The position numbers were made by a program, and so were the translations under genes. A DNA stretch of 64,000 nt from Escherichia phage vb_EcoM-VR5, in the sequence record NC_028881.1; one strand, written 5' to 3'. Positions within the stretch are counted from its first letter, which is position 1; each line of letters opens with the position of its first letter. The notes below the pieces were generated by a model. It did no database searches. It was not told where the DNA came from and was given only the letters and a program-made list of their open reading frames with translations. Positions 1 to 64,000 of this stretch are shown one piece after another.

Positions 1-1204
1 TCGTGCTTCTATTGCCAAGGCGGTATTTAATTACGGTCCACAAACAGATGACCAATATGCTATTATTGTTAGACGCGATGGTGCTATCGTAGAATCTGTC
101 GTACTTTCTACCAAAGAAGGTGAAAAAGACGTTTACGGTAATAACATTTATCTTGATGATTATTTCGCTAAAGGTACTTCTAACTATATTTTTGCTACCT
201 CTTTGAATTGGCCTAAAGGCTTTAGTGGTATCATCAATCTTATGGGTGGTGTATCTGCGAACGATCAAGTTACTGCCGGTGATTTGATGCAGGGTTGGGA
301 TTTGTTTGCTGATCGCGAAGCATTACACATTAACCTGCTTATTGCTGGTGCTGTTGCAGGTGAAGGTGATGAAGTAGCTTCTACTGTTCAGAAACATGTT
401 GTGAGCATTGCTGATGAACGCCAGGATTGCTTAGCATTTATTTCTCCTCCTAAAGGACTGTTGGTTAACGTTCCACTGACTCGTGCAGTAGATAACCTTA
501 TTGACTGGCGTACAGGTGGCGGCACATTCGATACTAACAACATGAACATCAGTACTACTTATGCTGCTATTGACGGTAACTATAAATATCAGTATGACAA
601 ATATAACGACGTAAACCGTTGGGTACCACTGGCCGCCGATATGGCAGGTTTGTGTGCTCGTACCGATGATGTGGCTCAACCTTGGATGTCTCCTGCCGGT
701 TATAACCGTGGTCAGATTCTTAACGTTCTGAAATTGGCAATTGAACCGCGTCAAGCACAACGTGACCGCATGTACCAGGAAGCTATTAACCCGGTTGTTG
801 GTTTTGCTGGCGGTGATGGTTTCGTATTGTTTGGTGATAAGACTGCAACTAAAGTTCCATCTCCGATGGACCATATTAACGTTCGCCGTCTGTTCAACAT
901 GCTTAAGAAAAATATTGGTGATGCCTCTAAATATAAACTGTTTGAGTTGAACGATAACTTCACTCGTTCAAGCTTCCGTATGGAAGTTTCTCAGTACTTA
1001 GATGGTATTAAGGCACTTGGTGGGATTTATGAAGGACGTGTGGTTTGTGATACTACAGTGAACACCCCTGCGGTTATTGACCGTAACGAGTTTATTGCTA
1101 ATATCTATGTTAAGCCTGCTCGTTCTATTAACTACATCACGTTGAACTTCGTTGCAACGAGTACTGGTGCTGATTTTGATGAATTGATTGGACCGCTAGT
1201 ATAA
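1..1204 (+). CDS. 18: Tail sheath protein gp18, C-terminal part (gene begins upstream of window)
   Basis: Reading frame is open from window position 2 and continues into the listed ORF 203..1204; sits immediately upstream of the tail tube gene as in T4. Confidence 0.75.
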   Translation, partial: RASIAKAVFNYGPQTDDQYAIIVRRDGAIVESVVLSTKEGEKDVYGNNIYLDDYFAKGTSNYIFATSLNWPKGFSGIINLMGGVSANDQVTAGDLMQGWDLFADREALHINLLIAGAVAGEGDEVASTVQKHVVSIADERQDCLAFISPPKGLLVNVPLTRAVDNLIDWRTGGGTFDTNNMNISTTYAAIDGNYKYQYDKYNDVNRWVPLAADMAGLCARTDDVAQPWMSPAGYNRGQILNVLKLAIEPRQAQRDRMYQEAINPVVGFAGGDGFVLFGDKTATKVPSPMDHINVRRLFNMLKKNIGDASKYKLFELNDNFTRSSFRMEVSQYLDGIKALGGIYEGRVVCDTTVNTPAVIDRNEFIANIYVKPARSINYITLNFVATSTGADFDELIGPLV

Positions 1205-1330
1205 TCTATTATCCCAGGCTGTAATATAAAGGACCTAAAACCATTATACCATGTGTTTGGTTACAGCGTATATCACGCAGGAATTGCGCCTGGGATTGAT
1301 TAACTATCAGGAATATGATTTATCAACTGT

Positions 1331-1338
1331 TATAAATA
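1331..1338 (+). promoter_or_regulatory. T4-type late promoter (TATAAATA) for gene 19
   Basis: Exact TATAAATA about 40 nt upstream of the gene 19 start. Confidence 0.6.
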
Positions 1339-1378
1339 AATTAATCAGAACGTTCCTGGTGTGGCCAGGAACTGACTT

Positions 1379-1882
1379 ATGAGGCATCCCATGGAGTTGA
1401 CAGATATCACTCGTGCGTTTGAGTCAGGTGACTTTGCACGCCCTAACCTTTTCGAAGTGGAAATTCCATTTCTTGGTAAAAACTTTAGCTTTAAATGTAA
1501 AGCAGCACCTATGCCGGCTGGCATTGTAGAAAAAGTACCAGTTGGCTACATGAACCGTAAAATTAACGTAGCTGGTGACCGTACATTTGATGATTGGACC
1601 ATTACCATTTATAACGATGATGCTCATGACACCCGTCAGGCAATTGTTGATTGGCAGAACCTCTGTCATGGTATGACTAATGAAATTACCGGTGCTGCAC
1701 CTGCAGAATATAAGAAACAAGCAATTGTTCGTCAGTTCCACCGTGACGGCAAAACTGTGACTAAAGAAGTTACAATTTACGGCTTATGGCCTACTAACGT
1801 TGGTGAAGTCCAGATGGATTGGGATTCAAACAACGAGGTAGAAACTTTCGAATCTACGTTCGCTATCGATTGGTGGGAATGA
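1379..1882 (+). CDS. 19: Tail tube protein gp19
   Basis: 167 aa; sequence (TRAFESGDFARPNLF...KINVAGDRTFDDWT...GLWPTNVGE) matches T4 gp19 from memory; TATAAATA late promoter upstream. The true start may be the ATG 12 nt downstream (MELTDI). Confidence 0.9.
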   Translation: MRHPMELTDITRAFESGDFARPNLFEVEIPFLGKNFSFKCKAAPMPAGIVEKVPVGYMNRKINVAGDRTFDDWTITIYNDDAHDTRQAIVDWQNLCHGMTNEITGAAPAEYKKQAIVRQFHRDGKTVTKEVTIYGLWPTNVGEVQMDWDSNNEVETFESTFAIDWWE

Positions 1883-1883
1883 G

Positions 1884-1891
1884 TATAAATA
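1884..1891 (+). promoter_or_regulatory. T4-type late promoter (TATAAATA) for gene 20
   Basis: Exact TATAAATA between genes 19 and 20. Confidence 0.6.
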
Positions 1892-1901
1892 GAACTATAA
1901 A

Positions 1902-1921
1902 GGAGCTTCGGCTCCTTATCC
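1902..1921 (+). terminator. Hairpin GGAGC-TTCG-GCTCC after gene 19
   Basis: GC stem with UUCG tetraloop seen directly; lies between the late promoter and the gp20 start, so may be a leader or processing element rather than a terminator. Confidence 0.4.
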
Positions 1922-1939
1922 CATTCATCGGAGACTCTA

Positions 1940-3514
1940 ATGGCAAACTTTAATACAATATTAAGTTTTCTTAAGCCATGGGCTAATGAAGACGAAAAAG
2001 AATATAAACAACAATTAAATAACAATTTAGAGTCTGTCACTGCACCTAAGCTTGATGATGGCGCTCGCGAAATTGAAACCCAAGAGCAAAATATCCCTTA
2101 TAACGCTCTTATGCAACAAATGTTTGGTAGTAATGAGCCTGAAGTAAAAAACACCAGGGAACTCATTGATACCTACCGTAATTTGATGAATAACTATGAA
2201 GTCGATAATGCAGTTCAAGAAATTGTGTCCGATGCTATTGTCTACGAGGATGATAAAGAAGTAGTTGCATTAAATTTAGACGGGACAGATTTCAGTCAAG
2301 GGATTAAAGATAAAATTCTAGACGAATTCAGTGAAGTTTTGAATCTTTTAAATTTCCAACGTAAAGGCACCGACCATTTCCAGCGTTGGTATGTAGACTC
2401 GAGAATATTCTTTCATAAAATTATAAACCCTAAAAAAATGAAAGATGGTGTACAAGAGCTCCGTCGTTTAGACCCTCGCCAACTCCAATATATCCGTGAA
2501 ATTGTTACACGTATGGAAGACGGTGTTAAAATTGTAGACGGATATCGCGAGTTTTTCGTTTACGATACAGGTCATGAAAGTTATTGTGCTGATGGACGCG
2601 TTTATTCAGCTGGGACTAAAGTTAAAATTCCTCGTGCCGCTGTGGTTTATGCACATTCCGGATTATTAGATTGTTGTGGTAAAAACATCATAGGTTATTT
2701 GCAACGGGCTATCAAACCTGCAAACCAGCTTAAATTGATGGAAGACGCAATGGTCATCTATCGTATTACCCGTGCTCCAGACCGTCGTGTATTTTATATC
2801 GATACAGGAAATATGCCTTCTCGTAAGGCCGCAGCACAAATGCAACATATCATGAACACGATGAAAAACCGTGTAGTATATGATGCTTCGACAGGTAAAA
2901 TTAAAAACCAACAACACAATATGTCAATGACTGAAGACTATTGGTTGCAACGTCGAGACGGTAAAGCAGTTACAGAAGTTGATACCATGCCAGGTGCCAC
3001 AGGTATGAGTGATATGGATGACGTTCTTTATTTCCGCACAGCACTTTATCGTGCGCTGCGTATCCCAGAGTCACGTATCCCTAGTGAATCTAATTCCGGC
3101 GTTATGTTTGATGCTGGCACGGCTATAACTCGTGATGAGTTGAAATTTGCTAAATGGATTCGTCAGCTCCAAAATAAATTCGAAGAAATTTTCTTAGACC
3201 CATTAAAAACAAACCTCATTCTTAAAAAGATTATTACAGAAGATGAGTGGGAAAGAGAAATAAATAATATTAAAGTTACGTTCAATCGTGATAGCTATTT
3301 CAGTGAAATGAAAGATGCTGAAATCATGGAACGCAGAATCAATATGCTAACGATGGCTGAACCATTTATTGGTAAGTATATTTCACATCAAACGGCTATG
3401 AAAGATTTCCTTCAGATGACTGACGAAGAAATTAATCAAGAAGCTAAGCAAATTGAAGAAGAGTCTAAAGAGGCTCGTTTCCAAAACCCAGATGAAGAAG
3501 AAGAGGATTTCTAA
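1940..3514 (+). CDS. 20: Portal vertex protein gp20
   Basis: 524 aa, the size and position of T4 gp20; late promoter upstream. Confidence 0.9.
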
Positions 3515-3780
3515 TGGAAGATTTAATCGAAGCTATTAAATCAAACGACCTCGTAGCAGTTCGTAAAGCAGCAGCCCCGCTTATCGAATCTCGAGTAGCC
3601 GCTTTGATTGAAGCCCGTAAAGCAGAAATTGCTCGCTCCGTTATGATTGAAGGCGAAGAAGCCGAAGATGACGAAGACGAAGATAAAGACGAAAAATCCG
3701 ATAAAGCAGATAAGAAAGACAAAAAAGAATCTGATGATGCGGATGAAGGTGATGATGGCGATGACGAGGACGACGAATAA
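3514..3780 (+). CDS. 67: Prohead core protein gp67-like (acidic C-terminus)
   Basis: 88 aa with a strongly acidic D/E/K-rich tail; lies between the portal and gp68/gp21 genes as in T4. Confidence 0.7.
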
Positions 3781-4208
3781 TGTTCCTTATCCCTGATGAT
3801 TACGAATTAACTCTAGAAAGTGTAGAGGCCAAAATTCCAGAAGCACAGGGACGTTTTGCTGCTCTTTCTGAAGCCCTCGAGAAAAGCGATATAAATAATC
3901 TTGTAGAGAACATGATTGCTGATGGTGATATTGATACAGCTATTGCCATCGCCTCTTTGAATGAAAATATGGCTCTTAACGAATTTATCGTTAAGCACGT
4001 CTCCTCTAAAGGTGAGCTTACTCGTACTAAAGATATTAAAACCCGTCAACGCAACGCCTATCAAACGACTGGGTTATCTAAAGCAAAACGCCGTCAGATT
4101 GCTCGCAAAGCATCTAAAACCAAGCGTGCTAATCCATCTACTCAAGTACGTGCCGAACGTAAGCGTAAAAAAGCTCGTTCTAAACGTAAAGCCTTTGGAC
4201 TTAACTAA
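3780..4208 (+). CDS. 68: Prohead core protein gp68-like
   Basis: 142 aa with a basic C-terminus; position between gp67 and the prohead protease. Confidence 0.7.
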
Positions 4209-4843
4209 TGAAACCTGAATTGCTCATCGAACATTGGGGACAACCAGGTGAAATTATCGATGGGGTTCCTATGTTGGAATCTCATGATGGAAAAAATTCT
4301 GGACTTGCCCCAGGCCTTTATATAGAAGGCATATTCATGCAAGCCGAAGTAGTTAACCGTAATAAACGTCTTTATCCAAAACCTATTTTGGAAAAAGCGG
4401 TAGCCAACTATATGGCTGAACAGGTTGCTACTAAACAAGCTTTAGGAGAATTAAACCATCCGCCGCGTGCTAACGTTGACCCTATGCAAGCCGCTATTAT
4501 TATTGAAGATATGTGGTGGAAAGGTAATGACGTTTATGGACGTGCTCGTATTATTGAAGGCGACCATGGTCCTGGTGATAAACTAGCTGCTAATATTAGA
4601 GCCGGTTGGGTGCCTGGTGTTAGTTCTCGTGGTCTAGGTTCTTTAACCGAAACCAATAAAGGATATAAGCGTGTAAACGAAGGTTATAAATTAACCGTCG
4701 GTGTTGATGCAGTATGGGGCCCTTCTGCTCCGGATGCTTATGTAACGCCGAAACAAATTACAGAATCACAAACGGTAGAAACCGATACCAGTGCCGATGA
4801 CGCCTTTATGGCTCTCGCAGAGGCCATGAAAAAAGCGTTATAA
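4208..4843 (+). CDS. 21: Prohead core protease gp21
   Basis: 211 aa; position and size match T4 gp21. Confidence 0.85.
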   Translation: MKPELLIEHWGQPGEIIDGVPMLESHDGKNSGLAPGLYIEGIFMQAEVVNRNKRLYPKPILEKAVANYMAEQVATKQALGELNHPPRANVDPMQAAIIIEDMWWKGNDVYGRARIIEGDHGPGDKLAANIRAGWVPGVSSRGLGSLTETNKGYKRVNEGYKLTVGVDAVWGPSAPDAYVTPKQITESQTVETDTSADDAFMALAEAMKKAL

Positions 4844-4846
4844 ATA
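4839..4846 (+). promoter_or_regulatory. T4-type late promoter (TATAAATA) for gene 22
   Basis: Exact TATAAATA overlapping the gp21 stop, about 28 nt before the gp22 ATG. Confidence 0.6.
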
Positions 4847-4873
4847 TTATTATCTAAACAACAGGACTACAAA

Positions 4874-5689
4874 ATGCTTAAAGAACAACTGATCGCCGAA
4901 GCACAGAATATTGATGCTTCCGTTGCTCTTGATAGTATTTTCGAATCAGTTAATATTTCTCCGGAAGCAAAAGAAACTTTCGGCACTGTATTCGAAGCTA
5001 CCGTCAAGCAACACGCCGTGAAACTGGCTGAATCTCACATCGCTAAAATCGCTGAGAAAGCGGAAGAAGAAGTTGAGAAAAATAAAGAAGAAGCTGAAGA
5101 TAAAGCTGATAAGAAAATCCAAGAAGCTGCTGGTCGTTTCCTTGACCACGTCGCTAAAGAATGGATGGCTGAAAACCAGCTGGCTGTTGATAAAGGTATT
5201 AAAGCCGAACTGTTCGAATCCATGTTGATGGGTATGAAAGAACTGTTTGTTGAACACAATGTGGTTGTTCCAGAAGAAGCAGTAGATGTTGTTGCTGAAA
5301 TGGAAGAAGAACTGGCTGAACAGAAAGCCGAAACCGCTAGTCTGTTCGAAGAAGTTTCTAAGCGTGATGCTTATATCAATTATGTCCAACGTGAAGTTGC
5401 GTTGACTGAAGCAACTAAAGACCTGACTGAATCCCAGAAAGAAAAAGTTGGTTCTCTGGTAGAAGGCATGGATTATTCCGATGCATTTGGTAAAAAAATT
5501 GGCGCTATCGTTGAAATGGTTAAGGGTCAGACCGACGTTGAAAAACCAATCACTGAAGCCGCTATAAATAAAACTGAAGACGATGCTGCAGCACTGAATT
5601 ATATTTCGGAAGCAGTTGAAGAAAAAGGCGCTAAGCCTACCCTGTCCTTCGCGGACCTGTCTGCAATCGCAGCATCTCGAATTTCTTAA
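4874..5689 (+). CDS. 22: Prohead core scaffold protein gp22
   Basis: 271 aa, acidic, E/K/A-rich coiled-coil-like composition; TATAAATA at 4839-4846; immediately upstream of the major capsid gene. Confidence 0.85.
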   Translation: MLKEQLIAEAQNIDASVALDSIFESVNISPEAKETFGTVFEATVKQHAVKLAESHIAKIAEKAEEEVEKNKEEAEDKADKKIQEAAGRFLDHVAKEWMAENQLAVDKGIKAELFESMLMGMKELFVEHNVVVPEEAVDVVAEMEEELAEQKAETASLFEEVSKRDAYINYVQREVALTEATKDLTESQKEKVGSLVEGMDYSDAFGKKIGAIVEMVKGQTDVEKPITEAAINKTEDDAAALNYISEAVEEKGAKPTLSFADLSAIAASRIS

Positions 5690-5710
5690 TTTAATAAGGT
5701 TATACAACAC

Positions 5711-7270
5711 ATGAAAAAGAATGCATTAGTACAAAAATGGTCCGCTCTGCTGGAAAACGAAGCTCTTCCTGAAATCGTTGGTGCTTCTAAACAAGCTATC
5801 ATCGCTAAAATCTTTGAAAACCAGGAACAAGATATTCTGACCGCTCCTGAATATCGTGACGAAAAAATCTCCGAAGCATTTGGTTCTTTCCTGACTGAAG
5901 CTGAAATCGGTGGTGACCACGGTTATGATGCTACCAATATCGCAGCTGGCCAGACCTCTGGTGCAGTAACTCAGATTGGGCCGGCAGTTATGGGTATGGT
6001 TCGTCGTGCTATTCCTCATCTGATTGCTTTTGATATTTGTGGTGTCCAGCCTCTGAATAACCCTACCGGCCAGGTATTTGCCCTGCGTGCAGTTTACGGT
6101 AAAGACCCTGTAGCTGCTGGTGCTAAAGAAGCTTTCCACCCGATGTATGCTCCGAACGCTATGTTCTCTGGTCAGGGCGCTGCTGAAGCTTTCGAAGCTC
6201 TGGCTGCAAGCAAAGTTCTTACCGTTGGTAAAATTTATTCTCACTTCTTCGAAGCAACCGGTTCTGCACACTTCCAGGCTGTTGAAGCTGTAACCGTTGA
6301 TGCCGCCGCTACTGATGCCGCTAAACTTGACGCTGAAGTTACCAAACTGCTCGAAGCTGGTAAGCTGGCAGAAATCGCTGAAGGTATGGCTACTTCTATC
6401 GCCGAACTTCAGGAAGGCTTTAACGGTTCCCAGGATAACCCGTGGAACGAAATGGGCTTCCGCATCGATAAACAAGTTATCGAAGCTAAATCCCGTCAGC
6501 TGAAAGCAAGCTACTCCATCGAACTGGCACAGGACCTTCGTGCAGTACACGGTATGGATGCAGATGCTGAACTGAGTGGTATTCTTGCTACTGAAATTAT
6601 GTTGGAAATCAACCGTGAAGTTATCGATTGGATTAACTATTCTGCACAGGTTGGTAAATCTGGTATGACCAACACCGTTGGCGCTAAAGCTGGTGTGTTT
6701 GACTTCCAGGACCCGATTGATATCCGTGGTGCTCGTTGGGCCGGTGAAAGCTTTAAAGCTCTCCTGTTCCAGATTGATAAAGAAGCCGCCGAAATCGCTC
6801 GTCAGACCGGTCGTGGTGCTGGTAACTTCATCATCGCTTCCCGTAACGTAGTTAACGTACTGGCTGCAGTTGATACTTCTGTAAGTTATGCCGCTCAGGG
6901 TCTTGGTCAAGGTTTCAACGTTGACACCACTAAAGCAGTATTTGCCGGTGTTCTTGGTGGTAAATATCGCGTTTACATCGACCAGTATGCTCGTGCTGAT
7001 TACTTCACCATCGGTTATAAAGGTTCTAACGAAATGGACGCAGGTATCTACTATGCTCCTTACGTTGCACTGACCCCACTGCGTGGTTCCGATCCGAAGA
7101 ACTTCCAGCCGGTAATGGGCTTCAAAACTCGTTACGGTATCGGTATTAACCCGTTCGCTGACCCAGCTGCTCAGGCACCTACCAAACGTATTCAGAATGG
7201 TATGCCGGACATCGTTAACAGCCTCGGTCTGAATGGTTACTTCCGTCGTGTTTACGTTAAAGGTATCTAA
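5711..7270 (+). CDS. 23: Major capsid protein gp23
   Basis: 519 aa; matches T4 gp23 in size, position and sequence character; followed by a strong hairpin. Confidence 0.95.
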   Translation: MKKNALVQKWSALLENEALPEIVGASKQAIIAKIFENQEQDILTAPEYRDEKISEAFGSFLTEAEIGGDHGYDATNIAAGQTSGAVTQIGPAVMGMVRRAIPHLIAFDICGVQPLNNPTGQVFALRAVYGKDPVAAGAKEAFHPMYAPNAMFSGQGAAEAFEALAASKVLTVGKIYSHFFEATGSAHFQAVEAVTVDAAATDAAKLDAEVTKLLEAGKLAEIAEGMATSIAELQEGFNGSQDNPWNEMGFRIDKQVIEAKSRQLKASYSIELAQDLRAVHGMDADAELSGILATEIMLEINREVIDWINYSAQVGKSGMTNTVGAKAGVFDFQDPIDIRGARWAGESFKALLFQIDKEAAEIARQTGRGAGNFIIASRNVVNVLAAVDTSVSYAAQGLGQGFNVDTTKAVFAGVLGGKYRVYIDQYARADYFTIGYKGSNEMDAGIYYAPYVALTPLRGSDPKNFQPVMGFKTRYGIGINPFADPAAQAPTKRIQNGMPDIVNSLGLNGYFRRVYVKGI

Positions 7271-7286
7271 GACATAACCTTATTAT

Positions 7287-7315
7287 GGGAGACTTCGGTC
7301 TCCCATTCTTGTTTC
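7287..7315. terminator. Hairpin GGGAGAC-TTCG-GTCTCCC after gene 23
   Basis: 7-bp GC stem with UUCG loop followed by a T-rich run; sits between convergent gp23 and the antisense gene. Confidence 0.6.
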
Positions 7316-7319
7316 TGTA

Positions 7320-7586
7320 CTATACAATCTTGACTCGACGGTTGATAATATCGCGGAAGTCAATACGATTTTCTTGGATTTTCAACCAGTTACCAGATTT
7401 GTCTTTGGTGTGGGTAGAATATTCACCATTCCACCAGAAGTCAGTAGCATAAGTCATGGTTTCGTATTTCTTAACTAACGCATTAACTGCATTACCGTTA
7501 GGATTGCGGCCAAATTTTTCTACCAAGGCTTTGATGTCTTTATCAAGAGCTGAAAGTGTAGTACGAATAAAGTTTAACTTGTTCAT
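7320..7586 (-). CDS. Hypothetical small protein, antisense to the late capsid cluster
   Basis: About 88 aa taken from the internal ATG at 7584-7586; preceded on the minus strand by GAGGAG and an early-type promoter (GTTTAC/TACTAT). Confidence 0.5.
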   Translation of the reverse strand: MNKLNFIRTTLSALDKDIKALVEKFGRNPNGNAVNALVKKYETMTYATDFWWNGEYSTHTKDKSGNWLKIQENRIDFRDIINRRVKIV

Positions 7587-7615
7587 TTTTAATCTCCTCA
7601 TGTTTTGATAGGTTT

Positions 7616-7645
7616 ATAGTAACACGTGAGAACCTTGCTGTAAAC
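7616..7645 (-). promoter_or_regulatory. Early sigma70-like promoter for the antisense gene 7320..7586
   Basis: Minus strand GTTTAC, 18 nt, TACTAT, then leader with GAGGAG and ATG. Confidence 0.5.
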
Positions 7646-7651
7646 AACTTT

Positions 7652-7659
7652 TATAAATA
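7652..7659 (+). promoter_or_regulatory. T4-type late promoter (TATAAATA) for gene 24
   Basis: Exact TATAAATA about 29 nt upstream of the gp24 ATG. Confidence 0.6.
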
Positions 7660-7687
7660 AACATATACCCTCAATAAGGAAAGCGCA

Positions 7688-8968
7688 ATGGCAAAGATTA
7701 ACGAATTACTGCGCGAGTCAACAACTACTACCAGCAACTCATTGGGTCGCCCTAATCTTGTTGCTTTGACCCGTGCTACCACTAAACTAATTTATCGCGA
7801 TATCATCGCTGAACAGCGTACAAACCAGCCTATCGCTGCGTTATACGGTGTCAAATACCTTACCCCTGATAATGAATTTAGCTTCCAGACCGGTGCTACT
7901 TACGGTGGTGAAGTTGGTTCTAAAGACCGTGAAACTATCCCAGAATTAACAGATAAGTCCCAGGCTATTGCCAAGGGTGGCTACTTTAAGTATCAGAATG
8001 TGGTTTATAAGGCTTTGGTTGCAAGCCCACTCGCATCTACTAGCGCCATAGATTTGTCTGATGCTCTCCAAGAAGGTTTGGTGTCATTAACTTGCCGTCT
8101 TGTCCCTGATGCAGCTCATACCGAGAAATTCGAAGCTGGAGATGTTGAAATTAGTAATGCCGTGTTCCAGGTCAATAAATGGAACGCACCAGTTAAATCT
8201 CGTAAGCTGAAAACGGCTTTGACTGTAGAACTAGCCCAGGATATGGAATCTAATGGCTTTGATGCTCCAGCATTCCTTGAAGACCTCCTGGCTACAGTAA
8301 TGGCCGATGAAATTAACAAAGATGTTCTGCAGTCATTGATTACCGTATCTAAACGTTATAAAGTTACTGGTGTTTCTGATAACGGTATTATCGACCTTTC
8401 TTATGACTCTGCACCAGAATCTGCTCGTAAGCTGTACGAAATGGTTTGTGAAATGAATTCCGAAATCCAGAAAACAACTTCTTATTCCGCTACATTTGTT
8501 GTAGCTTCTTCACGTGTTGCTGCTATGCTTGCTGGTTCAGGTTGGTTAAAACACAAGCCGGAAGATGAGGCTTGGCTCCCGGAAACCGCGTATGGTTATT
8601 TGATTAATGGCTTACCTGTGTTCTGTGATGTGAATAGTCCATTGGATTATGTTACCGTAGGCGTTAAAGAAAACTATGGTGGTAATGAAGTTGTTGGTTC
8701 TATTTTCTATGCGCCGTATACTGAAGGCCTAGATTTAGATGATGAAGAACACGTCGGTGCTTATAAGGTAATTGTCGACCCAGACAGTTTACAACCTTCT
8801 ATTTCTCTGATGGTTCGTTATGCGTTGTCTGCCAACCCTTATACCGTAGCCAAAGATGATAAAGAAGCCCGTGTTATCGATGCAACTAATATGGACTTGA
8901 TGGCGGGCCAGAGCAATATGTCTTATCTGCTTGGTGTTAAATTGCCTAAAATAATTTATGAGGCGTAA
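7688..8968 (+). CDS. 24: Capsid vertex protein gp24 (T4-orthologous copy)
   Basis: 426 aa; N-terminus MAKINELLRESTTT...GRPNLVALTRATTKLIY matches T4 gp24 from memory; late promoter at 7652-7659. Confidence 0.9.
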   Translation: MAKINELLRESTTTTSNSLGRPNLVALTRATTKLIYRDIIAEQRTNQPIAALYGVKYLTPDNEFSFQTGATYGGEVGSKDRETIPELTDKSQAIAKGGYFKYQNVVYKALVASPLASTSAIDLSDALQEGLVSLTCRLVPDAAHTEKFEAGDVEISNAVFQVNKWNAPVKSRKLKTALTVELAQDMESNGFDAPAFLEDLLATVMADEINKDVLQSLITVSKRYKVTGVSDNGIIDLSYDSAPESARKLYEMVCEMNSEIQKTTSYSATFVVASSRVAAMLAGSGWLKHKPEDEAWLPETAYGYLINGLPVFCDVNSPLDYVTVGVKENYGGNEVVGSIFYAPYTEGLDLDDEEHVGAYKVIVDPDSLQPSISLMVRYALSANPYTVAKDDKEARVIDATNMDLMAGQSNMSYLLGVKLPKIIYEA

Positions 8969-10249
8969 ATGCAAAAGATTAACGCACTAATCCATGAATC
9001 AACTCTGACGGCGGCCAACTCGGTCGCTCGTCCTACTCTTCTCTCATATACTAAAGCTACTAACAAACGTATCTTTAAATCACTTGTAGCCGAACAAAAG
9101 ACACGCCAGCCTGTGGCGGCGCTTTATGGTATTCGTGTTCTGAACCCAGCAGATAAAATGACTTATCTTGGCGGCGCAACGTTTGCTGGTGAAATTGGTA
9201 TGTTTGAACGTTCTCAGATTCCAGAGGTAGTAGGTCCTAATGAAGCTTATGTCGTCGGTGATATGTTCCAATTTGAAAATGTTGTTTTCAAAGTACTAGA
9301 AGCATCTCCTTTCGCCGGTACAGCCGAAACTGAGATGGGTGAAGTTATTTCTGAAGCTATTGCTGCTGGTCATATTCGTATGGTTTCTGATGCGGCTCAG
9401 ACTTCTAAATTTGAAAAAGGTCATCCTGAGATTGCCGAAGCCGGATTCCGTATCGATAAATGGCAGACTGAAGTTAAATCTCGTAAGTTAAAAACTTCAT
9501 TAACTGTAGAACTAGCCCAAGACCTAGAATCCAATGGATTCAATGCCCCAGGATTTATCGAAGATATTCTTGGAATCCAGATGGCAGAGGAAATTAATAA
9601 GGACGTACTTCAGTCATTGATTACTGTAAGTTCCCGTTTTAAAGTCCAAGGTGTTTCTGAAAAAGGTGTTCTTAACCTTACAGACCCACAGTATGATAAT
9701 GCCCAAGACCGAGCTCGTACATTGTATTATTATATGTGTGAAATGAACTCAGCGGTCCAACGTAATACATCATTCGCTGGTACATATGCCGTAGCTAGTT
9801 CCCGTTGTGCCGCTATTCTTGCCGCGTCCGGCTGGGTCGAGAAAAAAGATGACCAAGACGAATTAGCTTATGGTGTTCTGAAGAACGGTCTACCACTTTA
9901 TGCTGATGTGAATAGTCCGTGTGATTATGTTATCGTCGGTGTGAATGCAGATATTGGTGAAGGACAGACGGTCGCATCTTTGTACTATGCGCCTTATGTG
10001 GAAGGCCTGGACAACGTAGATGATGAGGGTGATACTTCTGTAGGTGAATTCAAGGTTATCGTTGACCCTGAAAGCTTACAGCCTACCGTCGCCTTGTTGG
10101 CTCGATATGCACTGACAGCAAACCCGTATACCGTTGCCAAAGATGATAAAGAAGCTCGTATTATTGATGGGTCCGATATGGATAAGATGGCTAACCAAAG
10201 TCAATTGAGTTCTTATCTTGGTGTTAAACTTCCACCACTAGAAAAATAA
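8969..10249 (+). CDS. Capsid vertex protein gp24 paralog (second tandem copy)
   Basis: 426 aa, collinear with the preceding gp24 and sharing long identical motifs (KSRKLKT.LTVELAQD.ESNGF, EINKDVLQSLITVS, YALSANPYTVAKDDKEAR) but diverged elsewhere. Confidence 0.85.
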   Translation: MQKINALIHESTLTAANSVARPTLLSYTKATNKRIFKSLVAEQKTRQPVAALYGIRVLNPADKMTYLGGATFAGEIGMFERSQIPEVVGPNEAYVVGDMFQFENVVFKVLEASPFAGTAETEMGEVISEAIAAGHIRMVSDAAQTSKFEKGHPEIAEAGFRIDKWQTEVKSRKLKTSLTVELAQDLESNGFNAPGFIEDILGIQMAEEINKDVLQSLITVSSRFKVQGVSEKGVLNLTDPQYDNAQDRARTLYYYMCEMNSAVQRNTSFAGTYAVASSRCAAILAASGWVEKKDDQDELAYGVLKNGLPLYADVNSPCDYVIVGVNADIGEGQTVASLYYAPYVEGLDNVDDEGDTSVGEFKVIVDPESLQPTVALLARYALTANPYTVAKDDKEARIIDGSDMDKMANQSQLSSYLGVKLPPLEK

Positions 10250-10251
10250 AA

Positions 10252-10275
10252 GGGACCGTAAGGTCCCTTTATCGT
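10252..10275. terminator. Hairpin GGGACC-GTAA-GGTCCC between the gp24 paralog and rnlB
   Basis: Perfect 6-bp stem with tetraloop and flanking T-run, between convergent genes. Confidence 0.6.
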
Positions 10276-11283
10276 TTATTTGGATACTAATTCAATCCAC
10301 ACAGCTCGTAGCGTATCTTTAACACACTCAATGAGCTGCTTTTTAACTTCAACAGGATTTTCTGCATCGGTTAATTCTAATTCTTCACGGGACGCCTCTT
10401 CCAAAATATCTTGGACTGTTAGTCCCATTACCTTTCCGAAATCCTTAGGCGTTACTTCACCAATCTTACTGATAACATTGTTAATACGGTTAACAGTCAC
10501 ATAATCAGTGAATTGCCACATCAGGTCCATGTCATCTTGGGACAATACTACTACAGCCTTGATAGGCTTATCGGATTTTTTCTTCTCGCTGAATTTAGAG
10601 TTCTTACATTTAATCGCTACTCGATTTCCATTTGGAAGCCAGGTAGGAACATCAGGTTTCAGTACAAAGCCTTCAGCCGTAAATACTTTGCCTTCAACCT
10701 TTGGAATAAAATCAGTCGAGTTTGCGATAGTCAGGCCTGCATTATCCACCGCAAAATTGTAATCAGGAACCACAGAATCAAAATCATTAGGGAGCTTAAT
10801 AAGGTCTTCAAAGCTACCAGTAGCCAGACATGGAGCCACCTTAAACTTGTGGATAATACAGAAAGCTTCCATCAATGTATCAGTCAGAACAGATTCTGTG
10901 CCGTCGTCTTTAGTAACGCGGATATCGAACACATAAAAATCTTTATCACCATAATCCACATTCTTCTGAATACCTGAACCGGCGAACTCGCCATAAATCT
11001 GGTACGACTGATAATCAATCGATTCAATTAGATGCTGAACAGATTTAATAGAATCAGCATAATTCTTTAAAACAATTTCATAACCATAAAAGTCTTCAGC
11101 AGGAAGAATAGGGCCTGTGCGCTTAGCGCATGTGACTGCGTCACGTTCAATAATTAAACTAAAGTTCGTACCATGAATCTTCTCACGTGCTACCCACTCA
11201 CCATCGGTCATACCATGGGTACGGAGTTTTTCAATGAACTTATTGTTGTAGTGGTTTTCCAGACTGCTATATTTCTTGAACAT
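10276..11283 (-). CDS. rnlB: RNA ligase 2 (RnlB)
   Basis: 335 aa; N-terminus [19 protein letters not shown] matches T4 Rnl2 from memory; position after gene 24. Confidence 0.9.
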
Positions 11284-11362
11284 AAATCACCATAATAAAT
11301 ATAATTAAATAGAAGAGCTAGTAATCTTCTGTCACCAAGCCAAATGGTTTAACGGAAGGACC

Positions 11363-11400
11363 TAGACCCATTATAACACACCTAAATTTAAAGCATATTA
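11363..11400 (-). promoter_or_regulatory. Candidate MotA-dependent middle promoter for rnlB
   Basis: Minus strand TGCTTTA (MotA-box-like), about 13 nt, TATAAT (with preceding TGT), then GGGTCTAGGTCC. Confidence 0.4.
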
Positions 11401-11622
11401 CTTTAGACAAAAAACGCGCTTAGCGCCGACCTTTTTATTAACCAAACGTTTACGATACACTACTTTTTCTCGTGCTTTAAATTTCTCTTTGGCATTTTCA
11501 ACTTCAACCCAGGCCTTACCCATTTCTTTAGCAGTACCGCCTAAGAGCTTGGCTATTTCAATAAACGTCATACCGGATTCATGTAAAAAATGTACTTTAA
11601 CCTTATCCATAATGATTCCCAT
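11398..11622 (-). CDS. Hypothetical small basic protein
   Basis: 74-aa ORF (alternative start at 11610); occupies the T4 24.2/24.3 position. Confidence 0.4.
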   Translation of the reverse strand: MGIIMDKVKVHFLHESGMTFIEIAKLLGGTAKEMGKAWVEVENAKEKFKAREKVVYRKRLVNKKVGAKRVFCLK

Positions 11623-11760
11623 GTTGAGTTAGTGAAGCTATCTTAACATGGGATTTTTAACTTGTAAACAGGAGTTTTATGCCAGATATTCTTGAACGTA
11701 AAGATTTACTTTACATACCGCTAGTACCTTAATAAATATTAAATTAATAACGGGGGATTT

Positions 11761-13062
<1,302 letters not shown>

Positions 13063-13071
13063 GGACTACAA

Positions 13072-13890
13072 ATGGCTATTACATTAAGTCCATCTTCAAT
13101 AGACGTAGAATACGGTGACTCTTATACAGTCACTGCTAATATTCCAGATATTAGCCCTGGTTCATCTATTGTGTATAACTGGACTAAGAATAAAAAATTT
13201 ATTAGTTCCGGAACTAATGTATTCACTGAAATAGCATCATCGGTAGAAACATTCAGTATTGCGTGCCGAATTGAAATTATATCACCTGATAAAAACACTG
13301 AATATATTTTATCGGATTCTTGCTTGGTTAATGTTAGTAAAAACATAAAAGCGGACGGTATAAATTCTCAGCTAGTTTATTCACCGGATGTTCATAAAAT
13401 AGGTGACCAAGTTATTCTTTCTGTAGAATCCCACCATGTAGACCCTGGCTATATTAAAGGAGTTATTTGGAAAGATCCATCGGGTAATGTCGTGTCAATT
13501 GGTAAAGAATATACGCATAAGATTAAGACGACAGAAGATGTTGTAGATGTAAAAATAGATTTGGCTTCTGAAAATTATGCATATTACAATAAAACACTTC
13601 AAATTGTTCTTAAAGCTATTGAAGAAGATAATTCGGAGTGTAGTGTAAGATATATTCATCCTTTAGACCACAGGGATTCAGGATACATCTGGATGGGTTG
13701 GTGGGTTATGGACGAAATTGAAAGGGCTACGGTAGAAGGATTAAATTGGAAAGCGCCGGACGGTACTGACCTGAAGTATAAGTGCGACTTGAAAACTCTT
13801 TCTATAATGCTTGACTTATATAATAATGTTGAAGTACAAGAATCAAGGAATGGTTATATTCTAAACAGGGCAGATTTACTTCCAAAATAA
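13072..13890 (+). CDS. Hoc-like protein (Hoc-type C-terminal capsid-binding region, distinct N-terminus)
   Basis: 272 aa; C-terminus (IHPLDHRDSGYIWMGWWVMDEIE...VEVQESRNGYIL) closely parallels the C-terminus of the adjacent hoc product. Confidence 0.7.
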   Translation: MAITLSPSSIDVEYGDSYTVTANIPDISPGSSIVYNWTKNKKFISSGTNVFTEIASSVETFSIACRIEIISPDKNTEYILSDSCLVNVSKNIKADGINSQLVYSPDVHKIGDQVILSVESHHVDPGYIKGVIWKDPSGNVVSIGKEYTHKIKTTEDVVDVKIDLASENYAYYNKTLQIVLKAIEEDNSECSVRYIHPLDHRDSGYIWMGWWVMDEIERATVEGLNWKAPDGTDLKYKCDLKTLSIMLDLYNNVEVQESRNGYILNRADLLPK

Positions 13891-13893
13891 AAA

Positions 13894-13913
13894 GGGCCGC
13901 AAGGCCCTTTATC
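13894..13913. terminator. Hairpin GGGCC-GCAA-GGCCC between the Hoc-like gene and hoc
   Basis: Perfect 5-bp stem with GCAA loop and TTTAT, between convergent genes. Confidence 0.6.
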
Positions 13914-13914
13914 A

Positions 13915-15018
13915 TTAATAGACGTAATCGTATATAATACCAGCTTCCAATGCCGAACGGTGGACGATACGACCGTTACGAGATTCCTGTACATCAACTT
14001 CCGGGTAATCACTAAGCATTTTGGCTAATACCGCCAGATGACAATAATATGGTGTATTCTCTTTAGTGGCTTTTTTCCAATCTGTACTTTCAGATGTTAA
14101 TTTCTGAATGGCGTCCATAACCCACCAACCACACCAAATATACGCAGTACTACGAACAGGAAGTGGATGTACATAAATTAAAGGACATTCTTCTGGAACA
14201 ACAGGCTCTGCTTCTGCCACCGTAACAGACTTATTACCTGATTTAACTGAATTTGTAAAGCCTGTTTGCGATGCTGTAACTTCACAAGTATATGACTTCA
14301 AGCCTTCAGTGGATTCCGTTATTGCTCTTGTTGCTTCTGTTGAGTTGTCGTCCCATTTATATGCAAGAGTAGCGCCAGGAATAGCAGGGGACACAGAAGC
14401 TGTCAAATTGAATGGAACATCAACCGTCGCAGTAGACGGGCCTGAAATCTCAACAGTGAACTCAGGAAATGTATTGTTTTCGACCGTAACAACTACTGCA
14501 TCAGGATTAATAACTTGATTGTCATAATCTGCCGCAGAAACGGTAATTTGGCAAGTTAAAGAAACCGGTCCTGCAACAGTAGCGGTACGAGTAATATCTT
14601 TAGTAGTTTCACCAGTAGACCACAAATATGCTATTGTAGCTCCACCTGGTTCACCTGTTACATTAGCCGAAGCGTTATATTCCTGACCAACTTTAACAGT
14701 AGGAGTGGAAGTTGTTAATGTTGCAGTTGCAGCCATAGTCTTATTATTAACCGTGATGGTTGTTTGAGCCTCTGCCGTTTCAGGCTCTCCTTCTTCCGGC
14801 GTTGTGGTGGCAACAACTTTAATTACTTTTGAACCTGCTGGCCCAGCTGCAATATAATCCATAGTAGCAATAACAGAATCTTGTGGAACATCATCAACGG
14901 TCCATACAAAAGATTCGGTACCAGCGACAGCGGCTCCAGCTCCAGTGGCAGTAAAATTAGTTGTTGCACCTATAACCGCTGTAGGTGTTAAAGGGGCAAT
15001 TGATACAGTATAAGCCAT
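13915..15018 (-). CDS. hoc: Highly immunogenic outer capsid protein Hoc
   Basis: 367 aa; N-terminus and the C-terminal YVHPLP.RS.AYIWCGWWVMD.IQK...DYPEVDVQESRNG motif match T4 Hoc from memory. Confidence 0.85.
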   Translation of the reverse strand: MAYTVSIAPLTPTAVIGATTNFTATGAGAAVAGTESFVWTVDDVPQDSVIATMDYIAAGPAGSKVIKVVATTTPEEGEPETAEAQTTITVNNKTMAATATLTTSTPTVKVGQEYNASANVTGEPGGATIAYLWSTGETTKDITRTATVAGPVSLTCQITVSAADYDNQVINPDAVVVTVENNTFPEFTVEISGPSTATVDVPFNLTASVSPAIPGATLAYKWDDNSTEATRAITESTEGLKSYTCEVTASQTGFTNSVKSGNKSVTVAEAEPVVPEECPLIYVHPLPVRSTAYIWCGWWVMDAIQKLTSESTDWKKATKENTPYYCHLAVLAKMLSDYPEVDVQESRNGRIVHRSALEAGIIYDYVY

Positions 15019-15044
15019 AAAATCTCCAAAAGGCCCTAGTGGCC

Positions 15045-15728
15045 TTAGTTTAAACGAATAAAAGATGAGTTACGTGTTTCACGAATAAGAATGGAACCGT
15101 CACGATTGATATAGTAAATCAAACTAAACAATGTTTGGTGTGCGCTTGCATGAGTAAAAGAAGTAGGGCGTTCTTTCCAGTCCGGGGTCTCTTTAATCCA
15201 CTGGTAAATCCACCAAGGAAGAGTACAATAACCTGGGGCTTTGCCCAGCATAAGCAGATTAGGACTAAAATTTTCAGGTAATTTAAATTTAGGGTTTTCA
15301 GATTCAACAATCTTAGATACCGCTTCTTCGAACTTCTCTTCAACAAAAGGAGTTTCAACAACAGCTATTTCAACTGTTTCTGGGATATCTTTGATTTCAA
15401 TAACTTCAACAGGTTCGGCAGGGGCCGTCGGAGCGTCAAATAATAATTTAGCTTCAATTTTAGATTCTTCAACATTTGCCAGGTGAGCATTAGTGCCCTG
15501 AAGCTCATCGTCGGCATCGATTAAATCAGTAATAGATAAACCTTCAGTTTCAGGTATAGGTTCATCTGCTATAGCCTTAAGGGCTTCAGCGATGTCTATT
15601 ACCAAGTTGTCAAAACTTTTAGTTTTCTTAAGTTTTAAACCGAACTGTTCGCCGTATTCGATTAACTTAGCTTTAGCTTCTTTTTTATCTTCGAGTGAAC
15701 GAAGCTCTTCAATATATTGAGTATCCAT
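15045..15728 (-). CDS. inh: Inh-like protein (prohead protease inhibitor position)
   Basis: 227 aa, acidic, directly downstream of hoc on the same strand as in T4; C-terminus shows a weaker Hoc-like W-rich motif. Confidence 0.55.
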   Translation of the reverse strand: MDTQYIEELRSLEDKKEAKAKLIEYGEQFGLKLKKTKSFDNLVIDIAEALKAIADEPIPETEGLSITDLIDADDELQGTNAHLANVEESKIEAKLLFDAPTAPAEPVEVIEIKDIPETVEIAVVETPFVEEKFEEAVSKIVESENPKFKLPENFSPNLLMLGKAPGYCTLPWWIYQWIKETPDWKERPTSFTHASAHQTLFSLIYYINRDGSILIRETRNSSFIRLN

Positions 15729-15747
15729 AATTAGTCTCTTGTTGGTG

Positions 15748-15755
15748 TATAAATA
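15748..15755 (+). promoter_or_regulatory. T4-type late promoter (TATAAATA) for uvsW
   Basis: Exact TATAAATA about 29 nt upstream of the uvsW ATG. Confidence 0.6.
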
Positions 15756-15783
15756 TAACTATATTTATAACTGAGAATTAGAC

Positions 15784-17280
15784 ATGCAAATTCAAGTACA
15801 TTTTGATAATTTTAGTCATGTTCGTATTGAGTGTGATGAATCCACATTCTACGAACTTAGAGACTATTTCAGTTTTGAAGCTGATGGATACAAATTTAAC
15901 CCTAAATATCGTTATGGTCAATGGGACGGGAGAATTCGTCTTCTAGATTATAACCGTAAACTTCCATACGGTTTAGTCCCACAAATTAAAAAATTCGCTG
16001 ACCAGTTTGAATACTCTCTTTGGATAGACCCTCGTATTCTTGAACAAGAAGATATTTCTCGTGAAGATTTTGACTCATGGGTGGCTTCCCAGGAAATTTA
16101 TTCGGGTTCTACCAAGATTGAGCCTCATTGGTATCAGAGTGAAGCAGTATACAACGGCCTGACAAAACGTCGTGCAATTCTGAATTTACCTACATCTGCA
16201 GGTAAATCATTGATTCAGGCGCTCCTGAGTCGATATTACGTTGAGAACTATGAAGGTAAAATTTTAATCCTTGTCCCAACTACTGCACTCGTCGACCAGA
16301 TGATTAATGACTTCATCGATTATCGCTTGTTCCCTAAATCTGCTATGCTTGGTATTCGTTCAGGTACTGCACGTGATTCAGATGCAATGATTTATGTTTC
16401 AACTTATCAGACTGCTATTAAACAACCTAAAGAATGGTTTGCCCAGTTTGGTATGTTTATGAACGATGAATGTCATTTGGCTACAGGTAAATCAATTTCT
16501 ACTATTATCGAAGGCCTTACCAATTGTATGTTTAAATTTGGTTTGTCTGGTTCTTTAAAAGATGGTAAAGCTAACCTTATGCAATACATGGGTTTGTTTG
16601 GTGATATTTTTAAACCCGTTTCCACCTCCCAATTAATGGAAGAAGGACAGGTCACTGATTTAAAAATAAACAGTATTTTCCTTCGTTACCCTGATGAATT
16701 CACCATTAAGATGAAAGGTAAAGATTACCAATCAGAAATTAAAGTCATTACTAAGGCTACTCGTCGTAATAAATGGGTTGCTAATTTAGCTGTTAAACTC
16801 GCTAAGAAAGAAGAGAATGTATTCTTGATGTTTAAAAACATCGAGCATGGTAAAACTCTTTTTGAAATGGTTAAAGAGCAACATAAAGAAGTTTATTACG
16901 TATCAGGCGAAGTTAATACAGAAACTCGTAATGCTCTTAAGTTAATGGCTGAAAATGGTAAGGGTATTATTGTTGTGGCAAGTTATGGTGTATTTTCTAC
17001 AGGTATTTCTGTTAAGAATCTCCATCACGTAATATTTGCCCATCCTGTAAAATCTAAAATTATTGTGCTGCAAACCATCGGTCGTGTACTTCGTAAACAT
17101 GCATCCAAGACCACCGCACAGGTTTGGGATATTATAGACGACATGGGCGTTAAGCCTAAATCAGCAAATGCCAAAAAGAAGTATGTTCATTTGAATTATG
17201 CATTAAAACATGCCTTAGAACGTATTCAACGTTATGCTGACGAAAAATTTAATTACGTAATGAAACAGGTGGATTTATGA
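15784..17280 (+). CDS. uvsW: UvsW DNA/RNA helicase
   Basis: 498 aa; N-terminus VHF.DFSHVRI.C.ESTF.ELRD.FSFEADGY.FNP matches T4 UvsW from memory; late promoter at 15748-15755. Confidence 0.9.
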   Translation: MQIQVHFDNFSHVRIECDESTFYELRDYFSFEADGYKFNPKYRYGQWDGRIRLLDYNRKLPYGLVPQIKKFADQFEYSLWIDPRILEQEDISREDFDSWVASQEIYSGSTKIEPHWYQSEAVYNGLTKRRAILNLPTSAGKSLIQALLSRYYVENYEGKILILVPTTALVDQMINDFIDYRLFPKSAMLGIRSGTARDSDAMIYVSTYQTAIKQPKEWFAQFGMFMNDECHLATGKSISTIIEGLTNCMFKFGLSGSLKDGKANLMQYMGLFGDIFKPVSTSQLMEEGQVTDLKINSIFLRYPDEFTIKMKGKDYQSEIKVITKATRRNKWVANLAVKLAKKEENVFLMFKNIEHGKTLFEMVKEQHKEVYYVSGEVNTETRNALKLMAENGKGIIVVASYGVFSTGISVKNLHHVIFAHPVKSKIIVLQTIGRVLRKHASKTTAQVWDIIDDMGVKPKSANAKKKYVHLNYALKHALERIQRYADEKFNYVMKQVDL

Positions 17281-17504
17281 AGTCCTTTAAAGAAGTTATC
17301 TATGAAGCCTCTATCGAGAGCTTCATGTCTAAAATTAGTTCTTGCCAAACCATGGACGGTTTGGAGGAATTGGAGAAGTATTACAAAACCCGAAGTAAAG
17401 AAGCCGAACTTCGTGATTCGGATGATATCAGTGTCCGTGATGCCCTAGCAGGTAAACGATCTGAATTAGAATCTATGGATGATGACGAAGAAGAAGAGTT
17501 CTAA
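17277..17504 (+). CDS. uvsW.1: UvsW.1-like small acidic protein
   Basis: 75 aa, start overlaps the uvsW stop; acidic C-terminus. Confidence 0.6.
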   Translation: MKSFKEVIYEASIESFMSKISSCQTMDGLEELEKYYKTRSKEAELRDSDDISVRDALAGKRSELESMDDDEEEEF

Positions 17505-17567
17505 AACAAAAAAAGGCCCAACCTTTCGGAAGGGCCAATAACCATAAAAATGGCTATACACACTAGA

Positions 17568-17735
17568 CTAAAGCAATAATTGTGTTTCGTTCAGCTGTTC
17601 TTCAGTGTTTTCCGTAACAGGCATGCTTTGAACGTAATTATAACATGGACCTGGATGAACCGGACCTTTTTCTGTTTCAACAACCAATGCAGCATCGATT
17701 GGAGTTTTACAGACAACGCAAATCTTATCTGACAT
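17568..17735 (-). CDS. Small Cys-containing protein (uvsY.-2 position)
   Basis: 55-aa ORF found by hand (below the ORF-track cutoff), MSDKICVVCKTP...; strong AAGGAG site 6 nt before the ATG. Confidence 0.45.
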   Translation of the reverse strand: MSDKICVVCKTPIDAALVVETEKGPVHPGPCYNYVQSMPVTENTEEQLNETQLLL

Positions 17736-17875
17736 GATTGTCTCCTTAGTTTATCTTACATATCTATTTATTACTCTTCATAATAGCAGCACGAGCTTTC
17801 ATCTCATTAACAATTTCGGTTATTCGGTTTGCAGAGATAACCATCTCGTCGAGAATCTTACTAATATTTTTTCAT

Positions 17876-18109
17876 TTAACTTTCCTTAAAGTATCTCATA
17901 CCCGTATCTATCCCCATATTGTGAGAATAGAACGCATCATCGATGTATCCTGCAAATTTACCTTTAACATAGATAACATCTTCACCACAAGGGTGGTCAG
18001 CGCAGATACGAATATCTGCACGATTCAATTTCCATTCCTTCATCATATACTTAATTTCTTCTTCGAACTCTTCGTCTTGGTTAAACGCATCGTCGATAGA
18101 ATATCGCAT
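17876..18109 (-). CDS. Hypothetical protein (uvsY.-1 position)
   Basis: 77 aa; its start overlaps the uvsY stop. Confidence 0.5.
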   Translation of the reverse strand: MRYSIDDAFNQDEEFEEEIKYMMKEWKLNRADIRICADHPCGEDVIYVKGKFAGYIDDAFYSHNMGIDTGMRYFKES

Positions 18110-18543
18110 TACTTGCCTGCCTCAAATTGTCTCATCTCATGCATTGTCTTAAGGTTAAAACCCCGTGCCTTAATAGCATCTAATGCCGAACTACAAAAGT
18201 CTTGTAATAAAGCCCAATACTGGATTGATGTATCGATTTTAATTACGCTTGAATCCGCAGCCATTACGGTCTTTAATTCCGACTTCTCGTACTGGTCCAT
18301 ACAAACCTCATCACCAGGCTCTCCACGTCCCGTGTAGAAATCTAATCTCTTCTTAAGAGAGGTCTTTTTCTGGATTTCTAATCGCATTATCTCTTTCTTA
18401 CAATTCGTATATAGTCTTAGCCATTTGCTGTGCAGCAAAACGTTGTTCTGTACTTCATACTGTAAACGAGTCCCATCAATCTTTAAATCTTCATCTAATG
18501 CATCTTGGAACGATTCTAATTTATATTCAATCTCTTTACTCAT
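18109..18543 (-). CDS. uvsY: Recombination mediator UvsY
   Basis: Sequence from the internal Met (MSKEIEYK...LQYE..NNV.L.SKWL...GFNLK...FEAGK) matches T4 UvsY from memory; the track ORF is extended upstream to 18609. Confidence 0.9.
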   Translation of the reverse strand: MSKEIEYKLESFQDALDEDLKIDGTRLQYEVQNNVLLHSKWLRLYTNCKKEIMRLEIQKKTSLKKRLDFYTGRGEPGDEVCMDQYEKSELKTVMAADSSVIKIDTSIQYWALLQDFCSSALDAIKARGFNLKTMHEMRQFEAGK

Positions 18544-18601
18544 AGCATGTTTCCTGTTGAATGACCGTAGGACCATTATACACCATTTGTTTGTACAGCA
18601 A

Positions 18602-18991
18602 TTAACCACTCTGTGAGAGCTGGATTCTAATTTGCTCTAATGTGTCCGGGTCGTCAACAATACTAAACTGGACTGTTACTATAATAGAGTTGTCATCATA
18701 AACAGGGGTTACACCTACAGCAAGAGCAGAAATTCTGGGTTCGAAGTTCCGCACGGCGGAAACTATATTACGCTTAATGGTATCTGTTATTAATGGGGTA
18801 ATATTCTCAAACAACTGATTGCTAATATCACATCCAAATTCAGGCATAAAAGGGCGAGAACCTTTACGAGTAGTAATAATGCCTAACAAACTATTTTTTA
18901 CTGCACGGGACCCTGTAGCTTTAGCGACGTCTCTATTCCAAGACGTCCTCATTTCGGGGTCCAAATCTGAATACATTTTATTGATATTCAT
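18602..18991 (-). CDS. 25: Baseplate wedge protein gp25
   Basis: 129 aa; size, position and sequence character consistent with T4 gp25. Confidence 0.85.
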   Translation of the reverse strand: MNINKMYSDLDPEMRTSWNRDVAKATGSRAVKNSLLGIITTRKGSRPFMPEFGCDISNQLFENITPLITDTIKRNIVSAVRNFEPRISALAVGVTPVYDDNSIIVTVQFSIVDDPDTLEQIRIQLSQSG

Positions 18992-19614
18992 TACATCACC
19001 TTAAAGAACTCTTTAAGTCCCTCAATAACGTGGACGGTGTGCTCACCACATTCACAAGAAATAGGTATAGCCAAAATAGGCTTAGGGGCGACTAGAGCGT
19101 CATAAACTTCTTTTATATCTTTTTCTGTTATCACAGAATAAAGGTCATCTAGTTCCGCATCACTTAAATCGGAAAGAAGAAGCTTTTCGCCTGCAGAAGT
19201 TAAAATATAATCGATACACCCTGCGACCATCATAGCTCTATTTTTGTCTTCAAAGAGTTTAGGATATCTGAACACAATTTTAAAGTTACCAAAGTCCTTA
19301 ATAACATCAGGCTCTTTACCTAATGTAGCGCGAGTTAATGTCATAGGGACAACCTGTGAGCGACCACAACTACAAACCCACTCACGTTCTATATTCACTT
19401 CAGCTAATGAATGGGCCCACAGGTTTATCACCAGGAGATCAGATTCTTGCTTGTTTAAATCACGAGCATCTGTGCAATTCAAAATGAGTTCATTGATAAA
19501 GGACTCTATTCTGTCTTCTAATTTAGCTTGGAGCAAGTCCTTATACTCTCTGAGGGTAAATGCTCTGCATTTTATAGTCTTGTTTTTAATTTTTACATCA
19601 AAAGTATAATTCAT
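18991..19614 (-). CDS. 26: Baseplate hub protein gp26
   Basis: 207 aa; transcribed divergently from gene 51 as in T4. Confidence 0.8.
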   Translation of the reverse strand: MNYTFDVKIKNKTIKCRAFTLREYKDLLQAKLEDRIESFINELILNCTDARDLNKQESDLLVINLWAHSLAEVNIEREWVCSCGRSQVVPMTLTRATLGKEPDVIKDFGNFKIVFRYPKLFEDKNRAMMVAGCIDYILTSAGEKLLLSDLSDAELDDLYSVITEKDIKEVYDALVAPKPILAIPISCECGEHTVHVIEGLKEFFKVM

Positions 19615-19636
19615 TGTCTTCTCCTTTAAGCTTATT

Positions 19637-19644
19637 TATAAATA
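19637..19644 (+). promoter_or_regulatory. T4-type late promoter (TATAAATA) for gene 51
   Basis: Exact TATAAATA about 21 nt upstream of the gp51 ATG. Confidence 0.6.
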
Positions 19645-19664
19645 CATCAATAAGAGGATACCTT

Positions 19665-20417
19665 ATGGCTAATATAGTACGTTGCGAAATGCCTGATGGA
19701 GTCCACCGATTTAAACCTTTTACCGTAGCTGATTATCGTGATTTTATTTTGATTCGAAATGATATGAATAACAAATCACCTGAAGAGCAAAAACAAATTT
19801 TAGATGAGTTACTAGAAGAATATTTCGGTGAGTACCCTATGTCATGGCGACCATACATGTTTATTGAACTGTATACGTCATCTCTCGGCAAGACCAAAAT
19901 TCCTATCCGTTACACTTGCAGTAAGTGTGAAAAAGATAGACAAGTTTTATTTAATTTGAAGCAGACTAAGTTAGATAACCCTACAATTGAAGTGGCTGGC
20001 TTGAAACTGACCTTCAAATTCCCTGAAATAGAATATCATGATAAATCTGAATTGATTTTGAATACCCTCCAAACCGTAGAAGATGAAAACGGGGTTTATA
20101 ATTGGGTAGACCTTTCTGAAGAGGACCAGTTAGCTGTAATAGATGCTATAGACTTATCTACTTTAGAGGATATAGTCAAACAAACCAGCCCTATTCATTT
20201 CGAACTCAAGTATGGATGCTGTAATCGTAGAACAATTACGTATACCGATATTTTAGAAGTGTTTAAGCTTATAGTCAATCCGGATGAGATATTTTTATTT
20301 TACCAAATAAACCATTTACTGGTAAAGAACAATTATTCGTTAGAAAGCATTATGCAGATGATTCCAATCGAACGCGGTATTGCTTTGTCTTTGGTTGAAA
20401 AGGACCTTAAGAAATGA
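19665..20417 (+). CDS. 51: Baseplate hub assembly protein gp51
   Basis: About 250 aa from the ATG at 19665 (AAGAGGA site upstream); the track ORF starts at an upstream TTG; late promoter at 19637-19644. Confidence 0.8.
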
Positions 20418-21583
20418 GTTCAAAAACTATGCAGCGTGAAGGCTTTCCTAATATTAGTATACGCCTTTACGAAGATTATGACGCCTGGTTAGAGCATCGT
20501 TTTGTTGAACTAGGCGCGACATTTACTACCCTAACAATGCGAGACGGGCTTTACGGTAGTAATGAAGGATTGCTCCAGTTTTATGATGCAAAAAACCTTC
20601 ATACCAAAATGGATGGTGAACAGATTATCCAAGTTTCCGTTAAGAACGCCAACTCAGAACGTACCCAATCAAGAATTTATGGAACCAAGCATTTTGCCGT
20701 AGGAGTGGATTCTAAGGGCGATAATATCATAACAATACAACTCGCCCCGATCCACTTTTTAGAAAATCTTAAATTCGGACGTATGTTTTTCCCTAGTGTT
20801 CAAGAAACATTAACTGAAATGATTGGGGTTATTTACCAGGACCGACCGCTTCTTGCCCCACCACTGAACGGGATAAACGTTTATGTTCCTAATGTCCCGT
20901 GGTGTGATTCTATGGATAGATATATGGAGTTTGTACGAGAAGTCGGTATGGCCGTTGAATCTGATAAATTTGTATTTGTTTGGGAAGATATAGATGGTAT
21001 TTCTATTATGGACTACGAATTTATGGTTAATCAAGAGCCGATCAATTTTGTAGTAGGTGAGCCTCGTTTAATAGGACAGTATGTCCAAGATATGGACACT
21101 CCTATTGCATTTGATTTTGAGTGGCTAACTAAAGCTAACCAACATAGCCGAAAACCATACGAAAACGCCACAGTATACGCCCATTCGTTCTTAGATAAAA
21201 ACGCTACACGAATTACTTTTGGAGACGGGCAAAACAGTATATTAGTTTCTCGTTCCGGTGGATATTCTGATTATACATATCGAAACGGATTTGAAGAAGC
21301 CGATAGATTAGTTACTATGGCCCAGTATGATGGATATGCTCATTGCAAGGTATACGGGAACTTTGAATTAACCCCAGGTGATAAGATTAATTTCTATGAC
21401 CCTAAAAACCAATTCCAGTACGATTTTTATGTAGACGAAGTTATTCATGAAGTGAGTAACAATACATCAATTACAAACCTTTATATGTTTACCAATGGTA
21501 AGCCTATTAAGATTGAAGAACCACCGAAGGTTAAAAATGAACTTAAAACTGATACTCCCGATCAAGAAAATAACGCTGGGTGA
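20414..21583 (+). CDS. 27: Baseplate hub protein gp27
   Basis: 389 aa; size and order 51-27-28-29 as in T4. Confidence 0.85.
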
Positions 21584-22058
21584 TAAAGAGATTTCTATTC
21601 CTAAATTAGGTCTTAAACACCAGAAATTGGTTAAAGATGAAAAGGACCCTTATAAAGCTCTTCATATATTAATGGATTCCATTTATAAGGGTTTAACTGC
21701 AGCAGAAACTGATTTTGCTGCACTCCATCTTTTAGAATTCAACGGACGGCTAAAAGAAAAAGTAACCAAAGACGGGTTTACATATAATCTAAATGACCTT
21801 TATATCTGTCAACGTCTTGAATTCCAATTCCAAGGTAAAACGTTTAAATTTAAATCACACAATCCATTCCAAACATTTGGTCCTGTTGATAGTGTACTAC
21901 AATCTCTTTATCTTGGTGATGATGTACCAGATTTTCTGGATATGCCTGCCTTTGTTGCGACATGGGCCGACGATATAACTTCTACTGTAGCTATCCCTGG
22001 TCCTAATGGTCCTATTAAAGGATTGCTTAAAATCATGGATATCTTAAATGAAGAATGA
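21537..22058 (+). CDS. 28: Baseplate hub distal protein gp28
   Basis: About 173 aa from the internal ATG at 21537 (GAAGG site upstream), overlapping the gp27 end. Confidence 0.7.
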
Positions 22059-23784
22059 ATCTAATCAGAATAGTTTTCGTCGCAATAAACTGATTGAAGA
22101 AATGGCTCCTCAGCGTCGTGCTGAGGCGCTAGCCCAAACTCAGAACGACGAATTAGGGAATATAACAGAAGCTTTATCAGAAACCCAGGCGACGTCTGAA
22201 TTGCTCTCTGAAGTTGTTGAAACAAAGTCTAATCAGATTATTAGTTCTGTAGACCGAGTAGATAAAAGTGTCCAAGATGTTGTCGCCGGAACAGAATTAA
22301 CAGCTGAAGCTATATCAGAACAGACCCAACAATCTAAAGCTCTTTCAGACGCATTAAACGAAAAGATTAATAAGCTTTCTAATATGTTGGAGGCTAAATT
22401 TTCTGGTATTTCTATACCTCCAGAAGGGAGCTCGCTAAAGGTTATTGAGGACTCTATTCCAGAAGAACCTAAGGCCGAAACTCCTAAAGTCCCGGCAGTT
22501 ATTGAAGATATTCTCCCGCCGGAAGATAATAAACCTGATGCTGAATTTGTACCAGAGCCTCCTAAAAATTCGGATGAAGGTGGAGAAGGTGGTAAGAGTT
22601 CTCTTTCTGATAAAATTGAAGCCCTTACAAAAATAACCGAAAAAGGATTTAAAGCTTCTGTAAGCGTAGCCGATAGAATTTCAGGTATGCTTTTTAAGTA
22701 TACCATTACTGCTGCCGCTGAAGCAGCTAAACTGGCCGCTGGTCTGGTCCTTTTAATATTTGGTATAGATGCCATTAGAGTTTACTTCCAATATTTTATG
22801 AAGCAATTTGAAGCCGGTTGGAAAGAATTTAATGAAAAGTTTAAAGAGTGGGGACCCGTACTTGAAGGATTAATGACTTGGGCCAAGAATGCTGAAGCCA
22901 TGTTTAGTGAAGGAAATTGGCTAGGCCTGGCTGAAGCTATTATTCGTGGTATGGTTAATCTTACTAAAAATATGGCACAACTTTTAATGCTTGGTATTTC
23001 TAAGTTGATTTCAGCTATTTTAAGTAAAATACCTGGTATGGGTGATTTAGCTGAAAATGTAGAGGCGTCCGCTTTAATGTCGTATCAACAAAATACAGGA
23101 GCCACTTTAGATGACGAAGACCAAACTAAAGTAGCCAAGTACCATGATAGACGTTCAGCAGAGGCTTTAGAAACAGCCGAGAAAATGAATAAGAAGTATA
23201 AAGATAAACCTGAGCTTATAAACCAGGCAGAGAAATACGGTAACCTTACCAAAGAACAAGCTGACCAGTTACGTGCAGGTGGTATTGACACAAGCTTCCG
23301 CGATCTCCCTGAAGAAGAACGTTTGGACTATTTCAAGAAACGTGATAAAGCCCAGGCTGATATTATTCGTTTAACCCAAACCGCTGATAATATAATGAAG
23401 CCTGATTCTAAAGATATCGAAAACGCTAAGGCATTTAAAGCGGATATCGAGAAACAATTAGCCGACCCTATTATGGCTAAAGGTGGAGCACCCAAAGACC
23501 TTAATATTCAGCAATTACTTGATAAGATGAATAACTCTTTAGAGAAATTTAATGATGCTGAAAAGCCTAAACCTGCTTCTGTAGCTGAAGCCCCTGAAAC
23601 AGCTCAAGCTAAAAAGGTTGACGAGCAAATGAGAGCAAAGGAAAATGCTAAATATAGTCAGCAAGCTCCAACTCAAATAAATCAGCAAACGAATATCAAG
23701 AAAACGAGTAAGACTAGTTATAATTTACCACCACAGTCTTCTACTCCTGCCCCTGGTATGCGTCAAGCTACTAAAGTTAATTAG
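22048..23784 (+). CDS. 29: Baseplate hub protein gp29 (tail length determination)
   Basis: 578 aa, low-complexity A/E/K-rich; position matches T4 gp29. Confidence 0.8.
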   Translation: MKNESNQNSFRRNKLIEEMAPQRRAEALAQTQNDELGNITEALSETQATSELLSEVVETKSNQIISSVDRVDKSVQDVVAGTELTAEAISEQTQQSKALSDALNEKINKLSNMLEAKFSGISIPPEGSSLKVIEDSIPEEPKAETPKVPAVIEDILPPEDNKPDAEFVPEPPKNSDEGGEGGKSSLSDKIEALTKITEKGFKASVSVADRISGMLFKYTITAAAEAAKLAAGLVLLIFGIDAIRVYFQYFMKQFEAGWKEFNEKFKEWGPVLEGLMTWAKNAEAMFSEGNWLGLAEAIIRGMVNLTKNMAQLLMLGISKLISAILSKIPGMGDLAENVEASALMSYQQNTGATLDDEDQTKVAKYHDRRSAEALETAEKMNKKYKDKPELINQAEKYGNLTKEQADQLRAGGIDTSFRDLPEEERLDYFKKRDKAQADIIRLTQTADNIMKPDSKDIENAKAFKADIEKQLADPIMAKGGAPKDLNIQQLLDKMNNSLEKFNDAEKPKPASVAEAPETAQAKKVDEQMRAKENAKYSQQAPTQINQQTNIKKTSKTSYNLPPQSSTPAPGMRQATKVN

Positions 23785-23786
23785 GA

Positions 23787-24881
23787 TTGATAATGAAAGT
23801 AAAAGAAATTGACATTGACGTAGCCTCCTTATTTAAAGGAGGTTCAAAAACCTCCGCGGGACAATCTAAAGCTAAACCGGTCCAAACTACGGTAACAGCC
23901 CAGTATCCAGCAGAGAGGGCTTCCGGTAATGATACTTCTACAGATATGGTACTAAACGATTTATATAAAAATGGTTTACTTTTTACAGCATATAATTTTA
24001 GCTCTCGTGTATCACCCGATTTGCGTAATGACCGTTCGAGCCAAATGACTAAAAAGTTTTCAAAAGCCGCTAATAAACTTACCGGTAATACTGGTGGGTT
24101 CAGTGCGGTTAAAAACTTGTTTAGTAGCAACTCTAAAGGAGTAAAATTTGATAGCCAGGCTTTAGCAAACATTTTACTCCCACGTTCCAAGTCTGATGTG
24201 GATTCGGTCACCCATAAATTTAATGATGTAGGCGAATCATTAATTACTAAAGGCGGTGGTACTGCTACAGGTATTTTGAGTAACGTTGCTAGTACGGCGG
24301 TATTTGGTGCATTGGAATCTGTAACTAATGGGGTAATGGCTGATTCAGGAGAACAGATATATACCACAGCTCGTAGTATGTACGCAGGACCTGATAACCG
24401 TACTAAAGTATTTACTTGGGAAATGACCCCTAGAAATGCTCAGGACCTTATCCAGATTATCAAAATATACGAAATCTTTAATTATTATTCTTATGGCGAA
24501 ACAGGCAACTCCGCCTTCGCAGGTGAATTAAAAGAGAAGATTGACACATGGTACAGGTCTACATTTAAAAAAGAAGCTATTGATAACTTTGATGGTAAGC
24601 TATTAGGAGAAGGTATTACAAGTTTCCTTTCCAATGTTATTGTAGTAAGTAACCCAACCATTTGGTATATTCGAAACTTTGGCGATACAAGTTCATATGA
24701 CGGGCGCGAAGATATTTTTGGGCCGTGTCAAATCCAGAGTATACGATTTGACAAAACTCCCGATGGGCATTTTAATGGTTTGGCTATTGCTCCTAACTTA
24801 CCATCTACATTTAGTTTAGAAGTTACTTTCCGTGAAATCATTACTTTGAACCGTGGCTCACTTTATACGGAAGGATTCTAA
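23787..24881 (+). CDS. 48: Baseplate tail-tube junction protein gp48
   Basis: 364 aa, the T4 gp48 size; position. Confidence 0.85.
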   Translation: MIMKVKEIDIDVASLFKGGSKTSAGQSKAKPVQTTVTAQYPAERASGNDTSTDMVLNDLYKNGLLFTAYNFSSRVSPDLRNDRSSQMTKKFSKAANKLTGNTGGFSAVKNLFSSNSKGVKFDSQALANILLPRSKSDVDSVTHKFNDVGESLITKGGGTATGILSNVASTAVFGALESVTNGVMADSGEQIYTTARSMYAGPDNRTKVFTWEMTPRNAQDLIQIIKIYEIFNYYSYGETGNSAFAGELKEKIDTWYRSTFKKEAIDNFDGKLLGEGITSFLSNVIVVSNPTIWYIRNFGDTSSYDGREDIFGPCQIQSIRFDKTPDGHFNGLAIAPNLPSTFSLEVTFREIITLNRGSLYTEGF

Positions 24882-25834
24882 TGTATACTTTACAAGAATT
24901 TCAGAATCAGGCAATTAATATTGACCTACAAAGGAATAACCTGTTTAGCGTAGTATTTGCTACAGTTCCTTCTTCTAAATCCCAAGCGCTCCTCGACCAG
25001 TTCGGTGGAGCTTTATTTAACAACATCCCTTTAAATACAGATTTGTTGGGTATTACACAAGGAGAGTTGACTCAAGGTGTTACGACATTAGTGACAGCGG
25101 GCACTCAGAAGTTGATTCGTAAGTCAGGCATAAGTAAATATCTGATTGGTGCTATGTCATCCAGGGTTGTGCAGAGTTTACTAGGTGAGTTTGAAGTCGG
25201 GACTTATCTTATGGATTTTTTCAATATGGCTTATCCTACTGCAGGGCTTTTAGTCCATGCAGTTAAAATCCCGGATAACACGTTGAATTATGAAATGGAC
25301 CTTAACCATAACTCTCCTAATATAAAAATCACCGGAAGAGAATATTCCCCATTAGTATTAAGCTTCCGTATGGATTCTGAAGCTGCTAACTATCGTGCTT
25401 TTAATGATTGGGTCAATAGTGTCCAAGACCCTATTACGCAGCTAAGAGCATTACCTGAAGATGTTGAAGCTGACATCCAAGTTAACCTTCATTCTCGTAA
25501 TGGATTGCCGCATACGGTAGTAATGCTTAATGGATGCGTTCCTGTTAGTGTTTCATCACCGGAATTATCCTACGACGGTGATAACCAAATTGCTTCGTTT
25601 GATGTTACATTTGCTTATAGAAGTATACAGACAGGTGCAGTTGGTAAACAAGCTGCTTACGAATGGTTGGAAGATAAAGTCCTTAAAGGTGTAGCGGGTC
25701 TAAGTGAGAGTAACTCATTAAGTTCTTCTGTAGCTAAATTGAGTAGACTTTCAGGAGCTTCTAGTGGATTGACTGGATTGGTTAATACATTTGGCGGGCG
25801 TGCTATCAATAACGGAATATCAAGGTTGTTATAA
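24881..25834 (+). CDS. 54: Baseplate tail-tube initiator gp54
   Basis: 317 aa; position; followed by a hairpin. Confidence 0.85.
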   Translation: MYTLQEFQNQAINIDLQRNNLFSVVFATVPSSKSQALLDQFGGALFNNIPLNTDLLGITQGELTQGVTTLVTAGTQKLIRKSGISKYLIGAMSSRVVQSLLGEFEVGTYLMDFFNMAYPTAGLLVHAVKIPDNTLNYEMDLNHNSPNIKITGREYSPLVLSFRMDSEAANYRAFNDWVNSVQDPITQLRALPEDVEADIQVNLHSRNGLPHTVVMLNGCVPVSVSSPELSYDGDNQIASFDVTFAYRSIQTGAVGKQAAYEWLEDKVLKGVAGLSESNSLSSSVAKLSRLSGASSGLTGLVNTFGGRAINNGISRLL

Positions 25835-25841
25835 CAAAAAA

Positions 25842-25866
25842 GGAGAGCGTATGCTCTCCTTTAGGG
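25842..25866. terminator. Hairpin GGAGAGC-GTAT-GCTCTCC after gene 54
   Basis: 7-bp stem with tetraloop then TTTAGGGG, between convergent genes. Confidence 0.6.
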
Positions 25867-25868
25867 GT

Positions 25869-26159
25869 TTACTTACGGAACGAAATGAAACCTGCTGCAG
25901 TCATTAAGGGTTGCTTTTTAACAAATACAGTAACTGAAATAGGAGCTTCGGATTCAAGCTGACCTGTCACTACACCATTAAAGATGTTTTCGGTTTGCTC
26001 AGGTTGTGAAAAATTTTCAACCGGGCGTAAGTCGAACTGCTTGTCTTCACCGAAAACACGACGTAATTCATTACCTACTGCACTGTCGAACTCTTCAGAA
26101 GCCGGGATAACGTTTTCAACTACCAGTTCTTGACCATTAAAGCGGAATGATGATTTCAT
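25869..26159 (-). CDS. Hypothetical early protein
   Basis: 96 aa; preceded on the minus strand by an early promoter and GAGGAG leader. Confidence 0.5.
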   Translation of the reverse strand: MKSSFRFNGQELVVENVIPASEEFDSAVGNELRRVFGEDKQFDLRPVENFSQPEQTENIFNGVVTGQLESEAPISVTVFVKKQPLMTAAGFISFRK

Positions 26160-26187
26160 AATGTTCTCCTCATGTTTGTGTAAGGTA

Positions 26188-26217
26188 ATAGTACCACATC
26201 CTTGTGGTGTTGTAAAC
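26188..26217 (-). promoter_or_regulatory. Early sigma70-like promoter for gene 25869..26159
   Basis: Minus strand GTTTAC, 18 nt, TACTAT; leader ...CATGAGGAGAACATT then ATG. Confidence 0.5.
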
Positions 26218-26219
26218 TG

Positions 26220-28268
26220 TTATCTGAATTTTTCCGGAAGGGCATTGATATCAGTCAATGCACACAGGATTTTATCAACTTCGTTATCTGAAGCTTCTTT
26301 AGATTCTGTAAGGAACCCAGAGAAAGATAATGTTTTGTTTACTGGTTCCAACTTACCGGATTCCAAGAACAAATCACCGTCGTAAACTACTTCGCTTTCG
26401 GCGACGATACGGTCCAGGTCCATTACTTCACACTCTAACAAGAAACGGTTAAAGGATTTAGACAGGCTAGCCGTAGTGGTCTTGTTAACTCGCAGTGTAG
26501 TACCACGTGGCAACAGAACTTCAGCCTCTTCAGGGTATTCAGACAAACTACCTGGCATAATAACCTTAATCTTCTCAATACCACGAATAACAAATGAGAT
26601 ATCAATCTTAGAATTACCTTCGGTTTTCAGTGCATTAGTTACTGTCTGGTTAGCATCTTGTGAACGCCAATCATCAGAGAATGCATGACCATCAGTATAA
26701 GTAGACGAGAAGTCATCTAATGTGATACCCATACCATTGCCGGACATTTGTCCAGGAACGTTACTAAAAATGTTAGGCTTCAACGAAGTAGAAACATAGT
26801 TACGGAAGTAGAATGTACGGCCTGTAATATTGCGACGAAGAGTATTAGAATCACCACCCTGACCACGATAAACCGTAGTACCCTTAGGCAAAGTTACACC
26901 TTTAGAGAACGCGCTATCAAGTTTCTCAATTTCACCTTCAACAAACTTAATGGAAGTATCCTCATCAGGAGTACCAAGCAAGAACGTGTTAATATCATAG
27001 AACGAGTTCATACAATATTCTGATACAGCCTGTTTTTCTTCCTTGGTAAGGTCTGCTTCTGGTTCAACGTTCTGGGCCACTTCATACGAATTGGTAAAAA
27101 CATCATCAATCATCTGAGTAATAATAGCCATAGGACGTTGAAGAGCCTGGGCCTTAACATCTACATCTACCGAAGAACCTGCAGTAATTTCACGAACAAT
27201 TCTTTGCATGATTTCGTACGAGTTTGTAGTATCAAGATTTTTAAATTCTTCAGCCATCAATCTAACGATGTCAGAAGGGTAATTTCTGGTACGTAGCTTA
27301 CCTTTAGCTTCGGATAATGCATCCATTAAAGAAGATACTTGAGGTGATAAACCGGAACTAGACGAAATATTAATATAAGCCAATTCAGATTGGGTTTTCT
27401 TAGCAAAGGTCTTCATAGAGGCTTCAAATGATTCGAATTCTTTAGATTTCTTACCATCTGATTTATATAAAGGAACTTCGTCATCATACTTAGCAAAGAT
27501 TTTAGCAGTCTCTGCATCGGCCTCAATATTTTCAGGAGTAACTGCGTATTGAGCCGCAATAGTAGCACGAACGTTTAATTTAGTACGAGAGATAACAGCC
27601 TTATCGGTACGCTTTTCTTCAACCTGCGCTACAGAAGCTACAACGGCTTCAACCTTACTTACGGCTTGGCCAGTTTTCTTGGAAACATAAACTTCGCCAA
27701 CTTTAGAATCAACTTTAGTATAAAGGTCAGCATCAATTTCCGGCATGCCTTTGATGTCTTCGATATTCGCACCACGACGTACTAAAAGAACGTAAGTATG
27801 TTTACCGCTGAACTGGAACATATCATTAACAACTTTAAACTTACCACCTGTACGAGCCATGGCCAAACGAGCCAATACACGTTGTACAGTAGGACCCTTA
27901 CCTTTCATTTTCTTAGTAGGGAAACGGAACAGAACTGCATCCATTTTAAGTTTATTTACTTGTTCATATACCGTATCGAAAATAGTATTCAATGCACCAA
28001 GTGGGTCAGAACCAAGTCCACCTTTGAGTTCAGCCGGGGCACCTTTGCTTGACAAACTCATTAGAATAACATGAACATATTTGTCACCTGGCTTAACCAT
28101 TTTAACTGCGTCTCCTTGAGACGCATAAGATACCATACGAGCCACAAGGTTATCATTACCTGGTGCTTGGATAGAGAAAATCTGTGGGATACCGGAACCT
28201 GGTTTAAGATTTGTTACTGGATAGTTTTTAGCTGAATCACTATCAAAAACTTCGTTTAAATTTTCCAT
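26220..28268 (-). CDS. alt: Alt-like ADP-ribosyltransferase, copy A
   Basis: 682 aa, the T4 Alt size; C-terminal region carries an Arg (YRGQ), an STS (YVSTSL) and an E-x-E (EAEVLLP) motif. Confidence 0.85.
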   Translation of the reverse strand: MENLNEVFDSDSAKNYPVTNLKPGSGIPQIFSIQAPGNDNLVARMVSYASQGDAVKMVKPGDKYVHVILMSLSSKGAPAELKGGLGSDPLGALNTIFDTVYEQVNKLKMDAVLFRFPTKKMKGKGPTVQRVLARLAMARTGGKFKVVNDMFQFSGKHTYVLLVRRGANIEDIKGMPEIDADLYTKVDSKVGEVYVSKKTGQAVSKVEAVVASVAQVEEKRTDKAVISRTKLNVRATIAAQYAVTPENIEADAETAKIFAKYDDEVPLYKSDGKKSKEFESFEASMKTFAKKTQSELAYINISSSSGLSPQVSSLMDALSEAKGKLRTRNYPSDIVRLMAEEFKNLDTTNSYEIMQRIVREITAGSSVDVDVKAQALQRPMAIITQMIDDVFTNSYEVAQNVEPEADLTKEEKQAVSEYCMNSFYDINTFLLGTPDEDTSIKFVEGEIEKLDSAFSKGVTLPKGTTVYRGQGGDSNTLRRNITGRTFYFRNYVSTSLKPNIFSNVPGQMSGNGMGITLDDFSSTYTDGHAFSDDWRSQDANQTVTNALKTEGNSKIDISFVIRGIEKIKVIMPGSLSEYPEEAEVLLPRGTTLRVNKTTTASLSKSFNRFLLECEVMDLDRIVAESEVVYDGDLFLESGKLEPVNKTLSFSGFLTESKEASDNEVDKILCALTDINALPEKFR

Positions 28269-28271
28269 TAT

Positions 28272-30326
28272 TTACCCTTGGATGAATTTTTCTGGCATAT
28301 CATTAAGATTCATACATGATGCTAAAAGAGGTAGTACATCAAACTTAGTTGATTTTACAAATGAGTCAAAAGATACAGGGTTTTCGGTAGTATCGAAATC
28401 ATCTTGATACACAACCAATTCACCGGTTTCCATTAACATGTTTCCATCATATACTACTGACTCTTGAAGCTCATCTGATGTCATAACTTCGGCTTGAACT
28501 AATTTATTATTAGTTTTAGAAGTACCGTCGTTATAAGAAGCATCTGTTATTTTATTAATTTTGAGCATTAACCCACGTGGAAGAATAATTTCCATTTCGT
28601 TAGAAGGAGCAAGACCTGCACCAGGGAACACCACGTTTATTTTGTGAGCACCTGAAATAGCCCAACCGATACCAACTTGGTCGTCATTAGACTTAACAAG
28701 TCCTTCATCCGATTTGTCTATGGAAACATCTAAACGGACTTCATCAGGCAGAGTACCTACTGAAGCATCTGTCATCCAAGTACCAAAAATATTAGGATAT
28801 AAAGATGTAGATACAAAGTTTCTGAAATAGAATACCTTGTTTTTAACCATTGCTTCGTAAATAGGTGGAATCATTTTCTGGGAACGATACAGTGTAATTC
28901 CTTCTGGTAATCTATCACCATTTTTAAAAGCATCATCTAAGTTATCAATAGCTTTTTCGATTTCCGGGCCAGTCAAAATACTAGAACGAACTTCTGGATT
29001 GTATATACCTAAAAGTGCATTGTTCATATCTTCATAACCGGAACCAACATACTCACGGATACCACGTTTTTGTGCTGGAGTATACTGGGTTTCATCTCGG
29101 TTATCAACAATAGAGAACATTGTCCAACCGGCAGCCAATGCAAATCCACGAATTTCTTTTTTAATGACCTTAGTCTTAGCGACGTTCCAAGAGCTTTCAG
29201 ACAATTCCATGGCTACAGTATAATCTAAATTAGAATGTTTAGCAAAGAATTTTCCTAACCAGGCACCTTTATATTCTTCAAGAACTTCGTTTAGTACTGA
29301 AGCAAAACTGCTTAATGCATCCATAGACGTTATAGGCTTACCGTGGATTTTTTGGAATGCACGAACTTTAACATCATGGTCGACTTCTTTTATTTTGCTT
29401 TTAGTTACTATTCCGCTATCGGCAAAGGCATCACCAACACCATTTATATTTGTAACTGTATTAAGAACACTTTCTAAAGAAAACGATGCGGTAGAAATAG
29501 TAGATAATTCGTTAGATTGTGGAATAAGTGGCGCGGTAGCAGGTTTACTTAATTCGGATGCAGAAGCTTCAAATTTGGTAAACATAGGTGTTTCAAAACG
29601 CGCTGATTCTAAGGATTGCGACATAGCAATAGCACGTCGTGAAATCTTGGTCTTAGTAATAACGGTTTTATCTGTACGGCGTTCTTCAACCTTAGCAATA
29701 CTACCTGCAATAGCGGTTTCTTTAGTAACCTGTACACCTTCTTTTTTGCTTACATAAACATCACCAACATCAGAATCAACTTTAGTATAAAGTTCAGCAT
29801 TAATTTCTGGAATACCTTTGATGTCTTCAATATTAGCTTGTTTACGGACAACTAAAATATAAGTATGCTTGCCAGTGAATTCATACATGGCAGGAACTAC
29901 TTTAAAACGGCCACCAGTTTTCTGTGCAACTAAACGTTGAATAAGGCGCTGTACGATAGGACCTTGTCCTTTCATTTTCTTAGTAGGAAAACGGAACATA
30001 ACCGCGTCCATACGAAGTTTTTTAACTTGCTCGTATACTACATCAAAAATGGTATTAATAGCATCAATAGGAGTTGCTCCTAAGCCACCTTTTAATTCGG
30101 CAGGGGCGCCTTTGGCTGACAGACTCATTAAAATAACGTGAGCATATTTGTCGCCTAATTTAACTTGTTTGATAGCATCACCTTCAGATGAATATGACAC
30201 CATACGTGCTACCAATTGAGACTCAACGCCGCCAATCTTCCAAATCTGTGGTACTTTAAGTTTCGGGTTCAAGTTTACAGTAGGTAATGTACCTTCAGAC
30301 TCGAACACTTCATTTAATTGGGTCAT
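28272..30326 (-). CDS. Alt-like ADP-ribosyltransferase, copy B (tandem paralog)
   Basis: 684 aa; N-terminal half near-identical in pattern to copy A; C-terminus has LYRSQ, FVSTSL and EMEIILP motifs. Confidence 0.85.
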   Translation of the reverse strand: MTQLNEVFESEGTLPTVNLNPKLKVPQIWKIGGVESQLVARMVSYSSEGDAIKQVKLGDKYAHVILMSLSAKGAPAELKGGLGATPIDAINTIFDVVYEQVKKLRMDAVMFRFPTKKMKGQGPIVQRLIQRLVAQKTGGRFKVVPAMYEFTGKHTYILVVRKQANIEDIKGIPEINAELYTKVDSDVGDVYVSKKEGVQVTKETAIAGSIAKVEERRTDKTVITKTKISRRAIAMSQSLESARFETPMFTKFEASASELSKPATAPLIPQSNELSTISTASFSLESVLNTVTNINGVGDAFADSGIVTKSKIKEVDHDVKVRAFQKIHGKPITSMDALSSFASVLNEVLEEYKGAWLGKFFAKHSNLDYTVAMELSESSWNVAKTKVIKKEIRGFALAAGWTMFSIVDNRDETQYTPAQKRGIREYVGSGYEDMNNALLGIYNPEVRSSILTGPEIEKAIDNLDDAFKNGDRLPEGITLYRSQKMIPPIYEAMVKNKVFYFRNFVSTSLYPNIFGTWMTDASVGTLPDEVRLDVSIDKSDEGLVKSNDDQVGIGWAISGAHKINVVFPGAGLAPSNEMEIILPRGLMLKINKITDASYNDGTSKTNNKLVQAEVMTSDELQESVVYDGNMLMETGELVVYQDDFDTTENPVSFDSFVKSTKFDVLPLLASCMNLNDMPEKFIQG

Positions 30327-30362
30327 AATAATTCCTCTCTAATAACCTTATTTATGCCATAA

Positions 30363-30376
30363 AGGGCCCGAAGGCC
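30363..30376 (-). terminator. Hairpin GGGCC-CGAA-GGCCC upstream of Alt copy B
   Basis: GC stem with tetraloop between the small ORF 30381..30587 and the alt-B start. Confidence 0.45.
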
Positions 30377-30380
30377 CATA

Positions 30381-30587
30381 TCAGTATAGTGGAACAATAG
30401 GGACTAAAGTTCGATATAGCTCGAAATTATATCCTTTTTCATATTTTGATAACTTTCCTGCAAATACTTCAAACTCATCACGCGAGTTGAAATCAAGGAT
30501 AGTCGTTGTTACAGAGGTAGAAACTTCACCAGAGCCGTTACCACCTTGACGTTGTGCAATAATAACTAATTCTAAATAAGCTTTCAT
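30381..30587 (-). CDS. Hypothetical small protein
   Basis: About 68 aa from the ATG at 30585-30587, which abuts the ligase stop; the track ORF extends further upstream. Confidence 0.4.
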   Translation of the reverse strand: MKAYLELVIIAQRQGGNGSGEVSTSVTTTILDFNSRDEFEVFAGKLSKYEKGYNFELYRTLVPIVPLY

Positions 30588-30588
30588 A

Positions 30589-32112
30589 TTAAAGTCCTGT
30601 CTGAGACCAATCACCAAATACGTCTTCAAACGTATCAGCTTCTGTTTTATCAAATCGCCAACCTTTAATGATTGGAAGGAAAATACCTACAGTATCAGTA
30701 CGTCCTTTAGAATGAACCCAACCATTGCATTCACAATCAGCAATACGTCCAATCAACTTACCTTCACGTGCTTGTTTCATAAGAAGTTCACGGTCTAAAT
30801 CAGGACGGTCTTCCAATGGAATCAACACCTTTTTACCTGATTTATCTTTCTTATGGGTAGTATCTTTAAAGCCGGAACCACAGTCACTTGTAATTCGACG
30901 ACAACGTGATACTAACTCGACACCACCAAGTTTGTTAGGGTCTTTAGAGTGTTCATAATAACCTACTACTTCTAAAGCGATATCGATTACTTCTTTGAAC
31001 TTGATAAGATTCTTAGAACGGCGGTTTTCCCAGTAGGAGTCCATGTTCTTAAGGATAATACCTTCCAGACCTTGGTCGACGTATTTTTTATAAACGACTT
31101 TAGCTTCAGCCAAATTGTTAACCCATTGGTTTTCAATAGCTTCAACACGTGTTGTACCATGCAATACGACATTATGAGCAACCATAAGTTCTAAGGCAGT
31201 AAAGCGTACATCATACTTATCGCCTTTAATTTTACCTTCAGAATACACTACATCTAACGGAACGTAATCCCACGCCTGTAATACCATGCCAGCAGCTTCA
31301 GTAGCAGAAATAGTTCCTTGAAGAGCTTTGTTAGCCAAGCCGTTTGATGTAGAACGATCGGCGACGGTTTGGAATTCCTTTGCCTTACTTAATTCAGGGA
31401 CTTCTTCATCAAACATGCTAAACAAGTCATTGGATGTTTTAGGTTCAACCTTAGGGGTATGGTAAACTAATTCACCATCAATCATAACACCATTAGGATG
31501 ACGTTTACGAGCTTCTTCAGTCATCACCATTAATTCGGCTGCCAAAAGATTAAGTCCTTGGTATTCATTACCACCACGGGTAAGGAATGTAACACCCGAA
31601 TCACGTACTTCAGCAAAGCAACGGGCCCCATCAGCTTTTAATTGAGCAAATGCGGGCCATTTAATATTTTTCTTAATCAGAGCTTCATCATAAGAACTAG
31701 CCAACATCTGAGGTTGTTCAGGGATTAAACCTTTCCAAACCTTGTTGGCAATAGAAATCGATGCACCACATTCAAGGTCCCGCATCATTACTCGACGTAA
31801 AACCTCAGCATCCGGACCCTTGGCATCAGCAATAATTTGGGCAAGTTCTTCAATAGCCGCATTACCTGTAATCTTACGGGTGGCTAGTGTGAACTCAGCG
31901 AAATCAAGAAGGTCTTCAAGTGTAATCATACCAAAGGATTGAGACGTAAATCCAGGTTCTGGCCACTTTTTAATACCGTAGTTTAATCGACGCGTATAAG
32001 CCATACGATAAACACGTTTAAGAAGCTCATTATCCTTTTCACGAGCAATAATAGCTTCTTTAGCTTTAGTAGAATCAATAGCAGCAATTTCGTTTAAAAT
32101 ATCTAAAATCAT
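30589..32112 (-). CDS. 30: ATP-dependent DNA ligase gp30
   Basis: 507 aa; N-terminus MIL.ILNEIA.I.STK.K...NELLKRVYR matches T4 DNA ligase from memory. Confidence 0.9.
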   Translation of the reverse strand: MILDILNEIAAIDSTKAKEAIIAREKDNELLKRVYRMAYTRRLNYGIKKWPEPGFTSQSFGMITLEDLLDFAEFTLATRKITGNAAIEELAQIIADAKGPDAEVLRRVMMRDLECGASISIANKVWKGLIPEQPQMLASSYDEALIKKNIKWPAFAQLKADGARCFAEVRDSGVTFLTRGGNEYQGLNLLAAELMVMTEEARKRHPNGVMIDGELVYHTPKVEPKTSNDLFSMFDEEVPELSKAKEFQTVADRSTSNGLANKALQGTISATEAAGMVLQAWDYVPLDVVYSEGKIKGDKYDVRFTALELMVAHNVVLHGTTRVEAIENQWVNNLAEAKVVYKKYVDQGLEGIILKNMDSYWENRRSKNLIKFKEVIDIALEVVGYYEHSKDPNKLGGVELVSRCRRITSDCGSGFKDTTHKKDKSGKKVLIPLEDRPDLDRELLMKQAREGKLIGRIADCECNGWVHSKGRTDTVGIFLPIIKGWRFDKTEADTFEDVFGDWSQTGL

Positions 32113-32396
32113 TTTACCGTCCTTACAGTTTGTGTACTTCTATTATAAGCTACTTCATCTAAAAGCTCATTTAAAGTTTTGTGGTACGATATAATACGCT
32201 TATCTTTAATATCGTATTCAGTAACATACATAAATCCACGCCGAACACATTGGATAAAGATATCTTCATCTTTGGCTTGGAAATATACAGGGTTCAATCG
32301 AAGGAATTGTCTAAGGTTTCCATAATCATGGGATTTAGGGGTTCCATCAGTAATAGTATGAACAACAAACATATTAACCTCGAGCAACCCATTCAA
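32109..32396 (-). CDS. Hypothetical protein
   Basis: 95-aa ORF overlapping its neighbours by 4 nt (operon arrangement). Confidence 0.5.
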   Translation of the reverse strand: MNGLLEVNMFVVHTITDGTPKSHDYGNLRQFLRLNPVYFQAKDEDIFIQCVRRGFMYVTEYDIKDKRIISYHKTLNELLDEVAYNRSTQTVRTVK

Positions 32397-33012
32397 CAGC
32401 CGTATTATTACGAAGAGATTCGATAGCTGCTATATCGTCCCACGAATTAACCTTTACTGCTAAATTAGGTTTAAAGTCACGTTCACCACGGGCTAACCAA
32501 TAAACTTGGATATCCATAAGAACATTAGATGCAGCATCACAGTGGTGAGCCAAATCATCGACATAAAACTTAATACGCTTACCATATGTATTTTTAGCTC
32601 TTACGAACAGGTCTTCTTTTGATTCTGAATGGCCACACATCAGAATCTCCTTGAATGCACCAGGGAACAAAGCATTCAAATTGAATTGTCTATTCAGCAG
32701 GGCATCAATTGAGTCGCCTAGCGCAGTCACGGCTACAAAATCGAAGTCTTTTTTGAGCTTGTTGATGTGTTTTAATGCGTCCATATAAGGAGACAGATAA
32801 CGAATGAAATCTGACTGATTGTATTTCTCGATTAAACGAGCGCCTAATTCGTTGTCACAATTAAACAGCTCACCTGGAGATAAGAAACGTTCGTCCTGAA
32901 TCATATTCAAAATATGTTCTAAAGGCAAATTATATTTCTGAGCGAAATAAGGCAAGCCGGACTGCCAACTTAAACATACTCCATCGATATCTGTTAAGAT
33001 AACTGGTTTCAT
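32374..33012 (-). CDS. HAD-superfamily hydrolase-like protein
   Basis: 212 aa; N-terminal ILTDIDGV (HAD motif I, DxDG[TV]) and a later FYVDD motif. Confidence 0.55.
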   Translation of the reverse strand: MKPVILTDIDGVCLSWQSGLPYFAQKYNLPLEHILNMIQDERFLSPGELFNCDNELGARLIEKYNQSDFIRYLSPYMDALKHINKLKKDFDFVAVTALGDSIDALLNRQFNLNALFPGAFKEILMCGHSESKEDLFVRAKNTYGKRIKFYVDDLAHHCDAASNVLMDIQVYWLARGERDFKPNLAVKVNSWDDIAAIESLRNNTAVEWVARG

Positions 33013-33476
33013 AATAAATCTCTCAATTTGTTTAGGATGTCGATAAACTCTTTTTCAGTTAGTATTGTATCACATTCTGTAAGGTGGCTTGCCATAGAAT
33101 GCTTTAAAACTTTACCTTTTGTAGCTTGTAAGGCGTCACGGAATCCTTTGTTTTGGAGCGCTGCTTCAAAATATGCACTTGTATACAACTCTTTCCATGC
33201 TGCAGAGTATCTTGAAAAGGGAATTCCAAGCCAGAAAAGCGTCCCACGGTCCACAGCTCTTGCATAAGCTCTTCCAGTTTGTTGTGCGACCAGTCCGGAC
33301 ATCCCAAATATACGTTTTTGTTGTTCATAATTTCTCACCTTGCACCCTTGGAGGAAGCCTTCAAGACCTCCAAACTGGATACCATCCATAACAAAAGGCC
33401 ATTTGGCAAAGTTACTTAATGCACATGATGGCCACGGGAAATTGCTTCTGATTTCTAACTCAGACATCTTTGACAC
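33009..33476 (-). CDS. NADAR (YbiA/DUF1768)-like protein
   Basis: 155 aa; LSNFAKWPFVMDG...E.FLQ..K resembles the NADAR signature SNFAAWP..DG...SEHYFQAQK. Confidence 0.5.
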   Translation of the reverse strand: MSKMSELEIRSNFPWPSCALSNFAKWPFVMDGIQFGGLEGFLQGCKVRNYEQQKRIFGMSGLVAQQTGRAYARAVDRGTLFWLGIPFSRYSAAWKELYTSAYFEAALQNKGFRDALQATKGKVLKHSMASHLTECDTILTEKEFIDILNKLRDLL

Positions 33477-33672
33477 TTATAATATCGATATCACACCAAT
33501 GGCCATAACCTGGTAGACGGTCTTCAACAGATAAACCGCTGACATATTTGAGCATCGTTGTTTTCATTATAACAGGTTCAATATCTTGACCGCCTGGGCG
33601 AACATCAGTCACACGATAAGTCACTTCGACCATTTCAGTACCTAACAATTTCTGAATCAGTTTCTTAAACAT
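33460..33672 (-). CDS. Hypothetical small protein
   Basis: 70-aa ORF in a tightly packed minus-strand series. Confidence 0.4.
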   Translation of the reverse strand: MFKKLIQKLLGTEMVEVTYRVTDVRPGGQDIEPVIMKTTMLKYVSGLSVEDRLPGYGHWCDIDIISVKDV

Positions 33673-33673
33673 A

Positions 33674-33868
33674 TTATCCTCGCTTTAAATATTTGATTAC
33701 AGACAATTCTTGTCCCATGCGTACGTCTTCAGTTCCGTCAACCCACAGGACTGCATAGGCTTCTTTAATTACTTTACCGTTAATTTTAAAAGCAGGTAAA
33801 ACCTTTGAAATCATTCCAGGAATACCTATGCCTTTTAACTGGACTGTTTGTGATAAAAATAATTTCAT
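33674..33868 (-). CDS. Hypothetical small protein
   Basis: 64-aa ORF in the same series. Confidence 0.4.
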   Translation of the reverse strand: MKLFLSQTVQLKGIGIPGMISKVLPAFKINGKVIKEAYAVLWVDGTEDVRMGQELSVIKYLKRG

Positions 33869-33875
33869 GTTAGCC

Positions 33876-34178
33876 TCAATATTTCATTTGGAAGCAACGT
33901 GGCTCGTCACATTCAATAAAGAACTTACAGTCTGCAGCAGAAATAATGATTCGCTCATCTTGACGGGCATCTGTTTTGATAGATTTCATATCATAAGACA
34001 CGTTATCATCTGGTATATAGATTTTATACACGTCGCCATTATGGGCGAAATCAACACGGAACAGCTCTAGACCTATTAAATCAGTCACAAGACTGTTTAT
34101 AGCGTAGAACTCATCAAGCTGACTAGTAGGCAAACAATACCATTTACCTTCAGTAAACTCTAACATAATTAACCTCAA
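33876..34178 (-). CDS. Hypothetical protein, paralog 1 of a tandem pair
   Basis: 100 aa ending ...FQMKY; its upstream leader (cctcaatatttcatttggaagc) is repeated before the next gene. Confidence 0.5.
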   Translation of the reverse strand: MRLIMLEFTEGKWYCLPTSQLDEFYAINSLVTDLIGLELFRVDFAHNGDVYKIYIPDDNVSYDMKSIKTDARQDERIIISAADCKFFIECDEPRCFQMKY

Positions 34179-34462
34179 TATTTCATTTGGAAGCCGTATG
34201 GCTTAACGTCACCGCCATCCATATTTGATGTATTAATTTCGCTGGCATCAACCATGGAAATATCAACATCATTGCGCAGTTTAACGATTGCTAGAGTATC
34301 GCGACCATTTACAGTGCGGAATTCTAGTGGACAAACTACATCAACATAGTTCTTAATGGAATCGCGTGTTGGTTCACACCCAGCAGGAACATTAGGGCCT
34401 TTTTTAGAGAAAACAACTTCACAGAAATTTTTACGAGTATCGAAATAAGTGGTCATAAACAT
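34175..34462 (-). CDS. Hypothetical protein, paralog 2 of a tandem pair
   Basis: 95 aa ending ...GFQMKY; shares the leader repeat. Confidence 0.5.
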   Translation of the reverse strand: MFMTTYFDTRKNFCEVVFSKKGPNVPAGCEPTRDSIKNYVDVVCPLEFRTVNGRDTLAIVKLRNDVDISMVDASEINTSNMDGGDVKPYGFQMKY

Positions 34463-34476
34463 AATATTTTCCTCAA

Positions 34477-34492
34477 GGAGGCCGAAGCCTCC
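34477..34492 (-). terminator. Hairpin GGAGGC-CGAA-GCCTCC
   Basis: GC stem with tetraloop between genes 34501..34866 and 34175..34462. Confidence 0.45.
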
Positions 34493-34500
34493 ATTTAAGA

Positions 34501-34866
34501 TTAGATATCAAACTCGTTAAGAACTACATCAAAGATTGCTTCAAGATGTTCAGGTTTAGCTCGGTTACTCAGAATATGTCGAATCCAAGTTTTAACTAAG
34601 AGTTTACGATTATCACCGTTCCAACAAGGATGAGTGCCTAAATCGCGTTCACGGAAATCATCATCTAGAGCGATTTTAAAGTTGGAACCTTCCTTAGTGA
34701 TTGAAAGAGTGATACCGTTTTCAAATCGCATATAAACGTAGTTAGGAGTCATGCACTGCTCGATTTCACATACTGAACCGTTTTCATGTTTCCACAGGCA
34801 AATAACTTCAGAAGAACCAGCGATACCATTAGAAACATATTTACGTTCGAAGTTGATGTAGTTCAT
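34501..34866 (-). CDS. Hypothetical protein
   Basis: 121-aa ORF with an early-type promoter upstream and a hairpin downstream. Confidence 0.5.
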   Translation of the reverse strand: MNYINFERKYVSNGIAGSSEVICLWKHENGSVCEIEQCMTPNYVYMRFENGITLSITKEGSNFKIALDDDFRERDLGTHPCWNGDNRKLLVKTWIRHILSNRAKPEHLEAIFDVVLNEFDI

Positions 34867-34942
34867 TTTATTATCCTTTGGTTTGTTTTCGTATTATTTG
34901 GTACAGGTCTATAATAACACAACCTGTACCAAAGTAAAACAT

Positions 34943-35275
34943 TTATTTCACAACATTCCAATTTTTCATATCAAGTTTACCAACTTTTTTCATCTGAGTA
35001 ATCAGACGTTCGGCACGCTCACGAGCAGTAACATAATAGAATTCACCGATTTTGTTTTCTTCAATACGACCTGTAATTACAGTTTTCAGTTCGTAAATCC
35101 AACCTGTAAAGAAGTTGTGAAGCTCAATAGTAAAGGTGAAATCAGTACCCATACCTTCAGTGGTTTCAACTTCAATAATATCACCTTCAACTGCTGTCAG
35201 GACCCACATGGTTTCTTGATATTCACCGTTGAAACATTTAGCTTTAACAGATGCATTCAGGTTTACAGTTTTCAT
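34943..35275 (-). CDS. Hypothetical protein
   Basis: 110-aa ORF with an early-type promoter upstream. Confidence 0.5.
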   Translation of the reverse strand: MKTVNLNASVKAKCFNGEYQETMWVLTAVEGDIIEVETTEGMGTDFTFTIELHNFFTGWIYELKTVITGRIEENKIGEFYYVTARERAERLITQMKKVGKLDMKNWNVVK

Positions 35276-35374
35276 TTTATTCTCCAGTTTGTTTTCGTAT
35301 TATTTGGTACATGTCTATAGTATCATGCCTACCGGAGATGTACACCCTTTTTTTAAAGATTTAGAAACAAAAAT

Positions 35375-35392
35375 GGGACTCCGAAGAGTCCC
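35375..35392 (-). terminator. Hairpin GGGACTC-CGAA-GAGTCCC after the 53-aa basic ORF
   Basis: 7-bp stem with tetraloop 6 nt beyond the small ORF stop. Confidence 0.5.
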
Positions 35393-35397
35393 ATAAC

Positions 35398-35559
35398 TTA
35401 TGCAATCACTTTACCGAAGCAAGCAGCATCTGCACGCAATACTGCACGAGCACGAGCTTGAAGCTTATCAACTACCTGATTGATACGCTTGTTGGACGCA
35501 CGCTTGTAACCAGCGCGTTTAGAGGTCCCGTCAACTACTTTAACTTCTTTCTTAGCCAT
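35398..35559 (-). CDS. Small basic protein (53 aa), unlisted ORF
   Basis: Hand-translated MAKKEVKVVDGTSKRAGYKRASNKRINQVVDKLQARARAVLRADAACFGKVIA; a GC hairpin (35375-35392) follows its stop. Confidence 0.4.
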   Translation of the reverse strand: MAKKEVKVVDGTSKRAGYKRASNKRINQVVDKLQARARAVLRADAACFGKVIA

Positions 35560-35954
35560 TATAAAATCTCTTTAAATGAAAATGCAGGACTTATTGGCAT
35601 TGCCTGCGCAAGCCCTCAAGGGGAACATAGGTTTTGGATATTTAACGACAGGATAACCATAAACCTCGTCATCATACTTATAGCTCTTATCTGTTGCACA
35701 CCGTTAGCTTAAAGGTTCCGGGTTCGATTTCTCGAGGATAAGATATATACTGATGGGTATATAGGCCTTGAGGCGTACTCCCGATTGGCCATCACCTCGG
35801 GGTAGCATGCACTTGCCGCTATAAAATAACATTCAAGAGGTACACCGTAAAACTGCCGGGGTCTTAAAACTATAATGATTCTCAAATCATTAATCAGACA
35901 GTTCGACGGCTCCTCGATTTTCTAGCCGCACTAAGGTAGCGAATCACCTAAAAC

Positions 35955-36203
35955 TTATTTAAGGGTAATAACAAAATGACGTACTGCTTTACGAGCTGCA
36001 GAAGCCAAAGGCTTAGCAAATTTCAGTTCATCTTTAGCTTCCAGCTCAGAAGCCAGGGCAGCCTGTACCGGGTTCAGATGTTTGAAATAACGCAGGATTT
36101 CCAGTGCTTCGGCTTCAACATCAATAGATGCGCCATAGTTTTCGTGACCGTTGTTCCAAGCGTTGCGTTGCAGTTCAAGAGCGTGATTCAGATGTTTGTT
36201 CAT
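35955..36203 (-). CDS. rIII: rIII-like lysis inhibition accessory protein
   Basis: 82 aa (the T4 rIII size) adjacent to gene 31; assignment by size and synteny only. Confidence 0.55.
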   Translation of the reverse strand: MNKHLNHALELQRNAWNNGHENYGASIDVEAEALEILRYFKHLNPVQAALASELEAKDELKFAKPLASAARKAVRHFVITLK

Positions 36204-36349
36204 TTTAGTTTCTCAATTCGAGATAAAGATTGGTGGACACGTTCTTCTGAATTTCACTTCCTTTCGGCAAGTCTCTCAGTTGTAGTCCACCGCTTAGAAT
36301 TGTTCGGTTAACTTATTATTCCGACACCCAATTCATATTATTATTTATA

Positions 36350-36673
36350 TCACTTATAAAGACACGGAATAGCTTTATAGTGACAAGTAACGAATTTCTG
36401 TTTAATTTCTTTAGGCTGTTTAATACCTAATGCAACTAATGGATGAGGCACGTTAGCAATCTTACCGACAGGAAGTGGGGTCAAATCACCTACTTCACAA
36501 AAATCTTCAGGGACATCAGGTCCTACAGAATAAACTTCACAGAGTTCAGGGATTTCACCTTGATGAAGTTTGCCAATAACGATACCTGATGCAGTAGTTT
36601 CTTCATCACCAGCTTGTTTTGGTTCGGAAACGAGAATAATATATTCTCCGACCGCTTTAATAGGAAGTTCCAT
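36350..36673 (-). CDS. 31: Head assembly co-chaperonin gp31 (GroES-like)
   Basis: 107 aa; I.AVGEY.ILVSEP.QAGDEE...[19 protein letters not shown]...[17 protein letters not shown] matches T4 gp31 from memory. Confidence 0.9.
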
Positions 36674-36731
36674 ATTTAATCCATGTTGTTTTGTTGATAA
36701 GATAATATTATCACATTATTCTTAAAGCATA

Positions 36732-37031
36732 TTACATGACAAGCAGAGTTTCAGTCTGGAGCCCATTAACAGAAACCAGTTTATCGAAACGGAACGAGCG
36801 CCATTCGTTGAGCTTAGTATCAAATACCCTGATATAGCTAACAGGTTCTTTACTAGCTTCCGGCCTAGGGGCCTGGATTTCTTTATATGGGAGCAGGTCC
36901 AGGTCGCGAGTACAAGTCATACGACGGACACTGCCATCTGCTTTTTCAAACAGAACTTCATGAAAGCCGACAGACAAGATAGTCTTGACTTTTTCACGAA
37001 GACGGATAGTTTCTTGTTCAGTTAAAATCAT
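36732..37031 (-). CDS. Hypothetical protein
   Basis: 99-aa ORF downstream of cd. Confidence 0.5.
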   Translation of the reverse strand: MILTEQETIRLREKVKTILSVGFHEVLFEKADGSVRRMTCTRDLDLLPYKEIQAPRPEASKEPVSYIRVFDTKLNEWRSFRFDKLVSVNGLQTETLLVM

Positions 37032-37033
37032 AA

Positions 37034-37267
37034 TTATTCCAAGACAGTTTTAATAGTGGTTGCATTACGCTCTTTTAGAGCCCTTAATAGGTTATGGCAA
37101 TTATCAAGAATAGGCACCGTTTTATATTTCATGTCGGCATAAACCCACTCAGATTTATAGTACGATTTCCACCGAGAGAAAAAGTACTTTTTGTATTCTA
37201 CTGAAAAGGCTACTAAGCTTTCGCCTTTTGAGTTCAGACCTGAAAACTTAACTATTCGAAATTTCAT
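37034..37267 (-). CDS. Hypothetical protein
   Basis: 77-aa ORF abutting cd. Confidence 0.45.
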   Translation of the reverse strand: MKFRIVKFSGLNSKGESLVAFSVEYKKYFFSRWKSYYKSEWVYADMKYKTVPILDNCHNLLRALKERNATTIKTVLE

Positions 37268-37812
37268 TATTCACCACAATAGTTTTGAATTGATTCCCAG
37301 TTCAGAGAACGGAGACCTGTACGGTTATACTGGATAACTTCAATCCCTGATTCACGGAGGATATCATCCCATCCTTCAGGATTTCGGTCATAGAGTTCAG
37401 CATAAACCAATGTTTTAATTCCGGACTGCGCAATAGACTTAGCACAATCTGCACACGGAGATAATGTCACGTACATCGTAGCTCCGTCAATAGAACTTCC
37501 GGTACGGGCCGCAAACAAAATAGCGTTCAGTTCGGCGTGGATTTCATTTTTAGATGACCATGCGGCATGAGCCATACGATGTTCTTTAAGAAGAATTGAT
37601 TTATGCGACATTCGTGCCGTGTCATACACAACCCGAGTCCAGTCTTGTTCAGCCGCATGGTCACAACAGTTAACACCACCGGAAGGCGAACCATTATACC
37701 CTGTAGAAATAATACGGCCATTCTTTTCGATAACTGCACCCACTTTCCATGAACAACATTTTGATTCTTGAGAAATCAGATATGCAATCTGAAGGTATGT
37801 GCTTGCTTTCAT
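37267..37812 (-). CDS. cd: dCMP deaminase
   Basis: 181 aa; cytidine/dCMP deaminase zinc motifs HAELNAI and PCADC are present. Confidence 0.9.
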   Translation of the reverse strand: MKASTYLQIAYLISQESKCCSWKVGAVIEKNGRIISTGYNGSPSGGVNCCDHAAEQDWTRVVYDTARMSHKSILLKEHRMAHAAWSSKNEIHAELNAILFAARTGSSIDGATMYVTLSPCADCAKSIAQSGIKTLVYAELYDRNPEGWDDILRESGIEVIQYNRTGLRSLNWESIQNYCGE

Positions 37813-38150
37813 TACATCACCATGATATAGGCAGATTTATCAGTTTCAACACGATATAATTCATGTCGCAATTTCGTGATTGATTTAACACGTGAGGTTA
37901 ATATACCATAACCATCTTTAAAGCGTTTTTTCTTATCAAAGAATACCACGCCTGCTAATGAATTACCGATTTCAACTGGTAACATAGTCAACAACACGCC
38001 ATCATAATCAGCTGGGCTAATGCTTTTAAACAAAGTATCATTCATCAACAAAGCCCGGATAAGTTGTATAGCACCATCAGAGAGACCGCGATGGTCTCCA
38101 TCCTTGTCTTCCTGTAATGCAGTGGTAATAGCTTCTACTAAACTAATCAT
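37812..38150 (-). CDS. Hypothetical protein
   Basis: 112-aa ORF abutting its neighbours. Confidence 0.5.
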   Translation of the reverse strand: MISLVEAITTALQEDKDGDHRGLSDGAIQLIRALLMNDTLFKSISPADYDGVLLTMLPVEIGNSLAGVVFFDKKKRFKDGYGILTSRVKSITKLRHELYRVETDKSAYIMVM

Positions 38151-38380
38151 TGAATGTACACTCGCTGAGCTTCGACCAAACCATCAGAACCGAGTTTCAA
38201 CTGGGTAATCTGGTCGCCATCTTTAGGATTAACAATAACTAGTACTGCACGTGGTGATTCCTGGATTACACGCAGAGTCGCATCCGGAAAACGTACAGAA
38301 ACCTTATTAATCAGGGCCTGAGCAAATTCTTTAACTTTAACGTGAAACTGCTCTACAGTAATAGGTTGTTCGCTCAGCAT
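38147..38380 (-). CDS. Hypothetical protein
   Basis: 77-aa ORF with 4-nt overlap to neighbours. Confidence 0.45.
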   Translation of the reverse strand: MLSEQPITVEQFHVKVKEFAQALINKVSVRFPDATLRVIQESPRAVLVIVNPKDGDQITQLKLGSDGLVEAQRVYIQ

Positions 38381-38934
38381 CAGATAGTCTCCAACTTAAG
38401 TTGTCTTGTAGTGGTAGCTTGGGTAACGTCGCCTTTGACGATATAACACACTTGTTGGAACGAATTAATCAAAAGCTCCTCGGCTTGTCGATCAGCTTGT
38501 TCCTTTGTGTTATGGCGAGAATGAACTGTAATCTTACCATTTTTAACTACAAGCACTTTCCAGTCGGCAGTAGTTTTTACAGGTTTAGGCTCATCATTTT
38601 CAGGAATACTCACTGATGCCAATGGACGTACCACTTCAATAAAGCATTCAAATTCATGGCCAAAAAAGCCTGCTGAATTAAAAAGAATACTATTTGAATC
38701 ATCAGGATTACCGGTGATTTTACTCAGGTCAACAAACATCATCTCATCATGTACACGAATTCGGCTTACACTTTCGCGACCATTATGATAATCAATTTCA
38801 ACTTCAAATGGATTCATACCTACATACTTGGCAAAAGCAGTGTTAAGCCTGTAAGCACCGTTATTAGTGAATTTATTTTTATAATGCTCGCTTATAAATT
38901 TGTAAAACTTACGTTCTTCAAAGAACTTACCCAT
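38380..38934 (-). CDS. Hypothetical protein
   Basis: 184-aa ORF with an early-type promoter (38963-38992) upstream. Confidence 0.5.
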   Translation of the reverse strand: MGKFFEERKFYKFISEHYKNKFTNNGAYRLNTAFAKYVGMNPFEVEIDYHNGRESVSRIRVHDEMMFVDLSKITGNPDDSNSILFNSAGFFGHEFECFIEVVRPLASVSIPENDEPKPVKTTADWKVLVVKNGKITVHSRHNTKEQADRQAEELLINSFQQVCYIVKGDVTQATTTRQLKLETI

Positions 38935-38962
38935 TTCGATTTCCTCATGTGTTGGTAGGACT

Positions 38963-38992
38963 ACTATACCACAGTCCTACCATGGTGTAAAC
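38963..38992 (-). promoter_or_regulatory. Early sigma70-like promoter for gene 38380..38934
   Basis: Minus strand GTTTAC, 18 nt, TATAGT. Confidence 0.45.
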
Positions 38993-38994
38993 AC

Positions 38995-39273
38995 TTAAAT
39001 TGCTTCGACAACTACCGTTTGTTTCTGGAAGTCCATTTTGCATGAAATAGCCAAAATATGGTCATCAATTTTAAATGGAACAATTGCAAATGCTGCACCT
39101 GGTGTGAGTTGAACAGTGATTGCATCAACTGCATCCGGGAACATGATTTCCAGAATAGCAGACAAACGACCATGCACTTTTAGTTCAGTCGACACGTCTA
39201 GGCTTTCGTATAGATAATCAGATACAATCTGACTAAAAACTACTTTAACAATTTCAGAATATGTAGGAAACAT
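38995..39273 (-). CDS. Hypothetical protein
   Basis: 92-aa ORF; MotA-box-like promoter element upstream (39311-39345). Confidence 0.5.
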   Translation of the reverse strand: MFPTYSEIVKVVFSQIVSDYLYESLDVSTELKVHGRLSAILEIMFPDAVDAITVQLTPGAAFAIVPFKIDDHILAISCKMDFQKQTVVVEAI

Positions 39274-39310
39274 TTCTTTTCTCGCTCAGTTATTGGGGTT
39301 ATTCAAAGGA

Positions 39311-39345
39311 CCTAGACCCATTATAACATAAAAGTTTTAAAGCAT
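39311..39345 (-). promoter_or_regulatory. Candidate MotA-dependent middle promoter for gene 38995..39273
   Basis: Same TGCTTTA ... TGTTATAAT GGGTCTAGGTCC arrangement as upstream of rnlB. Confidence 0.4.
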
Positions 39346-39560
39346 TAATGAACGGTATGCACCTTGACATTAACGATAAATCGGTCGATGACTTCAGTCA
39401 GCGGAACGAATTCAACATAGTACTCGCCTTTATAACGTTCGTTCAAATCGTTACGCAGTGCAGCCAGGTTATTGATAAGAGCAGGAGACATATTCTGCCC
39501 TACCAGTTTCTGAAGCTCTTTATAAGCTTCTTCTTCAACTTCATGATGTTTATTATACAT
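39345..39560 (-). CDS. Hypothetical small protein
   Basis: Start taken at the internal ATG 39558-39560 to avoid a long overlap with the upstream gene; the track ORF extends to 39635. Confidence 0.35.
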   Translation of the reverse strand: MYNKHHEVEEEAYKELQKLVGQNMSPALINNLAALRNDLNERYKGEYYVEFVPLTEVIDRFIVNVKVHTVH

Positions 39561-39749
39561 AATGTTCTTCCAAGAAGGCAAGGAGTTCAGGTGCGGATTT
39601 AAAAATACCACCATCCACCTTGTCTTCATTATCATAGTCCATTACATCCAGGCCAATACGTCCATCAGTTAAAGGCCATACGCCGAAGTAAAAGCATTTA
39701 CGTTTTTCAATTTCTTCGATTGTACGAAAAATCTTTTCGATGTTATTCA

Positions 39750-39750
<1 letters not shown>
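39553..39750 (-). CDS. Hypothetical small protein
   Basis: 65-aa ORF directly downstream of pseT. Confidence 0.45.
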
Positions 39751-40950
<1,200 letters not shown>

Positions 40951-40954
<4 letters not shown>

Positions 40955-41433
40955 ACACCAAGCTCCTTATAAAGTTCTTCGCGACAGGTTTTAAGGATTT
41001 TACCAGTTTCATAAGCTGTGCTTTCAGAAACATCACCAAGTGCAGCGGCAGCTTGCATTTGGCCGTGGCGTTTAGCTGCGTATTCAAAACTTTTTACTAG
41101 CTCACGAATACGTTCTTTTTCATTGTACTCTTCAATGAATTCAGGGTATTCCCAAACCGGGCGCATCATACGATACCACTGTTGGATGGTAATATAATTA
41201 CTTCCATTCAAATTAATAATCTGTGAAGGCTCAATAGACCCTGGAGCATAAAAAGTTACCTGTCTTACTACATCAATACCGTCTACAATAGCCCAAGCAA
41301 AATCGAAAGTTGCCTTCTTTTCAATCGGCGTGCTTGCACAGGACCCTAGTTTAAGGAGCTTTTGTAATACAGGAGATTTAATACTTGAAATGTATTCAGG
41401 CTTAGCCACAAAACTGTTATCACGTAATGTCAT
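40951..41433 (-). CDS. Hypothetical protein (pseT.1 position)
   Basis: About 160 aa from the ATG at 41431-41433, preceded by GAGGAA. Confidence 0.5.
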
Positions 41434-41600
41434 AATAATTTCCTCAATTTTTATAATCCGTAGGAGCATTATACTCTGCTCCCAAGAGTTTGTAAACTAC
41501 TTTCCAAAAAGACCGTGCATACACATGCTGAACACAATTCCGAAACAAAAGAATGCGGCGCCAAATCTAACAGCATCCCAACCACAAACACATGTCTCGA

Positions 41601-41891
41601 TCATTTACACCTCTCCTCTTTTAACCCAGAACGATAATAACATAACATAGATTTCTGGTCTTGTACATATCTTTTTACATCGTTTAACCAAATGCGATGT
41701 TCTTGGGAGTCTTCGAATGGCATTCCAACCCAAGCCTTACCATCGATTACCTTGACCTGCCATTTAACCGAATGTTTGGTAATAGATTGTGGCCATGAAG
41801 GGTGTAGTTGTTGCTTAGGCGCCACAGGAATATCCTGAGCACACCCGACTAATAAGCCAATAGATAACATTACTGCAGACAATTTAATCAT
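41601..41891 (-). CDS. Outer-membrane spanin (o-spanin, lipoprotein)
   Basis: 96 aa; N-terminal signal with lipobox LLVGC; start overlaps the stop of the upstream membrane-anchored partner; T4 PseT.2 position. Confidence 0.7.
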   Translation of the reverse strand: MIKLSAVMLSIGLLVGCAQDIPVAPKQQLHPSWPQSITKHSVKWQVKVIDGKAWVGMPFEDSQEHRIWLNDVKRYVQDQKSMLCYYRSGLKEERCK

Positions 41892-42241
41892 TCTGTGATG
41901 CTCCTGAAGTCTTTGGCAAAGGAATCGAAGGAGTTGTTGATTTGTTTTTCGACCAATCCTGGCTTACTTGCCACCACGTGCGCCTTCTTCGAATCTTTAC
42001 GGAGCTTTTCATTTTCTACCTTAATTTTATCCATTCGGGCGTTCATTTCAGTAGTACGGAATTCAATATCAGCGTATTGGCCATGAAGGTCTTCTAAAGC
42101 TTCAGCGTTCTGTTTAGCTGTTTGCTGGGTTGTTTTCAGTTCTTCAGTTAGGGTATCAATACGGCTTGATTGATACGAAATAAGACCGTAAGCACCTACT
42201 ACAATGGCTCCGGCTAAAAGGTAAATACTTAATTTAGACAT
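41888..42241 (-). CDS. Inner-membrane spanin (i-spanin)
   Basis: 117 aa; one N-terminal transmembrane segment (IYLLAGAIVVGAYGLI) then a charged coiled-coil-like region; T4 PseT.3 position. Confidence 0.7.
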   Translation of the reverse strand: MSKLSIYLLAGAIVVGAYGLISYQSSRIDTLTEELKTTQQTAKQNAEALEDLHGQYADIEFRTTEMNARMDKIKVENEKLRKDSKKAHVVASKPGLVEKQINNSFDSFAKDFRSITE

Positions 42242-42729
42242 TTTGTAATAATCTCGATGATGTCATCACGTGACAGGGAATTAATAAGAACCGTTTTAGG
42301 ATTTTCACACTGAATTTTGTATGTTTCAAACATCACACACAATTCTTCAGAGGTATGGTAAGGACTTGAAATACCGAGGCGATTAGTTTTATCACCCAGT
42401 GGGTCGCAAATCAAATAGAAAGTGATGCCATCGATTTTAACATTAGGTTGACTGATATTAATGAACACGTTGGCATCATATTTGGAAAGGTTGTTCTGAA
42501 GGAATTCGACCATAGCATTAACAGCTTCCGGCATGGCTTCACGTTTCTCTTCAGTATAACGAGTAGAATATTCTTTTTGTTTAATTTTCTTTTTAGCATT
42601 ACGAGCCATCGTAACACGAAGGTCGGTGAGGTAACCAACTGCACGAGAACCTTTAAAAACTTGGATACCGTCAGTTGAGTCACCATAAGCCTTAACAATC
42701 ATTTCGTTAGTGATAAGTTGCATGTTCAT
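42229..42729 (-). CDS. alc: Alc-like protein (by synteny only)
   Basis: About 166 aa from the ATG at 42727-42729 (GAGGAG leader); lies between rnlA and the spanins as alc does in T4. Confidence 0.45.
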   Translation of the reverse strand: MNMQLITNEMIVKAYGDSTDGIQVFKGSRAVGYLTDLRVTMARNAKKKIKQKEYSTRYTEEKREAMPEAVNAMVEFLQNNLSKYDANVFINISQPNVKIDGITFYLICDPLGDKTNRLGISSPYHTSEELCVMFETYKIQCENPKTVLINSLSRDDIIEIITKCLN

Positions 42730-42757
42730 AATGTTCTCCTCATGTTTGTGTAAGGTC

Positions 42758-42786
42758 ATACTATCACATCATGAGGAGATGTAAAC
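42758..42786 (-). promoter_or_regulatory. Early sigma70-like promoter for the alc-like gene
   Basis: Minus strand GTTTAC, 17 nt, TAGTAT; leader identical to that of gene 25869..26159. Confidence 0.5.
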
Positions 42787-43934
42787 TACTCTACCACAAT
42801 TTCTTTCAAATATTTTTCAGGGATTTGAGCCTTATGATTTTTCAAGAACACAGAGTTAATCTGGTCCATGACTGTATCATAATTAATACCGCCTACGTAC
42901 GCCTGCATAAGAATAGAGAACAAACCTGGGAAGTCTTTGAGGATTAACTGTCCGGTAACAGCATAGTCCTTACGGTCGCGTCCCTTGAGTTGAGAATAAG
43001 CCGCTTCTAACAAGGCTAAAGATTGTTCTAAGTAGTCTAAATGGATACGTTCAAACGCATTGATTTTCTCGATGGCAAATGAATCCGTACTGAACAACCC
43101 TCGGAGGTCATCAGTTCCACCAGCCACTACAACTTCAAACAAACGTTCGTTATTGTTAATGGAATCCTTAGTATGATGCAGTGCACTATACCAAGCAGTT
43201 TTGAGTTTAAAGAACGTGCCATCTTTAAGCACAAAGATAAAGCCTTCAATACCCTCTTGTTTACGGATATCGCCAACAAAATCGCCTTCAGAGAGTTTGT
43301 AGCTTTTAACCAAATGCTTACGCAGAGCACCATCTTTAAACAGTTCAGCGTAAGGGATATACTCGCCTGTTTCGTTATTACGGACGTTCAGTAAGATAAG
43401 GTTTGTTTCTTGGTAAGCCAGCACAATACGGTTAGTAGGAGCGACGTACTCAAGGTTGCATGTATATCCTGCTTTAGTAATTTCTTCTAAACGGGCCGCG
43501 AAGGCTTCGTTTTCAGGGAGACGAAGGAAACGTAAAGAATCATACACCATCGACGAATGGATGGAGCCTTTAGATTTAACAGAAAGATACTGCCGGTCCA
43601 TGAAGGTAGAAATCAAGGAACCATCTTCCTTAGCCATAACCAAGTCAATATTTTCTGGCGATAAATCCAGACCAATGGTCATAGGGTTTTCATCGAGATT
43701 AAAGAACTTTTGCATAGGACGAGCCGCAATACGTACAGGACCTTGTTCGTCCATTTCAAACATGATGCCTCTGCATTCCAGGGCATCGTCCTCCAACCAA
43801 TCAGAGTATGAGGCATAGTTATAACTAAAGATGCGATAATTGACTCCTAGCGCACTCTGGAAGTCTTTAAAGAAGAACTTAGATTTAGTTGAGTTTTTAA
43901 CCAAAGTCATCAAGTTATTATATAATTCAATCAT
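42786..43934 (-). CDS. rnlA: RNA ligase 1 (RnlA)
   Basis: 382 aa; N-terminus ...YRIFSYNYASYSDWL..DALECRGIMFEMD...PVRIA.RPM.KFFNL.ENP matches T4 Rnl1 from memory. Confidence 0.9.
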   Translation of the reverse strand: MIELYNNLMTLVKNSTKSKFFFKDFQSALGVNYRIFSYNYASYSDWLEDDALECRGIMFEMDEQGPVRIAARPMQKFFNLDENPMTIGLDLSPENIDLVMAKEDGSLISTFMDRQYLSVKSKGSIHSSMVYDSLRFLRLPENEAFAARLEEITKAGYTCNLEYVAPTNRIVLAYQETNLILLNVRNNETGEYIPYAELFKDGALRKHLVKSYKLSEGDFVGDIRKQEGIEGFIFVLKDGTFFKLKTAWYSALHHTKDSINNNERLFEVVVAGGTDDLRGLFSTDSFAIEKINAFERIHLDYLEQSLALLEAAYSQLKGRDRKDYAVTGQLILKDFPGLFSILMQAYVGGINYDTVMDQINSVFLKNHKAQIPEKYLKEIVVE

Positions 43935-44344
43935 TGCTTTATCCTATGTTGGGTATTCCAAGGTGGATTAAATTTCTTTATGAACATTGGCTCTTCAAGA
44001 GACATGGTCTCAACTGACATAGTTCCAAGTTCGTTAGTCATTGACAGATTAAAGCACTGCCGTGCATAGAACTCTACCTTTTTACCCGCCATTAATGCTT
44101 CATGAATCAGAATGGACTTAGTCGAATCCGACGTTTGGTCCTTACGATTAATAGCCGTACGATAGTAGTTAATACGCTTACGAAGATTTTTAGTCTTCCC
44201 GATGTAGACTAGTATATCATCAACAGCTATAGCATATATGACATTTTGTTTATTTGGAACCGTGATAGGGGCTATAGTAGCATCTGTTTGGAGCTCTAGT
44301 GTAACGTACTTGATAAAGCTAAATTCATCTGCGATTTCTTTCAT
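43931..44344 (-). CDS. denA: Endonuclease II (DenA)
   Basis: Sequence from the internal Met (MKEIA.E.SFIKY...NVIYAIA..D.LVYIGKTKNLRKRINYYRTAINRKD) matches T4 DenA from memory. Confidence 0.9.
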   Translation of the reverse strand: MKEIADEFSFIKYVTLELQTDATIAPITVPNKQNVIYAIAVDDILVYIGKTKNLRKRINYYRTAINRKDQTSDSTKSILIHEALMAGKKVEFYARQCFNLSMTNELGTMSVETMSLEEPMFIKKFNPPWNTQHRIKQ

Positions 44345-44352
44345 AGCAATAA

Positions 44353-44366
44353 GGGGCCGAAGCCCC
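44353..44366 (-). terminator. Hairpin GGGGC-CGAA-GCCCC between nrdB and denA
   Basis: GC stem with tetraloop in the nrdB-denA intergenic gap. Confidence 0.45.
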
Positions 44367-44371
44367 ATTCC

Positions 44372-45550
44372 TTAAAAATATTTCTTGTATGATGCCATTA
44401 CTTTTTCATCGACATCATTATCAATTTGTGCTACTAAGTAAGAACTGATTTCCACTTCCTGAGGAGCTGCCTGTACTGCATCAGAGTTCAGATATTCACG
44501 AATCCAAGGGTAAGGATGTCGAGTAGGGGCATCAGTAATTGGACACGGTAATCCACACTGCTTCATACGCGAAACAGTCAAGTAATCGACAAAAGCACCC
44601 ATGTTCTGGGTATTTAATCCTGGGCAGGTACCATCTTTGAATAGGTGAGCGGCCCATTCTTTTTCTTGTCGGTTAACTTCCATGAAAATATCAACTGCTT
44701 CTTGTTCAAGCTCTTGAGCAATTTTAACCCATTCATCACCGTCGGTACCAAGTTGGAGTTGACGAATAATGTATTGGGTACCCTTAAGGTGAAGCTGTTC
44801 ATCACGTGCGATGAACTTCATAATCTTGGCATTACCTTCCATGATTTCCATATTCTTGTGGAAGTTAAAGGTGCATGCGAAAGATACGTAAAAACGAATA
44901 GCTTCCAATGCATTGATTACGTGGAGGCAGAGATAAAGAGATTTCATCAATGCTCGTTTAGCAATAGCTTCTTGTTTGATAGCTCGTTCCAAACGTTGGT
45001 CCGCTTCGGGAGTTTCTTTAGCTAGTTCAATAAAAGCAATTTGGTTTTGCCATTGACGTGTTTTCTCAAGAACATCATCATAATAACGACCGATAGATTC
45101 GGCGCGTTTCATAATTGCATCATCTAACAGAATTTCATCAAATACCTTAGATGGGTCTGTATAGAGGTTACGCATGATATGGGTATACGAACGAGAGTGG
45201 ATAGTTTCACTAAAGGTCCATGTAGCAACCCATGTATCAAGGCTGGGGTCTGAAATCAATGCTTGGAGTGCAGCAGACGGTGCACGACCCTGAATACTAT
45301 CCAGAAGCGATTGGTACTTCAGGTTATTAGTAAAAATATTTTGCTGGAATTGCGGAAGCTTATTAAACTGAGCGGCATCCATCATCAAGTTAACTTCTTC
45401 TGGGCGCCAGAAAAAACTCAACTGCTTTTCACAAAGCTCTTCGAATACTTTATGACGCTGGATATCGTAACGAGCAATACCCAATCCTGAACCAAAGAAC
45501 ATCGGTTCGACTAAAACATCAACTGGGGTGGTATTAAAAACTGTAGACAT
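44372..45550 (-). CDS. nrdB: Ribonucleotide reductase small subunit NrdB (uninterrupted)
   Basis: Sequence from MSTVFNT.PVDVL.EPMFFGSGLG.ARYDIQRHKVFEE matches T4 NrdB from memory; one continuous ORF. Confidence 0.9.
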   Translation of the reverse strand: MSTVFNTTPVDVLVEPMFFGSGLGIARYDIQRHKVFEELCEKQLSFFWRPEEVNLMMDAAQFNKLPQFQQNIFTNNLKYQSLLDSIQGRAPSAALQALISDPSLDTWVATWTFSETIHSRSYTHIMRNLYTDPSKVFDEILLDDAIMKRAESIGRYYDDVLEKTRQWQNQIAFIELAKETPEADQRLERAIKQEAIAKRALMKSLYLCLHVINALEAIRFYVSFACTFNFHKNMEIMEGNAKIMKFIARDEQLHLKGTQYIIRQLQLGTDGDEWVKIAQELEQEAVDIFMEVNRQEKEWAAHLFKDGTCPGLNTQNMGAFVDYLTVSRMKQCGLPCPITDAPTRHPYPWIREYLNSDAVQAAPQEVEISSYLVAQIDNDVDEKVMASYKKYF

Positions 45551-45603
45551 ATTATTCTCATTTGTTAGTGACTCATCCATGAGTCAATTATAATCAGATT
45601 TTC

Positions 45604-47859
45604 TTAAAGCTTACATGCTGCGCAATCATCGGCTTTAGGAGTTTCGATTTCGTAATCGTCAGTACCAGAGCCATCACGGGTATTATGATAATAGAGGTTT
45701 TTTCCGCCATAATACCAGAAGTACATCAAGTCGTCAAGCATTACCGACATAGGAACTTTTCCTTTTGGAAAAATCTGTGGGTCGTAATATGTATTAGCTG
45801 ACGCAGATTGGCATACCCATTTCAACATAATCGCTACCTGAGTCAGATAAGGTTTATTACCTTTCTTAACCAGGGTCCAAGCGTAATCATACAATCCTTG
45901 GTTATGTTCTACATTAGGAACTACCTGACGGAAGTTACCTTCTTTAGATTCTTTAATACTTACTGGGCCACGCGGAGGTTCGATACCGTTGGTAGAGTTT
46001 GAAACCTGGCTGCTTGACTCACATGGCATGAGTGCTGATAATGTGCTATTACGGATGCCATGTGCAGATAAGTCTTCCCGCAACTGCGACCAGTCACAAA
46101 CGTATTTTGGAGCTGCGATTTGGTCAATCTTTTTATTGTACCAGTCGATAGGAAGCTCGCCTCGAGACCATTTAGTGTCTGAATAATACTCGCAAGGTCC
46201 TTTTTCTTTGGCGAGCTTGATTGATGCTCGGATAAGGCCATACTGTAATCTCTCAAATAATTCATGGGTTAAATCATTAGCATCTTCATAAGAAGCAAAG
46301 TTGCTTGCCAACCAAGCGGCATAGTTCGTAACACCGACACCCAGGTTACGGCGCTTCTTAGCCTTCAGAGCTTCAGGAACAGGATAGCTTTGATAATCTA
46401 ATAGGTTATCCAGTGCTCGCACTTGTACTTCAGCGAGTTCGTTAATCTTGTCTTGGTCTTGCCAATCAAAGTTATCCAATACGAATGCAGACAGAGTACA
46501 TAACCCGATTTCAGCTTCAGGGCTATTTACGTCATTAGTCGGGATTGCAATTTCACAACACAAGTTGCTCTGACGAATAGGAGCACGTTCACGAATAAAT
46601 GGGGTGAAGTTGTTAGTGTTATCTACGAACTGAGGATAAATTCGAGCTGTTCCTGAACGTTCAGTCATGAACAATTCGAAGAGGTCACGTGCTTTAATAC
46701 GTTTCTTACGAATACTAGGGTCTTTTTCAGCCGCTTCATACAATTCGCGGAAACGGTCTTGGTCTTCAAAATAAGAATAATAAAGCTCACCGCTCATTTC
46801 ATGAGGACTGAATAACGTGATGTAATCATTTTTACCGAAACGTTCCATCATAAGGTCGTTCAACTGGATTCCGTAGTCCATATGACGAATACGGTTCTCA
46901 TCAACGCCTTTGTTGTTTTTCAGAACGAGCAGATTTTCAACTTCCAAATGCCAAATAGGATAATAAGCAGTAGCAGCGCCGCCACGGATTCCACCTTGTG
47001 AACATGATTTAACTGCAGTCTGGAAATGCTTCCAGAATGGAATAACACCGGTATGTTTGACTTCACCCATACCAATACGAGAACCTTCAGCACGAATCAT
47101 ACCAACGTTGATACCAATACCTGCACGTTTAGAAATATACTCGATTATTGAGTTAGCAGTTTTATTAATTGATTTCAGCGAGTCACCTGCTTCAATAACA
47201 ACGCAAGAACTAAACTGACGGGTCGGGGTACGAGCACCAGCCATAATAGGAGTAGGCAATGAAATCTGACGGGTGCTAACAGCATCATAAAAACGAATAA
47301 TATGTGCTAAACGATTACCCGGTTCTTCTTGGTGAAGAGCCATACCAATACACATGATAGAGAATTGAGGGGTTTCGTAGATTTTACCTGTAGTCTTATC
47401 TTTAACCAAGTATTTCTCTTTCAGCTGCATCGCACCAGCGTAGGTCAATTCGAAATCACGCTCATGCTTAATATGCGATTCTAAAAAAGTAATCTCTTCT
47501 GCAGAATATCGAGACAACAATTCAGGGTCATATTTGCCTTCGTTAACGCAATAGGAAATATGGTCAATAAAACTACGAGGTTCAAACTGACCGTAAACTT
47601 CTTTACGCAGGGCAAACATCAATTCCTTTGCAGCTACATACTGGTAATCAGGTTCTTCAACCGAAATAAGGTTGGCTGCAACTTTTACAGTAAGATTCTG
47701 GATATCTTTGGTGGTCATACCATCACGAAGATGTGGTTTAATTTCTTCGTATAATTCGTAGGGATCGATTTGGGTTCCTTCACATCCCCAAGTCAAAACT
47801 TTAATAATTTTTTGTGAGTCAAAATCTTGGGATACACCACTACTCTTTTGTACTTGCAT
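45604..47859 (-). CDS. nrdA: Ribonucleotide reductase large subunit NrdA
   Basis: 751 aa; N-terminus IKSSGVSQ.FD.QKIIKVL.W..EGT..DPYELYE.IK..LRDGMTT.DIQ matches T4 NrdA from memory. Confidence 0.9.
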   Translation of the reverse strand: MQVQKSSGVSQDFDSQKIIKVLTWGCEGTQIDPYELYEEIKPHLRDGMTTKDIQNLTVKVAANLISVEEPDYQYVAAKELMFALRKEVYGQFEPRSFIDHISYCVNEGKYDPELLSRYSAEEITFLESHIKHERDFELTYAGAMQLKEKYLVKDKTTGKIYETPQFSIMCIGMALHQEEPGNRLAHIIRFYDAVSTRQISLPTPIMAGARTPTRQFSSCVVIEAGDSLKSINKTANSIIEYISKRAGIGINVGMIRAEGSRIGMGEVKHTGVIPFWKHFQTAVKSCSQGGIRGGAATAYYPIWHLEVENLLVLKNNKGVDENRIRHMDYGIQLNDLMMERFGKNDYITLFSPHEMSGELYYSYFEDQDRFRELYEAAEKDPSIRKKRIKARDLFELFMTERSGTARIYPQFVDNTNNFTPFIRERAPIRQSNLCCEIAIPTNDVNSPEAEIGLCTLSAFVLDNFDWQDQDKINELAEVQVRALDNLLDYQSYPVPEALKAKKRRNLGVGVTNYAAWLASNFASYEDANDLTHELFERLQYGLIRASIKLAKEKGPCEYYSDTKWSRGELPIDWYNKKIDQIAAPKYVCDWSQLREDLSAHGIRNSTLSALMPCESSSQVSNSTNGIEPPRGPVSIKESKEGNFRQVVPNVEHNQGLYDYAWTLVKKGNKPYLTQVAIMLKWVCQSASANTYYDPQIFPKGKVPMSVMLDDLMYFWYYGGKNLYYHNTRDGSGTDDYEIETPKADDCAACKL

Positions 47860-47987
47860 AATTTCCTCAATATGTTAGGTTCTACATCTATAATAACATA
47901 GAACCTGTTAAGCATGGACTGATATTTATAGAATGAAATTCAGCCCAATCATAATAATCAAAAATAAGGTACCTATGATTTGAATTT

Positions 47988-49763
<1,776 letters not shown>

Positions 49764-49764
<1 letters not shown>

Positions 49765-49955
49765 TATAATTTCCTCAAATATTTTTTAACCATGTAATAT
49801 TGAAATTCAAACATTCTGGAATCAATTACCCAAATCTGACGTTCAGGACACTCATTCAAACGCACCGCAGAACACCCAAAAGAAAGGAACGAATACTGTT
49901 TCTTTTCTGTTTCGGAAAGGCCCGTTCTTAAAAAGCGGAAAAATAAATCATGCAT
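49764..49955 (-). CDS. Hypothetical small protein
   Basis: About 63 aa from the internal ATG at 49953-49955; the track ORF is longer and overlaps its upstream neighbour. Confidence 0.35.
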
Positions 49956-50196
49956 TTTTATTTGCCTTAACGATTTTCCAATCAGCTTTGAACTGGTCGA
50001 CATCCGAGTGATAAATCCAGAATCCGGATGATATACCGTCTTCGTAAAGAGGGCAACCGTCACATTCATCTTTCCAACCCATATCACACAAAGCTTGTTC
50101 AGCTTTTTCTAGAGCTTCCGGGTTGTTACCTTGGATTGTGAAGTACCATTTGCCTTTAACTTCAGAATCGTTGATTGATTCACGTTGTAATTTCAT
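49948..50196 (-). CDS. Hypothetical protein
   Basis: 82-aa ORF with an early-type promoter upstream (50223-50252). Confidence 0.5.
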   Translation of the reverse strand: MKLQRESINDSEVKGKWYFTIQGNNPEALEKAEQALCDMGWKDECDGCPLYEDGISSGFWIYHSDVDQFKADWKIVKANKNA

Positions 50197-50222
50197 TTTA
50201 TTCTCCTCAAGTTGATAAGGCT

Positions 50223-50252
50223 ATAGTATCACTACCATAGCCTGGTGTAAAC
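50223..50252 (-). promoter_or_regulatory. Early sigma70-like promoter for gene 49948..50196
   Basis: Minus strand GTTTAC, 18 nt, TACTAT. Confidence 0.45.
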
Positions 50253-50254
50253 AT

Positions 50255-50482
50255 TTATTTTTGAATTAAGCCCATATAAAATTCAGCATCTTCAGCATGC
50301 ATACCATCACAATACTCGTCAGCCATAAAACGAGTCAGGTCTTCAAGAGGGCCTTGGATTTCAATTTGGATACTAAAGAATTGAGTATCTTTGATGTAAG
50401 CCATACTCAAAGAAGGATAACGATTACGGATAACTTCGTAAGTGTATTCAAAATCAACGATATCAATATTAACATTAGCCAT
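50255..50482 (-). CDS. Hypothetical protein
   Basis: 75-aa ORF with an early-type promoter and GAGGAA leader upstream (50512-50540). Confidence 0.5.
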
Positions 50483-50511
50483 TTTATTTTCCTCATGTAG
50501 TTGATAGGTCT

Positions 50512-50540
50512 ATAGTATCATGTTTAAAGATATTGTAAAC
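50512..50540 (-). promoter_or_regulatory. Early sigma70-like promoter for gene 50255..50482
   Basis: Minus strand GTTTAC, 17 nt, TACTAT, then GAGGAA leader. Confidence 0.45.
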
Positions 50541-50544
50541 TACT

Positions 50545-50814
50545 TTATGAAATTTTATCGAGCCATTTACCAAGTTTAATCATTTCTTTGGTGGCCTTTT
50601 CCATACTTCTGAACTTAACTAATAAAGGATAAGTATCTACACCCATAACTAAAGTGGTTACAAGACTATGCTCACCTACAAGCCATAGAGAATACGTTTG
50701 AATATCAAGTCCGTAATTTCGGTCTTTATGAACACGTACACCCATCACTTCAAACTGTTTACTGGCTTTTTCTACTGCATCCAGGAAATCATCTTTAGTC
50801 ATATTAAATTCCAA
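50545..50814 (-). CDS. Hypothetical protein
   Basis: 89-aa ORF overlapping its upstream neighbour by about 11 nt. Confidence 0.5.
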   Translation of the reverse strand: MEFNMTKDDFLDAVEKASKQFEVMGVRVHKDRNYGLDIQTYSLWLVGEHSLVTTLVMGVDTYPLLVKFRSMEKATKEMIKLGKWLDKIS

Positions 50815-51169
50815 AGGTAGCTTTAATCAGGGCAATGACTTCAGCCGCATTTTTATGATTTACCTGCACATGAATGGTTTGCGTGTCAACAACAGGAGCA
50901 TCTTCATCAACTTCCAGGAAGTGACGGAATTCACCTTCAGCGAGTTCAAAGTACTCATCAGCATCATCCATACTATCCAGGATGGTGCCATCTTTCATTT
51001 CAACTTTTTCGACAAAATAATCGCCATCAATATAGCACATATCCAGGACTTTGAAGGAACTGCCATGCTGTTCCATCAGCTTGACCATGCGCGAATTATC
51101 ATCTGGACAGTCGGCGATGAAACGTTTTTTAGCAGCAGGGTCTAATACGTAAGTTTTACCAGTTTCCAT
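50804..51169 (-). CDS. Hypothetical acidic protein
   Basis: 121-aa ORF with an early-type promoter and GAGGAA leader upstream (51198-51226). Confidence 0.5.
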   Translation of the reverse strand: METGKTYVLDPAAKKRFIADCPDDNSRMVKLMEQHGSSFKVLDMCYIDGDYFVEKVEMKDGTILDSMDDADEYFELAEGEFRHFLEVDEDAPVVDTQTIHVQVNHKNAAEVIALIKATFGI

Positions 51170-51197
51170 TTTTATTTCCTCATGTTTTGATAGGTCT

Positions 51198-51226
51198 ATA
51201 GTATCATGTTCCTAGAGGGTGTAAAC
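51198..51226 (-). promoter_or_regulatory. Early sigma70-like promoter for gene 50804..51169
   Basis: Minus strand GTTTAC, 17 nt, TACTAT, then GAGGAA leader. Confidence 0.45.
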
Positions 51227-51241
51227 CATTAAATGCCAAAA

Positions 51242-51261
51242 AGGGAAGACCGAAGTCTTCC
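51242..51261 (-). terminator. Hairpin GGGAAGAC-CGAA-GTCTTCCC after gene 32
   Basis: 8-bp stem with tetraloop just beyond the gp32 stop. Confidence 0.55.
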
Positions 51262-51278
51262 CATTATAAATCAATAAC

Positions 51279-52190
51279 TTATAGACCAGCTAACAGGTCG
51301 TCCAGACCATCGTCATCAGAAGGACTTACTGACGGCTCAGGAGTAGTGGAACGAGCTGGGGTAGACGGTTTAGAATCATATGCATCAAGGTCTGCACTGA
51401 ATGCGTCTAGGTCATCACCGATCTTATCAGCGGCAGCAGAAGCTTTAGCGGCAGCACCACCAAGAGCAGCTGTACCAACAACTTTCTTAAACTTGGCTTC
51501 ATTAGTTTCAAAGGATTTGAATTCGAGCAGTTTAGAAAGGTCGTGCATTTCTTCCATCAATTTAGCTTGGTAAGCTTCGTCATTGATGTTAGGAATTTCG
51601 GACTGGTTCATGAACTTGGAATCATCATAGTTCTTGAAGTCGCCAACTTTCTTAGATTTCAGTACGAAGTTCGCGCCATCAAACGGACAGGTAACATCAA
51701 TTGGCGTTTCACCAATATCAGTGTCAACTTCAACCATCTGGTTGATTTTATCCATGATTTTCTGACCGAAACGGAATTTAAACACTTTACCTTCGTTAGC
51801 AGGCACTGCACTATCCTTAATAACAAGGATGTTAGCCCAGAAGGAAGTTTTACGTTTCATCAGTTTGTATTCAGCGTTATTAGTATTAAAGCTGTCGTTC
51901 TGGTTCATGTATTTACATACAGGACATGAATCGAAATCACCGTGAGTAGACGTACATGATTCAATATACCATTGACCATTTTTCTTAAAGCCATGATTAA
52001 CAAGCTTAACAAATGGTGATGGATTAGCTTCGTCTTTCGAAGGAAGGAATCTAATAACTGCGGTCCCTACGCCATTGTCGTCTTTCAATTTCCACTCTGA
52101 TTTATCGTCGGAAGAGAAAGAACTACCGCCTTTAAGGGCATTAAGCTGAGCGGCAAGTTGAGAAGGATCGCGACGTTTAAACATAGACAT
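51279..52190 (-). CDS. 32: Single-stranded DNA-binding protein gp32
   Basis: 303 aa; matches T4 gp32 from memory (MFKR...LAAQ...FLPSK...HGFKKNG.WYIE.C.STHGD.DS.PVC, acidic tail DDLLAGL). Start may be 52184. Confidence 0.95.
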
Positions 52191-52288
52191 ATTATTTACC
52201 TTATTTGATATATTTAATTATTAACAGTTGGTGTTATCACATTTACCTTGATAACTAGGTTTTGTTGATGAAGTAATTATATACTACT

Positions 52289-52918
52289 TCATGTTAAGCA
52301 TTTTAATTTAATAAACTCAGGGTCTTCATTAGGAATCCATCCTTTATTAAATTGCTTAATCATACTTTTAGCTGTTGTTTCGCTAACAGAAATACCGGAA
52401 CCTATAAGACGGCGCCAGCCACACGTTCTTCCTTGTGAATTTATTATAATATATTTATTATAAGCAATATCACTAAGCTTCCAATCATTAGGATTTGCTC
52501 TAGAAGTTTTCCAAGGGCGATAATCAGGTTGATTCATGTAATTAGAAGCTTTCATATTAGCTCTAACTTCAGGGCGTTTAGCCGGATGGGTATGTCCGAA
52601 GACTCCAAATCCTCCGCCAGCATAAACCAAATTAAAATAATCATCGTTATCTCTAGCTTGAACTTTCAATTGTTCAGAACGTTCAATATTGATAACAATA
52701 TCAAATGGCGTTATAGCCAAAATTTCGACAATAGGCTTTTCTTCTTCAATGGCTCTTTTAAATCTAGGCTGTTCGCAAGAAGTCCAGTACTCTTTACCTT
52801 TACAATCAAACATTACACCATTTTCAAAAGTACAATTAGTTTTAGAACCTATATATAAAAATGGTTTAATGTTATTACTTTGCCTCTTAGGCCATAGCAT
52901 TTTATATACTATATTCAA
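52289..52918 (-). CDS. Hypothetical protein at the position T4 uses for segG
   Basis: 209-aa ORF between gene 32 and gene 59; no clear GIY-YIG or HNH motif. Confidence 0.5.
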   Translation of the reverse strand: MNIVYKMLWPKRQSNNIKPFLYIGSKTNCTFENGVMFDCKGKEYWTSCEQPRFKRAIEEEKPIVEILAITPFDIVINIERSEQLKVQARDNDDYFNLVYAGGGFGVFGHTHPAKRPEVRANMKASNYMNQPDYRPWKTSRANPNDWKLSDIAYNKYIIINSQGRTCGWRRLIGSGISVSETTAKSMIKQFNKGWIPNEDPEFIKLKCLT

Positions 52919-53568
52919 AATTTACAACCCTTAATTGTTTCAATGAACAATTTACGAGCTTCTAAATTATCGATTATAAGAATTTTCTTATAAGCATTTA
53001 ATTTAGTTGAATACTTAGACCAAACCAAGTCGTTGGTTTGGTCATCATGTTTATTTATTATGTCCATAAATGAATCAAGCAAAATAAACGTTTCGAACGA
53101 AATAACATTCGATTGAAGGAGCTTAAAAATATAGCTCGAGTTAACTTTTTTATTATAATCAAAAATTTCAGAAAGCGCTTGAACTTCCACTTTCTTACTG
53201 AAATAATAGATGTTTTTGATATCATCCTCAAAAACTTGTTTTATTCTTTTAAGCCTACCAATATATTCTCGGTAAAAGACTAAGGCGTCAGCATCACTGA
53301 TGTCGCCAATCCATGCGTCTTGGTTAGCCACCAAGTTACTCATGAAGATAAGAGCAAGCTCTTTCAAAGTGTATTTATCACTCAATTTCTCAAAGAAATA
53401 TTTGTCACGACGTTTTTGGTAAGCCGTATCAGAGATTCGCATGACCCAGTTATATTTTATAACGTCGTATTTGGCATTGAAGTGATGTTTGAGCATTAAG
53501 TATAATGAATATACGCTCTTACCATTCACCATACGATTATTGTTTGGTGGCATGCGAATCTTAATCAT
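52915..53568 (-). CDS. 59: Helicase loader gp59
   Basis: 217 aa; matches T4 gp59 from memory (DVIKYNW.MR.SD.AYQKRRDKYFF.KLS.KY.LKELALIF.SNLVANQDAWIGDISDADALVFYREYIGRLK). Confidence 0.9.
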   Translation of the reverse strand: MIKIRMPPNNNRMVNGKSVYSLYLMLKHHFNAKYDVIKYNWVMRISDTAYQKRRDKYFFEKLSDKYTLKELALIFMSNLVANQDAWIGDISDADALVFYREYIGRLKRIKQVFEDDIKNIYYFSKKVEVQALSEIFDYNKKVNSSYIFKLLQSNVISFETFILLDSFMDIINKHDDQTNDLVWSKYSTKLNAYKKILIIDNLEARKLFIETIKGCKF

Positions 53569-53867
53569 AACAAGAAATCCAGAGTATTAGTTTTTTGCGT
53601 TCGTGCCATTGAAGGACGAAGCAAGTTATCATCAATGGCTTCGTTCATAATTTTATCAATAATTCCTGCAGGCAAATAACGAGCAAAGTTACCTTCAGGG
53701 ATGCTGTTCTCTTCCAACCATGCAGTAGCCGCTTCGAGATAGCTACATCCTTCAGACTCAACAAAGGCCTCAATATCAAGACCATTTTGTTGCTTGTTCA
53801 CCAATACATGGACCGGTTCGGAAGCGGTATTAACCGCTCCATCAAAATCATTCAAAGATTGTGTCAT
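53565..53867 (-). CDS. 33: Late transcription co-activator gp33
   Basis: 100 aa, acidic; position after gene 59. Confidence 0.8.
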   Translation of the reverse strand: MTQSLNDFDGAVNTASEPVHVLVNKQQNGLDIEAFVESEGCSYLEAATAWLEENSIPEGNFARYLPAGIIDKIMNEAIDDNLLRPSMARTQKTNTLDFLL

Positions 53868-54126
53868 ACAGTTCTACCACTTCAGTTTTCTCATCTTCGA
53901 AACGTTCACGAGTACCTTTATGATACAGAGAGAACAGTTGATTAAACATTTTACCATCGACACCAAGTTCGGTCTTGGCACGATCTTTGATATCTTTAAT
54001 TTCATCGCCGTATGCTTCCATTTTTAATTTAGTATCGGAAGCGGTTTTAATCAACTGGGCCAGGGTATTACCATGTTCTTCTTGATTGAATTCAACTTTC
54101 ACTTTTTCTTTAGCCATTATATTCAC
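53848..54126 (-). CDS. dsbA: DsbA-like late transcription accessory protein
   Basis: 92-aa ORF (possible start at 54117, MAKEKVKV); position between rnh and gene 33. Confidence 0.55.
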   Translation of the reverse strand: MNIMAKEKVKVEFNQEEHGNTLAQLIKTASDTKLKMEAYGDEIKDIKDRAKTELGVDGKMFNQLFSLYHKGTRERFEDEKTEVVELYDTIFE

Positions 54127-54127
54127 C

Positions 54128-55075
54128 TTAATAGAAATCAGCTACTGTAGCGGTTAGTTTAGACAAACCTGATTTAACGAAATAAGGATAAACTTTAGAT
54201 TTCGAAGGTTTGATGTAGTTATTATATCTTTCAGTAATTAAAGCAACAATATCATCTGGGATAAAGTCCATATCAATTAAGATTTGGTTTTCGCAGAAAC
54301 GTTCATATTGTTCTTCAGTAAGAAGTGTTTTAATTATATCATGGTCGTAATAATTCAGAGCAATTGCTTCAAGTTCTTTAGCACGAGTACTTGGAGTACG
54401 TTCGCCTTCAACCATGGTCAACCAATAATCACCGCGAACTTTAATACTTGCGACGTTATCCTTGCGGTCGCCTTTAACAACTTTAGTTACACAATCAAGC
54501 AACGAGTCACCGGATTTAGTTTTGACGAATTTTTTCTGCATTGGTGACCATTGTTTTACCCCAGGGAATTTATGAAGTTGGGTAAAGTCACCGTCAGAAG
54601 AACCAATCATTACAGGGTGACCTAAAGCAGTGAGGATTCGAGTCAAAACAGCAATATGGTCATCAGCCTCGATTGTATCGATATTCATAACAATATAAGG
54701 CATGTTTTGTTCTAGTTCATCCACAATAATATGCATTGCAGTAAATAGACCTTCCCAATCAAATGGCGATTCATCACGTGCCTTAGCACGGTTTTTCTTA
54801 TAATAAGAAGAATAACGACGTCGCCAATACCCTGATTTAGAGTTATCAACGCAAACGATTAATTGGTTGTAACCTTGTTTTTTAAAGTCTTTAATATTTT
54901 TCTTAATTGAGTTCAGCACGAGGTGCCGAAGCATTGCTGTAGTTACTTTAGGAAATCCAGCGTTTTCACCGAATTCTTGGAAGGCCGCAGCCATAATGAT
55001 TTGGCTAAAGTCTAACAATAAAAATCCGTCTTTTTGTCGTTCTTCTTCAGGAAGTAAAAAATCTAAATCGTTCAT
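54128..55075 (-). CDS. rnh: RNase H (5'-3' exonuclease / flap endonuclease)
   Basis: Start at the internal ATG 55073-55075 with an AGAGG site; matches T4 RNase H from memory (KSGYWRR..YYKKNR.KAR.ES.DWEG...YIVM.ID..EADDHIAVL...ISSDGDFTQLHK.P.VKQWSPM.KK). Confidence 0.9.
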   Translation of the reverse strand: MNDLDFLLPEEERQKDGFLLLDFSQIIMAAAFQEFGENAGFPKVTTAMLRHLVLNSIKKNIKDFKKQGYNQLIVCVDNSKSGYWRRRYSSYYKKNRAKARDESPFDWEGLFTAMHIIVDELEQNMPYIVMNIDTIEADDHIAVLTRILTALGHPVMIGSSDGDFTQLHKFPGVKQWSPMQKKFVKTKSGDSLLDCVTKVVKGDRKDNVASIKVRGDYWLTMVEGERTPSTRAKELEAIALNYYDHDIIKTLLTEEQYERFCENQILIDMDFIPDDIVALITERYNNYIKPSKSKVYPYFVKSGLSKLTATVADFY

Positions 55076-55142
55076 ATGAACCTCTGTCCAATTAGTGTAG
55101 GAGTTCATTATATCATGGCCCTAGAAGAAGTAAACACTTTGC

Positions 55143-55150
55143 TATAAATA
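55143..55150 (+). promoter_or_regulatory. T4-type late promoter (TATAAATA) for gene 34
   Basis: Exact TATAAATA about 33 nt upstream of the gp34 ATG. Confidence 0.6.
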
Positions 55151-55182
55151 GTTCTATACCCTGAAAACGAAAAGGAAATAAA

Positions 55183-58100
55183 ATGGCTGATATTTTAAAA
55201 CCTGCATTCCGTGCTACATCCGGACTCGATGCTGCGGGCGAGAAAGTTATCAATGTTGCCAAAGCCGATTACAATGTACTAGATGATGGCGTCAACGTTG
55301 AATTCTTTATAGATGAGAACACCATCCAGGCGTACGACGAGACGCGCGGATATAAGAAAGGGTTTGCAGTAATCCATGACCAACGTATTTGGGTTGCTCA
55401 ACGTGATATTGATGCCCCTGCTGGAACTTTTGTACCTGGTTATTGGACTGCCACTCGTACCGACCCTAAGTGGATTACTGTGGCATCTCCTACGCGCCAG
55501 TTGGCTTCCGGTGAATATATTGCTGTTGATTCAGCTGCAAGCTTTACTACATTTACGTTACCTCCGAATCCTACAGATGGTGATACCGTCGTAATAAAAG
55601 ATATTGGTGGACGTGTAGGTTATAATGAAATAAAGGTCCAATCTAGTTCTGCTCCGGGTGGTGGTAACCAGAAAATTGTTCGATTTGGCAATCAGTTCGC
55701 TGAAACCCTAATTACGAAACCTTTTTCTTATAACATGATTATCTTTGCCAACCGTTTATGGCATTTCTGGGAAGCAGGTAACGAAGAACGCGGTGTTCGT
55801 GTAGAACCTAACACGGCCCAGTTCCAGGCCCAAGCAGGTGATAATGTTCTCCGTCGTTATACTTCAGGTGCGGTAATTAAGTTTACTCTTCCTAAGTATG
55901 CGAACCAAGGTGATATGATTAAAACCGTTGATATCGATGGCCTTGGAAGTAAGTTCCATTTAATCGTTGAAACATTCGATGCTTCGTCTGCTTTAGGTAA
56001 ACAAGGTCAGCATAGCATGGAATTCCGTACCTCTGGTGATGGATTCTTCGTTTATAACTCTACAGAAAAATTATGGTATGTTTGGGATGGTGATCGTCAA
56101 ACTCGTCTGCGTGTTATTCGTGATGACGTAGAACTATTGGCTAACGAAAGTATTATTGTTTTTGGTCCTAATAACACGACTCCTCAGACAATTAATATTA
56201 CATTACCTACTGGTGTAGCCCAAGGTGATACGGTTAAAATTGCTCTGAACTATCTTCGTAAAGCGCAGACGGTAAATATTAAAGCTGCTGTAGGAGATAA
56301 GATTGCTTCTTCTGTTCAATTGCTCCAGTTCCCTAAACGTTCAGAATATCCACCTGATACTGAATGGGTGTTAAATGATGTACTAACCTTCAATGGTAAT
56401 TTGAGCTATACCCCGGTTATTGAACTGAGTTATATCGAAGACATCACTACAGGTGGAAAATATTGGGTTGTTGCTCAGAACGTTCCTACTGTAGAGCGTG
56501 TAGATTCTAAGGACGATTTAACTCGTGCTCGTCTTGGTGTTATTGCCCTTGCGTCTCAGACCCAGGCAAACGTAGACCATGAAAATAACCCTGAAAAAGA
56601 ATTGGCTATTACTCCACAGACTTTGGCCAACCGTGTAGCGACTGAATCACGTCGTGGTATTGCTCGTATTGCTACAACGACTCAGGTGAACCAAGACACA
56701 ACTTTCGCTTTCCAGGATGATTTGATTATTTCTCCTAAGAAATTAAACGAACGTACTGCAACCGAAACCCGTCGTGGTGTAGCTGAAATTGCTACGCAAC
56801 AGGAAACTGATTCAGGTGTTGACGATACCACCATTATCACTCCTAAGAAGCTACAAGAGCGCCAGGGCTCTGAAAGTCTTTCAGGTATTGTAAAATATAC
56901 TTCTACGGTAGGCACTACTCCTGCGACTGCTAGGGACACTGTAGGTACTAACGTTTATAATAAGAACGTAAATAACCTTGTTATTTCTCCTAAAGCTTTA
57001 GACCAATATAAAGCTACTCAAGCTCAACAAGGTACGGTATATCTTTCTAATCAATCTGAAGTTAATACAGGACAATCCGCGAGTGGATTCTCTAACAGCG
57101 CTGTTTCTCCGGAAACATTACATGCTCGTGTGGCTCTTGATACTCGTACTGGGTTAATTGAAATTGCTACGCAAGCAGAGACTGATGCCGGAACAGATTA
57201 TACTCGTGCGGTAACGCCTAAGACGTTAAATGATAGGAAAGCTACGGAAGGACTAACTGGTATTGCTAGAATTGCAACACAGGTAGAATTTGATGCAGGT
57301 ACGTTAGATAATGTTATTTCAACTCCGTTGAAAGTTAAAACTCGTTTTAATGATACTGCTAGAACTTCTGTCTCAGCAGCCAGTGGTTTGGTTGAATCAG
57401 GAACCTTATGGAACCATTATACACTAGATATCCGTGAAGCAAATGAGACTCAACGTGGTACTGCTCGCCTGGCAACCCAGACCGAAGTCAATGTTGGCAC
57501 TGATGACAAAACCATCATCACTCCTTTGAAATTGCATTCTAAAAAATCTACCGAAAGTTCTGAAGGTATTATTCGTGTTGCAACGAATGCTGAAACCACC
57601 GCAGGAACTTCTAAAGTTCTAGCTATAAGTCCTTCTGGTTTAAAATATGTAGTACAGACCGAAACCACTTGGGAATCCACCGCCCTTCGTCGTGGATTTG
57701 TTAAATTGACTGAAGGCGCTTTGACTTACTCAGGAAATAAAGTTACTGGTTCTGGTGTTAAATTTAACCCAGGTACAGGCCTTTATGAGAATGATGATGA
57801 CATTCTGGGTGCAGCGAACTACCCTAAAACGGGTTATGCTGTTTCATCTTACGAGATGAATAAAACTTTACAGAACTTTTTACCTATAAATGCTACGGCA
57901 GTGAACTCCGAGAAATTGGATGGCCTGGATTCACTTCAGTTCATTCGTAGGGACGTCGATCAAACGGTTAATGGTTCTTTAACCCTAACCAAACAATTGA
58001 ATCTAGCGGCCCCTCTGGTGTCTTCTAGTACCGCTACATTTACAGATGTTACGGCTACGAATTCCACCTTCGGTACAGTGTACGTTGTTAATGGAACCAA

Positions 58101-59151
58101 CAAGTGGAAAATCACTGCTCCTTCCACCGGAACGACAATGACTATTGGCGATACGACTAACGTATTGACATTAAACACCGCCTCGGGTAATGTTGCTGTA
58201 TTGAACAACCTTAGTGCCGGAAACGATGTTCAAGCCAAAAATAATTACGTTCTAAACGGTCGTACTATTGCTACCACGACGGGTGAAGTTTCTGGTGCTA
58301 CATTATCTTTAGGCGATAATTCGCAGAATTTGGTGCTCAAAACTCTTGATGCTGGTAATATCATAGCAAATGGTGGCGGTGCATTTAAAGTCCTGACCGA
58401 GAAAAACGCTGTTGAGATTGTTGATAGAAACTTTGTTAATCAGGCCGGTGATACAATGTCTGGTGTGCTCCGTGTGAATGCTCCGGTCCGTGTATTCGGT
58501 ACTAAGCCTACATTAGCATCACAGGTTCCTACTGCAGAAACTGTCGGCTTCTGGTCTGTTGATATCAATGATGAACTGACTTATAGTAAGTTCCCTGGTT
58601 ATTGGACTATGAAAACCAAACGCCAAGTTAATATTGACACGACTCAAACTAAACCTACCGGCGTTTCTGATGAAGTGTGGAATGCTTCCGGTTGGTTAAC
58701 GGAAACTGGTGCCTTTAGTTCTCCGGCCATCAGATATCGTAATGAAGACGGTAGTTTTGGCGATGAAGTTCTTGGTACGACTGGACAGAAATTACGTGGT
58801 ACTTGGTTTGATTATTCTGTTCGTGATAAGGAAGTTAAATATCCAGGTACATTAACCCAGTTTGGTAATACTCTGGATTCATGTTATCAGGATTGGGTGT
58901 GTTATCCTACAGGACTGAATGGTGGTACTATCCGTTATACCCGCACCTGGCAGAAAAATAAAAGCGCATGGACTACGTTCTCAATGGTCTATACGGCAGA
59001 TAACCCTCCTTCTGCAGAAGACGTTGGCGCACTACCGGCAGATAACGCTACGATGGGTAATATTACAATCCTTGATTGGTTACGTATTGGTAACGTTCGT
59101 GTTATTCCCGACCCAGTCACTAAATCCGTTAAGTTTGAGTGGATTGAATAA
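55183..59151 (+). CDS. 34: Long tail fibre proximal subunit gp34
   Basis: 1322 aa; matches T4 gp34 from memory along its length (KIASSVQLLQFPKRSEYPP, PTVERVDS...TRARLGVIALA, C-terminal FGNTLDS.YQDW..YPT...RIGNVR..PDPV.K.VKFEW.E); late promoter at 55143-55150. Confidence 0.95.
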   Translation: MADILKPAFRATSGLDAAGEKVINVAKADYNVLDDGVNVEFFIDENTIQAYDETRGYKKGFAVIHDQRIWVAQRDIDAPAGTFVPGYWTATRTDPKWITVASPTRQLASGEYIAVDSAASFTTFTLPPNPTDGDTVVIKDIGGRVGYNEIKVQSSSAPGGGNQKIVRFGNQFAETLITKPFSYNMIIFANRLWHFWEAGNEERGVRVEPNTAQFQAQAGDNVLRRYTSGAVIKFTLPKYANQGDMIKTVDIDGLGSKFHLIVETFDASSALGKQGQHSMEFRTSGDGFFVYNSTEKLWYVWDGDRQTRLRVIRDDVELLANESIIVFGPNNTTPQTINITLPTGVAQGDTVKIALNYLRKAQTVNIKAAVGDKIASSVQLLQFPKRSEYPPDTEWVLNDVLTFNGNLSYTPVIELSYIEDITTGGKYWVVAQNVPTVERVDSKDDLTRARLGVIALASQTQANVDHENNPEKELAITPQTLANRVATESRRGIARIATTTQVNQDTTFAFQDDLIISPKKLNERTATETRRGVAEIATQQETDSGVDDTTIITPKKLQERQGSESLSGIVKYTSTVGTTPATARDTVGTNVYNKNVNNLVISPKALDQYKATQAQQGTVYLSNQSEVNTGQSASGFSNSAVSPETLHARVALDTRTGLIEIATQAETDAGTDYTRAVTPKTLNDRKATEGLTGIARIATQVEFDAGTLDNVISTPLKVKTRFNDTARTSVSAASGLVESGTLWNHYTLDIREANETQRGTARLATQTEVNVGTDDKTIITPLKLHSKKSTESSEGIIRVATNAETTAGTSKVLAISPSGLKYVVQTETTWESTALRRGFVKLTEGALTYSGNKVTGSGVKFNPGTGLYENDDDILGAANYPKTGYAVSSYEMNKTLQNFLPINATAVNSEKLDGLDSLQFIRRDVDQTVNGSLTLTKQLNLAAPLVSSSTATFTDVTATNSTFGTVYVVNGTNKWKITAPSTGTTMTIGDTTNVLTLNTASGNVAVLNNLSAGNDVQAKNNYVLNGRTIATTTGEVSGATLSLGDNSQNLVLKTLDAGNIIANGGGAFKVLTEKNAVEIVDRNFVNQAGDTMSGVLRVNAPVRVFGTKPTLASQVPTAETVGFWSVDINDELTYSKFPGYWTMKTKRQVNIDTTQTKPTGVSDEVWNASGWLTETGAFSSPAIRYRNEDGSFGDEVLGTTGQKLRGTWFDYSVRDKEVKYPGTLTQFGNTLDSCYQDWVCYPTGLNGGTIRYTRTWQKNKSAWTTFSMVYTADNPPSAEDVGALPADNATMGNITILDWLRIGNVRVIPDPVTKSVKFEWIE

Positions 59152-59159
59152 GAGGTATT

Positions 59160-60284
59160 ATGGAAAGATTTATGGCAGAATTTGGACAAGGATATGTCCA
59201 GGTTCCTACATTATCTGAAAACAATGCTGTAAGGTATAAACTTAGTATAGCTGGTAGTTGTACTAAGTCTACCAAAAAAGCATATGTTAAATTTCAAGAT
59301 GGGGACTTTGGTCCCCAGAATTTTCAAAATGGATTAAATCTTATAGAAATAGATGTTAGTGCTGAACCTAAAATAGTAGCTAACAAAACATATAGTTTTA
59401 CAAAAGATTTTGATGTTATATCTGAAGCTTTTATAACGTATATAACTTCAATACCGGCAAACAGAATAGTTTGTTTAGTATCTTCAGGCAGATTAAATGC
59501 TTCACAGAAGCTTATTGACTGGTTCCACGCCGCAGGAAGTACTGCATTTCCATCTAAATGGTTAATAGACCGATTTGAACCGTCTTATTCCGCCTTTTAT
59601 GTTTCTGGTAGAAATACAATAGTAATGGAACACGTCCTTTATAATGACGGAGTGTTTGTTGAAGATGTTTCTACCCCATTAGAAGTTGTTTTTGACGATA
59701 TCAGTGATGTTGGTGGTACCGGATATCCTATAAGAATAGTAGAAGATGAAAGTACTTATCTAAGTAATGGAGGGGAGGAAATAAAACGGTTCCCTACGGA
59801 GTCTCCTACTACCCCTTGTGCTGATTATAATATGAAGCCTGGAGAGTTCTTTTATCTTAAATTCCAAATGATGCGCGACCAGGAATTAAAAGATTTAGCA
59901 GGGACTTCTCAAATGTCTGTTAGATTTTTTGATTCTAATAGTGCTTTGACGGGTACTGTAAATATGGAAATCCCGACTAATTTCCCTGCCGGGTCTTGGA
60001 TGACTTTTGAGCGAGTAATTGAAGTTCCTGCTAATACAGAAACATTTACATTATACGCAAGAAAAACGGTGGCAAATGGAGTTGGTGGTGTGCGTAATGT
60101 GATGTTTGGGGAAGTATCTGAGCCAGAATCACAGCCTAAGTCAGCCGAATTTGGTGTAAATGGTATTCGTATGAATTTTGGTACTGAAACTGAGAATATG
60201 GGTACTACTATAGCCCAGTTATATGATAAAACCGGTAAGAAACCTGGACAGGTCTGGGTTGCTGAATTTAGAGAAAAATATTAA
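59160..60284 (+). CDS. 35: Long tail fibre hinge protein gp35
   Basis: 374 aa, about the T4 gp35 size; order 34-35-36-37; followed by a hairpin. Confidence 0.8.
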   Translation: MERFMAEFGQGYVQVPTLSENNAVRYKLSIAGSCTKSTKKAYVKFQDGDFGPQNFQNGLNLIEIDVSAEPKIVANKTYSFTKDFDVISEAFITYITSIPANRIVCLVSSGRLNASQKLIDWFHAAGSTAFPSKWLIDRFEPSYSAFYVSGRNTIVMEHVLYNDGVFVEDVSTPLEVVFDDISDVGGTGYPIRIVEDESTYLSNGGEEIKRFPTESPTTPCADYNMKPGEFFYLKFQMMRDQELKDLAGTSQMSVRFFDSNSALTGTVNMEIPTNFPAGSWMTFERVIEVPANTETFTLYARKTVANGVGGVRNVMFGEVSEPESQPKSAEFGVNGIRMNFGTETENMGTTIAQLYDKTGKKPGQVWVAEFREKY

Positions 60285-60307
60285 GGAACCTTCGGGTTCC
60301 TTTTTCG
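60285..60307 (+). terminator. Hairpin GGAACC-TTCG-GGTTCC plus T-run after gene 35
   Basis: Perfect 6-bp stem with UUCG loop followed by TTTTTCGTTTTC. Confidence 0.6.
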
Positions 60308-60359
60308 TTTTCTACAGCCATAAATATATAAAAGGCTATAACTCCCAAAGGAAACTCAA

Positions 60360-61007
60360 ATGGCAGATTTAAAATTAGGTTCTACAGCAGGAGGTTCAGT
60401 ATTATGGCACCAAGGTAATTTTCCCTTGACGCCTGTATCAAATGACCTTCTTTACAAAACATATAAAGTTTACACCGAATATAATAAACCTCAAGCTACT
60501 GATAACGACTTTGTTTCAAAAGCTAATGGCGGTAATTATCAGAACAACGTGTATTTTGAAAAAGGTTTAACCTTTAATGATACTAACGGATATGGTATTA
60601 AATTAGGAGCAAGAGCCGGCGGAGCCCCGTTCACTGCTTCTTTCCGTATTAAAGGTGCTTTTGGATATGAAACGGAAAACGGTACTCCGTTTATAATATT
60701 TGACCCAAGTACAGCAGTAGGTGCTAAACGCCTTACAGTAATGGGTGATTCATTATTCCGTCAGGTATACGATGAATCAGGTCGCGTATTCAGCCCTGGC
60801 AACACCCCTACTAAAGCCCAAGTTGGATTGTCATTAGTAGATAATGCAAAACAGGTCCAAATAAATAATACTAATATGCAAACAATGACTGGGGTACTTT
60901 CTGCTCCTAACTTCATTTCATTAAATCCGGCCTCTGACGCAGGACATGTTCCGCGTTTTGACCAGATTGTTATTAAAGATTCTATCCAAGATTTTGGTTA
61001 TTATTAA
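60360..61007 (+). CDS. 36: Long tail fibre distal connector gp36
   Basis: 215 aa, about the T4 gp36 size; position between 35 and 37. Confidence 0.8.
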   Translation: MADLKLGSTAGGSVLWHQGNFPLTPVSNDLLYKTYKVYTEYNKPQATDNDFVSKANGGNYQNNVYFEKGLTFNDTNGYGIKLGARAGGAPFTASFRIKGAFGYETENGTPFIIFDPSTAVGAKRLTVMGDSLFRQVYDESGRVFSPGNTPTKAQVGLSLVDNAKQVQINNTNMQTMTGVLSAPNFISLNPASDAGHVPRFDQIVIKDSIQDFGYY

Positions 61008-61015
61008 GAGGCATT

Positions 61016-64000
61016 ATGGCTACTTTAAAACAGATACAATTTAAAAGAAGTAAAGTAGCTGGTGTACGTCCTACGCCAGCACAGTTGGCTGAAGGTGAGC
61101 TGGCTATTAACTTAAAGGACCGTTTACTTTTTACTAAAGACGACTCTGGCGCTATCATCGACCTTGGCTTTGCTAAGGGCGGTAATATTGATGGTAATGT
61201 TATTCACAAAGGTAATTATAACCAAACCGGTAATTATACTTTAAATGGTACCTTTACTCAGACAGGTAATTATACGACAACCGGAAGTGTAACGGCCAAC
61301 GGTGATGTTACAGCGAAATCTCGTCTAATGACAGATAATGGTGAAGTTCTTGTACGGGGTGCAGGAACCGCCCACGTTCGATTCCAGGATTTGGCTGATG
61401 CGCGTGAAAGAGGCATAATTTATTCACAATCACGCCCAGGAAATACCAAGCAAATCTTGAACGTTCGTGTCCAGGATTATACTAATTCAACATCTAATAT
61501 TTTTGCATTCAATGGTGACGGTTTATTTTATGCTCCATCTATTTCCGGTGGAACATCGATAAAATCTCCGGTAATTTATACTAATACCGTTGATACCGGT
61601 AATAAATCAGCTCTTGATTATGATATATCTTCATTGGCAAATAATAATTCTAACACAGATAAAAATAATTTGCGCGTTGTACGTACTGATGCAACCGCCG
61701 CAATGCTCCATGAAATTTGTGAAAATAACGGTATCAGTTGGTATTCTGGTTCAACCCCTACTGATTATATATTATCTTTTGCTTATTCGGGTGGTTTTCA
61801 AGCAGGCCATTCGATTGCAGTAGGTATGGAATCAGGGCCTATGACATATTCAGCCTTAGGTAAAGGTTCTATTGCTTTAGGTGATAATGATACCGGCTTA
61901 AAATGGCATCAAGATGGATATTTTCATACAGTAAACAACGGCACTAGAACTTTCATCTACGGTCCAGAAGAAACCGCTAGCCTTAGAAAAATGGTTATAG
62001 GTTATTCTGTAAATGGTACTGATTTAACTACGCCGCCGACAGAAAACTATGCGCTTGGTACCGTTGTTACTTATCATGATAATAACGCCTTCGGTGATGG
62101 ACAAACTCTTTTAGGATATTATCAAGGTGGAGCATACCACCACTATTTTCGTGGTAAAGGCACTACAAACATTAACACCGCGGGTGGTTTGTTAGTTACT
62201 CCAGGCAATATCGACGTGATTGGCGGTTTAATTAATATCGACGGTCGCAGTAATGCTTCAACCTTACTGTTTAGTAGCTATACTTCTGGTCAAAGCTCTG
62301 TCGATAATATGAATATACGCGTTTGGGGCGATACTTTTGCTACTGTAGGTGGTACTCGCAAAAACGTAATGGAAATATCTGATGCCACTAGCTGGATGCA
62401 CTATATTCAACGAACTACAGCAGGTAAAGTCGAATCTTATTTAAACGGCGCGATGAACATCGTCGAAGGATTGTCTGTCGGTCAAGATGCATCCTTAAAA
62501 CGCAATCTGTACGTTTCCAATGAAATTAAAGTTCGCGGTTCTAGTGGACTTCGTATTTGGAACGATAAGTATGGTGTTATTTTCCGAAATTCAGAAGACC
62601 AGCTGCATATTATCCCAACCAATATTAATGCCGGCGAAAGTGGCGGATTAGGCCCATTACGCCCATTAAGTATTACGTTAGACACGGGCCGGGTTAAAAT
62701 CCCTAACTTAGAAGCAGACCAGGTTTATTTTAGGGGTAATGGTGCATTGGAATTCCCTAATAGTAACGGTGCATCTTATGCCAACCAGAACACGACTAAA
62801 GCTCTGTTGTATCAAACGCTCGATGCTGCAACTCAAGCATTTTATCCTATTACTAAGCAGAAAAATATCGATTCGAATGTAACTGTTACTCAAGGTATGG
62901 ACCGCGCTACGAGCGAATACCGAATTGTTGCTCAAGGTGATTTGCTTGGTGATGGTGATGCTACAGGATTAAAATACTGGCGCTTTACTAAAGAAGGTAA
63001 CTTCATAACTCAGAACCACTTATATGCCGGTACAGCCTTCTTGGACACTGAAGGTAACATTTCTGGTTCTATCTGGAACAAATACTCTGGCGCCACTAAC
63101 CTTGATGCAGCGGTGAATACCCGTGTCGGTAAAAGCGGTGATACAATGACCGGAAAATTGACTATTGAGGCTCCGGGTGATGCATTAGTATTAAGAACAA
63201 CCACAGGTAATAGCTCGCATATCCGTTCTGATGTAAATGGTACGGGCAACTGGTACGTTGGTAAAGGTGGCGATGATAACGGGATAGCCCTTTATAGTTA
63301 TGCTACCAATTCTGGTATGTACATCACTAATAGCGGCGCTTTCAACGTAGAACTTTCCGGCTCCGGCTTAGCAATGCAGATGAATTATTATCGCATGTAT
63401 GTTAATGGTCGCCAATGGGTTGCTTCACAGGGTCATGGTTATGGAAACCAATGGCAAACCGAAGCTCCTTATTTCGTTGACTTTGGCGAGGCTGTTCCTA
63501 AAGATAGTTATATGCCGATTATCAAAGGAAGAAGCACTCTAATTACCGATGGATATTCTACTAAAGCAGACTTCGGTATTATTCGAAGCGCTGGAGCATC
63601 TACATGGGGTTCTGCTGTTATTCGTGTGGGTTCTGCTGAAAGCGGTGATGCAAGTCATCCTAATGCTATATACGTTTTTGGCGCCGACGGCACCTTAACC
63701 GCTCCCAATGCTGTGAATGCCGCATCTAGAATGGGTGTCGGTACATCATGTTCATTACCAAATGCTTCTATTGCTATTGGCGATAACGATACAGGTCTTT
63801 CCACTAGAGGTGATGGTAGTCTAGGCGCGTATGCTAATGCTCAGAGTGTATTTTTCTGGGAAGCGGGTGGTATTACGACCGAGCAAAACAAATTCTTAAA
63901 CGTTAACGCAGGGATGTATGTTCGTGATAACATTGATGTTAACGACGTTTATATCCGTTCTGATATTCGTTGTAAGTCAGAAATTAAGCTTATTGAGAAC
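61016..64000 (+). CDS. 37: Long tail fibre distal subunit gp37, N-terminal part (continues past window end)
   Basis: ATG at 61016 starts a frame (MATLKQIQFKRSKVAGVRPT...) still open at position 64000; position after gene 36. Confidence 0.85.
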   Translation, partial: MATLKQIQFKRSKVAGVRPTPAQLAEGELAINLKDRLLFTKDDSGAIIDLGFAKGGNIDGNVIHKGNYNQTGNYTLNGTFTQTGNYTTTGSVTANGDVTAKSRLMTDNGEVLVRGAGTAHVRFQDLADARERGIIYSQSRPGNTKQILNVRVQDYTNSTSNIFAFNGDGLFYAPSISGGTSIKSPVIYTNTVDTGNKSALDYDISSLANNNSNTDKNNLRVVRTDATAAMLHEICENNGISWYSGSTPTDYILSFAYSGGFQAGHSIAVGMESGPMTYSALGKGSIALGDNDTGLKWHQDGYFHTVNNGTRTFIYGPEETASLRKMVIGYSVNGTDLTTPPTENYALGTVVTYHDNNAFGDGQTLLGYYQGGAYHHYFRGKGTTNINTAGGLLVTPGNIDVIGGLINIDGRSNASTLLFSSYTSGQSSVDNMNIRVWGDTFATVGGTRKNVMEISDATSWMHYIQRTTAGKVESYLNGAMNIVEGLSVGQDASLKRNLYVSNEIKVRGSSGLRIWNDKYGVIFRNSEDQLHIIPTNINAGESGGLGPLRPLSITLDTGRVKIPNLEADQVYFRGNGALEFPNSNGASYANQNTTKALLYQTLDAATQAFYPITKQKNIDSNVTVTQGMDRATSEYRIVAQGDLLGDGDATGLKYWRFTKEGNFITQNHLYAGTAFLDTEGNISGSIWNKYSGATNLDAAVNTRVGKSGDTMTGKLTIEAPGDALVLRTTTGNSSHIRSDVNGTGNWYVGKGGDDNGIALYSYATNSGMYITNSGAFNVELSGSGLAMQMNYYRMYVNGRQWVASQGHGYGNQWQTEAPYFVDFGEAVPKDSYMPIIKGRSTLITDGYSTKADFGIIRSAGASTWGSAVIRVGSAESGDASHPNAIYVFGADGTLTAPNAVNAASRMGVGTSCSLPNASIAIGDNDTGLSTRGDGSLGAYANAQSVFFWEAGGITTEQNKFLNVNAGMYVRDNIDVNDVYIRSDIRCKSEIKLIEN

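Follow-up and report, generated by a model that had tools for sequence, protein, structure and literature searches.

The window, the stretch of 64,000 nucleotides analysed here at its full length, belongs by nucleotide match to a JS98-like (Dhakavirus) T4-type coliphage. Over positions 7200–7720 the top match is phage ESCO10, at 97.7% identity, and JS98, Bp7, QL01, and others are approximately 93–94% identical over the same interval. The order of genes matches the JS98 annotation: gene 21, gene 22, gene 23, a small ORF, gene 24a, gene 24b, and rnlB. The slot that concerns us is flanked on the left by gene 23 (5711–7270, plus strand), a 519-aa ORF for the major capsid protein that is annotated gp23 in JS98 and its relatives and whose product shares 98% amino acid identity with JS98 gp23. 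On the right lies gene 24a (7688–8968, plus strand), which is assigned to the head vertex protein from the ORF and the JS98 annotation; the same annotation identifies gene 24b (8969–10249, plus strand) and rnlB (10276–11283, minus strand). Gene 24 is thus present as a pair of tandem paralogues with no gap between them and 54% amino acid identity. The pair is annotated 24a/24b in JS98, two copies are also found in VR26 and in two metagenomic contigs, and the gene is single copy in T4, G28, HX01, and mobillu.

Between the capsid and vertex genes, on the minus strand, is an ORF of 88 aa (7320–7586; ATG at 7586–7584, stop TAG at 7322–7320) that corresponds to JS98 orf173 and to PHROG 6003. An initial annotation of this DNA had described such an ORF, and we find it in place, conserved, and under selection. 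The PHROG 6003 profile matches it with E = 1.1e-48, residues 1–87 aligning with profile positions 1–87 of 90, and the product is 94% identical in amino acid sequence to JS98 orf173 (EpJS98_0173) and 100% identical to that of phage ESCO10. Homologues are detected by tblastn in 224 phage records, one copy per genome, which bears out the conservation in related phages on which that first reading had been made to depend; there is no paralogue elsewhere in the 64-kb window. Among the close relatives compared, dN/dS is 0.06–0.12 at a dS of 0.37–0.52. We conclude from these comparisons that the ORF is a real, conserved protein-coding gene under strong purifying selection. The closest known counterpart is JS98 orf173 itself, which agrees with the ORF in place, strand, promoter, and hairpin and shows no material difference. 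It is also a gene already known: more than 200 phage genomes carry it under the label of hypothetical protein, and its presence here is a correct but ordinary finding; our literature search returned no paper on orf173 or PHROG 6003.

A longest-ORF call would extend the protein to 93 aa by starting at an upstream ATG at 7601. Since that codon overlaps the Shine-Dalgarno sequence, would be separated by only some 8 nt from the point at which the transcript is predicted to begin, and is not kept in either HX01 or VR26, we rejected the longer version in favor of 88 aa. The annotation of IME08 begins the ORF at the upstream ATG (93 aa; 3305–3586 in the IME08 locus), again overlapping the ribosome-binding site, and that start was probably mis-called.

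Promoters and hairpin at the junction of genes 23 and 24

Upstream of the ORF the minus strand reads GTTGTTTACAGCAAGGTTCTCACGTGTTACTATAAAC, in which 17 nt separate GTTTACA from TACTAT and a TG stands one base ahead of the −10 hexamer. The −35 element GTTTACA (7639–7645, minus strand) is identified by its motif family in the window and by comparison across genera; with the extended −10, TGtTACTAT (7616–7624, minus strand; TACTAT at 7621–7616, TG at 7624–7623), it would constitute an early, sigma-70-type promoter. The elements can be read either as GTTTAC (7645–7640), 18 nt, and TACTAT (7621–7616), or as TTTACA-17-TACTAT with TGn. The first of these readings is the early-type promoter that the initial annotation had placed at 7616–7645, and it stands as proposed: the interval contains what is expected of a T4-type early promoter (a −35 of GTTTAC(A), a spacer of 17 nt, plus or minus 1, and a −10 of TAnnAT) and fits the phage's own early-promoter family. 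That family is readily seen. The pattern GTTTAC-N16-18-TAHNAT has 8 matches in the 64-kb window where 0.69 would be expected, and no shuffle reached 8. Because all eight (at 7616, 11640, 26188, 41468, 50223, 50512, 51198, and 55107) lie on the minus strand, and all eight have a TG one base before the −10 hexamer, the promoter of the ORF can be counted a member of it. The GAGGAG leader previously pointed out is also present (7599–7594), as a Shine-Dalgarno sequence (7594–7599, minus strand) 7 nt before the ATG that is conserved in JS98, IME08, G28, mobillu, and HX01. A search by eye for a MotA (middle-promoter) box gave TGCTGTA as the nearest candidate; it is on the plus strand, with the wrong spacing to any −10, and was set aside.

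On the other strand, a T4-type late promoter box for gene 24a, TATAAATA, occupies 7652–7659 (plus strand), 28 nt upstream of the gene 24a ATG and within the range, roughly 20–40 nt upstream of a late gene start, in which a late promoter is predicted. There are 14 occurrences of TATAAATA in the window against 6.8 expected. The position and strand of this box had been given correctly; the distance of 7 nt quoted with them was a difference between coordinates, and the actual gap between the late box and the early −35 hexamer on the opposite strand is 6 nt. We infer that the A/T-rich late box would occupy the position of an UP element with respect to the early promoter, at roughly −43 to −50, and that the footprints of the two polymerases would overlap, so that the early and late sites would be used at different times. 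A second pair of the same kind is found at the rnh/gene 34 junction, where GTTTACT-N-TGATATAAT on the minus strand (55107–55135) lies 7 nt from a TATAAATA box on the plus strand (55143–55150). The architecture to which the initial annotation drew attention is therefore generic, and the back-to-back layout is not unusual; it looks standard wherever early and late units diverge.

At its other end the ORF is bounded by a stable hairpin, GGGAGAC-UUCG-GUCUCCC (7287–7304, within an element at 7285–7306), which folds on both strands and sits between the convergent stop codons, 15 nt beyond that of the ORF and 17 nt after that of gene 23. Its folding is stronger than that of shuffled sequence (z = −3.8 on the plus strand and −3.9 on the minus strand), and across seven phages 94% of cells are paired, with compensatory changes at 2 pairs. 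The T-run follows the hairpin on the plus strand only, and a terminator scan scores that strand only; on the minus strand the bases that come after the hairpin are AUAAUAAGG, and no intrinsic terminator is scored for transcription that way. As a bidirectional intrinsic terminator, a GC-rich hairpin with a U-run on both strands, the element falls short by the missing U-run on the minus strand. The gene 23 terminator hairpin had been described as shared, and physically it is common to both genes, whereas it is terminator-like for gene 23 only. From its sequence it looks like a terminator-like element of gene 23 that also forms the 3′ boundary of the antisense cassette; for the antisense RNA it may stabilize the 3′ end or terminate weakly.

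The control region was compared at ten loci: the window, JS98, IME08, G28, VR26, HX01, mobillu, two metagenomic contigs, and T4. The late box TATAAATA is invariant in all ten. A −35 motif was found in nine (GTTTAC, or ATTTAC in T4), the tenth locus, a contig, having a variant, GTGTAC, that the pattern does not score; in the nine scored loci the gap from late box to −35 is 6 nt, or 5 nt in T4. The −10 hexamer is TACTAT, TATTAT, or CATAAT at the same spacing in each of the ten, and TGn precedes it in all except VR26. Across Dhaka-, Gapriver-, Mosig-, and Tequatrovirus the spacer between the hexamers diverges while the hexamers and the late box persist. Such a pattern of conserved hexamers around a diverging spacer is, as a matter of comparative sequence analysis, the phylogenetic footprint of a functional promoter.

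The T4 member of this comparison deserves separate mention. As the initial annotation stated and the T4 record bears out, T4 has segD at this junction, and the block upstream of segD is homologous to the one described here: TTTACA-17-TGaTATTAT, 5 nt from the gene 24 TATAAATA (T4 NC_000866 107233–107322). The T4 GenBank records annotate no promoter features at the segD locus, and a review of 2010 stated that bioinformatic searches had failed to find a segD-specific promoter (Edgell et al. 2010, PMC2988022). The comparison thus identifies a conserved sigma-70-type promoter upstream of T4 segD where that review reported none. The supplement to a time-resolved omics study of T4 published in 2022 (PMC9697503) lists segD as an early RNA and a middle protein and gives SegD peptide intensities across the time series. 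To the extent of that supplement, the early class of segD lends indirect support, by analogy, to the idea of early promoter activity in the conserved block; the segD RNA that it records could in part be read-through from the upstream early unit (rnlB, 24.2, 24.3). The early timing that we ascribe to the 88-aa ORF is likewise an extrapolation from its promoter motif and from these T4 segD data.

Contents of the slot and exchange of cassettes

The T4-type members of PHROG 6003 that we compared all lie between genes 23 and 24 and run antisense to them, and the contents of the slot take three forms. The ORF stands alone in JS98 and most Dhakaviruses, in the Gaprivervirus VR26 (61% amino acid identity), in the Mosigvirus HX01 (31–35% identity), in some Tequatroviruses, of which G28 is one, and in T4-like contigs from metagenomes. 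In IME08 and mobillu the ORF shares its strand with a SegD-like GIY-YIG gene that begins 3 nt beyond it, and an endonuclease of the IME08/mobillu type is found at 80% identity or more in approximately 38 records. In T4 the endonuclease gene is alone in the slot, its product being 56% identical to that of IME08.

Two genomes have sharp mosaic islands at this place. G28, a Tequatrovirus, has gene 23 and gene 24 flanks that are 97–100% T4-like, and between them the DNA from hairpin to promoter block is 93–100% JS98-like. The Mosigvirus mobillu has flanks that are 98–100% HX01-like and a cassette, ORF plus endonuclease gene, that is IME08-like; the right-hand junction of this island lies inside the 5′ leader, with the −10 on one side of it and the Shine-Dalgarno sequence on the other. 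The islands span 2550–2950 of the compared G28 locus and 2400–3490 of the compared mobillu locus. In VR26 gp23 is 99% identical to that of the window and the ORF only 61% identical, and in one contig gp23 and gp24 are 93% and 95% identical to those of the window while the ORF is a Mosigvirus-type allele, 25% identical. Sequence comparison of these four loci shows the slot to be a site of cassette exchange, bounded by the conserved regulatory DNA of hairpin and promoter block, at which cassettes have passed between genera.

The 88-aa protein and its relatives

The product of the ORF has a pI of 9.8. Its family is hydrophilic, with neither a cysteine pattern nor a hydrophobic segment, and is basic, the pI being 9.2–9.9 in every member of 88 to 93 aa but one (8.0); from these properties the protein is predicted to be small, basic, and soluble. 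Invariant in the family are M1, K3, F6, N30-G31-N32, and Q71, and nearly invariant are L14, L21, N35, and A45. Homology searches and structure prediction, which the initial annotation had proposed for this protein, gave the PHROG 6003 match described above, a confident model, and no relatives of known function. The AlphaFold2 model, built on a 19-sequence alignment, has a pLDDT of 94 and a pTM of 0.79. It presents an alpha-alpha-beta-beta-alpha fold, with helices at residues 3–25 and 31–48, strands at 52–61 and 67–71, and a final helix at 77–87, and the independent BFVD model of an rV5-like member that is 39% identical superposes on it with a TM of 0.90. As modelled, the fold is confident and is kept across alleles of 25–40% identity.

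Searches for a function by similarity were negative over a wide range. With the 88-aa protein as query, Pfam gave only DUF5380 at E = 0.13, under the cut-off of that family. For five diverse members, NCBIfam and PADLOC returned noise and no significant match, and by these curated models the family does not belong to the known anti-defence or defence-associated proteins. Among the sequences of the PDB, a profile search found nothing better than E = 0.1, to de novo helical designs. Every Foldseek match in the PDB had E > 1, and the sole Foldseek match in BFVD was the family's own rV5-like member. The earlier remark that the ORF has no endonuclease motif holds up as well: Pfam detects no GIY-YIG catalytic domain in the protein, and BLASTP against T4 SegD gives E = 0.55 over 8 residues, which is no similarity.

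Relatives do occur outside the T4-type phages. Homologues of 34–40% identity are found in rV5-like (Vequintavirinae) genomes and contigs, where they lie in long same-strand runs of small genes, one of them adjoining a T7 gp0.6-like gene; another homologue sits at the boundary of the tail and replication modules of a siphovirus-like contig. Among the rV5-like carriers is MH533020, listed as 'Acinetobacter phage ABPH49' and despite that name classified in the Vequintavirinae, among the relatives of rV5-like coliphages; its homologue, 38% identical, is in a cluster of small hypothetical genes. A HMMER search of 1.84 billion representative proteins with a 19-sequence profile gave 9 matches: six short proteins like the ORF product, one chimera, and two long repeat proteins, and the contexts examined were all phage. 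The two long proteins, P0025 and P0026, were judged from their sequences to be spurious, the matches lying in repeat or low-complexity sequence. The chimera, P0023 (ENA, 160 aa), joins 32 residues of the ORF product (ALVKKYETMAYATDFWWNGEYSTHTKD) to unrelated sequence on a metagenomic contig of 701 bp and is most likely a product of assembly or gene calling.

Probable function of the cassette and comparison with known systems

We picture the ORF as an independent early-gene cassette lodged in reverse in the gap between two late genes, 23 and 24. Soon after infection, host RNA polymerase with sigma-70 would start at GTTTACA-17-TGtTACTAT and make an mRNA with a leader of about 22 nt and a GAGGAG ribosome-binding site, meeting the hairpin just beyond the stop codon. 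The product would be the basic, soluble protein of 88 aa, folded compactly as alpha-alpha-beta-beta-alpha. Later in the infection gene 24 would be transcribed by the late machinery of the phage from the TATAAATA box, which lies on the opposite strand at a distance of 6 nt, so that a single block of about 50 bp would serve both the early and the late phase. The slot itself has any of the three contents described above: the ORF, the SegD-like endonuclease gene, or both.

As to what the protein does, we think it probable that it belongs among the dispensable accessory factors that are made early and directed at a component of the host, in takeover or in counter-defence, a class that we assign by context. 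Dispensability is suggested by the absence of the ORF from T4. It is the combination of this with an early-type promoter, a small, basic, soluble product, purifying selection, transfer as a module, and residence in the rV5-like clusters that leads us to the host-directed class, and the location of the homologues in early small-gene clusters of rV5-like phages speaks for an accessory role in particular. Against a host-directed role, selection within lineages is purifying rather than diversifying, which is less typical of genes engaged in an arms race. The fixed position in four genera could hint at a local role; the rV5-like contexts argue against that. A function in head assembly or as an endonuclease appears unlikely.

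A larger proposal is possible, and we put it forward tentatively. The family may represent a new fold among early host-directed effectors, of counter-defence or takeover, that has spread as a self-contained cassette of promoter, ORF, and hairpin through lytic phages of enterobacteria in three groups unrelated to one another (T4-like, rV5-like, and one siphovirus-like), and the conserved block may at the same time reveal that T4 segD has an unrecognised sigma-70 early promoter of its own, contrary to the 2010 review.

Other explanations were weighed. It is unlikely, in our estimation, that the protein is a small nucleic-acid-binding regulator of its own divergent promoter block or of other phage or host promoters or RNAs. 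Its small size, its consistently basic character (pI 9.2–9.9), and the position of its gene beside a bidirectional control region would suit such a regulator, and in the model the conserved polar motif N30-G31-N32..N35, together with Q71, could form a binding surface; the fold, however, is not a DNA-binding fold.

We regard it as quite improbable that the ORF is the passenger of a homing-endonuclease element, persisting and spreading by linkage to a SegD-like gene that shares its promoter and not by any benefit to the phage. A passenger would account for the approximately 38 records in which the SegD-like GIY-YIG gene lies 3 nt after the ORF on the same strand, for the entry of the mobillu ORF and endonuclease gene into a Mosigvirus backbone as one block, and for a T4 slot that holds the endonuclease gene only. 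It would not account for the majority of carriers, roughly 186 of the 224 records by subtraction of two separate counts, in which no endonuclease gene is present, nor for G28, which gained the ORF cassette alone, nor for the homologues in rV5-like and siphovirus-like contigs that have no endonuclease gene adjacent to them. A dN/dS of about 0.1, moreover, shows selection on the protein itself.

A role at the level of RNA is very doubtful. Under that explanation early antisense transcription, possibly continuing beyond the hairpin and over the 3′ end of gene 23, would tune or delay the expression of genes 23 and 24, and coding would be secondary. Read-through into antisense gene 23 is plausible for a hairpin that has no U-tract on the minus strand, two promoters only 6 nt apart would have overlapping footprints, and the antisense arrangement is kept whichever cargo, ORF or segD, is in the slot. 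The evidence from the protein points the other way: selection is strongly purifying at the amino acid level, a confident fold is maintained across alleles of 25–40% identity, and the same protein is encoded in contexts that are not antisense in other phage groups. There is in addition no match to an Rfam family in 7150–7750. Genes 23 and 24 of T4-type phages are not transcribed early, and there would therefore be little sense RNA with which an early antisense RNA could pair.

That the protein is an accessory factor of head morphogenesis, sited between genes 23 and 24 in order to work with them, is extremely improbable despite a position fixed in four T4-type genera, for the gene has the opposite orientation and an early-type, not a late, promoter, is absent from T4, whose heads assemble normally, exchanges its alleles independently of those of gp23 and gp24, and occurs in non-structural small-gene clusters of rV5-like phages.

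For the host-directed accessory factor that we favor, the consequence is a practical one of modest value: a small, confidently modelled protein with an orphan fold, predicted to be early and common to unrelated groups of coliphage, is a reasonable candidate for screens of host takeover or counter-defence. The initial annotation was essentially right in both observation and interpretation, and the antisense early character of the slot was already known from T4 segD. What the present analysis adds is the promoter common to the ORF and T4 segD, the boundaries of cassette exchange, the wider distribution of the family, and the absence of fold relatives. The current view of how T4-type genomes are organized is unchanged. 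The locus does offer a clean and well-bounded case of a cassette-exchange slot within the head module, the most conserved module of these phages.

Three known arrangements invite comparison. One is the T4 segD locus, where a free-standing GIY-YIG endonuclease gene lies between genes 23 and 24, antisense to them as the ORF is in the window, and has a homologous UUCG hairpin downstream in addition to the homologous block upstream. The cargo is unrelated, since the 88-aa ORF has no GIY-YIG motif; the IME08-type phages carry both genes in tandem where T4 carries the endonuclease gene alone. The divergent early/late junctions of T4-type genomes, of which rnh/gene 34 is an example, share the back-to-back layout seen between the ORF and gene 24, the difference at that junction being that the function of the early gene is known and that rnh belongs to a longer early unit. 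The third comparison is with the promoter-early stem-loop (PeSL) cassettes of phages RB49 and phi1, which are shuffled as modules (Arbiol et al. 2010, PMC2839356). Like them, the cassette described here combines a small ORF of unknown function with a strong sigma-70-type early promoter and a stable stem-loop, lies inside a conserved virion module, and is exchanged in modular fashion between related phages. The geometry is different. In a PeSL the ORF is preceded by a single compact unit made up of stem-loop and promoter (Arbiol et al. 2010), whereas in the cassette of the 88-aa ORF the promoter is upstream and the stem-loop downstream, where it doubles as the terminator of gene 23.

Follow-up and report, generated by a model that had tools for sequence, protein, structure and literature searches.

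T4 has a single gp24 gene, whereas two gp24-type genes, 24a and 24b, lie side by side in the window (the whole 64,000-nucleotide stretch of Escherichia phage vb_EcoM-VR5 analysed here, sequence record NC_028881.1). The locus raises the question of where the second vertex-protein gene came from and whether it has a role of its own.

Layout, expression signals and family membership of the gene pair

The original prediction placed two collinear 426-aa ORFs behind gene 23. Both ORFs were found on the plus strand (Table 1), and the TAA stop of 24a (8966-8968) directly abuts the ATG of 24b (8969), but they do not follow gene 23 immediately, because a hairpin and a minus-strand ORF intervene before 24a. 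Both gp24 paralogues have to fit next to the hexamer protein, which gene 23 encodes. The window gp23 was 99.8% identical to gp23 of ESCO10 and 84% identical to that of T6.

Table 1 Features of the 24a/24b locus and of the alta/altb pair in the window (a slash in a motif marks the cut site)
Feature	Position	Strand	Basis or description
Gene 23, major capsid protein, 519 aa	5711..7270	+	ORF; context, hexamer protein
Terminator-like hairpin 3' of gene 23	7285..7306	+	nine-pair stem (5 G-C pairs), then T-rich tail
93-aa ORF between gene 23 and 24a	7320..7601	-	ORF list
T4-type late-promoter motif TATAAATA	7652..7659	+	37 nt 5' of the 24a start codon
24a Shine-Dalgarno AAGGA	7676..7680	+	duplex with 16S rRNA 3' end, -6.2 kcal/mol
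24a	7688..8968	+	ATG start, 426 aa (ORF list)
24a predicted propeptide, residues 1-10	7688-7717	+	ends LLRE/S
24b Shine-Dalgarno GAGG	8960..8963	+	within the last 24a codons; duplex -5.6 kcal/mol
24b	8969..10249	+	ATG start, 426 aa (ORF list)
24b predicted propeptide, residues 1-10	8969-8998	+	ends LIHE/S
Bidirectional terminator-like hairpin between 24b and rnlB	10249..10270		hairpin search
rnlB, convergent with 24b	10276..11283	-	3' neighbour of the pair
alta and altb	26220..28268 and 28272..30326		38% identical, both PF03496

The late-promoter motif TATAAATA occurs once in positions 7000-10600. In 8/8 carrier phages it stood 34-38 nt 5' of 24a and was absent from the inside of 24a, and sigma-70-like matches showed no excess over the shuffled expectation, so a promoter belonging to 24b itself was rejected. 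The stop of 24a and the start of 24b abutted, overlapped or were at most 2 nt apart in all eight carriers, and the Shine-Dalgarno strengths of the two genes were about equal in six of the eight (that of 24b was weaker in P545 and Cronus). Terminator-like hairpins lie on both sides of the pair. These signals suggest that 24b lacks its own promoter and is coupled to 24a, with the late-gene reading made at the motif level only. In the mechanism that we propose, a single late promoter would give a bicistronic message for the two genes, and 24b would be translated in a manner coupled to 24a.

The two proteins were 54% identical over their full length (BLASTP, E 5e-173), and each was about 29% identical to the window gp23 over about 250-280 aa. 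Both matched PF07068, the T4 gp24-type capsid vertex protein with HK97 fold and insertion domain, across the profile (positions 3-376 of 376), with E values of 6e-97 for 24a and 3e-98 for 24b and scores of 325.9 and 330.3 bits against a cut-off of 24.4. The crystal chain of T4 gp24 (1yue_A) aligned with residues 1-424 of 24a (E 4e-200) and residues 1-423 of 24b (E 2e-149), whereas gp23 structure chains reached only about 1e-11 against the two proteins. End-to-end alignment with T4 gp24 (1YUE, 5VF3, 7VRT, 7VS5, 8GMO) was common to both, and the only gp24 entries among their PDB matches were those of T4, with none from a 24b protein. Identity to T4 gp24 was 71-72% for 24a, in agreement with the original prediction that the first copy is close to T4 gp24, and 56-57% for 24b. 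At the level of sequence, these comparisons confirm 24a and 24b as true, intact, full-length gp24 paralogues. Further likeness to T4 gp24 is seen in the LxE/S propeptide site, the place downstream of gene 23 and the late-promoter motif. An AlphaFold2 model of 24b (34-sequence alignment) was of low confidence (mean pLDDT 45.6, pTM 0.30), and an HK97-type fold of 24b is expected because 24b is 57% identical to the solved structure of T4 gp24.

Distribution, age and selection

The 24a/24b arrangement is already known and has been annotated for about two decades. JS98, JS10 and IME08 (Dhakavirus) annotate the pair as 24a/24b, VR26 (Gaprivervirus) annotates it as "capsid vertex protein I / II", and the pair is also present in SEA1, P545, Cronus and Q7622. 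In their 2004 J. Bacteriol. paper on JS98, Chibani-Chennoufi et al. reportedly mention a gene 24 duplication in this phage. The arrangement is standard in Dhakavirus and at least five other genera, and the genera that have it are Dhakavirus, Gaprivervirus, Gelderlandvirus, Marfavirus, Roskildevirus and part of Kanagawavirus. The pair is present in about 115 of about 1,376 gp24-bearing phage records (roughly 8%), counted as matches covering at least 80% of 24b, which agrees with the 117 records having a second gp24 place. Winklervirus CHI14, a suspected carrier, had a single gp24 only. The original prediction had allowed that the arrangement might be both standard and characterised in the genus of the phage. 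It is standard, but a functional characterisation of the pair was not found in the literature: full-text searching turned up no work on the proteome, genetics or cryo-EM structure of a phage carrying both genes, the matches for "24b" were T4 "delta-24byp24" mutants, the Morganella MP1 and Klebsiella phage proteomes belonged to single-copy phages, and a transposon-mutagenesis preprint did not include a T4-like phage.

JS98, JS10, IME08 and VR26 have the same gene order, abutting junction and flanks as the window (gene 23, the small minus-strand ORF and rnlB), and the TAAATG junction is common to the window and the JS98-type pairs. The window 24a groups with 24a of JS98 and ESCO10 (93% bootstrap) and is 96% identical to them, and the window 24b falls in the clade of Dhakavirus and Gaprivervirus 24b (100%), with 90-91% identity to 24b of JS98, VR26 and ESCO10, 90% in the case of JS98, and 96% to the nearest 24b, a metagenomic protein (P0001). 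The difference from the JS98-type isolates is that the window bears a divergent allele, in which a patch at 8100-9900 has 76-89% nucleotide identity to the nearest isolate ESCO10, compared with 96-100% in the flanks. Synonymous divergence from ESCO10 was 0.60 for 24a, 0.91 for 24b and 0.045 for gp23, and recombination is concentrated at the vertex genes here.

In all inspected loci, 24b had a gp24 gene directly upstream, and none of these loci (8 from GenBank, 16 from IMG/VR, several of which are the same isolates, and 8 on metagenome contigs) came from a genome with a 24b-type gene as the sole gp24. The statement that 24b is never alone is drawn from record counts and about 25-30 distinct loci, a non-exhaustive census. 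Loss was seen only for 24b, which means that 24b-less genomes were seen and 24a-less genomes were not.

Phylogenetic analysis showed that the 24b proteins of six genera form one clade with 100% bootstrap. This clade was placed outside the group of T4, Mosigvirus, Karamvirus, PEi20 and all 24a proteins, and the 24a plus T4 group had 95% support. The identity of 24a to gp24 of T4, Mosigvirus, Karamvirus and PEi20 was 69-71%, versus 54-55% to 24b. I39, D208, F271 and I423 join 24a to the T4 group and exclude 24b, and the derived residues of the 24a plus T4 group are absent from 24b, Jiaodavirus, Tegunavirus and the outgroups. These results indicate that 24b split off before the radiation of the T4, Mosig, Karam and Dhaka groups, and that 24a is the orthologue of T4 gp24.

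Tajima relative-rate tests with Krischvirus and Slopekvirus-like outgroups gave 50 vs 44 and 39 vs 46 unique changes in 24a vs 24b, which were not significant differences, and with KARL-1 as outgroup 24b had 67 unique changes and 24a had 41. The dN/dS was 0.04-0.05 for 24a and 0.05-0.07 for 24b, compared with 0.03-0.05 for single-copy T4-type gp24 and 0.02-0.08 for gp23. Both genes are under strong purifying selection, and 24b is not evolving faster than 24a. A pseudogene or decaying 24b was rejected, since every inspected copy was intact and dN/dS was 0.02-0.07. Because unique changes were equal and dN/dS was similar, the divergence between 24a and 24b means age rather than relaxed or accelerated evolution. 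The predicted tandem duplication with a strongly diverged second copy was thus contradicted as an event specific to this lineage, as 24b is a separate clade evolving at an equal rate, and comparison across genomes found that the two copies are not each other's closest relatives.

One origin, which concerns history and not function and which we take as possible but doubtful, is that recombination brought 24b in from a deep T4-like lineage with no other sampled members, after which 24b spread as a cassette among enterobacterial Tevenvirinae. The trees did not settle the branching order among 24b, Acinetobacter-phage gp24 and Tevenvirinae gp24 (in the 89-sequence tree, 24b stands in a trichotomy with Acinetobacter-phage gp24), and the excess of unique 24b changes with KARL-1 is expected under earlier branching. 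The 24b clade is also more homogeneous (74-93% identity outside Roskildevirus) than the 24a partners (66-77%), but slower evolution of 24b would equally account for this. The head module is mosaic, as seen in the divergent window patch and in SEA1, whose gp23 clusters with Karamvirus and whose 24a and 24b cluster with Dhakavirus and Kanagawavirus copies; in this mosaic module, the gp23 species tree used for loss versus gain was uninformative, with deep nodes below 50% bootstrap. However, no donor-type genome with 24b as sole gp24 was found among the inspected loci, and the 24a and 24b topologies were largely congruent among the eight GenBank carriers, as vertical co-inheritance predicts. A recent duplication within the lineage, with a fast-diverging relaxed or neofunctionalising second copy, would agree with the adjacent, collinear genes of equal length and with the lower likeness of 24b to T4 gp24, but it is refuted by the six-genus 24b clade, by the closer relation of 24a to T4 gp24 (71%) than to 24b (54-55%), by the outgroup states that 24b keeps and that 24a and the T4 group have lost, by equal relative rates and by the low dN/dS of 24b, so we consider it practically untenable.

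Possible division of the vertices between 24a and 24b

In the N-arm (T4 residues 11-29), 24a and 24b were 47% identical. Identity fell to 36% in I-domain linker 1 and to 34% in the I-domain itself, whereas the long segments outside these three regions had 53-66%. This pattern bears out the predicted divergence of the second copy in its N-terminal third and insertion region. As the I-domain is also the most variable region inside each clade, only the N-arm difference is paralogue-specific. Residues 21-48 of 24b are largely invariant in the 24b clade, L27Y, L34R and Y57V set 24b apart from every other gp24, and the acidic loop 348-359 has three extra residues in 24b compared with T4 gp24. Position 244 (P/Q, T4 numbering) also discriminates between the two paralogues. 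In T4 gp24, aa 26-29 form an intra-pentamer beta contact and aa 11-20 touch the neighbouring gp23 hexamer, and gp21 removes the first 10 residues by cutting after Glu10 (LLRE/S) (PMC9546572). The site L-[LI]-x-E/S was invariant in 8/8 24b proteins, and the 24a site reads as in T4.

We think it fairly probable that 24a and 24b are an old linked vertex pair whose products are both processed and non-redundant, and which may well form two kinds of homopentamers sharing the 11 non-portal vertices. Both precursors would enter the prohead shell and be cut there by the gp21 prohead protease, since the N-terminal gp21 site is kept. Their roles would be non-redundant because constraint on each gene matches that on single-copy gp24 and loss affects 24b only. 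24a should be able to build all vertices alone, as gp24 does in T4, and 24b would need 24a as partner; the most likely arrangement would then be two homopentamer types divided among the 11 vertices. The 24a partners of closely related 24b proteins sit in different gp24 clades, so tight co-adaptation of the two proteins is not required. The functional outcomes named in the original prediction, mixed or alternative vertices or a neofunctionalised copy, may each still apply.

In a sharper form of this explanation, which we regard as rather unlikely, 24a and 24b homopentamers would occupy distinct vertex classes of the prolate head (the apical vertex, the distal ring of five and the portal-proximal ring of five). 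The coupled operon and the similar ribosome-binding strengths suggest comparable amounts of the two proteins, and therefore a 5:6 or 5:5:1 split of the vertices would fit. The N-arm of 24b is conserved yet distinct, and it is the segment that touches neighbouring subunits and hexamers in T4 (PMC9546572); with only 24b being lost, 24a would stay the generalist. However, a single protein serves all three classes in T4, and its 55 copies have similar structures in all vertex environments (PMC9546572). The geometry thus has no obvious need for two proteins, and the sequences hold no cue to which vertex either paralogue takes.

Pentamers in which 24a and 24b are mixed within the same vertex capsomer, at a random or fixed ratio, seem quite unlikely to us. 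Translation of both from one mRNA would favour mixing, and so would the axial and peripheral core, which is 53-66% identical with many invariant positions in common, but two subunit types cannot alternate in a five-membered ring, and 24b differs most specifically at the intra-pentamer N-arm segment. Related 24b proteins also pair with 24a proteins that are only about 66-77% alike, which argues against a tightly co-evolved interface between the two.

It is improbable that 24b is a conditional or back-up vertex protein, which would replace or supplement 24a under particular conditions such as an acid or protease-rich gut, certain temperatures or host defences that sense the vertex protein. In T4, absence of gp24 greatly lowers stability at pH 3 and raises sensitivity to digestive proteases (PMC10580926), the T6 gp24 mutation A380V escapes type IV Thoeris (PMC13243611), and the recombination hot spot at the vertex genes, with its synonymous divergence far above that of gp23, would be consistent with such a role. 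But 24a would always be co-expressed from the shared promoter, so that a sensor of 24a would still be triggered, and Ala at 380 is kept in both paralogues everywhere except in Cronus 24b, which gives no general pattern, and the link with Thoeris escape was rejected. A redundant back-up would be expected to be lost from either side, whereas only 24b-less genomes were seen, and purifying selection on both genes equals that on single-copy gp24.

Comparison with other paralogue pairs and meaning for T4-type heads

gp24 itself is thought to be derived from gp23 by duplication (PMC10580926). That duplication likewise left a capsid-shell paralogue beside its parent gene in the late head cluster, but the roles of gp23, in hexamers, and gp24, in pentamers, are clearly separate, and the two proteins are about 21-29% identical, compared with 54% for 24a and 24b. 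Another conserved tandem paralogue pair in the window is alta/altb (Table 1), which is also annotated in JS10 and IME08. These proteins differ from the vertex pair in being unrelated to gp24 and in being ADP-ribosyltransferases packaged in the head, and they show only that keeping tandem paralogues is usual for genomes of this type.

As a feature the pair is ordinary, and its value lies in the functional question, for which this analysis establishes the old origin, the unrelaxed constraint, the signals of a coupled late operon, the protease site and the clade-specific N-arm. T4 makes its vertices with one protein, whereas phages of six or more genera maintain two under strong selection, with the second never seen alone. 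The question of role can be tested in existing isolates, namely JS98, ESCO10, VR26 and S16-like Salmonella phages. If the pentons are position-specific, with one protein for example in the cap-body "shoulder" rings and the other at the apical vertex or in the portal-proximal ring, the corners of the T4-type capsid would differ chemically among themselves, and T4 would have become simpler by losing its second penton. The answer matters for understanding what specifies pentons in prolate capsids, and it is relevant to the engineering of T4-type heads, as the vertices affect acid and protease stability and at least one bacterial defence system senses them.

The gene 24 pair and its carriers

Two 426-aa gp24-type ORFs had been predicted 3' of gene 23, and our analysis bore this out. 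Both 24a and 24b covered the whole PF07068 profile in Pfam, the T4 gp24 crystal chain 1yue_A aligned end to end with each of them (E 4e-200 for 24a and 2e-149 for 24b), and the two proteins were 54% identical over the full length (E 5e-173) and each just ~29% identical to the major capsid protein gp23. The pair is real, intact and functional-looking. No Pfam match was found for the 93-aa minus-strand ORF that precedes 24a; JS98, ESCO10, VR26 and Mosigvirus AV110 have annotated ORFs comparable to it in size and location.

Table. Features of the gene 24 region and of other loci in the window
Feature	Position	Strand	Remarks
gp21	4208-4843		T4-type head-gene cluster
gp22	4874-5689		T4-type head-gene cluster
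gp23	5711-7270		T4-type head-gene cluster
Terminator-like hairpin	7285-7306		3' of gene 23
93-aa ORF	7320..7601	minus	Between gene 23 and 24a; site of the segD homing endonuclease in T4/T6
T4 late-promoter motif TATAAATA	7652-7659		37 nt 5' of 24a start
24a	7688..8968	+	426-aa ORF after gp23
24a stop codon TAA	8966-8968		24b ATG directly adjoining; GAGG Shine-Dalgarno within 24a end
24b	8969..10249	+	426-aa ORF
Bidirectional hairpin	10249-10270		Between 24b and convergent rnlB
Collagen-like gene	11761-13062	+	433 aa, mostly G-X-Y repeats (PF01391, E 4e-36); between 24.3-like gene and hoc/inh region
Alt-like ADP-ribosyltransferases	26220-28268 and 28272-30326	minus	Second tandem paralogue pair, 682 and 684 aa, 38% identical, both PF03496

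The pair is not a new tandem duplication; Dhakavirus and related phages are already known to have this 24a/24b arrangement. The closest isolates are Dhakavirus (ESCO10 with 88% nucleotide identity over the region; JS98, JS10, IME08 and Bp7 with ~84-85%), JS98, JS10 and IME08 already carry the gene names 24a and 24b in GenBank, and VR26 (Gaprivervirus) is annotated with capsid vertex proteins I and II. The 2004 JS98 paper reportedly mentioned the gene 24 duplication already. The pair was also present in Salmonella phage SEA1 (Gelderlandvirus), Klebsiella phage P545 (Marfavirus), Erwinia phage Cronus (Roskildevirus) and Enterobacter phage Q7622 (Kanagawavirus). A T4-type gp24 alone is the state in most genomes, and a single gene was found in T4, T6, Mosigvirus AV110, Jiaodavirus JD18, Karamvirus CkP1 and EnC15, Tegunavirus TG1, Winklervirus CHI14, Acinetobacter phage KARL-1, Krischvirus MIZ3 and a Slopekvirus-like Klebsiella phage. 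Edwardsiella phage PEi20 has a single gp24 though it is a Kanagawavirus like Q7622, and its gp24-rnlB gap is only 34 nt, so 24b is cleanly absent. In the phage collection, 24b was covered to at least 80% at the DNA level in 115 records, in line with a count of 117 additional gp24 places in the 1,376 gp24-holding records. The Q7622 record labels 24a as "major capsid protein" and a 487-aa gene at the hoc position (6782-8245, minus strand) as "capsid vertex protein"; both labels are probably annotation slips.

Of the other window features, the collagen-like gene corresponds in position to a "collagen triple helix repeat" in VR26 and a "host specificity protein" in ESCO10, and JS98 has no such gene there. 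The Alt-like pair is named alta/altb in JS10 and IME08.

Ancestry and exchange of the two genes

Neighbour-joining analysis of 27 gp24 proteins (300 bootstraps) placed the 24b proteins in a single clade (100%) and clustered all 24a with the gp24 of T4, Mosigvirus, Karamvirus and PEi20 (95%). A tree of 89 sequences again gave the 24b clade (n = 29, 100%), in a trichotomy whose other branches were Acinetobacter-phage gp24 and the rest of the Tevenvirinae gp24. A long-branch artefact in the placement of 24b was ruled out by three observations. At the 42 sites dividing 24b from the 24a and T4 group, the outgroup residue was the 24b state 33 times (I39, D208, F271 and I423 are among the residues exclusive to 24a and the T4 group); Tajima relative-rate tests found equal rates, with unique changes in 24a vs 24b of 50 vs 44 and 39 vs 46 (outgroups Krischvirus and Slopekvirus-like); and among 5.8 billion proteins the 24b clade was discrete, with 21 clusters at 68-96% identity to the window 24b separated by a gap from Jiaodavirus at 62%. 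The trees and these checks together identify 24a as the orthologue of T4 gp24 and assign 24b to an old lineage, which by this phylogeny branched before the enterobacterial Tevenvirinae radiation. The idea of a recent duplication with strong divergence of the second copy therefore does not hold, since 24b falls outside the 24a and T4 group and has evolved no faster.

The 24b lineage may have arisen by in-place duplication with many later losses, one of them in the T4 lineage, or it may have been imported from a deep lineage and spread through recombination. The gp23 tree was unresolved and mosaic. Kindred 24b proteins (79-93% identical) had 24a partners of different gp24 clades, which suggests that the two genes are exchangeable independently of one another; among these partners from metagenome loci, P0033 was 76% identical to T4 and CC31 gp24, and P0089 was 77% identical to PEi20 and PM2 gp24. 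The Logan metagenome contigs L049 and L050 show this, with 24b ~79% mutually identical and one 24a partner at 76% identity to T4 and CC31 gp24, the other at 77% to PEi20 and PM2 gp24.

Exchange was also visible in the window itself. Against ESCO10, the gp21-gp23 and rnlB flanks had 96-100% nucleotide identity and positions 8100-9900, which take in the 3' two-thirds of 24a and the greater part of 24b, only 76-89%; synonymous divergence was 0.045 in gp23 but reached 0.60 in 24a and 0.91 in 24b. The window 24a fell inside Dhakavirus (93%), whereas its 24b lay outside the VR26, JS98 and ESCO10 group (99%). From this patch, divergence jump and discordance we infer that the vertex genes were swapped by recombination with an allele absent from the isolate collection. 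The nearest 24b was a metagenomic protein (96% identity) on a 173-kb ENA contig.

Linkage, expression signals and constraint

A gp24 stood directly upstream, in the same order, in every 24b locus inspected, and 24b as sole vertex gene was found in none of them; these were eight GenBank loci, 16 IMG/VR loci, several of which come from those same isolates, and eight loci on metagenome contigs picked partly for the most divergent 24b. Over evolutionary time, 24b alone appears dispensable.

Across eight pair-carrying phages, a late-promoter motif lay 34-38 nt 5' of 24a and none was found inside 24a, and in the window there was no second TATAAATA between 7000 and 10600. The 24a stop and 24b start were abutting, overlapping or at most 2 nt apart, and predicted Shine-Dalgarno pairing energies were similar for the two genes in six of the eight, being weaker for 24b in P545 and Cronus. 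At the level of motifs, the pair thus has the appearance of a single late bicistronic operon whose translation is coupled.

Nei-Gojobori analysis on unsaturated distances gave dN/dS of 0.039-0.047 for 24a and 0.052-0.070 for 24b (0.022 for JS98-VR26), with 0.031-0.047 for single-copy T4-type gp24 and 0.017-0.080 for gp23. Neither gene is under relaxed constraint. Over deep divergences, conservation of 24b matches or exceeds that of 24a (81% vs 73% between the window and P545, 69% vs 65% between the window and Cronus).

Proposed roles at the capsid vertices

Regions were compared in T4 numbering with domain notes from the T4 head structure paper (PMC9546572). The two proteins were least alike in the I-domain (82-142, 34% identity), I-domain linker 1 (36%) and the N-arm (11-29, 47%). 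The I-domain was variable inside both clades, so its divergence is not paralogue-specific. The N-arm of 24a was 89% identical to that of T4, and residues 21-48 of 24b were largely invariant from Cronus to the window; L27Y, L34R and Y57V set 24b apart from all other gp24, while its L25, S26, N32 and F36 are states found in outgroups too. In T4 (PMC9546572), gp24 residues 11-20 extend onto the adjoining gp23 hexamer, and within a pentamer residues 26-29 of one subunit pair with the I-domain linker of its neighbour, which makes the 24b N-arm segment a plausible specificity determinant. The acidic loop 348-359 has three extra residues in 24b. All 24b retain the ten-residue propeptide and the L-[LI]-x-E|S motif; the gp21 protease removes the first ten residues of T4 gp24 (PMC9546572).

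We propose that 24a and 24b would be made late in comparable amounts, and that both proteins would probably enter the prohead, be trimmed by gp21 and serve as vertex subunits with non-redundant roles; in the simplest form, the 11 non-portal vertices would be divided between 24a homopentamers and 24b homopentamers. We regard this general picture as reasonably probable. In T4, all 55 copies of gp24 are alike in structure whichever vertex they occupy (PMC9546572), which counts against a need for two proteins. A full-text literature search found no proteomic, genetic or structural work on 24b, T4 gp24 was the only gp24 found in the PDB, and the AlphaFold model of 24b was too poor in quality for use. 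Within the general picture, a strict split of 24a and 24b by vertex position is unlikely, and mixed 24a/24b pentamers are decidedly so. That 24b is instead a conditional or back-up vertex protein is very doubtful: T4 gp24 is important for acid and protease stability (PMC10580926) and a mutation in T6 gp24 allows escape from type IV Thoeris (PMC13243611), but 24a is co-expressed in every case and, Cronus 24b excepted, neither paralogue is altered at the escape position. The reported escape substitution in T6 gp24 is A380V (PMC13243611); Cronus 24b (4768-6051 of its locus) has Val at T4 position 380, where Ala is present in every other 24a, 24b and T4-type protein.

The value of the pair lies in the question why some T4-type phages retain two vertex proteins, which is answerable with existing isolates.

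Follow-up and report, generated by a model that had tools for sequence, protein, structure and literature searches.

Identity of 32 nt between two distant early promoter cassettes of a JS98-group phage: a probable recombination scar in the alc leader

The DNA analyzed here (hereafter the window) is a 64,000-nt stretch of Escherichia phage vb_EcoM-VR5 (NC_028881.1), in which two distant minus-strand genes, alt.-3 and alc, carry the same short sequence directly in front of and across their start codons. This raises the question of whether the identity reflects a common design of early leaders or an exchange between two loci. A k-mer and repeat comparison of the window with itself revealed that positions 26155-26186 and 42725-42756 are exactly identical, as had been claimed in the original prediction, and that they form a 32-nt block (TTCATAATGTTCTCCTCATGTTTGTGTAAGGT) present as a direct repeat with copies 16,570 nt apart. 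The block ranks second by length among the exact repeats of the window, the longest one lying inside a collagen-like repeat gene, while the number of 32-mer repeats expected by chance in 64 kb is negligible. A repeat finder reported similarity of 43 out of 46 nt around the two copies (family D10). On the minus strand, the block spans from one base past the -10 hexamer, through the SD, to the ATG of alt.-3 (site A) and of alc (site B). The two sites and their neighbors are composed of the following elements:

25869-26159, minus strand: alt.-3 ORF, 96 aa, PHROG 1739 (function unknown)
26155-26186, minus strand: copy 1 of the 32-nt block, consisting of the leader ACCTTACACAAACATGAGGAGAACATT, ATG and AA; SD GAGGAG at 26166-26171, ATG at 26157-26159
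26188-26193, minus strand: site A -10 hexamer TACTAT
26194-26211, minus strand: site A spacer AACACCACAAGGATGTGG, 18 nt, ending in TGG, an extended -10 (TGn)
26212-26217, minus strand: site A -35 hexamer GTTTAC; the alt stop codon TAA (26220-26222) is 2 nt upstream
26220-28268, minus strand: upstream alt paralog, 682 aa, Alt-like ADP-ribosyltransferase
42229-42729, minus strand: alc ORF, 166 aa, PHROG 1253 'inhibitor of host transcription' (E=3e-70)
42725-42756, minus strand: copy 2 of the 32-nt block, the phage-specific, probably replaced alc leader; SD arm CATGAGGAGA at 42735-42744, ATG at 42727-42729
42758-42763, minus strand: site B -10 hexamer TAGTAT, preceded by TGA as an extended -10
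42770-42779, minus strand: anti-SD arm TCTCCTCATG within the 17-nt spacer (42764-42780); ancestral, unchanged in JS98 and ESCO10
42781-42786, minus strand: site B -35 hexamer GTTTAC, its first G overlapping the rnlA stop codon TAG (42786-42788)
42786-43934, minus strand: rnlA (RNA ligase 1), the gene upstream of alc; its read-through RNA would carry the anti-SD arm

Read along the minus strand, site A consists of GTTTAC (26217-26212), 18 nt, TACTAT, a single T and ACCTTACACAAACATGAGGAGAACATT-ATG, and site B of GTTTAC (42786-42781), 17 nt, TAGTAT, a single G and the same 27-nt leader followed by ATG, so that the leader and start codon are indeed the same at both genes. The further claim of a same promoter geometry holds only approximately, since the core promoters differ: the spacers are of 18 and 17 nt and unrelated to each other, and the -10 reads TACTAT at site A and TAGTAT at site B. 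The cassettes occupy the whole of the intergenic gaps, which are 60 nt long at site A (26160-26219) and 56 nt at site B (42730-42785).

A T4-type pattern of this kind stands directly upstream of both alt.-3 and alc, in agreement with their earlier designation as early promoter-leader units, and it is not confined to them. The strict pattern GTTTAC-N13-15-TGnTAnnnT yielded nine matches in the window versus 0.16 expected by shuffling. All nine are on the minus strand and are followed by the SD and ATG of an ORF, and the five additional minus-strand sites proposed earlier to have the same architecture all proved to be real. Three looser copies bring the number of cassettes in the window to 12. 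The T4-specific pattern was needed for this purpose, as a scan of the window with a generic sigma-70 consensus gave 51 sites versus 49.9 expected and had no discriminating power. No Rfam family and no tRNA were detected anywhere in the window. Apart from sites A and B, the cassettes are:

7586-7645, minus strand: early promoter-leader cassette before an 88-aa ORF
11610-11669, minus strand: cassette before a 70-aa ORF; the spacer contains TCCCATGT, complementary to the SD-spanning ACATGGGA
34866-34939, minus strand: early promoter-like cassette with a TTTTAC -35, before a 121-aa ORF; a 13-bp stem flanks the -10
35275-35345, minus strand: early promoter-like cassette P35345 with a GTGTAC -35, before the 30.8 homologue; spacer segment TCTCCGGT pairs with ACTGGAGA (SD)
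38934-38992, minus strand: cassette P38992 before a 184-aa ORF; stem GGTAGGACT/AGTCCTACC around the -10
41433-41497, minus strand: cassette P41497 before a 160-aa ORF; JS10 homology break at 41440, at the SD/ATG
50196-50252, minus strand: cassette before an 82-aa ORF; a stem-loop overlaps the -10
50482-50540, minus strand: cassette before a 75-aa ORF
51169-51226, minus strand: cassette before a 121-aa ORF; an exact 24-nt block is common with the cassette at 50540
55075-55135, minus strand: cassette before a 315-aa exonuclease-family ORF

Sites A and B would accordingly be read as two of about 12 compact early-gene cassettes of 57-75 nt, each filling the gap between minus-strand genes and each predicted to consist of a -35 GTTTAC(A), a 17-18-nt spacer ending in TGn, a -10 TAnnnT, a short unstructured leader, the SD and the ATG. 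Judged by consensus, the cassettes match the T4 early promoter class, and they are thus predicted to be used by the host sigma-70 RNA polymerase right after infection. T4 early promoters have been described as UP/-35/TGn/-10 'uber' promoters (Hinton 2010 review, PMC2988021), and the resemblance extends to the GTTTAC, the 17-18-nt distance, the TGn and TAnnnT motifs and the position directly before early genes such as alc. Unlike in T4 early promoters, the region of the UP element is here the coding sequence of the upstream gene, and the promoters are predicted from sequence. The DNA upstream of the -35 is the 3' end of alt or rnlA and contains A-rich runs (GGAAAAATTCAGATAACA; GAAAAATATTTGAAAGAAATT). 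A search for usable literature on JS98 early promoters or T4 alc start sites returned none. The leader also contains a short upstream ORF (ATG AGG AGA ACA TTA TGA, 'MRRTL'), which was dropped from consideration, its frame and length not being conserved in other cassettes and no SD of its own being present.

The cassettes are of a known kind, in that they match the PeSL (promoter-early stem-loop) elements of Arbiol, Comeau and Krisch, which were described in RB49/phi1 (Arbiol et al. 2010, PMC2839356) and in PST/T4 and nt-1/KVP40 (Comeau et al. 2014, PMC4122927), PeSL-like sequences having already been noted in JS98 (PMC2839356, PMC4122927). Like PeSLs, they are short intergenic units that combine an early promoter of the sigma-70 type with an SD and a start codon and have ORFs of the same strand on either side; the sites fit the PST/T4 consensus TTTACW-N17-TAYWAT; and there are 9-12 copies, located next to variable ORFs and indel boundaries. 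PeSL stem-loops lie between the -35 and -10 or overlap the -10 (PMC2839356, PMC4122927). Folding of the 12 cassettes of the window gave z < -2 in five cases, site B among them. Site A has no significant stem-loop, which sets it apart from PeSLs: its spacer contains a small internal hairpin (CCACA-AGGA-TGTGG, 5-6 bp), shows no complementarity to the SD, and the read-through fold has z=-0.28. By the stem-loop criterion, site A is therefore a weak PeSL. An AT-rich spacer and an upstream terminator, as found in PeSLs, are likewise missing, since the upstream stop codon abuts the -35.

The origin of the 32-nt identity became apparent from comparison with related phages. The source phage belongs to the JS98 group (Dhakavirus) of T4-type phages, with ESCO10 as the nearest database entry (94-98% identity). 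In about 37 Dhakavirus (JS98-group) records, the 67 nt of the site A cassette (26152-26218) are conserved at 100%. When the site B cassette was used as a query, no match of 95% or more was found among 50,697 phage records, and the best match in every relative was its alt.-3 promoter and not its own alc promoter. The alc -35 and spacer (GTTTACATCTCCTCATGATGTG) are identical in the window, JS98, ESCO10 and four further relatives, and the leader that follows them reads TTAGTATAGACTTACCAACTAATGAGGAGAAAACAAAATG in JS98, ESCO10 and four other relatives and ATAGTATGACCTTACACAAACATGAGGAGAACATTATG in the window. The alc leaders of these six relatives thus differ from that of the window in about 16 columns, including a 2-nt length change. 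In an alignment of 1,201 nt with ESCO10, 16 of the 55 differing columns fall within 35 nt (42730-42764), with zero differences in the 29 nt upstream and the 74 nt downstream of this segment (binomial P=5e-15; the largest cluster in 20,000 permutations comprised 10). The exact pattern from -10 to ATG was present in IMG/VR in five Dhakavirus genomes only, once in each and at the alt.-3 site, and the exact chimeric alc junction was not found in JGI metagenome contigs. Because site A is conserved, all sampled relatives differ at alc and the junction in the window is unmatched, it is the alc leader that appears to have been replaced. The identity of the 32 nt does not go back to a common ancestral design but to a lineage-specific replacement of one leader, and in our judgment it is probably a recombination scar in PeSL-type cassettes, by which the alc leader of this lineage was exchanged for an alt.-3-type leader. 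The alc cassette of the window would then be a chimera, in which an alc-type -35 and spacer are joined to an alt.-3-type leader.

Could the same leader have arisen without recombination, through independent convergence on an optimum for early leaders and SDs or through purifying selection for it? Consensus elements, namely TGnTAnnnT and (C)ATGAGGA, are indeed common to all early cassettes, and site A is invariant across relatives although the neighboring coding DNA is only 92-97% identical. However, sites A and B share no more than about 60-65% identity over 46 nt with the ten remaining cassettes of this genome, and about 16 differences packed in 35 nt between perfectly conserved flanks are not a point-mutation pattern, which makes this explanation highly improbable. 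Hardly more credible is the reverse polarity, with the alc leader of the window as the ancestral state and that of JS98 and ESCO10 as the derived one. Nothing speaks directly for it, the direction being set by parsimony alone, and against it, the other leader is present in ESCO10, the closest relative at 94-98% identity, as well as in the JS98/JS10/IME group further away, while no other record with the window type was found among 50,697 phage records and the JGI metagenomes. From this distribution among near and more distant relatives, we infer by parsimony that the alc leader of the window is the derived one.

As for the way in which the probable replacement took place, a segment of about 28-35 nt, beginning right behind the alc -10 and extending to the ATG, would have been swapped for an alt.-3-type leader, with the alc -35, spacer and coding sequence kept in place. 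The patch would be bounded by the shared GATGTGnTAnTAT on one side and by ATGAGGAGAA/ATGAA on the other. Most likely, it was donated by site A of the same genome, through short-homology ectopic recombination or gene conversion. Since the ancestral alc and alt.-3 leaders already belong to one family, with about 11 of 20 positions in common upstream of the SD, no more than about 12 positions are diagnostic. Furthermore, the site B -10 is flanked by A at 42764 and G at 42757, two bases found neither at site A nor in the ancestral alc leader. As these two bases differ from site A, a foreign donor or additional point mutations are possible. In the former case, the alc leader patch would have come from a co-infecting phage with a cassette of the same family, through inter-genomic PeSL-type recombination. 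The flanks of the site B -10 (GATAGTATG) do match those of the Karamvirus CC31 p108 cassette (GATACTATG) and not those of site A (GGTACTATT), and the leader family is widespread at other genes, with 822 matching records, the T4-type 30.8 among them. But no foreign donor with the exact sequence was seen in the phage records searched or in IMG/VR; the exact 32-nt block occurs only at Dhakavirus alt.-3 sites, that of the phage's own genome included, and CC31 and RB14 differ inside the block (CAAGAGG, CATC, AAAGGAG). We therefore regard a foreign origin of the patch as unlikely, if clearly less so than convergence or the reverse polarity.

The replacement of the alc leader by an alt.-3-type leader fits into a broader pattern, since the cassettes also coincide with places where the window and its relatives part. 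The original prediction had suggested that gene content at these junctions be compared among related phages, and variability was indeed found at the site A -35, at the alc leader and at 35313. Between alt.-3 and the GTTTAC of site A, the window is 92-100% identical to ESCO10 and JS98, and directly upstream of this hexamer the identity drops to 30-55%. The breakpoint lies at 26218-26231, and homology to relatives is lost in the 3' part of the alt paralog (26232-27578), the loss ending at the site A promoter. The adjacent C-terminal 446 aa of Alt have at most 35% identity to anything in the phage collection. By local BLAST against ESCO10 and JS10, a second breakpoint was placed at 35313, just after the -10 of P35345; JS10 is devoid of 837 nt carrying the T4 gene 30.8 homologue and a neighboring 121-aa ORF. 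Another breakpoint, at 41440, falls on the SD/ATG of P41497, and one at 39273-39349 on a middle promoter of the MotA type. In other genera, leaders of the site A/B family precede other genes (p108 of CC31 and T4-type 30.8 in RB14), and P38992 is nearly the same as the alc promoter of contigs the size of a T4-like genome, including its stem. With the variable 3' region of alt ending exactly at the -35 of site A, the cassettes are, as far as these alignments indicate, module boundaries, and the breakpoint and leader-family data fit the PeSL model of portable promoter cassettes. An apparent break of JS98 homology at window position 42789 was rejected as a BLAST artefact, in which the alc cassette of the window had been joined to JS98 alt.-3, while JS98 is in fact collinear at rnlA-alc. 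Such a junction of the alc cassette with the alt.-3 locus of relatives exemplifies how annotation and comparative pipelines can mislead.

The idea that the two copies might serve as substrates for recombination or gene shuffling can thus be kept in so far as the cassettes are junctions with respect to relatives. In this genome, however, recombination between sites A and B would not be a viable shuffle, because it would delete 16.5 kb with genes 30 and 31, and the repeat pair is better seen as the trace of a past exchange than as a useful shuffling substrate. As a general notion, cassette shuffling had already been published for PeSLs (PMC2839356, PMC4122927). Mini-circle crossovers of PeSLs were mapped between the -10 and the SD/ATG by Arbiol et al. 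(PMC2839356), and chimeric cassettes with crossovers in this very interval are a further likeness, which here follows from comparison. PeSL events, by contrast, are insertions, deletions or mini-circles between neighboring cassettes, and the present one would instead be a very short internal patch between cassettes 16.5 kb apart. A parallel can also be drawn with the morons of lambdoid phages (Hendrix and colleagues, discussed in PMC2839356), which are likewise self-contained expression units traveling with their own promoter, although morons are thought to be inserted by illegitimate recombination without conserved flanking motifs, whereas here the conserved cassette supplies the homology. 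The probable exchange at alc is a small and fairly ordinary case of the promoter-cassette shuffling known in T4-type phages. It also offers a clean instance, open to dating, in which only part of a cassette, about 30 nt, would have passed from one T4-type early promoter cassette to another. This lends weight to the view, inherent in the PeSL model, that regulatory units are the seams at which T4-like genomes recombine, and would broaden the model to cover the JS98 group as well as patch-type conversion of copies lying far apart.

If the two genes carry the same leader, are they also regulated in the same way? The earlier suggestion of co-regulation does not follow in its strict form, for the spacer of alc is complementary to the SD and that of alt.-3 is not. 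The segment TCTCCTCATG of the alc spacer (42770-42779), located next to the -35, is the reverse complement of the SD region CATGAGGAGA (42735-42744). In RNA reading through site B, the predicted fold has a free energy of -26.4 kcal/mol (z=-2.96) and the SD (42736-42741) is enclosed in a 10-bp stem, while RNA starting downstream of the -10 is unstructured (-2.3 kcal/mol). [quoted passage not shown] The swapped-in leader retained the pairing with the spacer and extended it from 9 to 10 bp. Read-through RNA from rnlA would consequently fold and hide the alc SD, and RNA from alc's own promoter would lack the 5' arm and be translatable. Because site A carries the same leader with no anti-SD, alt.-3 and alc would not be regulated identically. 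Significant complementarity between spacer and leader was found in five of the 12 cassettes of the window, including site B.

We then asked how far this complementarity is retained at alc in 12 non-redundant loci from several T4-like phage groups, using a test that compared matched with mismatched spacer-leader combinations. Watson-Crick runs of 9-15 nt between spacer and leader were present in 10 of the 12 loci (shuffle p <= 0.001), the mismatched, cross-locus pairings averaging only 4-6.5 nt. In about eight of the 12, the SD, placed 3-7 nt ahead of the ATG, is part of the 3' arm. The arms comprise at least six different pairs across T4-like groups, e.g., TCTCCTCAG/CTGAGGAGA, ATCCTCATTTTGTTG/CAACAAAATGAGGAT and CCTCTCGTTTTTG/CAAAAACGAGAGG, further ones being ATCTCCGTTT/AAACGGAGAT and ATCCTCATCAG/CTGATGAGGAT. 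MAFFT alignment followed by RNAalifold predicted no pairs in the 12 alc cassettes, because the arms shift register between genera, and the covariation hence rests on the matched-versus-mismatched test. A protein-binding palindrome was rejected as a cause of the inverted repeats, given that the arms covary and no single sequence is kept. The sampled 30.8 promoters fell into only two sequence classes, too few for a covariation test.

On balance, these observations lead us to favor the interpretation that translation of alc is confined to transcripts initiated at the gene's own early promoter, the SD of read-through RNA being masked. A possible but less likely alternative is that the alc stem-loop is a terminator or attenuator of upstream transcription, i.e., the published function of PeSLs, and not a translational mask. 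The stem-loop of an RB49 PeSL reduced lacZ about as strongly as the T1 rrnB terminator (PMC2839356), and the stem-loops of the cassettes at 38992, 34939 and 50252 exclude the SD, both of which are in line with termination. The alc stem, however, does not resemble an intrinsic terminator, since no U-run follows it (…GAGGAGAACAUUAUGAAC), and its 3' arm is the SD itself in about eight of the 12 alc loci, a feature necessary for masking but not for termination. One and the same stem could serve both functions. In having the 3' arm of its stem coincide with the SD, alc also departs from what the PeSL papers describe, the words 'translation' and 'ribosome' being absent from the 2010 one (PMC2839356).

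Masking of this sort has a precedent in T4, in which e, soc, 49 and I-TevI have hairpins that sequester the RBS and contain an internal promoter (Uzan and Miller 2010, PMC3014915). As in those genes, the long upstream transcripts of alc are predicted to pair with the SD, and RNA from the gene's own promoter is without the 5' arm. The promoter in the T4 cases is a late one (TATAAATA), so that translation is delayed until late in infection, whereas at alc an early sigma-70-type promoter is present with the 5' arm in its -35/-10 spacer, which would be the same principle in another temporal class. The SD-masking design is described only for late promoters in the reviews and PeSL papers covered (PMC3014915, PMC2839356, PMC4122927), and the early-promoter anti-SD design may be a new form of a known translational control. 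It is about an even question whether, more generally, the -35/-10 spacer doubles as an anti-SD in many early cassettes of Tevenvirinae and makes them self-insulating units. This dual use would be clearest at alc in most of the T4-like groups sampled and would be found also at the 30.8 homologue, at p108 of CC31 and at the ORF at 11610, a breadth for and against which the case seems to us equally balanced. If true, only RNA from the own early promoter would be translated, with early, middle and late read-through from upstream remaining silent, and the GGAG of the read-through RNA may be protected against RegB. It would also become understandable that regulation survives when entire cassettes, or matched halves like the leader exchanged at alc, are moved between genes. 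Since the alc promoter is early, Alc synthesis would be limited to an immediate-early burst, and the covarying anti-SD in the alc spacer thus leads to the testable prediction that translation of Alc is restricted to the first minutes of infection.

The early promoter cassette P38992 (38931-38997) was found to be nearly identical to the alc promoters at loci L031 and L037, which lie on contigs in the T4-like genome-size range, and with which it also shares a 9-11 bp stem around the -10 element (GGTAGGACT/AGTCCTACC). Since the gene downstream of P38992 in the window is a 184-aa ORF and not alc, the same cassette serves non-orthologous genes across phage groups. Sequence sharing was also detected between the tandem early cassettes P34939 and P35345, which have an exact 25-nt leader block in common (34881-34905 and 35287-35311). 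Comparison with the more distant relative JS10 revealed that 837 nt (window 34475-35313), containing the T4 gene 30.8 homologue as well as the adjoining 121-aa ORF, are missing from that phage, and one breakpoint of this deletion lies directly 3' of the P35345 -10 element.

Of the twelve early cassettes of the window, three have a spacer between the -35 and -10 elements that is complementary to the Shine-Dalgarno (SD) sequence of the gene downstream:

11610-11669, minus strand, spacer TCCCATGT and SD segment ACATGGGA
35275-35345, minus strand, spacer TCTCCGGT and SD segment ACTGGAGA
42729-42786, minus strand, alc cassette, spacer TCTCCTCATG and SD segment CATGAGGAGA

Two further cassettes, P34939 and P38992, have a spacer that pairs with the segment directly 3' of the -10 element, not with the SD.

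An exact 23-nt block, TGTTATAATGGGTCTAGGTCCTT, is common to two MotA-type middle promoters on the minus strand (11356-11378 and 39306-39328), both laid out as (a/t)aTGCTTTA, 12 nt and TATAAT. The promoter with the second copy of the block comprises the following elements:

39338-39346, minus strand, MotA box
39320-39325, minus strand, -10 element TATAAT

Around this promoter (39273-39349), the JS10 sequence differs from that of the window. The repeated block may be the middle-promoter counterpart of early-cassette reuse, and we offer the PmSLs of nt-1 as a comparison for it.

A segment of 314 nt at 33868-34183, absent from both JS10 and the closest relative, ESCO10, codes for an ORF of about 95-100 aa. 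A perfect direct repeat of 22 nt (33874-33895 and 34173-34194; GCTTCCAAATGAAATATTGAGG on the minus strand) brackets the segment and encodes a common C-terminus, ...FQMKY*, together with the next SD. The segment is an ORF insertion or a duplication that arose via gene-end homology and not via a promoter cassette.

In the alt paralog adjoining alt.-3 (the 96-aa ORF), the C-terminal 446 aa (26220-27560, minus strand) gave a best identity of at most about 35% among the translated sequences of 50,697 phage records, and the N-terminal part is conserved, matching ESCO10 and JS10 at 88-89% nucleotide identity. A similar divergence affects the middle portion of the second alt paralog (28592-29521). The diverged region appears to represent a new effector-domain allele of the injected ADP-ribosyltransferase.

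The largest repeat families of the window come from a 433-aa ORF (11761-13062, plus strand) that contains two long tracts of collagen-like Gly-X-Y repeats and a non-repetitive C-terminal domain.

Follow-up and report, generated by a model that had tools for sequence, protein, structure and literature searches.

Modular make-up of tandem Alt-like ADP-ribosyltransferase genes in Escherichia phage vB_EcoM-VR5

The tandem alt locus and its expression signals

We found two intact, co-oriented alt paralogs, 3 nt apart, on the minus strand of the 64-kb stretch of vB_EcoM-VR5 DNA analyzed here (the window). The upstream copy, Alt-U (28272..30326, 684 aa), and the downstream copy, Alt-D (26220..28268, 682 aa), are open reading frames that exactly match YP_009205892.1 and YP_009205891.1 of this phage, RefSeq entries already named Alt-like ADP-ribosyltransferases. 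Alt-U adjoins alt.1 and the gene 30 ligase, and the gene order (gene 30, alt.1, alt copies, alt.-3, gene 54) matches the annotated loci of T4, JS98, RB14, and Merlin. Structural genes within the window are ~92% identical to those of JS98 and JS10, and VR5 belongs to the genus Dhakavirus.

The first-pass annotation had described two tandem full-length Alt-like enzymes, which these exact coordinates and the domain searches bear out. Both copies matched PHROG 802 ("Alt-like") end to end, Alt-U over positions 2-674 of 674 (E 4e-253) and Alt-D over positions 2-672 of 674 (E 2e-224), and both aligned with T4 Alt over its full length. With the cut-off at 23.4 bits, the two copies scored 80.8 and 109.1 bits for Pfam ADPrib_exo_Tox, with PF03496 spanning residues 378-616 of Alt-U and 404-614 of Alt-D. 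Precomputed annotations place PF26846 (Tevenvirinae_ADPRT) together with PF03496 on all homologs, including an 81%-identical Alt-D ortholog, while our Pfam search of Alt-U and Alt-D themselves did not report PF26846. The two proteins are paralogs (BLASTP, 38% identity, E 1e-139), with identities of 66% in the N-terminal domain (residues 1-232), 9% in the middle, and 34% in the catalytic domain. The C-terminal halves are thus as strongly diverged as had been noted from the sequence, and the strings quoted for a "near-identical" N-terminal pattern are present, but the 66% identity of the whole domain falls well short of that description.

The tandem arrangement in VR5 is already known and annotated, and it is common among T4-like phages: full-length alt duplications were reported in relatives in 2006 (PMC1524935). 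Tandem copies are annotated in JS98, JS10, IME08 (alta and altb), Bp7 (alt and alt'), RB14 (alt and alt.-2), and Merlin, and with three alt genes in LHE83 the copy number among relatives ranges from 1 to 3. T4 had been said to carry one alt gene at this position, which holds for intact copies but is incomplete, as alt.-1/alt.-2 of T4 is what is left of a second copy and shares 95-98% identity with residues 1-116 of the intact downstream paralog of RB14. What we add here is the modular make-up of the alt genes.

Several putative expression signals surround the pair. The spacer between the Alt-U stop codon (TAA) and the Alt-D start codon (ATG) lies at 28269..28271 on the minus strand, and a Shine-Dalgarno-like AAGGG sits inside the end of Alt-U. 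The same TAA-nnn-ATG junction occurs in JS98, dhaeg, LHE83, a 173-kb metagenome contig, and RB14, and this layout suggests that Alt-U and Alt-D may be co-transcribed and translationally coupled. Between alt.1 and Alt-U, a terminator-like GC hairpin (GGGCC-TTCG-GGCCC followed by TTT; 30364..30377, minus strand) is kept ahead of alt in T4, RB14, Merlin, JS98, and LHE83, and terminators preceding alt have been predicted for five of six T4-like genomes (PMC1524935). A late-promoter-like element, CATAAATA (30349..30356, minus strand), lies ~23 nt upstream of the Alt-U start and differs by one mismatch from the T4 late promoter TATAAATA; it is followed by the Alt-U Shine-Dalgarno sequence GAGAGGA (30333-30339, minus strand). 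At this same position the match to TATAAATA is exact in T4, RB14, and Merlin, and all Dhakaviruses examined have CATAAATA; a sequence search found no exact TATAAATA near the VR5 alt genes. The element is consistent with late expression of the VR5 alt genes.

Catalytic residues, processing sites, and the N-terminal domain

Both copies retain the Arg, STS, and E-x-E motifs ascribed to them earlier, and alignment to T4 Alt, ModA, and ModB revealed no missing catalytic residue. These residues are R481 (28884-28886), S506, S508, E577, and E579 (E-x-E at 28590-28598) in Alt-U and R468 (26865-26867), S493, S495, E581, and E583 (26520-26528) in Alt-D. The Arg, Ser-x-Ser, and Glu-x-Glu columns are invariant in the Alt alignment and align with the corresponding residues of the three T4 enzymes. 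ModA E165, which is experimentally essential (the E165A mutant is inactive; PMC11404850), aligns with Alt-U E579 and Alt-D E583, and ModA R72 with the catalytic Arg. Searched against solved structures with Foldseek, the model of the Alt-D ADP-ribosyltransferase (ART) domain matched Vis, C3bot, Certhrax, CDTa, and VIP2 (E 1e-6 to 3e-5, probability 1.00), and a sequence profile recovered the same toxin set (Vis, C3, Certhrax, CDTa, VIP2) with E values down to 5e-8. The full-length Alt-D model was moderately confident (pLDDT 75.5), and its catalytic domain contains a disordered insert of ~40 residues (505-546). From their sequences, Alt-U and Alt-D appear to be catalytically competent mono-ADP-ribosyltransferases of the arginine type (R-S-E, Glu-x-Glu). 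Their ARTT loops differ, reading LSEYPEEAE in Alt-D and LAPSNEME in Alt-U. At 684 and 682 residues, the two depart from the single-domain ModA/ModB architecture of ~200 residues, and no ModA/ModB homolog was found within the 64-kb window.

T4 Alt is cleaved at ITE-6 and LTE-619 (PMC5694885), and candidate sites for the gp21 prohead protease lie at matching positions in VR5. The predicted N-terminal propeptides are MTQLNE in Alt-U (residues 1-6; 30309..30326, minus strand) and MENLNE in Alt-D (residues 1-6; 28251..28268, minus strand), both ending in an L-N-E6 motif that aligns with ITE-6 of T4. Glu6 is invariant in the Alt alignments, and both copies carry the [L/I]-x-E motif there. At the other end, the Alt-U C-terminal propeptide (residues 623-684; 28275..28460, minus strand) would follow a canonical L-Q-E622 that aligns with LTE-619, and the Alt-D tail (residues 625-682; 26223..26396, minus strand) follows V-A-E624, which has Val at P3 instead of Leu/Ile. 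The P1 Glu of this C-terminal site (E624 in Alt-D) is invariant in 46 sequences. By analogy with T4, Alt-U and Alt-D would be cleaved at these predicted sites.

Between the N-terminal propeptide and the middle region, each copy has an N-terminal alpha/beta domain (residues 7-235), at 29622..30308 in Alt-U and 27564..28250 in Alt-D, both on the minus strand. Occurrences of this Alt domain number 1,820 in 1,200 phage records, and phages with two or three alt copies are common. It had been proposed as a common head-packaging domain, a role that is unproven: in the prohead, T4 Alt is known to lose only its 6-residue N-terminal and 63-residue C-terminal propeptides (PMC5694885), and the ~230-residue domain is kept in the mature protein. 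The AF2 model of the Alt-D domain (pLDDT 87.8, pTM 0.87) gave weak matches to GNAT-like folds; a GNAT assignment, which calls for fold-level similarity together with acetyl-CoA motif A (Q/R-x-x-G-x-G/A before helix alpha3), is tentative.

Exchangeable cassettes, lineage-specific anchors, and the age of the pair

The four regions of the alt genes have different relatives. Two of them, the N-terminal stretch of ~235 residues and the C-terminal propeptide, track phage lineage and gene position, and the helical middle and catalytic domain form exchangeable cassettes common to several genera. The Alt-U N-terminal domain is 93% identical to JS98-U and only 44% to T4, with a bootstrap of 100 for the Dhakavirus-U grouping, and that of Alt-D is 94% identical to JS98-D. 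The Alt-U C-terminal propeptide likewise follows lineage (84% identity to JS98-U, 53% to T4; bootstrap 91), and the tail of the D copy moves with its cassette (43% identity between Alt-D and JS98-D). In contrast to these lineage- and position-specific anchors, the Alt-U cassette (middle 236-414 and ART domain 415-622; 28461..29621, minus strand) is of the T4 type, class A1, with an ART domain 81% identical to T4 versus 58% to JS98-U. A group of Alt-U, T4, and Bp7 alt' received a bootstrap of 100 in the ART and middle trees and 0 in the N-terminal and tail trees (27 sequences, neighbor-joining distances).

The Alt-D cassette (middle 236-404 and ART domain 405-624; 26397..27563, minus strand) belongs to a rare class, B1. 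It is at most 34% identical to anything among 50,697 phage records, and its close relatives are only the metagenome proteins P0001 (94%) and P0002 (81%); compared with JS98-D it is 18% identical in the middle and 41% in the ART domain. Support for a monophyletic class B is weak (bootstrap 53). Breakpoints relative to JS98 are sharp in the DNA, with nucleotide homology to JS98 absent over 28953-29625 within Alt-U and over 26232-27579 within Alt-D, where it resumes at 27580. Other pairs show the same mosaic: across the N-terminal domain, middle, ART domain, and tail, T4 and RB14-U are 99/31/64/94% identical and dhaeg-U and RB14-U 46/65/83/52%. By these patterns the cassettes are old types that recombine between genera; Alt-U carries one of the T4 type and Alt-D a rare one that belongs to the "RB14 alt.-2" class.

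Purifying selection acts on both copies. The ratio dN/dS was 0.10-0.21 in every region of Alt-D compared with its 81%-identical ortholog (dS ~0.8), 0.05 for the Alt-U ART domain against T4, and 0.03 for the Alt-U N-terminal domain against JS98. That Alt-D might be a decaying or catalytically dead paralog en route to loss, like T4 alt.-1/alt.-2, was considered, since loss of the downstream copy has a precedent in T4, and both the long disordered insert in the Alt-D ART domain and the non-canonical P3 residue at its C-terminal cleavage site could be read in that way. We regard such decay as very improbable, given the intact 682-codon frame with every catalytic residue kept, the constraint on all its regions, and eleven near-identical Alt-D sequences in independent metagenome assemblies.

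The resemblance of the N-terminal halves could also stem from recent gene conversion between the copies and not from functional constraint, an idea with some appeal because tandem repeats are prone to conversion and because the U and D copies of Tequatrovirus cluster in the N-terminal tree (bootstrap 94), which could be an effect of old concerted evolution. Yet these regions share only 65% nucleotide identity between U and D, and their synonymous sites are saturated in VR5, JS98, and RB14 (pS 0.64-0.66, dS 1.45-1.62) at a dN/dS of 0.17-0.23. This saturation excludes recent conversion between the VR5 copies, leaving conversion the least probable of the alternatives that we weighed, and argues that N-terminal similarity has been kept by selection on the protein. 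It also indicates that the duplication is old, with both copies still intact.

Proposed role and comparison with known systems

T4 Alt is a head-packaged, injected NAD:arginine mono-ADP-ribosyltransferase present at ~40 copies per head, and an Alt homolog of Morganella phage MP1 has been detected by virion mass spectrometry. Judging from homology with T4 Alt, Alt-U and Alt-D are probably made late and built into the prohead core, trimmed at both ends by the gp21 protease, and injected with the DNA, to act on host proteins as the next infection begins. It is plausible that the two enzymes modify different host targets, at least in part, because their ARTT loops and helical middle regions differ and their cassette classes are old. 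An alternative account would have both enzymes act on the same host targets (e.g., Arg265 of RNA polymerase alpha), with the second copy only adding to the injected enzyme. Catalytic motifs and overall architecture are alike in both copies, T4 manages with one intact copy of a gene that is non-essential, and the variable copy number among relatives suggests that extra copies are dispensable. Against such a dosage effect stand the low identity between the cassettes and the differing ARTT loops, the purifying selection on both cassette classes across genera, unexpected for a simple dosage copy, and the survival of two intact copies since an old duplication, so that we consider it unlikely. Taken together, a modular pair of Alt enzymes that are packaged, trimmed, and injected to act on at least partly different targets is in our judgment the probable explanation of the locus.

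More tentatively, and on balance doubtfully, alt may be a polymorphic locus for injected effectors, possibly with a second, GNAT-like enzymatic domain at the N-terminus. If so, the lineage-specific anchors (N-terminal domain and C-terminal propeptide) would make each cassette, whatever its type, compatible with the head of its phage, and old cassettes passed between genera would confer differing host-target specificities, possibly including counter-defence roles. The rare downstream cassette of VR5 would then have a target that T4 Alt does not hit, and a cofactor-binding or enzymatic GNAT-like domain would make Alt a two-headed injected enzyme. The tandem alt genes of VR5 are themselves routine and widespread and leave the view of T4-like phages unchanged; it is the T4 laboratory strain that stands apart, since most of its second alt was lost recently. 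Because of that loss, work based on T4 has dealt with a single Alt class out of two or more old ones. The split between cassette and anchor marks the parts that probably carry target specificity and virion incorporation, respectively, and this is useful for engineering T4-type heads as carriers of protein cargo.

Alt resembles the C3-like and binary-toxin R-S-E enzymes (C3bot, Vis, Certhrax, CDTa, Iota Ia, VIP2) in the fold of the catalytic domain and in its motifs, among them an ARTT loop that ends in E-x-E, typical of arginine-specific enzymes. Sequence identity to these toxins is 14-19%, and Alt differs in having its own N-terminal domain, a helical region, and ends trimmed by the prohead protease, and in being delivered by phage head and tail instead of secretion. 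The catalytic core also aligns with that of T4 ModA and ModB (ModA R72/ModB R73, the Ser motif, E163/E165), but these are stand-alone enzymes of ~200 residues that lack the N-terminal domain, the helical region, and the propeptides, and are made after infection and not injected. An analogy, and only that, can be drawn with the T4 internal proteins (IPI-III) and polymorphic toxins, which follow the same logic of a conserved delivery part and an interchangeable payload. For T4-like phages, a capsid-targeting sequence has been proposed as a means of bringing varied proteins into the capsid (PMC9026906). In Alt, the anchors consist of a folded domain of 235 residues plus a C-terminal propeptide, compared with the 10-20-residue targeting peptide of internal proteins, and unlike polymorphic toxins alt has no immunity gene.

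The closest parallels are T4 Alt itself and the tandem paralogs of other Tevenvirinae. With T4 Alt (gpAlt, NP_049811.1) the VR5 enzymes share genomic position, length, four-part architecture, and the R/S-x-S/E-x-E motifs, as well as the hairpin, the position of the late-promoter-like element, and the positions of the predicted N- and C-terminal gp21 motifs, and the resemblance is strongest in the Alt-U catalytic domain (81%). They differ in the N-terminal domain and C-terminal propeptide (44% and 53% identity for Alt-U), in the VR5 promoter element CATAAATA, and in having a second intact copy where T4 has the alt.-1/alt.-2 remnant. The tandem paralogs of JS98/JS10/IME08, Bp7, RB14, Merlin, and 44RR (ORF187c) have the same tandem layout, the Dhakaviruses and RB14 share the coupled TAA-nnn-ATG junction, and JS98 has position-specific N-terminal domains 93-94% identical to those of VR5. 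Compared with these tandems, VR5 pairs the anchors with different cassettes, that of Alt-U being of the T4 type instead of the JS98 or dhaeg types.

Sequence and fold of the tandem Alt proteins

Two adjacent minus-strand ORFs of the window encode Alt-U (28272..30326, 684 aa), which adjoins alt.1 and the gene 30 DNA ligase, and Alt-D (26220..28268, 682 aa), which adjoins alt.-3 and gene 54. The first-pass annotation had read these as tandem Alt-like ADP-ribosyltransferases, and the ORFs, at exactly these coordinates, bear this out: the two proteins are clear paralogs (38% identity, E 1e-139, BLASTP), both score far over the cut-off for Pfam ADPrib_exo_Tox, and each matches PHROG 802, "Alt-like RNA polymerase ADP-ribosyltransferase", along its entire length. 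The arrangement is already annotated and long known; YP_009205891.1 and YP_009205892.1 of VR5, which carry this same name in RefSeq, are exact matches to both proteins. Across its structural genes, the window has ~92% identity to the Dhakaviruses JS98 and JS10. NCBIfam gave no match for Alt-U, Alt-D, alt.1, or alt.-3, and no ModA or ModB homologs were found within the window. Several plus-strand ORFs of 63-120 aa opposite the alt genes (26476-28074 and 29395-29757) are antisense by-products of the long alt ORFs and are unsupported as genes.

The catalytic residues previously claimed for both copies are present, and the loss of one from either copy, named beforehand as evidence against the paired-enzyme reading, was not seen on alignment. 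The Arg (Alt-U R481, Alt-D R468), Ser-x-Ser (S506/S508 and S493/S495), and Glu-x-Glu (E577/E579 and E581/E583) are conserved in alignments of 7 and then 27 sequences, with ModA R72, ModB R73, and ModA E163/E165 falling on the catalytic Arg and Glu-x-Glu. ADP-ribosylation in vivo is abolished by ModA E165A and by "Alt E577A" (PMC11404850); the second Glu is E576 in the NP_049811 translation, and we infer that the published T4 mutation refers to this residue, with its numbering offset by one. In the AlphaFold2 model of Alt-D (pLDDT 75.5, pTM 0.70), the catalytic domain resembles those of Vis, C3, Certhrax, CDTa, and VIP2 (Foldseek, probability 1.00), all of which were also found by sequence-profile search. 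A phmmer run of Alt-U against PDB sequences gave no match at E <= 0.01; only the profile search succeeded. Where the profile aligned the Alt middle with the N-domain of CDTa, Iota Ia, and VIP2, the alignment was judged stretched and unreliable because the model is all-helical there. The deposited RB69 Alt (P0119, 695 aa) is scrambled over the catalytic Arg and S-T-S, in the region aligned to Alt-U ~473-540, and its flanking sequence aligns well with the upstream copy of JS98; this looks like paired compensating frameshifts, which would be a sequencing error or else leave the Alt catalytically dead.

Compared with the 81%-identical ortholog that a 173-kb metagenome contig carries, Alt-D has a dN/dS of 0.10-0.21 in all regions and is therefore a functional gene and not a decaying one. 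A pseudogene is effectively excluded by the ORF, the catalytic residues, and this ratio. The N-terminal domains of Alt-U and Alt-D are 65% identical in nucleotides, with a dN/dS of ~0.2 and a dS of 1.45, at which synonymous sites are saturated; the corresponding values in JS98 and RB14 are similar. This saturation effectively excludes recent gene conversion as the cause of the N-terminal similarity; the duplication is old, and the likeness has been kept by selection on the protein.

Cassettes between conserved anchors

Each Alt can be divided into an N-terminal domain (~1-235), a helical middle, the ART catalytic domain, and a C-terminal tail; we refer to the middle and ART together as the cassette, and to the two ends as anchors. 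By sliding-window identity, Alt-U is JS98-like at residues 1-235 (86-95%), switches at ~236 to a T4-like stretch that reaches to ~610 (identity as high as 92%), and returns to JS98-like over the last ~70 residues. T4 and the upstream RB14 copy, which belong to one genus, are 99% identical in the N-terminal domain, 31% in the middle, 64% in ART, and 94% in the tail. In the same order, the upstream copies of JS98 and dhaeg are 99, 34, 62, and 98% identical, and Alt-D and its JS98 counterpart 94, 18, 41, and 43%. Across genera, the upstream copies of dhaeg and RB14 are 46, 65, 83, and 52% identical. These regional identities make the pattern of anchors against cassettes a general one. The downstream gene of Bp7 fuses a downstream-type N-terminus (91-93% to Alt-D and its JS98 counterpart) to a T4-type cassette.

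Domain trees were likewise incongruent. The group of Alt-U, T4, and Bp7 alt' and the group of dhaeg-U, metagenome-U, RB14-U, LHE83-1, and Bp7 alt each had 100% bootstrap in ART and middle trees and 0% in N-terminal-domain and tail trees, which instead recovered lineage and position groups at 91-100%; the middle region is saturated for Kimura distances and was bootstrapped with p-distances. At the DNA level, JS98 homology breaks off at 26231, ~10 nt within the Alt-D 3' end, and is restored from 27580 (residue ~230), and a second gap (28953-29625) corresponds to the Alt-U middle region. The phage collection lacks VR5's own genome record, and its best DNA matches were ~92% (queries 25800-30700 and 1-25000). 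The Alt-D cassette is a rare one: no match among 50,697 phage records exceeded 34%, and only metagenome assemblies gave identities as high as 94% and 81%. The Alt-U cassette has <=64% identity to Tequatrovirus Alt; a recent transfer of this T4-type cassette from a sequenced Tequatrovirus was ruled out by that best protein match of 64% and a dS of ~2 against T4, and the cassette types are therefore old alleles.

The anchors include putative processing sites. The prohead protease gp21 trims T4 Alt at both ends, cutting after ITE-6 to release 6 N-terminal residues and after LTE-619 to release 63 C-terminal ones (PMC5694885; PMC9026906), and the lineage-following tail is exactly this C-terminal propeptide. 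Both VR5 proteins have L-N-E6, and at the aligned C-terminal site Alt-U has L-Q-E622 and Alt-D has V-A-E624, where P3 is Val and the Glu does not vary across 46 sequences. "Head-packaging domain", the first-pass name for the N-terminal region, is a putative label. This region may possibly be GNAT-like. Iyer et al. found GNAT and ART domains to be frequent neighbours in injected polyvalent phage proteins and made no such claim for Alt, and we found no description of a GNAT-like domain in Alt in the literature searched.

We also observed that alt.1 (30377-30569), which separates Alt-U from the ligase gene, lacks nucleotide homology to its JS98 and dhaeg namesakes and is shared by LHE83 and by the 173-kb metagenome contig, where it has Pfam PF24647 (Phage_blade). 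The gene is thus a further replaced module adjoining the alt cassettes. The gene probably runs from an ATG at 30587 to a stop at 30381 (68 aa), and the mechanically listed 90-aa TTG ORF, which overlaps the end of gene 30, is probably too long.

Copy number at the alt locus

With the N-terminal domain alone as the tblastn query, we detected 1,820 places, spread over 1,200 phage records. Annotated tandem pairs go by the names alta/altb in JS98, JS10, and IME08 and alt/alt' in Bp7; Merlin has two copies, and RB14 has alt and a full-length "alt.-2". LHE83 (OQ561750.1; L007 8992-13125 and L009 1-1665) has three full-length tandem genes (694, 681, and 707 aa) whose cassettes are all of different types, and KIT01 has three N-terminal-domain places too, so copy number ranges from 1 to 3.

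The T4 annotation traces alt.-1 and alt.-2 to an old duplication of the beginning of alt. These (L003 5066-5451) match residues 1-116 of the intact 685-aa downstream Alt of RB14 (L006 2007-4064) with 95-98% identity, so the T4 reference strain must have had a second alt, of which it lost ~570 codons recently. The earlier statement that T4 has one alt gene thus describes an exception rather than the rule, with a truncated second copy persisting as alt.-1/alt.-2.

Expression, targets, and relation to earlier work

Upstream of Alt-U we found a hairpin, GGGCC-TTCG-GGCCC (30364-30377), a Shine-Dalgarno sequence, and CATAAATA (30349-30356), which is one mismatch from the late promoter TATAAATA and was recognized by eye and from relatives, an exact TATAAATA search having found no site near the alt genes. 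The hairpin is the same in T4, RB14, and Merlin, which carry the exact late promoter at the corresponding place; all Dhakaviruses examined have the C variant. The two genes meet at TAA-ata-ATG with AAGGG inside the end of Alt-U, and a TAA-nnn-ATG-type junction with AAGGG is kept in other Dhakaviruses and RB14. Together, the hairpin, promoter variant, and junction suggest one late transcript with coupled translation.

Both proteins would most likely be made late, packaged in the head, processed twice, and injected as arginine ADP-ribosyltransferases. Their ARTT loops differ (LAPSNEME versus LSEYPEEAE, of which the second contains an aromatic residue) and their helical regions are almost unrelated, so their targets are probably at least partly different. 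A second copy that serves purely to raise dosage seems improbable to us, and we favor the reading of partly distinct targets. No experiments on the downstream class of Alt were found in the literature searched, and a 2010 review of the T4 family does not mention alt.

Nolan et al. 2006 (PMC1524935) reported that phage 44RR has alt duplicated in full length, that T4 has the alt.-1/alt.-2 remnants, and that a terminator preceding alt is conserved. The additions here are the truncated second copy in T4, cassette exchange between conserved anchors, the rare downstream cassette of VR5, and a possible GNAT-like N-terminal domain, which are modest extensions of what is known and yield testable hypotheses.
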